Shown here: one piece after another, positions 1 through 9,973 of the stretch | Position numbering within the stretch: the stretch's first letter is position 1 | How the letters are laid out: each line of letters starts with the position of its first letter | DNA from: a virus | Taxonomy: Duplodnaviria > Heunggongvirae > Uroviricota > Caudoviricetes | Direction: 5' to 3' (one strand) | DNA length: 9,973 nucleotides | Virus record (IMG/VR): IMGVR_UViG_2645727991_000023 | Location: 1 to 9,973 of that record | Position numbers and translations under genes: made by a program | Notes under the pieces: generated by a model | The model's database searches: none | Seen by the model: the letters and a program-made list of their open reading frames with translations, nothing else | Told to the model about the DNA's origin: nothing

Positions 1-771
1 TCACTTTTCCGATACAACACGGCGGGAAGAATCAGTAATCTGTCGAACAATATCCCGGTGCTTGTTCAGCTCCCGCAGCGCGGCGCAGACTCGCTCCCAC
101 TTCTGAACATCACTTTTCGCCCTGCGCAGCGCCAGGTTTGCCCTGCGAAGGGACGGAAAAATCAGCTCATCTGCTTGCGTTTCGGTAAACGATGGCAACG
201 GCTGCACAATGTCCGCCACAGTTTCTGTTTTAATTTCTTCCTGTGTTGCGGCTTCCCGGACTGGTAACGCAGCACCTGCTGGCTGAGGAAAGGCCTTACC
301 ATCATTTTCCGTTACCGGCGCGGCTTTCGGATCTGCTGGTAAATTACCCACCGGCATGCAGTAACGAAATTTACCGTTCTGATTTACGCGTGCCAGGCGC
401 CCCGTTGCTGTTACGACCGCCAACGTGGAAGCAACCTTGCGAATGCTAACACCGAACTTATCCGCCAGTTCCTCACACGTTTTAGCCCCATCCTGACCGA
501 TAAACTCAATCATCATGTCTGCGGTAACTTTTTGTTCGACCTCCCCGGTCAGCATATCCTGTGCTTCAGATTTTACTGGCCGCTCTTCGGTTACCCGGGA
601 TTCACCTTCGCCAGCCAGAAACCAGGTGTGACCAGTTTTATCAACGACGCCATTTCTTTTGAGTTCCCACAGCTCGTTGACAGCCTCTTCACGACTGATT
701 CCAAGGCGAGCTGCCACCACATGTGAAGAGGCTTTTTTCAGTGCTTTCAGTGCGTCAGATACGGTTTCCAT
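1..771 (-). CDS. Prophage protein of unknown function, DUF1627-like, with two winged-helix-like segments
   Basis: The 256-aa ORF has GGAGGAAA about 8 nt upstream of its ATG at 771. Two segments resemble wHTH modules (AARLGISREEAVNELWELKRNGVV and CEELADKFGVSIRKVASTLAVV). It sits directly downstream of the DnaC-like gene, as in many lambdoid prophages. Confidence 0.6.
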   Translation of the reverse strand: METVSDALKALKKASSHVVAARLGISREEAVNELWELKRNGVVDKTGHTWFLAGEGESRVTEERPVKSEAQDMLTGEVEQKVTADMMIEFIGQDGAKTCEELADKFGVSIRKVASTLAVVTATGRLARVNQNGKFRYCMPVGNLPADPKAAPVTENDGKAFPQPAGAALPVREAATQEEIKTETVADIVQPLPSFTETQADELIFPSLRRANLALRRAKSDVQKWERVCAALRELNKHRDIVRQITDSSRRVVSEK

Positions 772-792
772 TAAAATTTCCTCCGGACAAAA

Positions 793-1539
793 TTACTTCA
801 CAACCCTCATATTGCTGACATTTGGACGCCAGCTATCCCAGTTAAACGTCACCCATCGACCACCGTTCATGGTCATGCGGTCCATAATCCTCTCACCAAG
901 AAGTGTACTCATTGCGGCATGATTCAGGTTTGTTAACATCCCGACACTGCACAGTGATGCTGTCCGGCGATCAATTATCTGGTGCAATACCACCTGCTCG
1001 TTTTTCGTCTCCCGCTGAACGCCTATTTCATCCAGGACCAGCAAATCAACACCGCAAAGCTCCTGTAAAAATTTTTCCCCGGATTTGCCGTTGTCGTAGC
1101 TGTCATGCAACACGCTCATGACATCAGACACGGTGACGATAATCACGCTGCGCCCCTTCACCATCAGCCGGTTACCCATCGCCGCTGCAAGGTGATTTTT
1201 CCCGGTGCCGGTTTTACCGCTGAACACAAAATTCGTGCACCCGGTCATCAGTTCGTCAGCTATGGATTTGGCCTGGCTCAGCGCGTATTTTTGCCCGTCG
1301 TTCTGCACCTGATAATTTGCAAACGAGCATTTGCTGTGCAGAGGCTGGATGCCCGAACGATTCAGGATTTTTTCCACCCGCAACTGGCGATTCTGGCGGT
1401 TAATCTCCTCGCTGCGTTTTCGTCCTTCAGCAAGTTGCCATTCCCGCCACTCCTCCACCGTCCGGTACGGTGGAACCGCCCCCTGTGGTGCAAGTCTGCG
1501 AATACGTTCAAGAACCCCAACTGCCGCAATGTTTTTCAT
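793..1539 (-). CDS. DnaC/IstB-like AAA+ replicative helicase loader (lambda P analog)
   Basis: The 248-aa ORF has Walker A GKTGTGKN and Walker B LLVLDEIG. Its ATG at 1539 lies 6 nt after the stop of the upstream O-like gene, which suggests translational coupling. Confidence 0.9.
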   Translation of the reverse strand: MKNIAAVGVLERIRRLAPQGAVPPYRTVEEWREWQLAEGRKRSEEINRQNRQLRVEKILNRSGIQPLHSKCSFANYQVQNDGQKYALSQAKSIADELMTGCTNFVFSGKTGTGKNHLAAAMGNRLMVKGRSVIIVTVSDVMSVLHDSYDNGKSGEKFLQELCGVDLLVLDEIGVQRETKNEQVVLHQIIDRRTASLCSVGMLTNLNHAAMSTLLGERIMDRMTMNGGRWVTFNWDSWRPNVSNMRVVK

Positions 1540-1545
1540 GACACG

Positions 1546-2628
1546 TCACCCCCTGAATCCCGGCGGTATTTCAGTGTCCGGTTCAGAAATGTGATTCACG
1601 CAACGCTGGTTGTTCGTGCCGCTTACCGGGAGCAACCAGGGGTTTTCAAAATTCCGGTCCGGCCCAAAAAACGTCGTCGCTCGCTGAACAAATTCCGTTC
1701 CCGCTTTCCCGGTCGCCGCCAGGTATCTCGCGTAACGCCTCACACCATCCAGCATGGTCTCTGGTGGCACCCCCTCGCGCAATCTGGCCTTCCAGGCACT
1801 GAATGCGGATTTCTTCGGGTTTGCTCCGGCACGCAACGGGTACTCCCGCCAGACCTGTTCGAACACATCCGGATAATCCACTCGTCCCACAGACTGCCCG
1901 GTGTTTTCCGGGACTACCCGATCGGCTTCCCGCTGAATGGCGGAATCGGCTTCAGGCTGCTGCAGTTGGTGTGATTGCTCCGGCCTTGCGGTCATCACCT
2001 GCTGCACAGCGCCCGAATCGGCTTTCAGCGCATACGCTGAATCGGCTTCCGGTGTCGTGCCTGCTGGCTGACCAAGATTGACGGTCTGAACATCCCCTGC
2101 CTGGTTCGTGGCGTTTTTTACGCCATGGACCATAGTGTTTTGATCTTCTTGATCTGTATCTTTATCTGTATCTTTATCTGTATCTTTATCTGTCGTGACT
2201 CGTCGTGACATGTGCGTGACATTTCGTGACGCGCCGTGACAATCGCCATTTTGTTCCCACTTTCTTTCCCTCTCTCGCTGCGCCCTCTTGCGCTCTGCAG
2301 GAGATTTTGCGGTTTGCGAAATATTGCCGTTGTCCTCTTTAAGCACCTGGCGTTTTTCCCATCCAGTGATTAAATCACCATCAAGTACCCGCCCCTGCAT
2401 CGTCTGCAAAATTGAATCAATTACCTCTTCTGTCACGTCGAGCGCACTTGCCAAATCTTCTGTCGTGACATCAATGTGACCTCGCGTGACATTTCGTGAC
2501 GCGCTCACCAGGAGGTGGATATACACTGCCATCACTGTTGCAATTGGCTGCCCTGACACCCTGGCAATTGTTCGCCACTTAGGGTCATTTGGCATGTCAT
2601 GCCATAATCTGAGCCAGGCGTTAGCCAT
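1546..2628 (-). CDS. Replication initiator, lambda O / YdaU-like
   Basis: The long ORF sits immediately upstream of the helicase loader. Its N-terminus (WLRLWHDMPNDPKW...) is typical of prophage replication proteins. The gene contains iteron-like repeats and an AT-rich tandem repeat, as lambda O does. I prefer the ATG at 2628, which has AGAGG 5 nt upstream, over the GTG at 2634 used in the ORF track. Confidence 0.75.
   Translation of the reverse strand: MANAWLRLWHDMPNDPKWRTIARVSGQPIATVMAVYIHLLVSASRNVTRGHIDVTTEDLASALDVTEEVIDSILQTMQGRVLDGDLITGWEKRQVLKEDNGNISQTAKSPAERKRAQRERERKWEQNGDCHGASRNVTHMSRRVTTDKDTDKDTDKDTDQEDQNTMVHGVKNATNQAGDVQTVNLGQPAGTTPEADSAYALKADSGAVQQVMTARPEQSHQLQQPEADSAIQREADRVVPENTGQSVGRVDYPDVFEQVWREYPLRAGANPKKSAFSAWKARLREGVPPETMLDGVRRYARYLAATGKAGTEFVQRATTFFGPDRNFENPWLLPVSGTNNQRCVNHISEPDTEIPPGFRG
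2152..2193. repeat. Tandem 12-bp repeat ATCTGTATCTTT, 3.5 copies, in frame (encodes DKDT repeats on the minus strand)
   Basis: Exact copies lie at 2152-2163, 2164-2175 and 2176-2187, with a half copy at 2188-2193. The repeat is AT-rich and directly abuts the first CGTGAC cluster. Confidence 0.9.
2194..2240. repeat. Iteron-like cluster 1: five CGTGAC hexamers phased at 10-11 bp (putative origin element)
   Basis: CGTGAC starts at 2194, 2204, 2215, 2225 and 2235. The cluster contains the 21-bp block GCGTGACATTTCGTGACGCGC at 2214-2234. Confidence 0.5.
2464..2504. repeat. Iteron-like cluster 2: CGTGAC/TGTGAC hexamers phased at 10-11 bp (putative origin element)
   Basis: Hexamers start at 2464, 2475 (TGTGAC), 2485 and 2495. 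The same exact 21-bp block occurs at 2484-2504, exactly 270 bp from the copy in cluster 1. An inverted GTCACG lies at 2432-2437. Confidence 0.5.
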
Positions 2629-2699
2629 ACTCACCTCTTCTGATACCGAATCTTTTTACTCACGAGTTGCCGGAAGCGATTCGATATGGCTATTATCAC

Positions 2700-3125
2700 T
2701 CAATGCACTGCCACAGCATTTCCTGCCGGGCCACCACGGTTCATCTGATTGAAACCGGCGATTGCCACCGCGACAAAATCATCAGCGTCTCTCACCAGTC
2801 GCTCCCGCGTCTCCACCAGCTCCCGAAAATAAGCTGAACTGTGGCTGCGCATTCTGGCCACCAGCAAAGGTGGCATTGCCTTTTCGATCGCTGGTAACAA
2901 CGCCAGAATTTTTTCAACTGCATCAGGGGTGTCTTTCTCTACCCAGCGGAAAATTTTCTGGGTATTGCGAGCCAGGGCTTCCGGATGGCTGTCGTCATGC
3001 AGTTCTGGGAACGTCATACCCAGTTCAAAATAAGCCCTGGTTATTTCAGCTGCCGGAACTTTTTCACCGTCCGGATGCGCCCAGGCATTCATCGCCATGC
3101 GGATGTGTTCATGCTTGATTTTCAT
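2700..3125 (-). CDS. YdaT-family protein (functional CII analog of Rac/CP-933P-type prophages)
   Basis: The 141-aa ORF starts MKIKHEHI, like the Rac YdaT I recall, and has a similar length. It lies directly downstream of the Cro-like gene and overlaps it by 17 nt. Confidence 0.75.
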   Translation of the reverse strand: MKIKHEHIRMAMNAWAHPDGEKVPAAEITRAYFELGMTFPELHDDSHPEALARNTQKIFRWVEKDTPDAVEKILALLPAIEKAMPPLLVARMRSHSSAYFRELVETRERLVRDADDFVAVAIAGFNQMNRGGPAGNAVAVH

Positions 3126-3390
3126 GAATCAAGCTCCTAGAAAGTGGTTGTGTTAACGTTTTGGTATCTTCCAGCTCGGGCCAAATATTCATCCAATCAA
3201 AAGGCCTTAGTTGCTGACGTGTAACTTCACCATTACTGGCTCGCTCAATAAGGACACATAACGATGCCCCTAACACTTGACCTTTACTCAATGCCTTTCT
3301 TAGATAACCGATGCTGGTACCACACTCGCATGCAAACATACGCTGTTCATCTGACGAAAGAGAATTGAGAAATATTCTTAATTCTTCCAT
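3109..3390 (-). CDS. Cro-like HTH regulator, YdaS/DicC family
   Basis: The 93-aa ORF has AAGGAG (3401-3396) 5 nt upstream of its ATG. The HTH-like core is CGTSIGYLRKALSKGQ followed by IERASNGEVTRQQLRP, which is typical of YdaS-type proteins. It is divergent from the repressor gene. Confidence 0.8.
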   Translation of the reverse strand: MEELRIFLNSLSSDEQRMFACECGTSIGYLRKALSKGQVLGASLCVLIERASNGEVTRQQLRPFDWMNIWPELEDTKTLTQPLSRSLIHENQA

Positions 3391-3415
3391 AGCTACTCCT
3401 TAGTAAACACAGCAA

Positions 3416-3443
3416 AGAATACCTACAGGTAAACAAAAGTCAA
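3416..3443 (-). promoter_or_regulatory. PR-like promoter for the Cro-like operon
   Basis: On the minus strand, -35 TTGACT (3443-3438) is followed by a 16-nt spacer and -10 TATTCT (3421-3416). The operator at 3420-3431 overlaps the -10 and the spacer. Confidence 0.5.
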
Positions 3444-3497
3444 TACCCACAGGTTGTTTACCTTGCAGTAATCGCATCTATTATTTACCTATGGACA
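3420..3497. promoter_or_regulatory. OR-like operator cluster of 12-bp pseudo-palindromes, TACCY-N2-RGGTA type
   Basis: The sites are TACCTACAGGTA (3420-3431), TACCCACAGGTT (3444-3455), the weaker TACCTTGCAGTA (3459-3470) and the weaker TACCTATGGACA (3486-3497), which overlaps the repressor ATG. The first two share AATACCYACAGGT and are 24 bp apart. Confidence 0.55.
3454..3484 (+). promoter_or_regulatory. PRM-like promoter for the repressor gene, possibly giving a leaderless mRNA
   Basis: The -10 TATTAT (3479-3484) ends 6 nt before the ATG at 3491. Only weak -35 candidates exist (TTGTTT/GTTTAC, 3454-3461). There is no Shine-Dalgarno sequence before the ATG. Confidence 0.35.
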
Positions 3498-3910
3498 AAT
3501 ATGAATTTAGACGACAGCAACTCATCAAAATTCGTGATGAGAAATGCGATGGTAAAGCGGTTAACGTGGCCAGAAAGATCGGGCGCGAGCCTTCTTATGT
3601 ATCAAGAATGTTGTACCCAGAGGGGAAAAAGGGAAAAAAACGGATCGCTGATGATATGGTGGAGATTATCGAAGAGTCCTTTGGGTTACCCCGGGGATGG
3701 ATGGATGGTATCGTTTCATCATCAACGAACACAGCCTCCAGTTATGAAACAAGGGTTCTAACGCCACGACAACGTATTTTTTTAGATCTCTTAGACGAAC
3801 TGCCAGAAAGTGAAGCGGATAACTTATTAAAAACTCTTGAAGAGAAAAAACAGTATTACAATATGATCTACGAAGAAATCCGTAAAAAGAAAGCACAAAA
3901 CGCATCATAG
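3491..3910 (+). CDS. Prophage repressor, DicA-type (N-terminal HTH, C-terminal helical domain, no S24 peptidase domain)
   Basis: The 139-aa ORF is divergent from the Cro-like gene. The HTH-like segment is VNVARKIGREPSYVSRML. The C-terminal segment LTPRQRIFLDLLDELPESEADNLLKTLEE resembles the DicA C-terminus (...LELFNALPESEQ...) as I recall it. No Ala-Gly/Ser-Lys autocleavage module is present. Confidence 0.85.
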   Translation: MDKYEFRRQQLIKIRDEKCDGKAVNVARKIGREPSYVSRMLYPEGKKGKKRIADDMVEIIEESFGLPRGWMDGIVSSSTNTASSYETRVLTPRQRIFLDLLDELPESEADNLLKTLEEKKQYYNMIYEEIRKKKAQNAS

Positions 3911-3950
3911 CTCACCAAACAACTAGTCACCAGTTAAGACACCGCAAAAA

Positions 3951-3993
3951 GTTACCCATGGGTATTTACTTTTTAAATACCTATGGGTATCCT
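3951..3993 (+). promoter_or_regulatory. Candidate early-left (dicB-operon) promoter
   Basis: -35 TTTACT (3965-3970) is followed by a 17-nt spacer and -10 TATCCT (3988-3993), bracketed and overlapped by the two operators. An alternative reading is GTTACC (3951-3956) with TAAATA (3974-3979). This is a motif-level call only. Confidence 0.4.
3953..3989. promoter_or_regulatory. OL-like operator pair
   Basis: A perfect palindrome TACCCATGGGTA (3953-3964) and a near-perfect TACCTATGGGTA (3978-3989) lie 25 bp apart. They have the same half-sites as the OR cluster. Confidence 0.55.
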
Positions 3994-4314
3994 TCTTTTC
4001 ATACCAACTCACCCCGCTCCACAGAATGCAGGGCAATACTTCGAGTTACCAGGCAGTGGTCAGGGGTTAAGTAGCCAGCCCGAGGCGTAAGAACATGACG
4101 GCAGGGTTCAACTTTAATAACTATGCAGCAGGTTTTTGTTCCGCTACCCCAGCGTTAAGGGGAAACAGAGGATTTCTCAGTGGGCGAAGTCAAACATCAG
4201 AATGGAAGGCATCCAGGGATCAGCAAAGAAACAGCGATGGCGCTTTATATTGATATCAGCGCCATTGCCGGACAGGTAAGAATTATCAGAGCGGTAACTA
4301 AGCGGTATGCGCCT

Positions 4315-4515
4315 TTACTTCAGAAAGTCTCTGGTGAGTGCACCGAAGATATTGTCAACGATTTCGTCATCAAACTGCGAGGACTCATCTTCAGTTACAA
4401 GGTGACCACAATTTTTGCAGATGGCTCCCGCGAAACTGTCAGAGCCATGCGGTTTAAAGGATGTGTCAAAGACTTCGCCGCCACATTCTGGGCAAGAAAA
4501 CTTGATTGTATTCAT
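4315..4515 (-). CDS. Small acidic zinc-ribbon protein (66 aa), function unknown, antisense to the early-left operon
   Basis: The protein begins MNTIKFSCPECGG and continues through CKNCG, giving two CxxC pairs 21 residues apart. GAGAGG (4530-4525) lies 9 nt upstream of the ATG at 4515. Its codon usage is better than that of the in-register plus-strand ORF. The track's TTG start at 4521 is unlikely. Confidence 0.55.
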   Translation of the reverse strand: MNTIKFSCPECGGEVFDTSFKPHGSDSFAGAICKNCGHLVTEDESSQFDDEIVDNIFGALTRDFLK

Positions 4516-4607
4516 AACCAATTTCCTCTCGAGTAACAGACCCCTCAGAGGATACCACCTCGCCTGACGTGGTTAAAAGCAGGCAACGCTAACCACAAGG
4601 AGCCGAC

Positions 4608-4826
4608 ATGCAGAAACGAGAACCCGTCATCATCGCGCCAGACTATACCGATGATGAACTTTATGAGTGGATGCACCAGAAAATTAAGGCAGCGCAGGAC
4701 CTGAAATGGGCCAATGAAGCCAGGGCTAAGCAAGCTGAAAATCTGTCCGCTCTGGAGCAGGATATCACCAATCTGGAAAAAGCAGCGGCATTAAGCATTG
4801 CCAGAATGATTACATACCCGCGTTAA
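4608..4826 (+). CDS. ydfC: YdfC-like small protein of the dicB operon
   Basis: The 72-aa ORF has AAGGAG (4597-4602) 5 nt upstream of its ATG. Its length and position, the last CDS before the dicF spacer, match ydfC in K-12 Qin. I recognise it mainly by synteny. Confidence 0.7.
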   Translation: MQKREPVIIAPDYTDDELYEWMHQKIKAAQDLKWANEARAKQAENLSALEQDITNLEKAAALSIARMITYPR

Positions 4827-5166
4827 TAGCTAACCAACGAAGCTAAGGTTGGTAATTAAGGAGTTCTCCACGGGTGAGGTGGAGTGCGTGCGCCGGACAC
4901 GGGTGAGCATCCGGCACTGACAGTTTACTGAAAGGATATTTCCCTGAAAAGTCAGGGCATAACGCGAAAGCGCACGGCGAGGTAGCTGGTTCATAGATAG
5001 CCTGTCGTTAAATTTTCGTCGACCGTGCGCTTCCGGTTGTGGCACTCCGCGAAATGGCGCGGCGGTAAGTATGGCGGGGTTATTCCTTCCCCGTTGAGGA
5101 CACCGGGTTGTCAGGTTGACCATACGCTTAAGTGACAACCCCGCTGCAACGCCCTCTGTTATCAAT
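4827..5166 (+). other. Hairpin-dense untranslated spacer (upstream part of the dicF precursor)
   Basis: No plus-strand ORF here has both a start codon and an RBS. The stems are 4833-4838/4848-4853, 4866-4871/4879-4884, 4892-4897/4910-4915, 4942-4947/4952-4957, 4970-4980/5019-5030, 5047-5051/5058-5062, 5075-5079/5089-5093 and a 9-bp stem at 5105-5113/5133-5141. Confidence 0.5.
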
Positions 5167-5219
5167 TTTCTGGTGACGTTTGGCGGTATCAGTTTTACTC
5201 CGTGGCTGCTCTGCCGCCC
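5167..5219 (+). ncRNA. dicF: DicF small RNA (Hfq-dependent sRNA that inhibits ftsZ translation)
   Basis: The sequence TTTCTGGTGACGTTTGGCGGTATCAGTTTTACTCCGTGGCTGCTCTGCCGCCC matches the 53-nt K-12 DicF sequence as I recall it, apart from about one base. It is followed by T5. It sits between ydfC-like and dicB homologs, 174 nt upstream of dicB, as in Qin. Confidence 0.85.
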
Positions 5220-5224
5220 TTTTT
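5182..5224 (+). terminator. Intrinsic terminator forming the DicF 3' end
   Basis: GGCGG (5182-5186) pairs with CCGCC (5214-5218), with inner CAG/CTG pairs (5190-5192/5207-5209). An alternative local hairpin is GGCTGC-tct-GCCGCC. A TTTTT run follows at 5220-5224. Confidence 0.65.
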
Positions 5225-5226
5225 AA

Positions 5227-5378
5227 AGTGAATTTTGTGATGTGGTGAATGCGGCTGAGCGCACGCGGAACAGTTAAAACCAAAAACAGTGTTATGGGTG
5301 GATTCTCTGTATCCGGCGTTAATTGTTAACTGGTTAACGTCACCTGGAGGCACCAGGCACTGCATCACAAAATTCATT
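5227..5378 (+). promoter_or_regulatory. Long-range 21-bp RNA helix enclosing 110 nt between the dicF terminator and the dicB RBS (candidate RNase III site or translational control element)
   Basis: Positions 5227-5247 pair with 5358-5378. The core is the 12-bp perfect pairing AATTTTGTGATG/CATCACAAAATT, extended on both sides, with 3 G-U pairs in total. The 3' arm ends 3 nt before the dicB SD GAGGA (5382-5386). Confidence 0.5.
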
Positions 5379-5393
5379 GTTGAGGACGCGATA

Positions 5394-5582
5394 ATGGAAA
5401 AGTTATCACGTAATGCCAGCACGTCTGAACTTCGTTTCGAAATTGGCGTTATCACTGGAGACAAAACATTTATTGAAGACGCCATTAAGCAGAGAAAACT
5501 CGAGCAGGACCTGTTAAATGAAGTATGCATTCCTTCAATGCTGGCTCGTCTGGACCTGCTGCAAAAAGGATATAAACAATGA
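5394..5582 (+). CDS. dicB: DicB cell-division inhibitor (MinC activator)
   Basis: The 62-aa ORF starts at the ATG at 5394, with GAGGA 7 nt upstream. The segments FEIGV...EDAI..RK.E..LLN..CI.SMLARL align with K-12 DicB (62 aa) as I recall it. The longer 97-aa track ORF has no RBS. Confidence 0.9.
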   Translation: MEKLSRNASTSELRFEIGVITGDKTFIEDAIKQRKLEQDLLNEVCIPSMLARLDLLQKGYKQ

Positions 5583-5770
5583 ATACAACATTTGCACTCG
5601 TTCTGACAGTTTATCTTGTTTCCGGCGAATCTCTTGAGCTGGTGACTGGCTTATACGGTTCAATGAAAGAATGCATGGCTGCAGCAGCAGAACAAAAAAT
5701 TCCCGGTAACTGTTATCCGGTAGATAAAACTACTCACACTAATAATAACGAAATACCGGCAGGACTTTAA
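5579..5770 (+). CDS. ydfD: YdfD-like small membrane/lysis protein
   Basis: The 63-aa ORF overlaps dicB through ATGA. It has an N-terminal hydrophobic helix (FALVLTVYLVSG) and the conserved tail EQKIPGNCYPVDK...EIPAGL, as in K-12 YdfD. Confidence 0.85.
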   Translation: MNTTFALVLTVYLVSGESLELVTGLYGSMKECMAAAAEQKIPGNCYPVDKTTHTNNNEIPAGL

Positions 5771-5863
5771 AACAGCACCGTAATTAATATCCGGTTTCAA
5801 TTAAAAATGCCAGCAATGGCAGGGATTCGTTCACCCTGAAATCTGTAATGAGGTTAAAACAAA

Positions 5864-7738
5864 ATGAGTAAAGTCTTTATTTGCGCCGCCATTCCGGACG
5901 AACAGGCAATAAAGGAAGAAGGTGCAGTCGCTGTAGCTACTGCCATTGAAGCCGGTGATGAACGTCGCGCCCGCGCAAAATTTCACTGGCAATTCCTGGA
6001 ACATTATCCGGCTGCTCAGGACTGCGCTTATAAATTTCTTGTCTGCGAGGATAAACCCGGTATACCCCGCCCTGCCCTCGATTCCTGGGATGCTGAATAT
6101 ATGCAGGAAAACCGCTGGGATGAGGCGTCTGCTTCCTTTGTCCCGGTTGAGACTGAATCAGATCCGATGAACGTCACTTTTGACAAGCTGGCCCCTGAAG
6201 TACAGAACGCTGTCATGGTTAAGTTCGACACATGTGAAAACATCACCGTTGATATGGCGATTGACGCGCAGGAATTACTGCAAGAAGACGTGGCTACCTT
6301 TGACGGGCACATCGTTGAAGCACTGATGAAAACGCCTGAAATTAACGCTATGTATCCGGAACGCAAACTGTTCGCTATCGGATGGGTTAAACACAAATGT
6401 AAGCCGGGTACCAAATGGCCCGAAATTCAGGCTGAATTACGTAACTGGAAAAAACGGCAGGACGCAGAGCGCAAAGAGACTGGAAAATACACGTCTGTTG
6501 TTGATCTTGCCCGCGCCAAAGCCAACCGACAGCACACTGAAAACCCAGCAGAAAAAATCCCTCCTGTAACTGCCGCCATTCATCGCGAATACAAGCAGAC
6601 ATGGAAAACCCTGGGCAGGGAGCTGGCCTACTATCTCTGGCCTGGTGATGCGGATGCCGGAAACATTGACGGCAGCATCCTTCGCTGGGCTAAAAATGAA
6701 GTTATCGCCAGAGATCGCGAAGACTGGAAGCGCATCTCCGCATCAATGCGCAAACAACCTGATGCGCTTCGCTACAGCCGCCAGACTATTTTTGGCCTTG
6801 TCCGTGAACGCCCGATCGACATTCACAAAGATCCCGTGGCACTGAACAAATACATCACTGAATACCTGACTACAAAGGGCGTGTTTGAAGATGACGAAGG
6901 AACAAATCAGGGCACAGCTAATACTCTCTCGTCGCCAGTACCAGAAACTGACGCAGTGGAAACGGCAATTCAGGACAACGAAAAAACCGAATGCAAAGTG
7001 GAAGTCGAATCATCTGTAGAGCGTGAGGGGCCGTTCTACTTCCTCTTCAGCGACAAGGATGGCGAAAAATACGGTCGTGCAAACAAACTTTCTGGTCTGA
7101 ATAAGGCGCTGGCTGCAGGGGCTACTGAAATCACGAAAGAAGAATATTTTGCCCGCAAAAACGGTACATACTCAGGTTCACAACAAAATACTGGTGCATC
7201 TGACACGATCGCACAACCGGAGCCGGTAAAAGTTACCGCTGACGAAGTAAACAAAATTATGCAGGCAGCCAATATCAGCCAGCCTGACGCCGATAAGTTG
7301 CTTGCTGTATCACGTGGTGAATTTGTTGCAGGGATTAGCGACCCGAATGATCCGAAATGGGTGAAGGAGATTGAAACCCGCGATTCAGTGAATCAGAACC
7401 AGCAAGAAACGGAACAGAACGACCAGAAAGCGGAACAAAACAGCCCAAATGCGTTACAAAACGAGCCAGAAACGAAACAATCCGAACCAGTAGTGCAACA
7501 GGAACCGGAAAAAGTCTGCACCGCCTGCGGTCAGAGCGGTGGCGGCAACTGCCCCGATTGTGGCGCTGTCTGGGCAACGCAACATACCAGGAAACATTCG
7601 ATGAAGAGAATCAGGTTGAAGCTCAGGAGAATGATCCGGAGGAAATGGAAGGCGCTGAACATCCACACAAGGAGAACACTGGCGGCAATCAGCATCACGC
7701 CAGCGATAGTGAAACTGGCGAGGCGGCAGATCCCTTAA
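5864..7738 (+). CDS. ORF as written: YdfE-like N-terminal region with a Q/E-rich linker and a CxxC-N9-CxxC zinc ribbon. The last ~55 codons are probably out of frame.
   Basis: GAGG (5850-5853) lies upstream of the ATG at 5864. The N-terminus MSKVFICAAIPDE...FHWQFLEHYPAAQDCAYKF resembles K-12 YdfE and the N-termini of prophage proteins annotated as exodeoxyribonuclease VIII, as I recall them. The zinc ribbon CTACG...CPDCG lies at 7517-7561. Confidence 0.6.
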   Translation: MSKVFICAAIPDEQAIKEEGAVAVATAIEAGDERRARAKFHWQFLEHYPAAQDCAYKFLVCEDKPGIPRPALDSWDAEYMQENRWDEASASFVPVETESDPMNVTFDKLAPEVQNAVMVKFDTCENITVDMAIDAQELLQEDVATFDGHIVEALMKTPEINAMYPERKLFAIGWVKHKCKPGTKWPEIQAELRNWKKRQDAERKETGKYTSVVDLARAKANRQHTENPAEKIPPVTAAIHREYKQTWKTLGRELAYYLWPGDADAGNIDGSILRWAKNEVIARDREDWKRISASMRKQPDALRYSRQTIFGLVRERPIDIHKDPVALNKYITEYLTTKGVFEDDEGTNQGTANTLSSPVPETDAVETAIQDNEKTECKVEVESSVEREGPFYFLFSDKDGEKYGRANKLSGLNKALAAGATEITKEEYFARKNGTYSGSQQNTGASDTIAQPEPVKVTADEVNKIMQAANISQPDADKLLAVSRGEFVAGISDPNDPKWVKEIETRDSVNQNQQETEQNDQKAEQNSPNALQNEPETKQSEPVVQQEPEKVCTACGQSGGGNCPDCGAVWATQHTRKHSMKRIRLKLRRMIRRKWKALNIHTRRTLAAISITPAIVKLARRQIP

Positions 7739-8337
7739 TTAAGGTGAATGGTCATCACAATCTCACATCCACCAGCAGAGCGGGGATTCATCTGATGATC
7801 GACATTGAAACCATGGGAAAAAATCCCAATGCCGCGATTATCTCAATAGGCGCAATATTTTTCGATCCACAAACCGGAGATATGGGACCGGAATTTAGCA
7901 AGACCATCGATCTGGATACTGCTGGCGGAGTTATTGATCGTGACGTCATTAAATGGTGGCTGAAGCAATCACGTGAAGCGCAGTCTGCCATTCTGACCGA
8001 TGAAATCCCGTTAGATGATGCACTACTGCAATTGCGGGAATTTATCGCCGAAAACTCCGGTGAATTTTTTGTTCAGGTCTGGGGAAATGGAGCCAACTTC
8101 GACAACGTGATTTTACGCCGTTCATACGAACGGCAGGGGATCCCCTGCCCCTGGCACTACCACAACGATCGCGATGTACGCACAATCGTTGAGCTAGGGA
8201 AAGCCATAGACTTCGATGCCAGAACAGCTATCCCATTCGAAGGTGAGCGCCACAATGCACTTGATGACGCCCGTTACCAGGCAAAATACGTTTCAGCTAT
8301 CTGGCAAAAACTGATCCCGAGTCAGGCTGATTTTTAA
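7558..8337 (+). CDS. ORF as written: DEDDh (DnaQ-like) 3'-5' exonuclease domain protein. The track's TTG start at 7558 is doubtful, and a possible independent start is the ATG at 7795.
   Basis: The Exo I motif is MIDIETMG, Exo II is WGNGANFD and Exo III is HNALDDARY. The ATG at 7795 has GGGGA 8 nt upstream and lies 57 nt after the upstream ORF's stop. That start would give a 180-aa stand-alone exonuclease. Confidence 0.6.
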   Translation: MWRCLGNATYQETFDEENQVEAQENDPEEMEGAEHPHKENTGGNQHHASDSETGEAADPLIKVNGHHNLTSTSRAGIHLMIDIETMGKNPNAAIISIGAIFFDPQTGDMGPEFSKTIDLDTAGGVIDRDVIKWWLKQSREAQSAILTDEIPLDDALLQLREFIAENSGEFFVQVWGNGANFDNVILRRSYERQGIPCPWHYHNDRDVRTIVELGKAIDFDARTAIPFEGERHNALDDARYQAKYVSAIWQKLIPSQADF

Positions 8338-8406
8338 TGTTCAACCATCGCCGGTTGTGACTGGTATTCTGCAACCGGCCCTCATCTGATGTAAGAGATA
8401 AAAGCG

Positions 8407-8658
8407 ATGAGCGAAGTAATCATGATTGTCTCTCCCGGTAAATGGGTATCTGAAGAACAGCTAATTGCACTGAAAGGAATAAAAAAGGGAACGCTAAAAA
8501 AAGCCAGAGAAAAATCGTTTATGGAAGGAAGGGAATATAAGCATGTCGCCCATGACTGTATGCCATGGGATAACAGCCCATGCTTTTACAACCTGGAAGA
8601 AATAGATCGCTGGATTGAACGCCAGGCATCAGCAAGACCAAGGCGTCATCTTACTTGA
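8407..8658 (+). CDS. Excisionase-like protein (DUF1233-type Xis)
   Basis: The 83-aa ORF lies immediately upstream of int on the same strand. The segments PGKWVSEEQLIALKGIKKGTLKKAREKSFMEGREYKHV and EEIDRWIE resemble the putative excisionases of this integrase family. An alternative start is the ATG at 8422. Confidence 0.7.
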   Translation: MSEVIMIVSPGKWVSEEQLIALKGIKKGTLKKAREKSFMEGREYKHVAHDCMPWDNSPCFYNLEEIDRWIERQASARPRRHLT

Positions 8659-8677
8659 GTAAAAACAATACTAACCA

Positions 8678-9973
8678 ATGAGAGAAGCTGAAATGAAATA
8701 TCCGACAGGCGTGGAAAACCATGGTGGGAAATTACGTATCTGGTTTGTTTATAAAGGTGTAAGAGTCCGGGAAAATCTTGGGGTTCCTGACACAGCAAAA
8801 AACAGGCGCATTGCAGGTGAGCTACGCGCCTCTGTTTGTTACGCAATAAAAACTGGCGCTTTCGACTATGCAAAACAGTTTCCCGCCTCACACAATCTGG
8901 AAAAATTTGGTGAGGCCCGACAAGATTTAACCATAAAAGAACTGGCTGAAAAATTTCTGGCACTGAAAGAAACTGAAGTCGCAAAAACGTCACTCAACAC
9001 GTACCGTGCCGTCATCAAAAATATTCTGAGCATAATCGGTGAAAAAAATCTTGCATCATCGATTAATAAAGAAAAATTGCTGGCGGTACGTAAAGAGTTA
9101 CTGACTGGATACCAGATCCCCAAAAGTAACTATATTGTTACACAACCAGGGAGATCGGCTGTTACCGTAAATAATTACATGACAAATCTTTACGCCGTGT
9201 TCCAGTTTGGTGTTGATAACGGTTATCTGGCAGACAATCCATTTAAGGGGATCTCACCATTAAAGGAGTCGAGAACCATCCCGGATCCACTTTCGCGGGA
9301 GGAGTTTATCCGCCTTATTGACGCGTGCAGAAATCAGCAAGCCAAAAATTTATGGTGTGTTTCCGTTTATACTGGGATTCGCCCTGGTGAACTCTGTGCG
9401 CTTGGATGGGAAGATATAGTTCTGAAAAATGGAACAATGATAATCAGAAGAAATCTGGCAAAAGACCGTTTTACAGTACCAAAAACACAGGCGGGAACCA
9501 ATCGTGTGATTCACCTTATTAAGCCCGCAATCGACGCTCTCCGGAGTCAGATGGCACTAACGAGACTGAGTAAAGAGCATATCATCGATGTTCACCTCAG
9601 AGAATTCGGCAGAACAGAGAAACAAAAATGTACCTTTGTTTTTCAACCTGAAGTGTCAGCGAAAGTAAAAAATTATGGTGACCATTTTACCGTTGACTCA
9701 ATAAGGCAGATGTGGGACGCAGCGGTAAAGCGTGCCGGAATCCGCCATCGCAAATCGTATCAGTCGAGACACACTTATGCCTGCTGGTCGTTAACAGCAG
9801 GAGCTAACCCGGCATTCATTGCAAACCAGATGGGCCATGCAGATGCGCAAATGGTGTTTCAGGTGTACGGGAAATGGATGTCAGACAATAATAATGCGCA
9901 GGTAACGCTGTTAAATACACAGTTAAGCGAGTTTGCCCCAACCATGCCCCATAACGAAGCGATGAAAAGTTAA
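8678..9973 (+). CDS. Tyrosine recombinase, phage integrase (Rac/Qin IntR/IntQ-like, with an N-terminal arm-binding domain)
   Basis: The N-terminus reads KYPTGVENHGGKLRIWFVYKGVRVRE (DUF3596-type arm domain). The catalytic motifs are YTGIRPGE, SRHTYA and MGHAD, with a tyrosine in VYGKW. The probable true start is the ATG at 8693 (MKYPTG, 426 aa). The stop codon is at the window edge. Confidence 0.95.
   Translation: MREAEMKYPTGVENHGGKLRIWFVYKGVRVRENLGVPDTAKNRRIAGELRASVCYAIKTGAFDYAKQFPASHNLEKFGEARQDLTIKELAEKFLALKETEVAKTSLNTYRAVIKNILSIIGEKNLASSINKEKLLAVRKELLTGYQIPKSNYIVTQPGRSAVTVNNYMTNLYAVFQFGVDNGYLADNPFKGISPLKESRTIPDPLSREEFIRLIDACRNQQAKNLWCVSVYTGIRPGELCALGWEDIVLKNGTMIIRRNLAKDRFTVPKTQAGTNRVIHLIKPAIDALRSQMALTRLSKEHIIDVHLREFGRTEKQKCTFVFQPEVSAKVKNYGDHFTVDSIRQMWDAAVKRAGIRHRKSYQSRHTYACWSLTAGANPAFIANQMGHADAQMVFQVYGKWMSDNNNAQVTLLNTQLSEFAPTMPHNEAMKS

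Follow-up and report, generated by a model that had tools for sequence, protein, structure and literature searches.

The replication initiator gene of an E. coli lambdoid prophage, which we analyzed in a window of 9,973 bases (all positions below refer to this window), carries two arrays of a short hexamer and an A/T-rich tandem repeat within its coding sequence, and this arrangement raises the question of whether the repeats merely reflect the encoded protein or also function as DNA. Codon usage in relatives shows selection on the DNA sequence of the hexamers and of the repeat that does not depend on what they encode, and we consider that the region 2147-2504 is probably the replication origin of the prophage, placed within the gene for its own initiator. 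Most likely, the hexamers are iterons and the repeat is an unwinding element; lambda ori and SPP1 oriL are built in this way, but the iterons here are of another design. We infer from lambda (PMC6022878) and SPP1 (PMC6316719) that the initiator would bind here and that the origin would fire. The genes and domains concerned are the following.

1546-2628, minus strand: replication initiator ('replisome organizer') gene (PHROG 3729 'replication initiation protein', E=6e-254).
2245-2628, minus strand: conserved N-terminal domain, aa 1 to ~128 (family alignment A1, AlphaFold model).
1546-2146, minus strand: exchangeable C-terminal half, DnaD/DnaT-like (PHROG 1701, E=1.9e-63).
793-1539, minus strand: DnaC-like helicase loader gene (Pfam IstB_IS21, E=7e-19; NCBIfam PRK12377, 506 bits; PHROG 50).

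The start codon ATG at 2628 fits the family start MANAWLRLW, and the mechanical ORF begins with GTG at 2634. The 362-aa product matched no Pfam family at E<=0.01, Phage_rep_O included, and no significant NCBIfam family, and Phage_rep_O gave no match even in a relaxed per-member scan of the family. The gene had been described as O-like by a model that read the DNA without database searches (the sequence-only reading); this description holds only for its position and role, and the gene is not a lambda O homologue. In the AlphaFold model, the N-domain consists of five helices, a beta-hairpin (winged-helix-like), and a basic helix, with pLDDT values of 87-97 over most of aa 11-90, and a fold search returned only weak winged-helix regulators (E>0.2) and no informative relative. 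The match of the N-domain to PF09681 (Phage_rep_org_N) was sub-threshold (E=0.048, 14.1 bits, cut-off 23.3), and the alignment runs end to end, with aa 5-121 on profile positions 1-116 of 121; weak matches to the PHROG 'replisome organizer' families 4880 (3.6e-7) and 5968 (5e-5) were also obtained. The C-terminal half, which presumably contacts the helicase loader, is swapped among relatives, so that widely varying C-terminal domains stand behind a constant N-domain. Its likeness to DnaT is limited to the last ~24 aa (NCBIfam E=0.0016, far below the cut-off), the same tail being all that DnaT chains matched in a PDB sequence search (E=0.018-0.064), and PF17948 (DnaT DNA-binding domain) matched 9 of 31 family members and not the window protein.

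The loader gene lies directly downstream of the initiator gene, and both are downstream of Cro/CII-like genes. This replication module was found in 2970 of 5426 complete E. coli genomes and also in phages of Pseudomonas, Aeromonas, and Ralstonia, and ~900 homologues were found; the putative origin would therefore be that of a module carried by over half of the complete E. coli genomes. Eru4 (Shigella phage 75/02) has only the C-terminal half in common with the window gene. We also considered plasmid replicons relying on this initiator and rejected them, as there were only 11 matches, most of them prophages carried by large replicons or records as long as a chromosome or a phage genome. In the literature that could be searched, we found no description of GTCACG iterons, GATAAAGATAAA, an origin, or binding for this initiator family, and the terms 'iteron', 'origin of replication', and 'AT-rich' are absent from the Eru typing papers on Shiga-toxin phages, which type replication modules. 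The hexamers themselves are arranged as follows.

2464-2504, minus strand: hexamer array A, GTCACG at 2495-2500, 2485-2490, and 2464-2469, plus a GTCACA variant at 2475-2480.
2432-2437, plus strand: inverted single hexamer, read as GAC GTG ACA (Asp64-Val65-Thr66).
2194-2240, minus strand: hexamer array B, five GTCACG at 10/11-bp spacing.

Because the gene is on the minus strand, CGTGAC on the plus strand corresponds to GTCACG on the coding strand. The sequence-only reading had listed five CGTGAC at 10-11 bp spacing in 2194-2240, all of which proved exact (2194, 2204, 2215, 2225, and 2235; plus-strand spacings of 10, 11, 10, and 10), whereas of the four more that it placed at 2464-2500 only three are exact (2464, 2485, and 2495) and the fourth is TGTGAC (2475-2480), at a position where most relatives have the exact hexamer. 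It had overlooked the inverted copy at 2432-2437. Outside the gene region, the 9,973-base window contains a single further CGTGAC, at 7939. Shuffled windows contained 4.19 +/- 1.88 copies each and never reached 10, and the eight same-strand hexamers and the inverted one within 2194-2500 (307 nt) compare with ~0.13 expected (Poisson p ~1e-14). No second hexamer cluster was found in the window or in the ~6-kb loci of relatives. The identical 21-mer GCGTGACATTTCGTGACGCGC reported earlier occurs exactly at 2214 and 2484, with an offset of 270 and no extension of the identity on either side, and the twin peptides given as SRNVT(H/R) appear in the translation as ASRNVTR and ASRNVTH, together with DKDTDKDTDKDTD. 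A fixed helical phase between arrays A and B was rejected, because distances of 240, 258-260, 278, and 350 bp are not in phase.

Evidence for a role as DNA comes from a comparison of synonymous sites across 22 homologues, each from another species (median nucleotide identity, 70%). Codons inside the hexamers are nearly fixed (GCG 0.91, TCA 0.95, GTC 1.0, ACG 1.0, GGT 1.0, CAC 1.0, GTC 1.0, and ACG 0.95), whereas the commonest codon averages 0.52 in 37 other columns with a conserved amino acid (Mann-Whitney p=7e-6), and conserved residues outside the hexamers use 2-6 codons. Arg49, which lies between two hexamers, is invariant as a residue with a free third base. Homologues without phased hexamers at synonymous positions had been named as the observation that would refute an origin; the homologues from 22 species retain the hexamers with frozen synonymous sites, and the proposal withstood this check. 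At the inverted site, Val65 is GTG in 18/18 relatives, and the whole CGTGAC is retained in 13/22. Among 25 subgroup sequences (24 loci of ~6 kb and the window), GTCACG occurs at 19 per kb in ORF nt 100-520 vs 0.31 per kb in flanking DNA, and neighboring hexamers are 10 or 11 bp apart in 134 of 150 pairs at host GC contents of 34-69%. The hexamers are read in all three frames: a 10-bp period moves the frame by one per copy, so that the motif yields C-H, S-R, and V-T, which explains why residues look 'invariant' in a loop and in a disordered linker otherwise without constraint. According to the AlphaFold model, array A encodes the N-domain loop ASRNVTRGHIDVT (aa 43-55), comprising the end of helix 3 and a loop with a pLDDT dip, while array B, encoding CHGASRNVTHMSRRVT, and the A/T-rich repeat specify the disordered linker (pLDDT <50 for the array B part), which in the family alignment is conserved only at the hexamer-coded C-H, S-R, and V-T. 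The locus would thus be a clean case of overlapping codes, in which a DNA signal of 10-bp period forces these residues on a loop and a disordered linker, and it carries a warning for annotation, namely that a DNA element can be what lies behind conserved residues and low-complexity DK/DT repeats.

Next to array B lie the two remaining elements of the region.

2147-2193, minus strand: GATAMA repeat, (GATAAAGATACA) x 3.9, candidate DNA-unwinding element, encoding (DKDT)n.
2102-2132, no strand assigned: imperfect palindrome directly past the repeat, perhaps an accessory element (weak evidence, z=-3.2).

The repeat had been given as 3.5 copies of an AT-rich 12-bp unit at 2152-2193; it is present but slightly longer (2147-2193, 3.9 copies, period 12, 97% matches), and it abuts array B at 2194 within the initiator gene. 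Its A+T content is 72% vs an average of 46% in 40-nt windows of the gene, and it overlaps the most A+T-rich 40-nt window of the gene (75%, from 2138), a level attained by only 0.4% of the 40-nt windows of the whole sequence. Codon usage indicates that this A/T-rich repeat, too, is conserved as DNA and not merely as a peptide: its codons in relatives are GAT in 144/146, AAA in 85/89, and ACA in 49/50 cases, whereas outside the repeat the same ORFs use Asp and Lys codons about evenly and ACA for 98 of 561 Thr codons. The repeat is always GATAAA/GATACA, including in hosts of 59-69% GC, and its GC content is 0.17-0.37 regardless of host GC. A conserved, strand-biased A/T-rich repeat always adjoins array B on the downstream side. 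The copy number, predicted to vary between strains, indeed ranged from 2 to 5.5 12-bp units in 80 near-identical prophages. The repeat also sits where the N and C halves of this mosaic gene join: in E. coli prophages and phages N-half matches stop at 2171 and C-half matches at 2141, the repeat edge. As a general feature, a lambda-like palindrome after the AT-rich element was rejected, a family-wide scan being at background in most loci; an IHF consensus was rejected by inspection, and an Rfam search of the region gave no known RNA.

We propose that the N-terminal winged-helix-like domain would bind the GTCACG hexamers in two arrays, A (2464-2500, plus a single inverted site at 2432) and B (2194-2240). 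Since the hexamers are head-to-tail and one helical turn apart, the bound proteins would be aligned on one DNA face. The resulting nucleoprotein complex, possibly bridging the arrays 260 bp apart, would strain and open the adjacent GATAMA repeat (2147-2193), which is purine-strand-biased and A/T-rich, after which the exchangeable C-terminal domain, with the DnaC-like loader encoded downstream, would load the host's DnaB helicase onto the open stretch.

This layout can be compared with known origins. In lambda, oriλ lies inside O, and four 18-bp inverted-repeat iterons, each bound by one O dimer, stand beside a high-AT region in which in-frame deletions are tolerated (PMC6022878). The present locus is similar in that the candidate origin lies in the initiator gene, between the parts coding for the putative DNA-binding N-domain and the presumed loader-contacting C-domain, in that repeated putative initiator sites are directly beside a high-AT region tolerating in-frame length change, and in the gene order cro / cII-like / initiator / loader. 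It differs from lambda in having asymmetric 6-bp direct motifs at intervals of 10-11 bp, grouped in two arrays that are 260 bp apart and of which one lies within the coding region of the putative DNA-binding domain itself, in the lack of a Phage_rep_O match, in a DnaC/IstB-like partner instead of lambda P, and in an unwinding candidate that is a specific hexamer repeat, GATAMA, instead of a generic AT stretch. The lambda-ori-style design suggested by the sequence-only reading is supported as DNA-level iterons beside an AT-rich repeat, but with 6-bp direct and not 18-bp inverted repeats. In SPP1, oriL inside gene 38 contains direct repeats bound by gp38 and an AT-rich unwinding element (PMC6316719), and the organizer G38P, which binds these repeats, acts jointly with a distinct helicase loader (PMC6316719, PMC5615212). 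At the sequence level, the window gene likewise contains repeats in direct orientation, together with an AT-rich element within the organizer's own gene, and its close relatives are named 'phage replisome organizer' in RefSeq; unlike in SPP1, however, the organizer N-domain homology is sub-threshold (PF09681 E=0.048, weak PHROG matches), the repeat sequences are unrelated, and no second array corresponds in the window to the second SPP1 origin, oriR.

Short direct repeats in or beside the rep gene also characterize the origins of lactococcal phages (TP901-1, Tuc2009) and SaPIs, the latter having an AT-rich stretch between two sets of short iterons. Their protein families and hosts are unrelated to those here, and in contrast to SaPIs both arrays lie upstream of the AT-rich element, with array B abutting it. 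DnaA-trio and DnaD recognition elements of oriC are short periodic motifs beside double-strand initiator sites in the melting region, and the GATAMA repeat is similarly a short periodic motif directly beside putative double-strand initiator sites. Nevertheless, when GATAAAGATACA was compared with the DnaA-trio (3'-[G/A]AT-5' every 3 nt) in all registers on both strands, at best alternate triplets fitted, in one GATAAA register, and this candidate was rejected; the GATAMA repeat has a period of 6, and this initiator is not related to DnaA.

Relatives outside the GTCACG group extend the comparison. In other subfamilies, the corresponding places are occupied by CGAACGC, GTAACG, GGAACGC, or GTGACG, again spaced 10 bp apart, which yields peptides such as SNATERGRTQ and PNAxERxRT, and distant relatives with both arrays have the same motif in both. 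Against the origin reading, slippage and gene conversion could help to keep the hexamer copies uniform within a gene. Within one subclade (~70% nucleotide identity), Erwinia has GTCACG where Pantoea and Enterobacter have GTAACG, at six or more aligned sites spread over both arrays. Some distant members retain array B and are missing array A, indicating that array A is not essential to the design.

These data bear on the alternatives to an origin. That the repeats answer only the needs of the protein, with SRNVT as a duplicated peptide, (DK/DT)n as a flexible acidic-basic linker, and the likeness in DNA as a by-product of duplication or slippage, is practically untenable. The twin peptides and the exact 21-mer do resemble a duplication, and DK/DT repeats of varying length could form a flexible linker, but this explanation is already contradicted by the codon data on hexamers and repeat: one hexamer encodes different amino acids in three frames, synonymous positions are frozen inside the hexamers only, the repeat codons are nearly all GAT/AAA/ACA even in 59-69% GC hosts, and the unrelated loop peptides of other subfamilies again come from one repeated hexamer. 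Selection at the DNA level indicates a function and not which one, and the arrays might be binding sites of the initiator or another protein for regulation, such as autorepression, an intragenic transcription roadblock, copy-number control by handcuffing, or exclusion of related phages, with the true origin elsewhere. Two separated arrays would suit looping or handcuffing, and array A is dispensable in some lineages; we nevertheless regard this possibility as unlikely, because the A/T-rich repeat always beside array B is the standard origin layout (PMC6022878, PMC6316719) and neither the window nor the ~6-kb loci hold a second cluster.

It also seems quite improbable that a factor other than the N-domain, from the host or the phage, binds the hexamers and that the gene merely houses the sites. 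The winged-helix core is the same across subfamilies with different hexamers, as such a factor would allow, but in Gamma-, Beta-, and Alphaproteobacteria and in acidobacterial MAGs the arrays stay with the N-domain, the C-terminal half being exchanged, and a host factor fails to explain different motifs in related hosts. Finally, the GATAMA repeat might be mainly a recombination joint for swapping cassettes of N-domain plus origin onto C-terminal/loader modules, in line with the match boundaries (2171 and 2141) at the repeat, the widely differing C-terminal domains, and the occurrence of the repeat in otherwise diverged genes. However, such a role is compatible with unwinding and does not replace it, and a joint alone needs neither A/T-richness nor a fixed place beside array B, which makes it very unlikely that the repeat is a joint instead of an unwinding element.

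Within the preferred reading, an origin in its own initiator gene, cis (origin) and trans (protein) roles should be separable by synonymous recoding. The reader of the iterons raises a more speculative idea. The winged-helix part (aa 56-100) is nearly identical between the GTCACG and CGAACG subfamilies and would not readily account for the reading of the half of the motif that differs, which counts against the origin reading as proposed; ACG is the sole part common to all motif types. Array A encodes the only N-domain segment that differs systematically between hexamer subfamilies, a loop, and array B the linker peptide that differs along with it; with only these segments differing and the core unchanged, the iterons and part of their reader may coincide. 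It is rather improbable, though conceivable, that the iteron-encoded peptides are part of the iteron reader and, separately, that GATAMA is a specific single-strand recognition element and not a generic AT-rich unwinding element. If the iteron-encoded peptides contribute to the reading, a change in the DNA motif would automatically alter its own reader, a self-referential specificity switch. The natural variants GTCACG, GTAACG, and CGAACGC offer a route to studying changes in origin specificity with a constant core of the putative binding domain.

The candidate origin lies within the initiator gene, whose product matches PHROG 3729, "replication initiation protein" (E = 6e-254). It comprises two arrays, A and B, of the hexamer CGTGAC (GTCACG on the coding strand), and an A/T-rich tandem repeat that adjoins array B.

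Features of the initiator gene (window positions)
1546-2634, minus strand: initiator ORF (family start, ATG at 2628)
2147-2193: 12-bp unit in 3.9 copies (Tandem Repeats Finder)
2194, 2204, 2215, 2225 and 2235, plus strand: CGTGAC copies of array B
2432-2437: inverted hexamer copy
2464, 2485 and 2495, plus strand: exact CGTGAC copies of array A
2475, plus strand: one-mismatch copy of array A, TGTGAC

All five hexamers that the sequence-only reading placed at 2194-2240 are present as exact copies, and its identical 21-bp block in both clusters, GCGTGACATTTCGTGACGCGC, occurs exactly at 2214 and 2484. Its second cluster of four hexamers holds three exact copies, the fourth being the variant TGTGAC, and the tandem repeat is present but starts at 2147, not 2152. 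The inverted site at 2432-2437 is an addition to that list. Outside this region the 9973-base window contains a single further CGTGAC, at 7939. Shuffled windows held 4.19 +/- 1.88 copies and never reached 10, and the Poisson probability of nine copies in 307 nt is ~1e-14 (~0.13 expected, calculated from the shuffle mean). The repeat is 72% A+T, compared with a mean of 46% in 40-nt windows of the initiator gene. Just past it lies an imperfect 13-pair palindrome (TGGTTCGTGGCGT / ACGCCATGGACCA, loop TTTTT, 2102-2132; single-strand DNA fold -8.7 kcal/mol, z = -3.2); in most family members scanned, no palindrome above background was found at the corresponding position. The downstream edge of the repeat has two GATC (Dam) sites 9 bp apart, 2142-2145 and 2151-2154; they stem from codons GAT CAA and are confined to the E. 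coli version, and a link to methylation or SeqA control is possible.

On the coding strand, array B reads TGT CAC GGC GCG TCA CGA AAT GTC ACG CAC ATG TCA CGA CGA GTC ACG. The 10-bp period moves the frame by +1 per copy, so that a single hexamer sequence yields C-H, (x)-S-R and V-T in the protein. We compared 67 homologous loci, one genome per species, from Gamma-, Beta- and Alphaproteobacteria and acidobacterial MAGs (GC 33 to 69%). In the GTCACG subgroup (25 sequences, namely 24 loci and the window, with ~6 kb of DNA each), nearly all motif copies fall in two arrays, one at ORF nt ~128-159 and the other at ~370-450. They number 19 per kb in the array region versus 0.31 per kb elsewhere, and neighbouring hexamers are 10 or 11 bp apart in 134 of 150 pairs. 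Codon choice was examined in the 22 species whose loop has the standard length (median pairwise nucleotide identity 70%). The commonest codons in the hexamer columns were GCG (0.91), TCA (0.95), GTC (1.0), ACG (1.0), GGT (1.0), CAC (1.0), GTC (1.0) and ACG (0.95), whereas the 37 other conserved-residue columns used 2-6 codons each, the commonest of them at a mean frequency of 0.52 (Mann-Whitney p = 7e-6). Arg49, between two hexamers, is an invariant residue with a free third base in these species. In the disordered linker, the family alignment shows conservation limited to the hexamer-coded residues CHxxSRxVT. The proposal had been made to depend on conservation of the hexamers at synonymous positions in homologues, and their codons are indeed fixed at 0.91-1.0 in the 22 species. 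Selection acts here at the DNA level, and codon usage marks the hexamers as a signal in the DNA and not as repetition of a peptide.

A D-K/D-T repeat immediately follows array B in most family members. Across the family it is written with GAT in 144 of 146, AAA in 85 of 89 and ACA in 49 of 50 codons; outside it, the same ORFs split their Asp and Lys codons about evenly and use ACA for 98 of 561 Thr codons. Its GC is 0.17-0.37 in hosts with GC 0.33-0.69. Near-uniform codons and low GC whatever the host indicate that the element is (GATAAA/GATACA)n, hereafter the GATAMA repeat, and not merely a flexible peptide. It is purine-rich on the coding strand, and a polypurine variant, e.g. AGAGAAGAAGAGATAAG, replaces it in a minority of members. 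That hexamers and repeat matter purely at the protein level is scarcely credible, since the fixed hexamer codons and the GAT/AAA/ACA bias contradict it. Copy number had been expected to vary between strains, and 80 near-identical IMG/VR prophages carry 2 to 5.5 twelve-base units with constant hexamers. A mosaic junction of E. coli prophages and phages also falls at the repeat, where N-half matches stop at 2171 and C-half matches at 2141. This junction fits a GATAMA repeat that is mainly a recombination joint, which we regard as very unlikely; an unwinding role remains compatible with it. In five loci (L083, L091, L100, L134 and L143) the GATAMA repeat of the ORF is followed, ~0-30 nt on, by a hairpin. 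Its 11-nt loop hardly varies (TCACTACGTTC in three of the loci, versions differing by one or two bases in the rest), and its arms co-vary (CACCTACC/GGTAGGTG, ACCCACC/GGTGGGT, ATATCC/GGATAT and CCTATCC/GGATAGG). The window lacks this hairpin, which encodes the recurring peptide SLRS and is found with different iteron types; it could represent a third element of the origin, e.g. a site of single-strand initiation or loading.

Modelled with AlphaFold from the family alignment, the protein (mean pLDDT 73.6; 87-97 over most of aa 11-90) has helices at 2-14, 16-25 and 29-45. A loop (46-55) leads to helices at 56-63 and 67-77; a beta-hairpin and a basic helix (110-127) follow, and from residue 129 the chain is disordered. 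By these limits array A encodes the end of helix 3 and the loop, and array B and the repeat fall in the coding sequence of the disordered linker. As modelled, loop and linker would be the sites best able to tolerate a protein sequence dictated by DNA; in a similar way, lambda O withstands in-frame deletions within its AT-rich region (PMC6022878). A fold search with the N-domain model gave weak matches to winged-helix regulators only. Assignment of the initiator as a lambda O homologue was rejected, Pfam giving no match at E <= 0.01; PF09681, a replisome-organizer N-domain, aligned end to end below threshold (E = 0.048). The last ~24 residues (...SEPDTEIPPGFRG; 1546-1620) show weak similarity to E. 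coli DnaT at its C-terminal tail, and the motif PDxxIPxGF[RK]G is common to family members whose C-domains otherwise differ; this shared tail might act as a short peptide for docking.

GTCACG is missing from more distant relatives, whose arrays occupy the same positions and keep the 10-bp spacing but consist of CGAACGC, GTAACG, GTGACG or GGAACGC; the loop peptide encoded by CGAACGC is SNATERGRTQ and the linker peptide is PNAxERxRT. Members with both arrays have the identical motif type in A and B. One subclade (~70% nucleotide identity) differs at six or more aligned sites across both arrays, with GTCACG in Erwinia and GTAACG in Pantoea and Enterobacter; Pantoea retains one GTCACG as an apparent intermediate. 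Some distant members have array B without array A, so the core design is array B plus the downstream repeat; by this distribution array A is an addition, very stable within the GTCACG subgroup. The E. albertii homologue (L082) and many from E. coli have additional array A hexamers, which come from a 7-codon insertion reading NVTTCHGVSLRGH. L125 (Serratia MAG) and L144 (Pantoea) join the same N-domain to a different downstream part, VYYVATTDGDVVRVGISRNPWAR..., and lack the usual hexamer arrays as well as the GATAMA repeat.

We consider it probable that this region is an origin at which the initiator binds the hexamers, the repeat opens and DnaB is recruited. The N-domain would bind the phased hexamers cooperatively along one DNA face, the bound complex would open the adjacent GATAMA repeat, and the DnaD/DnaT-like C-terminal half with the DnaC-like loader would recruit host DnaB; binding, melting and firing are what we infer for the predicted origin. 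The arrays could instead serve regulation, as autoregulation, roadblock or handcuffing sites, but this is unlikely, the adjoining conserved unwinding-type element favouring an origin. Binding of the hexamers by a protein other than the initiator is quite improbable and hard to reconcile with arrays that accompany the N-domain across phyla while its C-terminal partner changes. The winged-helix core (aa 56-100) is almost identical between subfamilies with different hexamers, and all motif types share only ACG. Either the conserved core reads this shared half of the motif, the remainder being kept uniform by other means, or, speculatively and with only a slim chance, specificity sits in the differing segments, the iteron-encoded peptides.

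That an origin can lie within the initiator gene is already known. The proposed one resembles oriλ, where O contains iterons and a high-AT region (PMC6022878), and SPP1 oriL, with gp38-bound direct repeats as well as an AT-rich unwinding element inside gene 38 (PMC6316719). It differs from known examples in its helically spaced 6-bp direct repeats read in three frames, in having one array within the DNA-binding domain's own coding region, in coordinated motif switching between subfamilies, and in a sequence-specific GATAMA repeat unchanged across phyla and iteron types. We found no description of the origin of this widespread initiator family in the open-access literature; an older account is possible.

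Neighbouring genes
793-1539: DnaC/IstB-like helicase loader, next gene downstream of the initiator, followed by DUF1627
Upstream of the initiator: YdaT/CII-like and YdaS/Cro-like genes and a divergent repressor-like gene
5168-5219, plus strand: DicF antisense sRNA (full-length Rfam match, 75 bits; gathering score 48)
5864-7738 and 7558-8337, plus strand: RecE-like exonuclease as two ORFs that overlap (matching PHROG 2082 profile positions 1-573 and 569-823)
8407-8658, plus strand: excisionase
8678-9973, plus strand: integrase, extending to the window end (9973)

DicF marks the window as the early-left region of a Qin/Rac-like prophage, and with excisionase and integrase at its end the window covers the prophage end through the replication module; its source is an E. 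coli lambdoid prophage. The initiator gene was matched in 2970 of 5426 complete E. coli genomes and also in isolated phages, e.g. Tritos and Evi. Being split over two overlapping ORFs, the RecE-like exonuclease is probably frameshifted. Immediately ahead of the break lies a degenerate 21-bp tandem repeat of 4.3 copies (7390-7480).

What the first reader, a model, noticed from the sequence alone, without database searches (positions are those of the whole stretch)
4315..4515. Antisense 66-aa zinc-ribbon gene embedded between the early-left promoter and ydfC
This is the only gene that runs against operon polarity. It sits where K-12 Qin carries small plus-strand genes (ydfA and ydfB, as I recall). 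It encodes a CPEC-N21-CKNC zinc ribbon followed by a very acidic tail (TEDESSQFDDEIVDN). Transcription from the candidate promoter at ~3990 must run head-on through it, so its expression is expected to be reciprocal to the dicB operon and favoured in the lysogen, like a moron. Small acidic zinc-ribbon proteins next to immunity regions could be antirepressors, exclusion factors or DNA mimics. I cannot place it in a named family.
Basis: inference. Interest (0 to 1): 0.55.

Follow-up and report, generated by a model that had tools for sequence, protein, structure and literature searches.

The report
Zinc-ribbon gene nested antisense in phage ORF
The 66-codon zinc-ribbon gene is real and belongs to an already named but uncharacterised family, and it lies wholly inside, on the opposite strand of, a second conserved phage reading frame, so the same ~200 bp probably encode two proteins made at opposite stages of the phage life cycle.

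Summary
**Observation: confirmed.** Window 4315-4515 (minus strand) is a 66-aa CPEC-N21-CKNC open reading frame (ORF).
- It is a member of NCBIfam NF047912, the 'ECs_2282 family putative zinc-binding protein', with 57.4 bits against a cutoff of 37.
- RefSeq annotates it at exactly these coordinates.
- Its function is unknown.

**Evidence that it is a gene.**
- Purifying selection acts in its frame (pN/pS about 0.3).
- It has a Shine-Dalgarno sequence (SD) and an ATG.
- A promoter-like 37-bp block lies upstream. This block drives other antisense cargo genes in about 1,090 further E. coli genomes.
- A hairpin followed by a T-tract lies downstream.

The plus-strand frame (4237-4536, 99 aa, phrog_21318) is conserved as well.
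- It is intact in every relative examined.
- Its non-overlapping N-terminus evolves as coding sequence (pN/pS 0.37-0.43 in two clades).
- Each frame avoids codons that would be stop codons in the other frame (P about 0.003 for each).
- The pair stays together down to about 30% identity (HK639 and Klebsiella phages), and the plus ORF always runs with the surrounding operon.

**Best reading.** This is a compact antisense cassette nested in the first gene of the early-left operon. It is probably coding on both strands and expressed reciprocally in lysogeny and lytic growth.

**Limits.** Expression and function were not tested. EHEC prophages carry a nonsense allele (E14*) of the zinc-ribbon ORF.

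The parts
4315..4515 (-). Zinc-ribbon ORF of 66 aa (NF047912 / ECs_2282 family). It has four Cys (C8, C11, C33, C36) and the conserved GSDSFAGAxCxNCGHxVTEDE core.
   Evidence: pN/pS is 0.30-0.41 in this frame. Among E. coli alleles, 27 changes silent here but missense on the other strand were seen against 11.2 expected.
4524..4530 (-). Shine-Dalgarno sequence GAGAGGA for the zinc-ribbon ORF; the GAGG core ends 9 nt before the ATG.
   Evidence: Read from the sequence. AAGGA/AGAGGA is conserved in one group of relatives and AAGGAGGT in the other.
4549..4585 (-). Conserved 37-bp promoter-like block: -35 TTAACC (4576-4571), a 16-nt spacer, an extended -10 TGG-TATCCT (4557-4549). The predicted start of transcription is near 4541-4543.
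   Evidence: It is nearly invariant in relatives whose coding regions are only 65-75% identical. It occurs alone at 100% identity in about 1,090 further E. coli genomes. In the two examined, it lies about 34 nt upstream of unrelated minus-strand ORFs. The promoter function is inferred, not shown.
4224..4268 (-). Hairpin (arms 4268-4258 and 4244-4234) followed on the minus strand by TGTTTCTTTG (4233-4224). This is a candidate intrinsic terminator of the zinc-ribbon transcript. No T-run follows it on the plus strand.
   Evidence: A 9-bp stem is conserved in 12 relatives, with compensatory changes at 2 pairs.
4237..4536 (+). Sense ORF of 99 aa (phrog_21318). It is 118 aa if translation starts at GTG 4180. 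It contains the whole zinc-ribbon ORF on the opposite strand and is the first ORF downstream of the early-left promoter.
   Evidence: RefSeq annotates it in O157:H7, where the zinc-ribbon frame is broken. Its non-overlapping N-terminus has pN/pS 0.37 with p about 2e-5. The HK639 clade replicates this at 0.43. The 4180-4236 extension shows no constraint.
3953..3993 (+). Early-left promoter region: operator-like palindromes TACCCATGGGTA (3953-3964) and TACCTATGGGTA (3978-3989) around TTTACT (3965-3970)-N17-TATCCT (3988-3993).
   Evidence: The same palindrome is repeated at 3418-3431 and 3442-3455, between the divergent repressor and cro-like genes. By analogy, dicBp lies upstream of ydfA in Qin (PMC10448788).

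Best explanation
The zinc-ribbon ORF is a real small-protein gene of the NF047912 family. It is carried as a self-contained antisense cassette of promoter, SD-ATG, 66 codons and a hairpin terminator, about 320 nt in all.

The cassette is nested entirely inside the first ORF (99 aa) of the repressor-controlled early-left operon, and both strands of the shared ~200 bp appear to encode protein.

Inferred mechanism:
- In the lysogen the repressor shuts off pL. The antisense promoter then makes the zinc-ribbon mRNA, which ends at the hairpin before it reaches pL.
- After induction, strong pL transcription runs head-on through the cassette. It expresses the sense ORF, then ydfC, DicF and dicB, and silences the zinc-ribbon gene by transcriptional interference and/or RNA pairing.

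The protein is a four-Cys zinc ribbon followed by a helix. It most likely acts by binding a partner, as a lysogen-expressed accessory factor involved in exclusion, defence or restriction modulation.

Shown here: gene structure, family membership, selection in both frames, conserved flanking signals and conserved orientation.

Inferred only: transcription, translation, reciprocity and the biochemical role.
For: **Membership and annotation:**

**Selection in the zinc-ribbon frame**
- pN/pS is 0.30-0.41, with an excess of synonymous changes at p about 1e-11.
- Among 30 E. coli alleles, changes silent in the zinc-ribbon frame but missense in the sense frame numbered 27 against 11.2 expected. The reverse class numbered 11 against 12.1 (p = 0.005).

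**Own signals**
- The 37-bp promoter-like block is conserved and re-used with other cargo genes.
- Strong SD sequences are present.
- The hairpin with a T-tract is conserved.

**Sense ORF**
- It is intact in all 99 related loci examined and in every divergent lineage.
- SD plus ATG are conserved.
- Its non-overlapping part has pN/pS 0.37 (p about 2e-5) and 0.43 in the independent HK639 clade (Fisher p = 0.009).
- Codon-position variability there is 15/11/22 of 24 columns (p = 0.003).
- Selection on the zinc-ribbon frame alone predicts a sense-frame pN/pS of 0.9-1.3. The observed value of 0.67 was reached in 0-1.75% of simulations.

**Mutual avoidance of stop codons**
- In the zinc-ribbon ORFs, 7.5 stop-making codon states were expected and 1 was seen. 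That one is the sense ORF's own stop (P = 0.0026).
- In the sense frame, 5.3 were expected and 0 were seen (P = 0.0027).

**Co-occurrence and orientation**
- The pair occurs together after pL, after cro, after ant and after the tape-measure gene.
- The sense ORF is always co-oriented with its neighbours.

**Precedent:** phage Fc02 olg1/gene 10 (PMC9936078).
Against: - There are no transcript, ribosome-profiling or proteomic data for either strand.
- AlphaFold2 gives only pLDDT 54.6 for the zinc ribbon. The sense ORF reaches 72.8, but in one model only, and it has no meaningful fold match.
- Among E. coli alleles the sense frame shows no detectable constraint: omega is 1.11 in the overlap and 0.66 (not significant) outside it.
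- A nonsense allele of the zinc-ribbon ORF (E14*) is present in 18 of 80 IMG/VR loci and was verified in one O157:H7 prophage (PPompW type). O145 and O111 genomes show the same RefSeq annotation pattern, and a second allele (E44*) also exists. Loss of the gene is therefore tolerated.
- The conserved N-terminal motif of the sense ORF overlaps the GC-rich hairpin arms, so part of its conservation could be at the nucleic-acid level.
- The promoter matches the consensus at only 8 of 12 positions plus the TG element.
- All the statistics rest on about 12-16 related sequences and on simple substitution models.
Confidence: 0.6

Rival explanations
1. Only the zinc-ribbon gene is functional. The plus-strand ORF is a by-product. 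It stays open and translatable because an untranslated 300-nt stretch at the head of the operon would invite Rho-dependent polarity, or simply by chance, and its protein product has no function.
For: - Within the overlap the zinc-ribbon frame clearly dominates.
- Among E. coli alleles the sense frame has omega of about 1.1.
- The sense protein has no family with a known function and no fold match.
- Its conserved N-terminal motif coincides with the hairpin.
- This antisense phase (codon position 2 opposite position 2) is the one in which only three sense codons (TTA, CTA, TCA) create a stop on the other strand.
Against: - The non-overlapping 22-24 codons evolve as coding sequence in two independent clades (pN/pS 0.37 and 0.43). 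A requirement for openness alone would not produce this.
- The sense-frame pN/pS in the overlap is lower than simulations of selection on the zinc-ribbon frame alone allow.
- TTA, CTA and TCA are avoided in the zinc-ribbon ORFs (P = 0.0026).
- The sense ORF always ends within about 20 nt of the zinc-ribbon ATG.
Confidence: 0.22
2. Only the plus-strand ORF is a gene. The 66-codon minus-strand ORF is a shadow of it and RefSeq's family model is a mis-annotation.
For: - GenBank phage records and PHROGs annotate only the plus-strand ORF.
- The plus-strand ORF is never broken, whereas the zinc-ribbon frame carries nonsense alleles.
- AlphaFold2 confidence is higher for the plus-strand ORF.
Against: - Simulated selection on the plus frame alone predicts a zinc-ribbon-frame pN/pS of about 0.9, whereas 0.32 is observed.
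- All four Cys, the ATG and the length of 63-73 codons persist down to about 30% identity.
- Strong SD sequences such as AAGGAGGT lie outside the plus-strand ORF.
- The zinc-ribbon profile finds 68 clusters of stand-alone proteins of roughly 65 aa, and all 10 tested pass the NF047912 cutoff.
- Among E. coli alleles, changes silent in the zinc-ribbon frame are 2.4-fold over-represented.
Confidence: 0.05
3. The important product of the antisense unit is its RNA. This would be a cis-antisense transcript, comparable to OOP RNA against cII or to a noncontiguous-operon or excludon arrangement, that damps leaky or induced expression of the toxic dicF/dicB operon. The encoded peptide would be secondary.
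For: - The transcription unit is convergent with, and fully contained in, the pL transcript.
- The same promoter block drives unrelated cargo at the same place in other prophages, so antisense transcription itself is what is conserved at this site.
- Downstream genes such as dicB, dicF and kil are toxic (PMC10448788).
Against: - The zinc-ribbon ORF keeps protein-level constraint, and the family also exists outside this context. Examples are after the tape-measure gene, after ant, and as a stand-alone gene.
- An RNA-only role would not preserve four Cys and a frame of 63-73 codons.
- The two roles are not mutually exclusive.
Confidence: 0.13

Closest known systems
NCBIfam NF047912, 'ECs_2282 family putative zinc-binding protein'
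   Same: - The score is above the curated cutoff.
- The length and the four-Cys CPxCG...CxxCGH pattern match, as does the conserved (S/D)DF-GA-C and T-x-D-D core.
   Different: - The family carries only a name and no function.
- Most members have a basic amphipathic C-terminal helix, whereas this enterobacterial subgroup has an acidic tail.
- The tool output for this family says nothing about the opposite-strand ORF.
Phage Fc02 (Pseudomonas) olg1 / gene 10 (PMC9936078)
   Same: A small gene on the lysogenic strand, next to the immunity region, overlaps in antisense an early gene of the lytic operon. Both products were shown to be made from plasmid constructs, and both exclude superinfecting phages.
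   Different: - No sequence relationship was tested or is apparent.
- Fc02 is a Mu-like phage.
- olg1 shares its transcript with the repressor rather than having a portable promoter.
- Here neither expression nor exclusion has been shown.
Noncontiguous operons and excludons (opposite-strand gene inside an operon, mutually exclusive expression; PMC11034616 abstract; otherwise from general knowledge)
   Same: A gene in the reverse orientation lies within an operon whose transcript must overlap it.
   Different: Those cases generally involve genes placed between operon genes, or overlaps of untranslated regions. Here the reverse gene is embedded within a coding ORF. RNase III processing and reciprocity were not tested.
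Embedded antisense overlapping genes reported in EHEC (nog1, laoB, asa, ano, pop; PMC9927249, PMC5960689, PMC7103648)
   Same: A protein-coding ORF is fully embedded in antisense within another ORF in an E. coli genome.
   Different: From general knowledge, not checked here, those are mostly young, lineage-restricted ORFs inside old genes. They are supported by expression data but by little comparative evidence. Here the situation is reversed: both partners are conserved across several genera and down to about 30% identity, but no expression data exist.
Lar (RalR) restriction-alleviation family (TIGR03655 / PF14354)
   Same: It is a small prophage-encoded CPxCG...CxxC zinc ribbon of similar size. 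Recurrent sub-threshold matches occur across the family, with E values from 2e-4 to 1e-2.
   Different: The scores are 16-21 bits against cutoffs of 39.6 and 28.6, so membership is not met. From memory, not checked here, Lar of Rac lies in sense orientation within the early operon.

Membership tests
NF047912 (ECs_2282 family zinc-binding protein) | Score on the family HMM at or above the curated cutoff of 37 bits | tested here: met
   57.4 bits, E = 1e-15, covering profile positions 1-56 of 60. RefSeq gives the identical gene this name.
NF047912 (ECs_2282 family zinc-binding protein) | Two CxxC pairs about 21 residues apart in a protein of roughly 60-75 aa | tested here: met
   C8, C11, C33 and C36 are invariant in all relatives.
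NF047912 (ECs_2282 family zinc-binding protein) | The protein actually binds zinc | not testable with these tools
   It is only 'putative' in the family name. The AlphaFold2 model has low confidence and there is no solved relative.
Lar restriction-alleviation family (TIGR03655 / PF14354) | Score at or above the curated cutoff (39.6 / 28.6 bits) | tested here: not met
   15.9 bits on TIGR03655. Other family members reach 19-21.5 bits.
YnfU family zinc-binding protein (NF038384) | Score at or above the cutoff of 36 bits | tested here: not met
   13.9 bits.
Moron (autonomous accessory transcription unit in a prophage) | Own promoter and terminator flanking the gene, independent of the surrounding operon | tested here: met
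   Met at the sequence level only. There is a conserved promoter-like block with an extended -10 that is re-used with other cargo, and a conserved hairpin with a T-tract.
Moron (autonomous accessory transcription unit in a prophage) | Expressed from the repressed prophage | not testable with these tools
   This needs strand-specific RNA-seq or a reporter in a lysogen.
Antisense overlapping protein-coding gene pair | Both frames kept open and under purifying selection beyond what the other frame imposes | tested here: met
   The evidence is strong for the zinc-ribbon frame and moderate for the sense frame. It was not detectable for the sense frame among E. coli alleles alone.
Antisense overlapping protein-coding gene pair | Both products translated | not testable with these tools
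   No paper in the searchable library mentions either protein sequence or the locus tag.
Noncontiguous operon / excludon | A reverse-oriented gene inside an operon | tested here: met
   The gene order is repressor, pL, [sense ORF containing the zinc-ribbon ORF on the opposite strand], ydfC, DicF, dicB, exonuclease, xis, int.
Noncontiguous operon / excludon | The operon transcript overlaps the reverse gene and the two are reciprocally regulated | not testable with these tools
   This is inferred from the positions of the promoters. There is no terminator-like site on the plus strand between the pL operators and 5202.
PADLOC candidate defence protein PDC-M14A | Significant full-length match to the 152-position profile | tested here: inconclusive
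   Only the N-terminal part of the profile is matched. E = 1.5e-3 for the window protein, 2e-6 for P0067 and 7e-6 for the HK639 protein.

The most novel reading that the evidence does not exclude
A mobile module of about 400 bp in temperate phages encodes two proteins on opposite strands of the same DNA. One is a zinc-ribbon protein made from its own promoter in the lysogen. The other is a protein of about 95-115 aa made from the surrounding lytic operon. The pair has co-evolved from E. coli dicB-type prophages to HK639 and Klebsiella phages. It would work as a built-in either/or switch, for example an exclusion and counter-exclusion pair or a toxin and antidote pair. That would make it the most deeply conserved antisense dual-coding locus described in bacteria or their phages.
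Probability: 0.4. Interest if true: 0.8.

Novelty: new variant of a known kind. Interest (0 to 1): 0.62.

Why it matters
**Why the locus is a useful test case**
- Whether bacteria and phages truly encode functional proteins on both strands of one locus is still disputed. Most proposed cases have expression data but weak evolutionary support.
- This locus offers the opposite kind of evidence. Both frames, each with its own start signals, persist together across genera and across four different genomic settings.
- It is small, common (17% of complete E. coli genomes) and easy to manipulate.
- Natural alleles already separate the two frames: E14* breaks the zinc-ribbon frame and changes one residue of the sense protein.

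**Annotation conflict**
- RefSeq calls only the zinc-ribbon ORF.
- GenBank phage records and PHROGs call only the sense ORF.
- Each resource is therefore probably missing a gene.

**Promoter block**
- The promoter block with exchangeable cargo marks a hotspot for lysogen-expressed accessory genes, next to the toxic dicF/dicB operon.
- This is relevant to searches for prophage-encoded defence or exclusion functions.

Tried and rejected
- **AlphaFold2, zinc ribbon.** Confidence was too low (pLDDT 54.6) to justify a fold search.
- **Solved structures.** None exists for the family.
- **Pfam.** It has no family for either protein above threshold.
- **Species-representative genomes.** The scan returned only two spurious CPEC matches, from a Bacteroidota and an archaeal MAG. 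These were excluded from the statistics after they contaminated one run ('other' group).
- **Locus searches with alignments of distant family members.** Whether stand-alone family members also carry an antisense ORF therefore rests on one GC-rich 1.3-kb contig (L109), which is not informative.
- **Put-like antiterminator RNA.** I looked for one in the 240-nt leader by aligning it with the annotated HK639 putL region and found no similarity. Rfam finds only DicF.
- **Terminator call at 3953-3989.** The scan's terminator-like site there is the pair of operator palindromes, not a terminator.
- **Promoter call at 4532-4505.** The scan's minus-strand site lies over the start codon and was rejected in favour of the conserved block at 4549-4576.
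- **Read-through or second minus-strand ORF.** No such ORF downstream of the zinc-ribbon stop explains the period-3 pattern, because the other minus frames contain stops.
- **Literature.** Searches for the locus tag and for peptide strings found nothing.
Full report
**1. The observation**

The minus strand of window 4315-4515 carries a 66-codon ORF. A TTG two codons upstream would make it 68 codons. It encodes MNTIKFSCPECGGEVFDTSFKPHGSDSFAGAICKNCGHLVTEDESSQFDDEIVDNIFGALTRDFLK. A GAGG core lies nine bases before the ATG.

- a YdaT-like gene (2700-3125, minus) and a cro-like gene (3109-3390, minus);
- a 139-aa repressor (3491-3910, plus);
- then ydfC (4608-4826), DicF RNA (5168-5219), dicB (5394-5582), a DUF1482 gene, exonuclease, xis and int, all on the plus strand.

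K-12 Qin has ydfA and ydfB where this window has the feature.

The palindrome TACCyAyrGGTA occurs between the divergent repressor and cro-like genes. It occurs again at 3953-3964 and 3978-3989, around TTTACT-N17-TATCCT (3965-3993). By analogy, dicBp lies upstream of ydfA in Qin (PMC10448788).

**2. The ORF is a gene of a named family**

- RefSeq annotates the identical 201-nt gene as 'ECs_2282 family putative zinc-binding protein'.
- It scores 57.4 bits on NCBIfam NF047912, whose cutoff is 37.
- No Pfam family passes threshold.
- Relatives at 60-70% identity in Citrobacter, Klebsiella and Enterobacter are all exactly 66 aa. The four Cys and GSDSFAG...CGHxVTEDE are invariant in them.
- A profile search of 1.8 billion representative proteins finds 68 clusters, mostly stand-alone proteins of 63-75 aa.
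- All ten clusters tested pass the NF047912 cutoff, with 50-69 bits.
- The family consensus is CPxCG..F....P.S.DDF.GAxCxxCGHxITxDDI followed by a mostly basic amphipathic helix. The acidic tail is therefore a feature of this subfamily only.
- No member has a solved structure and no function is attached to the family.
- Two weak, sub-threshold resemblances recur across members: to Lar restriction-alleviation proteins, and to the N-terminus of the PADLOC candidate defence protein PDC-M14A. These are leads, not assignments.

**3. Its own expression signals**

*Promoter-like block.* A block about 34 nt upstream of the ATG is nearly invariant in relatives whose coding sequences are only 65-75% identical. 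In the window, on the minus strand, it reads TTAACC (4576-4571), 16 nt, then TGG-TATCCT (4557-4549). This is an extended -10 promoter-like element.

The full module is present in 937 of 5,426 complete E. coli genomes. About 1,090 further genomes match only these 37 bp (4549-4585) at 100% identity. In the two of these I examined, the block sits at the same distance upstream of unrelated minus-strand ORFs:
- a 106-aa predicted membrane protein;
- a 66-aa protein without Cys pairs in phage mEp460.

This is what a shared promoter with exchangeable cargo would look like.

*SD sequence.* A second group of relatives has a different upstream region, with a perfect AAGGAGGT SD.

*Terminator-like hairpin.* A 9-12-bp hairpin lies 50-80 nt downstream of the stop (window 4234-4268). 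On the minus strand only, it is followed by TGTTTCTTTG. The stem is conserved in 12 relatives, with compensatory changes at two pairs.

**4. The other strand is conserved too**

The plus strand has an ORF from ATG 4237 (or GTG 4180) to 4536 that contains the whole zinc-ribbon ORF.
- It is phrog_21318 (E = 2e-66).
- GenBank phage records annotate it and not the zinc-ribbon ORF.
- RefSeq annotates it in an O157:H7 genome where the zinc-ribbon frame is interrupted.
- In every divergent relative it is intact. It begins with SD plus ATG about 25-30 codons beyond the zinc-ribbon stop and ends within about 20 nt of the zinc-ribbon ATG.

**5. Which frame is under selection**

*Overlap, divergent sequences.* Among ten divergent sequences the zinc-ribbon frame has the lowest pN/pS of all six frames (0.34), against 0.56 for the sense frame. 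Variable columns peak at zinc-ribbon third positions.

*Non-overlap, divergent sequences.* In the 24 sense-ORF codons outside the overlap, the sense frame is the best of the six (0.40). Variable columns are 15/11/22 for codon positions 1, 2 and 3 (p = 0.003).

*Independent pairs.* Using phylogenetically independent pairs:

| Region and frame | pN/pS | p |
|---|---|---|
| Non-overlap, sense frame | 0.37 | 2e-5 |
| Overlap, zinc-ribbon frame | 0.32 | 1e-11 |
| Overlap, sense frame | 0.60 | 0.003 |

*Simulations.*
- Selection on the sense frame alone predicts a zinc-ribbon pN/pS of about 0.9, so that model is rejected.
- Selection on the zinc-ribbon frame alone predicts a sense pN/pS of 0.9-1.3. 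With six independent pairs, the observed 0.67 was reached in 0-1.75% of 400 simulations under four parameter settings.
- A model with selection on both frames reproduces both values.

*Stop-codon avoidance.* The 39 distinct Leu and Ser codon states in the zinc-ribbon ORFs should include about 7.5 TTA, CTA or TCA codons. These read as stop codons on the other strand. Only one occurs, and it is the sense ORF's own stop (P = 0.0026). The reverse test gives 0 observed against 5.3 expected (P = 0.0027).

*E. coli alleles alone.* Among 30 E. coli alleles the picture is more one-sided:
- Changes silent in the zinc-ribbon frame but missense in the sense frame numbered 27, against 11.2 expected.
- The reverse class numbered 11, against 12.1 expected (p = 0.005).
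- The sense frame shows omega of about 1.1 in the overlap and 0.66 (not significant) outside it.
- The 4180-4236 extension is unconstrained.

**6. Deep co-conservation and context**

A translated search of phage genomes finds zinc-ribbon relatives at 29-38% identity. These are in HK639, Enterobacter phages, and Klebsiella phages ST899-OXA48phi17.1, ST974-OXA48phi18.2 and 2b LV-2017.

In each annotated record, the annotated gene at that place is on the opposite strand: HK639_45 (115 aa, the first gene after pL and the putL-like RNA), or ORFs of 95, 102 and 155 aa. The zinc-ribbon ORF (63-70 aa from the ATG nearest the first Cys, four Cys) lies intact inside it.

In PHROGs the Klebsiella ST899-type sense ORF is phrog_29546. 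The 2b LV-2017 ORF (E = 8e-12) and HK639_45 (E = 3e-4) match it more weakly.

In the HK639 clade the selection pattern repeats: 0.43 for the non-overlapping sense codons (other frames 1.6 and 6.3; Fisher p = 0.009), 0.28 for the zinc-ribbon frame and 0.83 for the sense frame in the overlap.

The module occurs in several settings:
- just after pL;
- just after cro in the rightward operon;
- after ant;
- after the tape-measure gene.

In all of them the sense ORF is co-oriented with its neighbours and the zinc-ribbon ORF opposes them. In one Enterobacter prophage the zinc-ribbon gene directly follows a co-oriented SieB-family gene.

**7. Evidence that counsels caution**

- A nonsense allele (E14*, GAA to TAA, sense F to L) is present in 18 of 80 IMG/VR loci. 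I verified it in one O157:H7 prophage (PPompW type). O145 and O111 genomes show the same RefSeq annotation pattern. One further locus has E44*. The sense ORF is never broken. Loss of the zinc-ribbon gene is therefore tolerated, which is common for prophage accessory genes.
- AlphaFold2 gives pLDDT 54.6 for the zinc ribbon. It gives 72.8 (best of five; the others were 53-62) for the sense ORF, whose helix-helix-hairpin-helix model matches nothing specific.
- The conserved N-terminal motif of the sense ORF, (I/V)D(A/T/I)S..(I/V)..Q, overlaps the GC-rich hairpin arms. Part of its conservation may therefore be at the nucleic-acid level.
- No expression data were found.

**8. Interpretation**

I rate the zinc-ribbon ORF as a real gene at about 0.9 and both strands coding at about 0.65.

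The most likely working model is a self-contained antisense cassette nested in the first ORF of the early-left operon. It would be transcribed when the repressor silences pL and be overrun when pL fires. In this model the zinc-ribbon protein belongs to lysogeny and the sense protein to lytic growth.

The closest functional precedent is phage Fc02. There a small lysogenic-strand gene, olg1, overlaps early gene 10 in antisense, and both exclude superinfecting phages (PMC9936078). The arrangement also resembles noncontiguous operons and excludons.

The role of the protein, whether exclusion, defence or restriction modulation, is a guess. It rests on the location, the SieB neighbour and weak profile matches.

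**9. Verdict**

However, the gene is already named as a family member, and the rival plus-strand frame is a conserved partner rather than a refuter.

The locus is a strong, experimentally tractable candidate for a conserved antisense dual-coding module. It also exposes an annotation conflict between RefSeq on one side and GenBank phage records and PHROGs on the other.

Noticed in passing
window 4549-4585 (minus strand); L115 2001-2037; L116 2001-2037: This 37-bp promoter-like block (TTAACC-N16-TGG-TATCCT) is present at 100% identity in about 1,090 complete E. coli genomes that lack the zinc-ribbon module. In two examined cases it lies about 34 nt upstream of unrelated minus-strand ORFs: a 106-aa predicted membrane protein, and a 66-aa acidic protein in phage mEp460. 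This suggests a hotspot where one antisense promoter drives exchangeable cargo genes between the immunity region and dicF/dicB.
   Followed up: partly
window 3418-3431, 3442-3455, ~3483-3494, 3953-3964, 3978-3989: Five copies of a TACCyAyrGGTA palindrome mark putative rightward and leftward operators of the 139-aa repressor (3491-3910). That repressor has no Pfam helix-turn-helix hit. Only its C-terminus resembles DicA (24 bits against a cutoff of 101). It is phrog_5736.
   Followed up: partly
window 5864-8337: The RecE/ExoVIII-like exonuclease is split into two overlapping ORFs, 5864-7738 (624 aa) and 7558-8337 (259 aa). The closely related prophage of strain 14EC001 has a single 2,475-nt gene. 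This is a frameshift, meaning either a pseudogene or a sequencing error.
   Followed up: no
window ~4830-4994 (minus strand): RefSeq annotates a 54-aa hypothetical protein on the minus strand between ydfC and DicF in the nearly identical prophage. It would be a second gene running against operon polarity. I did not evaluate it.
   Followed up: no
L117 1508-1807 (E. coli O157:H7 OK1); IMG/VR loci L066-L087: One verified O157:H7 prophage (PPompW type) and 18 of 80 IMG/VR loci carry a nonsense allele (E14*) of the zinc-ribbon ORF. O145 and O111 genomes show the same RefSeq annotation pattern. RefSeq then annotates the 99-aa sense ORF (WP_001240336) instead. RefSeq therefore calls either strand depending on one base, while GenBank phage records and PHROGs carry only the sense ORF.
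   Followed up: yes
L009 3323-3823 and 4100-4300: In an Enterobacter hormaechei prophage the zinc-ribbon gene lies directly downstream of, and co-oriented with, a SieB-family superinfection-exclusion gene. Both run antisense to the early-left operon.
   Followed up: no
L112 2486-2953 (Klebsiella phage 2b LV-2017): The annotated 155-aa ORF after the tape-measure gene matches two different PHROGs: phrog_21096 over residues 1-60 and phrog_29546 over residues 69-152. It may therefore be two genes fused by annotation. The module sits in a tail-gene cluster here, a classic site for moron insertion.
   Followed up: partly
L109 170-373 and opposite strand: A distant stand-alone family member (P0067, from a GC-rich 1.3-kb metagenomic contig) also has a 137-codon open stretch on the opposite strand, in the same phase and extending past the zinc-ribbon stop. 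In GC-rich DNA this may be chance.
   Followed up: no

Follow-up and report, generated by a model that had tools for sequence, protein, structure and literature searches.

DicF was among the earliest bacterial regulatory RNAs to be found, and the operon that encodes it is toxic and under tight control. Faubladier, Cam and Bouche reportedly described in 1990 a DicF precursor and its 190-nt and 53-nt species, which were attributed to RNase III and RNase E. In Escherichia coli K-12, the 5' end of the 190-nt species is generated by RNase III and the 53-nt form by RNase E (Ragunathan 2023, PMC10448788), and a 72-nt species has also been described (PMC5069750, PMC9438474). The dicBF papers covered here give these cuts and sizes, and their names for the region are 'ydfC 3' UTR' and 'long untranslated region'; they describe no four-way junction there, and mention neither covariation of such a junction, nor competition between the stems H1 and P0 defined below, nor an occurrence before other sRNAs or in phage P1. 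An older description of the upstream homology is possible (the 1990 paper, the Faubladier and Bouche 1994 paper and the P1 genome paper lie outside the literature covered). A 2026 preprint on the Pas sRNA was set aside as a prior account, since it covers late-region sRNAs and STnc100 rather than this leader.

The K-12 Qin dicBF precursor is the same locus as the one studied here, and its RNase III and RNase E sites map onto H1 and onto 5167/5168, respectively. Other systems resemble it in part. In MicL, a 3'-UTR sRNA, stem-loops direct precise RNase E processing (Updegrove 2019, as reported in PMC9438474), and MicL-type sRNAs likewise have a structure upstream of an RNase E site, where the longer mRNA is cut to yield an Hfq-binding sRNA that ends in a terminator. 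Unlike in these sRNAs, the 115-nt structure seen here folds into several arms, has invariant loops and a candidate pseudoknot, is preceded by an RNase III helix, and is portable among sRNAs and phages that are unrelated. In the lambda nutL/N leader, too, an RNase III-cleaved helix lies in untranslated sequence close to PL, and HK022 put (about 70 nt, two stem-loops and a triplex; PMC9378689) is a cis-encoded folded RNA just after an early promoter and before terminators, with no recognisable N there. Finally, tRNA-like signals share the cloverleaf-like four-way junction and the RNase E cut in an A/U-rich trailer known from polycistronic tRNA precursors, whereas the arm lengths and loops of the present junction are not tRNA-like.

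Organization of the region upstream of DicF

The analysed stretch of phage DNA (9,973 nt, hereafter the window) carries ydfC-dicF-dicB-ydfD in the K-12 order. The ydfC stop is at 4826, and the spacer upstream of DicF begins directly after it. DicF was recognised as a match to Rfam RF00039 (5168-5219, 75 bits, E = 1.6e-15) and DicB as a match to Pfam PF05358 (E = 2e-37). The spacer is 97% identical to the K-12 Qin sequence, and from this identity we infer that the RNase III and RNase E cuts are made in this strain as well. It consists of three unequal parts, namely a mosaic joint, an RNase III helix and a conserved four-way junction (Table 1); the RNase III helix is known from published work, while the RNA family represented by the junction is new. 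An earlier note, made from the letters of the window, had pointed out hairpins and repeats throughout the spacer, and rechecking the letters confirmed the position of every one of them. The note had also suggested an Rfam covariance-model scan, in which only DicF reached the gathering score across the window; with Rfam 15 at E <= 10, nothing credible was found inside the spacer when 4500-5420 was searched. The interval 4827-5225 is predicted to fold stably (z = -2.79, with 0/100 shuffles equally stable), the z-scores of its parts on the plus strand being -3.15 for 4958-5043 (H1), -1.63 for 4827-4957 and -0.58 for 5031-5167. The conserved part was singled out by comparative evidence, thermodynamics alone being insufficient.

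Table 1. Coordinates of features in and around the DicF leader (positions in the window).
Feature	Position	Strand	Details
Mosaic 5' third, ydfC 3' UTR	4827..4941	+	hairpin 4829-4853; hp1 CTCCAC/GTGGAG 4866-4884; hp2 GCCGGA/TCCGGC 4892-4915; Shine-Dalgarno-like TAAGGAG 4857-4863; 10-mer CACGGGTGAG at 4869 and 4898 only
Hairpin CCCUGA-AAAG-UCAGGG, directly 5' of H1	4942..4957	+	CCCTGA-AAAG-TCAGGG in the DNA; varied sequence versions
Long helix H1, RNase III substrate	4958..5043	+	5' strand 4958-4980 (CAUAACGCGAAAGCGCACGGCGA), 3' strand 5019-5043 (UCGACCGUGCGCUUCCGGUUGUGGC), variable apex 4981-5018; core GCGCACGGCGA 4970-4980 with TCGACCGTGCGC 5019-5030, 11 bp, one bulged base
Conserved four-way-junction RNA, 115 nt	5036..5150	+	covariation, MFE, covariance model
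P0 closing stem	5036-5043 / 5143-5150	+	G-U pairs fit plus strand only
P1 arm, loop AAAUGG	5047-5051 / 5058-5062	+	
P2 base	5064-5066 / 5102-5104	+	GGU / ACC
P2 variable hairpin, CU-rich loop	5075-5079 / 5089-5093	+	
P3 arm, conserved 19-nt loop	5105-5113 / 5133-5141	+	GGGTTGTCA/TGACAACCC, perfect 9 bp
Candidate pseudoknot	5069..5125	+	GUAUGG 5069-5074 with CCAUAC 5120-5125 (P3 loop)
Single-stranded spacer up to RNase E cut 5167/5168	5151..5167	+	...GUUAUCAAU|UUUCUGG; Rfam DicF 5' end; RNase E dependence PMC10448788
DicF sRNA with intrinsic terminator	5168..5220	+	RF00039; terminator-like site 5202-5217, then T run
Second long-range helix H2, 3' of DicF	5221..5386	+	5221-5248 with 5357-5386; about 27 bp, -30.7 kcal/mol

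The RNase III helix and the four-way junction

In multi-prophage alignments, stems outside DicF show both conservation and covariation, in H1 and in the four-way junction alike. The 11-bp stem of the earlier note is present, but it is just the core of a helix of about 20 bp (H1), the sequence of which matches Fig. S1B of PMC10448788. Its duplex energy is -30.8 kcal/mol, and equivalents of different sequence, with energies of -27 to -38 kcal/mol, occur at the loci L141, L145, L184, L196, L215 and L254. In the H1 alignment (A3), 14 cells were changed on both sides as compared to 4.7 ± 1.7 in shuffled alignments (0/500). When computed from the length of 190 nt, and thus to within a few nucleotides, the 5' end of pre-DicF falls at about 5031 (cut at about 5030/5031), inside H1.

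The perfect 9-bp stem that the earlier note had placed shortly before DicF turned out to be arm P3 of the four-way junction. When the interval 5031-5167 was folded in isolation, its minimum free energy structure (-46.5 kcal/mol) was exactly the covariation-supported fold, in which 5151-5167 is unpaired. Among 22 sequences that are less than 94% identical (alignment A1), pairing is found in 96% of the cells, and both partners have changed in 11 pairs, as compared to 4.3 ± 1.4 in shuffled alignments (0/500) and 1-5 in slid controls. Among 54 distinct sequences (alignment A2), 96% of the cells are again paired, and 13/25 pairs show changes on both sides versus 6.8 ± 1.3. The P2 hairpin has at least 4 bp in all 59 of 59 distinct versions, which use about 12 stem sequences, and a covariance model of the junction (R1) scored 148 bits for the window, 91 bits for phage P1 and 102 bits for an Actinobacillus phage. 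The loops AAAUGG, GGCGGUAAGUAUGG and GGUUGACCAUACGC are invariant. A loop-loop pseudoknot is moderately supported by the comparison: every position pairs in 22/22 representatives, with one position alone covarying, and the distinct sequences comprise 95 with GUAUGG/CCAUAC, 5 with the compensatory GCAUGG/CCAUGC (the P1-phage family) and 4 with a G-U intermediate. The DicF leader, so far treated as a featureless UTR, thus holds a covarying junction with a candidate pseudoknot between the mapped processing sites.

Because H1 and P0 share the bases GUUGUGG (5036-5043), full closure of the junction requires that H1 be missing or already cleaved. This competition for a strand is retained even where the strand has a different sequence (L205), and H1 and P0 may well act sequentially. 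Other long-range pairings fared less well. The GCGCACG heptamers occur at 4970 and 5259, with the complement at 5024 and also at 4887, and the alternative pairing of 5024 with 5259 that had been proposed to span dicF is not backed by covariation, the stem in L196 having changed to GGAAUGCGC while the downstream GCGCACGCG is unchanged. A pairing of the leader with DicF (GGCGGUAAG... with ...CUGCCGCC) that appears in minimum free energy folds of the precursor was rejected, as it contradicts the covariation-supported fold; it cannot be conserved, because the downstream cassettes vary and the P1 terminator is unrelated.

Distribution and a proposed processing scaffold

An early scan of genome contigs with a strict DicF pattern gave 8 loci. 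Of 5426 complete E. coli genomes, 4315 (about 80%) contain the junction itself, with up to 8 copies per genome. It is carried by most E. coli prophages, by P1-type phage-plasmids and by a Pasteurellaceae (Actinobacillus) phage, and is located in lambdoid PL leaders or, in P1, behind Pban. Each locus has a single copy, which is invariably on the early-left or Pban side and never on the PR side; in P1, cdtI and the Actinobacillus phage, this copy follows Pban or PL at a distance of 36-300 nt. We compared 137 distinct downstream contexts, and in 131 of them P0 is followed at 37-84 nt by a terminator-like hairpin; 4 of the 6 others were narrowly below threshold. Between junction and terminator lies either DicF or another RNA, the latter falling into at least 8 unrelated sequence types of which none is in Rfam. 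These at least 8 unannotated short RNAs, from lambdoid phages and P1, flag several likely new phage sRNAs. Exceptions exist in both directions: L184 and L205 have the junction without a nearby terminated RNA, P1 and the Actinobacillus phage have it without H1, and a Salmonella DicF locus (L124) was without a junction in the covariance-model search. Each dicF locus retrieved retains approximately 4947-5166, whereas the sequence 5' of that is swapped. By these comparisons, the junction appears to be an RNA family that is missing from Rfam and was not previously described, a candidate family present thousands of times in E. coli genomes.

The best reading of the locus, and one to which we give about an even chance, is that of a modular processing scaffold for phage small RNAs, acted on by RNase III and then by RNase E. 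It starts from what was observed here, that is, the helix, the four-way junction, their covariation and distribution, and the constant pairing with a downstream terminated RNA. From 5' to 3', a largely dispensable ydfC 3' UTR (4827-4946) would be followed by H1 and by the compact four-way junction, probably locked by the loop-loop pseudoknot. RNase III would cut within H1 to leave a 190-nt intermediate in which a short single-stranded, 5'-monophosphate tail (5031-5035) precedes a nuclease-resistant folded block. The stretch 5151-5167 would then be the first accessible A/U-rich single strand, and RNase E cleavage at its end would free the 53-nt, terminator-ended, Hfq-binding DicF; other phages would reuse the same scaffold before different short terminated RNAs. 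The junction would in this way direct or limit RNase E cleavage. Several lines of evidence lead to this reading. The mapped cuts bracket the junction, in that P0 begins about 5 nt after the 190-nt 5' end and ends 17 nt before the RNase E site; MicL offers a precedent; P0-P3 and H1 covary, and the isolated 137-nt interval folds as the junction; a terminated RNA is found near-constantly 3' of the junction, and the region from about 4947 to 5166 is kept in dicF loci; lastly, there is a single junction copy per locus, and the H1/P0 competition is kept in L205. The earlier note had considered a processing scaffold that positions RNase E and was right in substance, although half of this was already published in the form of the RNase III and RNase E cuts (PMC10448788). 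The same study reports no loss of the 53-nt species without RNase III, so that the RNase III step is perhaps not obligatory.

The scaffold reading provides a concrete model of interchangeable phage sRNA cassettes and explains why the dicF module always moves with about 220 nt of upstream sequence. Some observations speak against it: the junction occurs without H1 in P1 and the Actinobacillus phage and without a terminated RNA in L184 and L205, its plus-strand z-score is unremarkable, and invariant loops and a pseudoknot would be needless for a simple processing spacer. Loop conservation of this kind usually points to a specific partner.

Alternative functions of the leader

It is possible, though on balance unlikely, that the junction is a functional RNA itself, a stable 137-nt by-product that binds a host or phage factor, and that the sRNA merely shares its transcription unit. 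The two mapped cuts would free exactly this fragment (5031-5167), possibly a further sRNA. Its invariant single-stranded loops and covarying pseudoknot, the cloverleaf-like topology with very short junction linkers, its persistence without H1 in P1 and without a downstream sRNA in L184 and L205, its abundance in E. coli genomes and the location of the P1 copy in an operon with tRNA genes would all fit such a role, but the near-obligate linkage to a terminated sRNA is then left unexplained, and no 137-nt species has been reported, the probes used being those for dicF and ydfA only (PMC10448788). Moreover, the junction is unrecognised by ARAGORN and by the Rfam tRNA, tmRNA and Y-RNA models. As partners or roles for a released junction, a tRNA-shaped decoy, a protein sponge and a sensor come to mind. 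An identity as tRNA or tmRNA itself was discarded, since ARAGORN found 0 genes in the window and Rfam gave no tRNA or tmRNA match at E <= 10; the sole match to a tRNA-like family (mascRNA, 14 bits, E = 9.4) is noise.

It is less probable still that the junction is a cis-acting RNA which modifies RNA polymerase, as put does, or balances sRNA termination against read-through. By binding to RNA polymerase or some other factor, the junction would decide between sRNA and read-through at the first early-left terminator, with H1 gating its closure, a version we regard as equally improbable. Such a switch, if true, would be put-like or sensor-like with a fold unrelated to put, and an influence of the junction on termination would reveal a second way in which RNA alone controls early transcription in phages. 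The read-through targets would be dicB/kil, exo, xis and int, and ban in P1. The junction always follows an early promoter and precedes the first intrinsic terminator; this position speaks for the idea, as do the strong P1 terminator that follows it (6-bp GC stem, UUCG loop, six U) with ban 2.4 kb downstream, the read-through transcripts observed in K-12 (PMC10448788) and the fact that no N-like protein was detectable in the left operon of the window. On the other hand, no special factor is required for leaky read-through at the DicF terminator, which is imperfect, and in Qin-type prophages the junction is about 0.9-1 kb from dicBp, behind three ORFs. The architecture also differs, with four arms in 115 nt versus the two hairpins of put in about 70 nt, and the junction is single per phage, with none on the PR side, whereas put has two copies. 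With model R1 we searched HK022 positions 24000-32000, the interval from erf to gene O, which is expected to bracket PL and PR from the gene order of lambdoid phages; the best hit, a 12-nt fragment, scored 6.7 bits (E = 2.9), and this negative search of the immunity region speaks against homology to put. A hypothetical put-like antitermination function has no positive support.

The attenuation variant of this idea, in which the 3' strand of P0 and the 5' strand of the terminator would pair, gave z-scores from -2.7 to +1.6, mostly around -1 to 0. The DicF-type pairing GCUG..CGCC / GGCG..CAGU has an energy of -10.9 kcal/mol (z = -1.2 versus shuffles); the P1 type has no counterpart (z = +1.6) and the cdtI type only a weak one (z = 0.0). 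The full attenuator chain of H1, P0, antiterminator and terminator, as suggested by minimum free energy folds of the 190- and 281-nt precursors, was set aside because its key pairing is no better than in shuffles and is unconserved.

The earlier note had likened the hairpin at 4942-4957 to a lambda boxB. The hairpin is indeed there, its minimum free energy form being a 6-bp stem with an AAAG tetraloop, and CCCUGAAAAG at 4942-4951 matches part of the nutR boxB; but lambda boxB has 5 bp and a GNRA-like pentaloop, and the lambda boxB sequence GCCCTGAARAAGGGC had no match at 4942 within 3 mismatches. In the commonest, K-12-type variant (...CAGACC) the stem is broken, with only 4 bp left. No boxA (CGCUCUUA / UGCUCUUUA) was found within 1 mismatch in 3900-5400, the matches in the window being only those at 2333 and 9571. 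No N gene was detected either: YdfA, YdfC and the other small ORFs matched no N family in Pfam or PHROGs, although small arginine-rich proteins can escape such profiles. The lambda nut reading was rejected on the grounds of the negative boxA and boxB pattern searches and the non-conserved hairpin. Across loci, this place is taken by hairpins of unrelated sequence (CCCUGA/UCAGGG, the compensatory CUCUGA/UCAGAG, GCCUG...CAGGC and GGCUGG/CCAGCC), and 4942-4957 is a candidate 3'-terminal hairpin that might protect the ydfABC fragment after the RNase III cut.

The mosaic 5' third and the flanking helix H2

Conservation in the spacer is lowest in the parts that the earlier note had emphasised, namely the two GGGTGAG loops, the TAAGGAG motif and the hairpin resembling boxB. 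Breakpoints of prophage homology were located at 4847, 4869, 4887, 4939, 4947 and 4958. Of the upstream contexts compared (155 distinct ones), 71 retain hp2, 45 retain hp1 and 27 carry the 10-mer twice; a single repeat unit is deleted in L097, L079 and L135, and the hairpin loops of natural variants read GGGTGAG, GGGTCAG, GGATAAG or GGGTGAA. Judging from these comparisons, 4827-4946 appears to be a recombination-prone mosaic joint that is largely dispensable. The TAAGGAG motif had been thought to lack a usable start codon, but a GTG at 4874, 10 nt after it, opens a 10-codon frame that ends inside the second GGGTGAG; this start is lost (GGGTCAG) in 9 of the 45 contexts that retain hp1. The plus-strand frames of 36 and 10 amino acids were dismissed, as they belong to no family, and their frames are interrupted, their substitutions are not of a coding type, or the start codon has been lost.

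Just as improbable as the switch is the view that the hairpins of 4827-4957 act on the minus strand, as a leader or regulatory region of abutting minus-strand genes elsewhere that is a leftover here. The minus strand of this interval folds with z = -4.40 (0/200 shuffles) versus -1.63 for the plus strand, hp2 reaches 11 bp through G-U pairs that are available on the minus strand only, and contexts breaking at 4847 and 4887 have a minus-strand start codon with a Shine-Dalgarno sequence exactly at the breakpoint. However, a promoter scan of 4827-5000 found no sigma-70-like minus-strand promoter, the natural variant UCCGGU of L095 favours pairing on the plus strand, and the stems of the 5' third covary on neither strand.

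That the spacer codes for a minus-strand protein is most improbable: an open frame is present, as a 54-aa CDS at 4830-4994 (annotated by NCBI PGAP in the 99.8% identical strain 14EC001 and unbroken in 42 of 45 full-length homologues) or as a 111-aa TTG frame at 4830-5165, but the longer frame is interrupted in 24 of 46 homologues, neither belongs to a Pfam or PHROG family, mosaic breakpoints remove part of the frame in 68 of 113 contexts, substitutions at codon positions 1/2/3 (9/80/83) are not coding-like, the CDS is not annotated in K-12, and RNA helices with plus-strand covariation overlap with it. The claim of the earlier note that the spacer has no credible ORF therefore needs amending, in that the PGAP CDS and the GTG frame exist, and holds in that Pfam, PHROG and the substitution pattern lend the 54-aa CDS no support.

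On the other side of DicF, the long-range helix H2 is conserved, with compensatory changes in L196-type loci. It contains both the dicB Shine-Dalgarno sequence (5382-5386) and the published RNase III-generated 3' end of the 72-nt DicF species (about 5239), and it belongs to the same processing unit as the spacer. A sub-threshold match to STnc100 was seen at 5231-5371.

Conservation and folding of the spacer

The window represents a Qin-like lambdoid prophage; the Table gives its annotated gene order. E. coli K-12 MG1655 shares 93% identity with the 1-kb core and has the same 340-nt separation of ydfC and dicF; over the spacer alone the identity to K-12 is 97%. The interval 4827-5225 folds better than shuffled sequences (z = −2.79), the signal being uneven along its length: z is −3.15 for the helix fold at 4958-5043, −1.63 for the plus strand of the 5' third (4827-4957) and −0.58 for 5031-5167. 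For comparison, more than 250 loci were gathered by scanning viral and genome contigs with a pattern of the DicF core, with a pattern for the loop of stem P3, and by BLAST searches of phage, plasmid and E. coli genome sequences. Roughly the part from 4947/4958 to 5166 is kept at ≥87% identity in all dicF-carrying loci, and 5' of this block the loci are mosaics throughout, homology breaking off at 4847, 4869, 4887, 4939, 4947 and 4958. The motifs listed in an earlier note made from the sequence are all present at the positions it gave; that observation is confirmed, and its interpretation is partly supported.

Features of the window and of the spacer (window positions; strand where given)
Feature	Position	Strand	Remark
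Replication genes, YdaT, cro-like regulator		minus	first in annotated gene order
DicA-like repressor	3491-3910		gene order
Palindrome TACCCATGGGTATTTA...TAAATACCTATGGGTA	3953-3989		16-bp arms, then T-rich run; between DicA-like gene and ydfA
ydfA-like ORF			after DicA-like repressor
ECs_2282-family zinc-ribbon gene	4315-4521	minus	reversed, after ydfA-like ORF
Conserved junction element GGATACCACCTCGCCTGACGTGGTTAAAAGCAGGCA	4550-4592		5' of ydfC
ydfC	4608-4826		gene order
54-aa CDS, WP_122994137.1	4830-4994	minus	NCBI pipeline (PGAP), strain 14EC001
Hairpin 1	4866-4884
Hairpin 2	4892-4915
'boxB-like' hairpin	4942-4957
H1 (long helix)	4958-4980/5019-5043		CAUAAC.GC.GAAAGCGCACGGCGA with UCGACCGUGCGCUUCCGGUUGUGG
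P0	5036-5043/5143-5150	+	A1 consensus
P1 arm	5047-5051/5058-5062	+	A1 consensus
P2 arm	5064-5066/5102-5104 (base)	+	A1 consensus; plus variable hairpin
P3	5105-5113/5133-5141	+	A1 consensus; 9-bp stem of the earlier note
DicF	5168-5219		RF00039, 75 bits
3' long-range helix	5221-5248/5357-5386		~27 bp, −30.7 kcal/mol
dicB	5394-5582		3' of DicF
DUF1482 (ydfD-like) gene, exonuclease, xis, int, rspB			3' of dicB

A four-way junction around the 9-bp stem

What is new here is the structure that owns the 9-bp stem, a covarying four-way-junction RNA that occurs widely in the early leaders of phages and of which we found no description. Its arms were defined from an alignment (A1) of 22 representatives less than 94% identical to each other, in which 96% of cells are paired and 11 pairs have both of their sides altered, compared to 4.3 ± 1.4 in shuffles (0/500) and 1-5 in slid controls. 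A second alignment, based on a covariance model and covering 100 loci with 54 distinct sequences, gave such changes in 13 of 25 pairs (shuffles 6.8 ± 1.3, slid controls 0-4). Within P3 alone, 6 of the 9 pairs covary. Each of the 59 distinct versions of P2 is a hairpin; the stems represent about a dozen unrelated sequences, and most of the loops are CU-rich. A 6-bp loop-loop pairing of GUAUGG (5069-5074) with CCAUAC (5120-5125) is always possible and covaries once, as GCAUGG/CCAUGC in the phage P1 family, with G-U intermediates. The minimum free energy fold of the isolated 5031-5167 RNA is exactly the four-way junction, and the G-U pairs in P0 establish that its strand is the plus strand. A scan of Rfam, one of the checks proposed in the earlier note, recovered DicF; the junction matched no family there and was not recognised by ARAGORN.

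BLAST searches located 5036-5158 without DicF in phage cdtI, Stx2c phages, an Actinobacillus phage and phage P1, where the C1-controlled Pban promoter precedes it by about 36 nt and the genome record has the remark 'dicF-like region'. Each locus has one copy of the junction (100 hits in 100 loci). Of 5426 complete E. coli genomes, 4315 carry it, at 8970 places and annotated in none, and so do 510 plasmid records, many of which measure 85-105 kb, the size of P1-like phage-plasmids. A terminator-like hairpin follows P0 by 37-84 nt in 131 of 137 distinct downstream contexts, and four of the other six fall narrowly below the terminator threshold used. The RNAs between P0 and the terminator belong to at least 8 sequence types, DicF included, and those of the non-DicF types that were scanned gave no family match at Rfam gathering scores. 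Since the DicF copy of a Salmonella enterica locus (L124) is preceded by a GGATACCACC...ACAACACGAAAGCA junction and a different hairpin, with no four-way junction (the best covariance-model match, of 9.6 bits, lies at another place in that locus), DicF can occur in its absence.

At least eight different short RNAs stand in DicF's place in cdtI and Stx2c phages, other prophages and P1 (L132 2615-2665; L131 2600-2650; behind the junction of L195, L224, L161, L174, L141 and L145). They end in GGCGG...CCGCC-type or other intrinsic terminators and are candidate unannotated phage sRNAs. The RNA of L174 retains DicF's 5' UUUCUGGUGA with a different 3' hairpin. In Actinobacillus phage vB_Apl-pPE4 (L133, 2590-2770), which is without H1, one junction is followed by a tandem duplication of the sRNA cassette; the duplicated unit takes in the terminator and some of the P0 3' strand.

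Helix H1 and the release of DicF

In K-12, RNase III cuts the polycistronic dicBp transcript to yield a 190-nt DicF species, 53-nt DicF arises by an RNase E cut, and a 72-nt form is made by an RNase III cut 3' of DicF (PMC10448788, PMC5069750, PMC9438474). The published DicF accounts that we found name the spacer the 'long untranslated region' or 'ydfC 3' UTR', without further structure. The length of 190 nt, measured from the 3' end of DicF, puts the cleavage by RNase III near 5030/5031. This is on the 3' side of the 11-bp stem described in the earlier note, which is the core of the longer helix H1 (duplex −30.8 kcal/mol). Other phages carry H1-equivalents of different sequence (GAUGAGAGCA/UGCUCUCUUC; GCGCAUUCC/GGAAUGCGC; CACAG/CUGUG) with a freely variable apex, and in a trimmed alignment 14 cells changed on both sides, compared to 4.7 ± 1.7 in shuffles (0/500). 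H1 and P0 share the GUUGUGG strand and are therefore mutually exclusive, a competition that persists where the sequence of the shared strand differs (L205). The two published cuts flank the junction, about 5 nt before and 17 nt after P0. On its 3' side DicF is bracketed by a second long-range helix that covaries in L196-type loci, contains the published RNase III end of the 72-nt form (about 5239) and sequesters the dicB Shine-Dalgarno GAGGA (5382-5386). The region it encloses has a sub-threshold Rfam match to STnc100 (34 bits versus a 47-bit cutoff, E = 1.5e-5).

The best-supported reading, to which we give an even chance, is that the spacer is a portable sRNA-biogenesis scaffold acting in three steps. 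H1 would be cut by RNase III; P0 would then close, so that a short 5'-monophosphate tail is followed by a compact block; and RNase E would cut the first open A/U-rich stretch, so that a terminator-ended sRNA is released. The cuts are experimental in K-12, the fold and its distribution come from this analysis, and the causal role of the junction is what we infer. A processing scaffold had also been proposed in the earlier note, and the RNase III/E role of the spacer was already known. A specific partner is suggested by the invariant loops and by the pseudoknot of the loop-loop pairing, and two other explanations are kept for this reason. An autonomous function of the 137-nt fragment (5031-5167) appears unlikely, and an effect of the junction on termination, perhaps by direct binding of RNA polymerase, more doubtful still. 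Two versions of the termination explanation were examined. A homology search with HK022 put was negative, and a chain of alternative pairings of the attenuator type, to which the minimum free energy folds had pointed, was rejected because its key pairing is no better than in shuffles and is not conserved. Pairing of the repeated GCGCACG heptamer is not a conserved feature either.

There seems to be an association between this leader and tRNA genes. tRNA T-arm-like sequences (GGTTCGATTCC, GGTTCAATTCC) occur in the variable apex of an H1-type helix in L145 and L182, a tRNA lies near the leader of L196 (4506-4632), and tRNA-Asn and tRNA-Thr come after the module in phage P1.

The 5' third and its surroundings

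Among 155 distinct upstream contexts, 71 have hairpin 2, 45 have hairpin 1 and 27 have both copies of the 10-mer CACGGGTGAG; neither stem covaries. The covariation sought among the stems of the earlier note is seen in H1 and the junction, including the 9-bp stem. Its twin GGGTGAG loops are not conserved either, as variants read GGGTCAG, GGGTGAA or GGATAAG, and in L097, L079 and L135 recombination between the 10-mers has removed one 29-nt repeat unit and destroyed both hairpins. The proposed likeness to lambda boxB did not hold, since pattern searches matched neither boxA nor a lambda-type boxB; the hairpin has 6 bp in the window and 4 bp in the commonest, K-12-type variant, shows one compensatory variant (CUCUGA/UCAGAG) and is replaced by unrelated hairpins in other contexts. 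The SD-like TAAGGAG, described as lacking a usable start, has a GTG at 10 nt (4874) that opens a 10-codon frame, though 9 of the 45 contexts with hairpin 1 carry a mutation in this start. The minus-strand hypothetical protein annotated in strain 14EC001 (99.8% identical) is not supported: it belongs to no family, its substitutions do not follow a coding pattern, mosaic breakpoints fall within it, and structured RNA has probably been miscalled here as a gene.

In other prophages the left neighbour is often a minus-strand gene starting exactly at a breakpoint. The minus strand of 4827-4957 folds with z = −4.40 (0/200 shuffles as stable), well beyond the plus strand, and there hairpin 2 reaches 11 bp via G-U pairs unavailable on the plus strand. 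We therefore regard this third as a recombination joint; DicF does not require its hairpins, which may act on either strand. After cleavage by RNase III the 'boxB-like' hairpin would lie close to the newly made 3' end of the ydfABC fragment and could protect it, in agreement with the ydfA transcript loss published for an rnc mutant (PMC10448788).

Because the GGATACCACCTCGCCTGACGTGGTTAAAAGCAGGCA element directly adjoins the CAYAAC start of H1 in many other prophages (L008, L069, L071, L127, L195), ydfC together with 4827-4946 behaves like an inserted module. From its sequence, the minus strand of this element is a possible extended −10 promoter for the zinc-ribbon gene; a promoter scan made no call at it. 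This gene is antisense within the dicBp-driven operon, where K-12 has plus-strand ydfB. The palindrome between the DicA-like gene and ydfA may serve, close to dicBp, as an operator or as a terminator.

Follow-up and report, generated by a model that had tools for sequence, protein, structure and literature searches.

The DicF-dicB locus

The window, that is, the whole stretch of 9973 nt analysed here, is a segment of an E. coli lambdoid (Qin-like) prophage; of 5426 complete E. coli genomes searched with megablast, 4620 contain the region. Window positions correspond to NC_000913.3 (MG1655) coordinates minus 1644215. The features considered in this work are located on the plus strand and extend from the small RNA DicF to the start of dicB (Table 1). 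DicF is recognized at 5168-5219 by the Rfam model RF00039 with 75 bits, which passes the curated cut-off of 48, and its 3' end is formed by a terminator-like site (5202-5217) followed by a T run. The product of the downstream ORF passes the curated cut-off of Pfam PF05358 (127 bits, cut-off 27), and RefSeq names a 99.6%-identical locus dicB. DicF is a model prophage small RNA, and DicB and the Rac prophage protein KilR are toxic inhibitors of cell division. A search of the plus strand of the DicF-dicB spacer for promoter-like sites returned none, and Ragunathan 2023 did not find an internal promoter upstream of dicF, DicF being derived from dicBp transcripts.

Between positions 5048 and 5396 the window is identical to the K-12 Qin sequence except for one base in the loop of DicF (G5205, which is A in K-12). 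The match to K-12 is complete across the whole RNA element described below, and divergence begins right after the dicB ATG (5394-5396). Past this ATG, identity to K-12 drops sharply (MEKLSRNAS... versus MKTLLPNVN...; window 5394-5400 versus L001 3295 onward), which indicates a mosaic junction at the start codon. Judged from these sequences, the RNA module and the dicB allele apparently assort independently.

Table 1. Features of the DicF-dicB region of the window and what each assignment is based on.
Feature	Position	Strand	Basis and remarks
DicF small RNA, 53-nt form annotated in K-12	5167..5219	+	K-12 annotation 1649382-1649434; 3' end is the terminator hairpin
Terminator U tract plus AA	5220..5226	+	predicted weak pairing with the Shine-Dalgarno region 5380-5386 (MFE)
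5' arm of the closing helix	5227..5247	+	pairing, MFE, covariation; starts 2 nt after the terminator U tract
Hairpin H2 (GCGGC...GC.CGC)	5251..5266	+	MFE, RNAalifold consensus; nearly invariant in relatives and therefore without covariation signal
Hairpin H3, variable	5267..5314	+	interior is unrelated sequence among relatives; basal pairs covary
Hairpin H4, 10-bp stem, invariant loop GUUAACU	5315..5341	+	covariation
Hairpin H5, CCUGG/CCAGG, invariant loop AGGCA	5343..5357	+	covariation
3' arm of the closing helix	5358..5378	+	pairing, covariation; homology with kilR-type modules ends at 5378
dicB Shine-Dalgarno sequence GAGGA	5382..5386	+	sequence; 7 nt spacing to ATG
dicB coding sequence, 62 aa, divergent allele	5394..5582	+	Pfam PF05358 DicB

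A 21-bp helix brackets the spacer

The spacer between the DicF terminator and the dicB ribosome-binding site is bracketed by two arms, 5'-AGUGAAUUUUGUGAUGUGGUG-3' (5227-5247) and 5'-CACUGCAUCACAAAAUUCAUU-3' (5358-5378), which pair in antiparallel orientation such that position x faces position 10605-x. The resulting 21 pairs are uninterrupted and comprise three G-U pairs (5228/5377, 5243/5362 and 5244/5361) as well as a longest pure Watson-Crick run of 14 pairs (5229-5242 with 5363-5376). As each G-U pair corresponds to an A-C mismatch on the complementary strand, the helix is specific to plus strand RNA. Direct reading of both arms thus bears out the sequence-only reading that preceded this analysis in its 21 consecutive complementary pairs with 3 G-U, whereas the perfect core of 12 pairs stated there is in fact 14 pairs long. 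The same reading placed CCTGG/CCAGG correctly within 5343-5357 (found at 5343-5347 and 5353-5357) and the Shine-Dalgarno sequence (GAGGA) correctly at 5382-5386, 3 nt past the 3' arm; its GTTAAC-TG-GTTAAC motif, given as 5328-5341, is located at 5325-5338. It also described the enclosed 110 nt as containing local symmetry; an Rfam match and the RNAalifold consensus instead identify a structured, STnc100-related domain.

The arms were the top inverted repeat in a repeat search of the window. Their helix is the longest uninterrupted helix of Watson-Crick and G-U pairs spanning at most 400 nt anywhere in the 9973 nt; shuffling the window 200 times with dinucleotides preserved gave longest helices of 13-18 bp, and none of the 200 reached 19 bp. 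The two arms alone contribute -27.3 kcal/mol. For both 5220-5400 (181 nt, -62.9 kcal/mol, z = -5.0; 0 of 200 shuffles equally stable) and the larger segment 5100-5450 (351 nt, z = -3.9), the MFE and centroid structures contain the helix. The MFE structure adds seven weaker pairs at the outward end, formed by UUUUUAA (5220-5226) and UUGAGGA (5380-5386) with G5379 bulged, and with this predicted extension the helix counts 28 bp. The duplex is real, far beyond chance, and conserved, as shown further by its relatives (see below).

The enclosed 110 nt form an STnc100-related domain

The 110 nt enclosed by the arms are not a mere spacer but an RNA domain of several helices, which is conserved and related to Rfam STnc100. 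In a permissive Rfam scan, 5231-5371 matched RF02076 (STnc100) at 34.1 bits (E = 4.5e-6), which is below the cut-off of 47 bits. Relatives of the module score 35-44 bits, and only one of them (L153), whose 5' arm is near-identical to that of the window, passes the cut-off, with 51.3 bits over the full model. The alignment covers model positions 21-154 with every helix matched, H2 having two non-canonical pairs in the register of the model. The closing stem of the model aligns with the 8 innermost pairs of the arms and its internal hairpins with 5251-5266, 5267-5314, 5315-5341 and 5343-5357; hence, the STnc100 consensus of a closing stem and four internal hairpins is present in the window, and the same helices recur in the independent RNAalifold consensus.

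The resemblance to STnc100 and PasD includes a closing stem ending in ...GGUG/CACC..., followed by a GC-rich hairpin, a variable hairpin, a hairpin with an invariant loop and the CCNGGAGGCACNNGG hairpin. In contrast to STnc100, the copy in the window has a stem of 21 bp (28 bp when extended), lacks a terminator and resides within an operon directly before a Shine-Dalgarno sequence. A terminator hairpin of its own (model positions ~172-206) is absent from the window copy: the match stops at model position 154, and the dicB Shine-Dalgarno sequence and ATG follow directly 3'. Canonical stand-alone STnc100 copies (39 distinct arm pairs) possess 8-9 contiguous closing pairs and then their own terminator. 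Since stand-alone stems are this short, the long stem is a feature of operon-internal copies that precede a coding gene. A 2026 preprint treats STnc100 and PasD as related prophage sRNAs; DicF, dicB, kil and RNase III are not mentioned there. PasD has RIL-seq targets, and the literature regards both STnc100 and PasD as prophage sRNAs.

A protein-coding cause for the conservation of the core was considered and rejected on account of length differences that are no multiple of three, the exchanged interior and the compensatory changes in the stems. Within the core, CAGUUAA (5271-5277) could form a pseudoknot with UUAACUG of the H4 loop (5326-5332); both sides of this candidate are almost invariant, which makes the few variants uninformative. 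A stretch of the H4/H5 region, AACGUCACC (5336-5344), is a perfect complement of the DicF 5' seed GGUGACGUU (5172-5180). It is unlikely that this interaction is maintained, given that AACGUCAC does not change in 19 loci whose variable seed position is A or U.

Covariation and distribution of the module

To judge the structure by its evolution, we aligned 117 distinct module sequences. For the whole structure, 95.3% of the cells hold standard pairs; sliding the partners by 1-3 columns lowers this to 33-43%. The 21-bp helix has 91.6% of its cells paired, and in 10 of its 21 pairs both bases vary with pairing preserved. Four of the ten H4 pairs are double-changed yet paired (98.7% of cells), one of the five H5 pairs is double-changed (U-A to G-C in 56 of the 117 sequences), and the three basal pairs of H3 covary (GC/AU, AU/CG; RNAalifold columns 54-56 with 133-135). 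The GUUAACU and AGGCA loops are invariant across all 117 relatives. The sequence-only reading had made its case depend on arms that covary and are present in homologous operons; the arms covary strongly and are present in relatives. The covariation supports formation of the helix in vivo, and the structure it backs provides a concrete basis for the design of arm mutants and compensatory mutants.

The RNAalifold consensus comprises H2, H4, H5, the basal part of H3 and the 10 innermost pairs of the stem. The outer half of the stem is missing from this family-wide consensus because stem length differs among lineages: the closing stem comprises 21-30 bp in the dicB and kilR types, 19-21 bp in the CAGGCUUUGCAAUG types, 13-17 bp in the Klebsiella types and 8-9 bp in the P1/P7 types. 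Where an outer half exists, its two arms are complementary although the sequences are unrelated from lineage to lineage, e.g. CAGGCUUUGCAAUGCGGUG with CGCCGCAUUGCAAAGCCUG and CAGGCUUUGUAAUGUGGUG with CACCACAUUACAAAGCCUG.

BLAST and pattern scans place the module in four settings, namely ahead of dicB, of kilR in Rac-type prophages and phages, of terB and of small ORFs. The BLAST matches in Rac-type phages stop exactly at query position 219, which is window position 5378. P1-like phages including P7 and D6 carry a copy of the core domain with the short closing stem given above; the P7 copy (L138 1501-1616, i.e. P7 72453-72568) is flanked by tRNA genes and terB within the ban operon. Klebsiella and other phage contigs (L139, L148, L173, L191 and relatives) have tiny ORFs 40-70 nt past the 3' arm. 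These encode a 40-aa peptide (MKDFARVPTGNQ...) and hydrophobic peptides of 35-47 aa, none of which has a Pfam match above cut-off; they may be small membrane or toxic peptides.

A DicF-pattern scan of genome contigs returned only eight loci, all in Escherichia, Shigella, Salmonella or MAG contigs. DicF/module sequences of the E. coli type also occur, at 86-98% identity, both in MAG contigs labelled Veillonella, Collinsella and 'Proteobacteria' (L128, L129, L130) and in the records named Aeromonas phage AP1 and Actinobacillus phage vB_Apl-pPE4. These occurrences likely reflect binning or assembly contamination and not true hosts.

A paralogous module in the KilS-kilR leader of Rac

The sRNA KilS of the Rac prophage is annotated from 1418502 to 1418405 (Bar et al. 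2021, PMC8175672). In K-12 Rac, its 3' end (1418405) is located in a U tract directly before the same 5' arm, AAAGUGAAUUUUGUGAUGCGGUG, and kilR starts 176 nt beyond this end. The KilS-kilR leader shares with the window a terminator, a long helix, a homologous core and a 3' arm that adjoins a Shine-Dalgarno sequence, here that of kilR; kilR, too, is the gene of an FtsZ-directed division inhibitor. It differs by a one-base bulge in the 3' arm and by a U tract whose partner, joined by Watson-Crick pairs, is an A5 run immediately ahead of the Shine-Dalgarno sequence, resulting in a helix of ~30 bp. The terminator hairpin of KilS resembles that of DicF, scoring 39-41 bits with the Rfam DicF model, below its 48-bit cut-off (loci L260, MG1655 1418229-1418502; L132 2460-2515; L135 1190-1244); DicF is not mentioned in the KilS paper (Bar et al. 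2021). An RNase III peak listed for kilR-sieB at 1418510 (Gordon 2017) was considered as evidence for the helix and rejected, as it lies 8 nt upstream of the KilS start and outside the module.

The comparison suggests that two cryptic prophages of K-12 share one RNA device ahead of division inhibitors. In the literature examined, we did not find a link between the 3' processing of DicF, STnc100/PasD and KilS-kilR. What the present analysis adds is the recognition that the presumed spacer is an STnc100-like domain with a lengthened closing stem and that it has a paralogue in the KilS-kilR leader.

Probable RNase III processing at the duplex

Host RNase III cuts double-stranded segments of mRNA, as exemplified by the sites in T7 early mRNA and in the leaders of lambda N and E. 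coli adhE. Phage sites of this kind separate functional units of polycistronic transcripts, and some of them unmask a ribosome-binding site. The stem in the window differs from the T7, lambda N and adhE sites in that it caps a conserved 110-nt multi-helix domain and is not a simple hairpin. With 21 uninterrupted pairs, it attains the approximately two helical turns (~20 bp or more) that characterize an RNase III substrate.

According to two papers that cite Faubladier 1990 (Balasubramanian et al. 2016 and Ponath et al. 2022; PMC5069750, PMC9438474), DicF has two 3' ends, with Rho-independent termination generating the 53-nt form and RNase III a 72-nt form. Counted from the annotated 5' end at 5167, the 72-nt form would end at ~5238, a position obtained by arithmetic and not a mapped coordinate. 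This end falls inside the 5' arm, 1 nt from the helix centre (5237) and 19 nt past the end of the 53-nt form. The annotated 53-nt form stops before the U run; if U residues are included, the 72-nt end shifts to at most ~5243, which is still in the 5' arm. Arithmetically, cuts between 5238 and 5239 and between 5368 and 5369 would be symmetric about the helix centre and produce 2-nt 3' overhangs. The reported end concerns the 5' arm only, and from the 2-nt 3' overhang rule we infer the partner cut in the 3' arm, between about 5368 and 5369.

RNA-seq comparison of rnc- and wild type strains (Gordon 2017, Table S1) has an entry for an RNase III site in dicF-dicB at 1649470 (window 5255), flagged as Known = Yes, with 0/0 reads in the wild type and 26 reads in the rnc- strain. 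This peak, which is based on 26 reads versus 0, is located in the core outside the arms. The sequence-only reading had regarded the duplex as a substrate of RNase III and had pointed to published RNase III-dependent processing on the 3' side of DicF. The first of these claims is supported, mostly by published work, namely the 72-nt DicF end, the Gordon 2017 site and the identity with K-12; the second agrees with the 72-nt form and the 'Known' entry. From 5048 to the dicB ATG, the window specifies the same RNA as the K-12 dicBF operon apart from the one DicF-loop base; its divergent dicB allele lies past the ATG and entails no difference at the RNA level. The core claim is thus correct but repeats earlier work, since the RNase III site has been reported for K-12, whose sequence here is identical.

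The papers citing Faubladier 1990 disagree on the RNase III product, two of them stating the 3'-extended 72-nt DicF and one the 5' end of a 190-nt species. The latter is Ragunathan 2023, from the same laboratory as one of the papers citing the 72-nt form, which leaves the 72-nt form unmentioned. Both products may be true and arise from two separate sites. Upstream of DicF, a long imperfect hairpin extends from 4954 to 5047 (arms 4965-4977 and 5023-5035; -37 kcal/mol for 4950-5050). For a 190-nt precursor whose 3' end is the DicF terminator, the 5' end would be close to 5030, within the hairpin's 3' strand, which fits the RNase III cut described in Ragunathan 2023.

Role of the duplex and alternative readings

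Our preferred reading, to which we assign a probability of about 75%, is that the duplex is the extended closing stem of an STnc100-related domain that follows the DicF terminator and precedes the dicB ribosome-binding site, and that this duplex is cut by RNase III. Most transcripts from the dicB promoter are reported to stop at the DicF terminator. In the read-through RNA, the two arms are predicted to join after synthesis of the 110-nt core, a prediction supported by covariation. RNase III would then cut the roughly two-turn helix near its centre, yielding the published 72-nt DicF species, releasing a core RNA of ~130 nt (~5239-5368) and leaving a 5'-monophosphorylated dicB-ydfD mRNA whose leader measures ~25 nt. 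In this way, the cut would part the small RNA from the toxin message. Most likely it sets the fate of the dicB message, in one direction or the other, via its stability or the accessibility of the ribosome-binding site. The presence of 0 versus 26 reads at 5255 fits decay of the cut fragments.

One may ask, as the sequence-only reading did, whether the structure acts as a translational gate. In such a gate, the dicB Shine-Dalgarno sequence would be kept inaccessible by the helix together with its U-tract extension until RNase III cuts or the structure melts. The lambda N leader and adhE are cases of ribosome-binding sites unmasked by RNase III; unlike there, dependence of DicB synthesis on RNase III is here a possibility predicted from folding. 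Folding, by MFE as well as in the ensemble, gives GAGG(A) the (C)UUUU stretch in the terminator tail as its partner. The mean unpaired probability of 5382-5386 is modelled as 0.11 (5167-5455) or 0.20 (5031-5455), as compared to 0.75 in the predicted product 5369-5455, and the cost of opening the Shine-Dalgarno sequence falls from 4.4 to 2.4 kcal/mol upon cleavage. However, the extension is weak and rich in G-U pairs, the opening cost of the whole 5380-5396 segment is not improved by cleavage (7.5 versus 8.4 kcal/mol), and the AUG is still engaged in a local hairpin in the cleaved form (5373-5382 with 5389-5398). Moreover, the cut halves could remain paired through a leftover duplex of -10 kcal/mol. 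In kilR-type modules the helix also reaches within 1 nt of the Shine-Dalgarno sequence, but the Shine-Dalgarno sequence itself is outside the helix. Ragunathan 2023 makes no mention of a translational fusion. Translational gating of dicB is therefore weakly supported by the models and appears to us a possible but doubtful reading; separation of DicF from the message combined with triggering of decay is at least as likely.

Alternatively, the helix might allow RNase III to excise the ~130-nt core as a second trans-acting sRNA of the STnc100/PasD kind. The match of the core to STnc100 (34.1 bits in the window and above cut-off in L153), the treatment of STnc100 and PasD as prophage sRNAs, the RIL-seq targets of PasD and the invariant GUUAACU and AGGCA loops speak in favour of such a role. 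On the other hand, the 0 wild-type versus 26 rnc- reads at 5255 suggest that the core is degraded, albeit under conditions in which the operon is repressed, dicF-dicB does not appear among the RIL-seq candidates tabulated in Bar 2021, and stand-alone STnc100 copies have a terminator of their own, which the window copy lacks. We consider maturation of a second sRNA unlikely. It is far less probable still that the arms are complementary by chance or form a palindrome that acts at the DNA level, for instance in protein binding or recombination, without any role in RNA. GTTAAC does occur twice in the core, and the homology with kilR-type modules ends exactly at the end of the 3' arm, but the G-U pairs make the helix specific to the plus strand and the literature describes the region as transcribed and cut by RNase III. 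Both versions of this reading are effectively refuted by the shuffles (0 of 200 reaching 19 bp) and by the compensatory changes in 10 of 21 pairs.

Beyond the extended, RNase III-cut closing stem that we favour for this locus, we tentatively envisage a reusable prophage cassette, composed of an sRNA terminator (DicF or KilS) and an STnc100-like domain whose stem has been lengthened into an RNase III substrate, with the U tract pairing to the ribosome-binding region of a small gene. Such a cassette would couple read-through to processing-dependent expression or decay, a proposition that is possible rather than probable. Its downstream genes include two known division inhibitors, dicB and kilR; the others, in Klebsiella and other phages, are uncharacterised genes for peptides of 35-47 aa.

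Further complementarities around dicB

Two additional complementarities were noted in the region. The outer half of the 3' arm, AUUCAUUGUU (5372-5381), is perfectly complementary to AACAAUGAAU (5575-5584), which spans the dicB stop codon and the ydfD start codon. Of AACAAUGAAU, 9 of 10 nt are kept in K-12, where the bases are also under coding constraint, and ~0.2 such matches are expected by chance in the region. In addition, a 16-nt inverted repeat (5525-5540 and 5661-5676; 88% complementary, 120 nt apart) has one arm at the 3' end of dicB and the other inside the following gene, which is DUF1482/ydfD-like.
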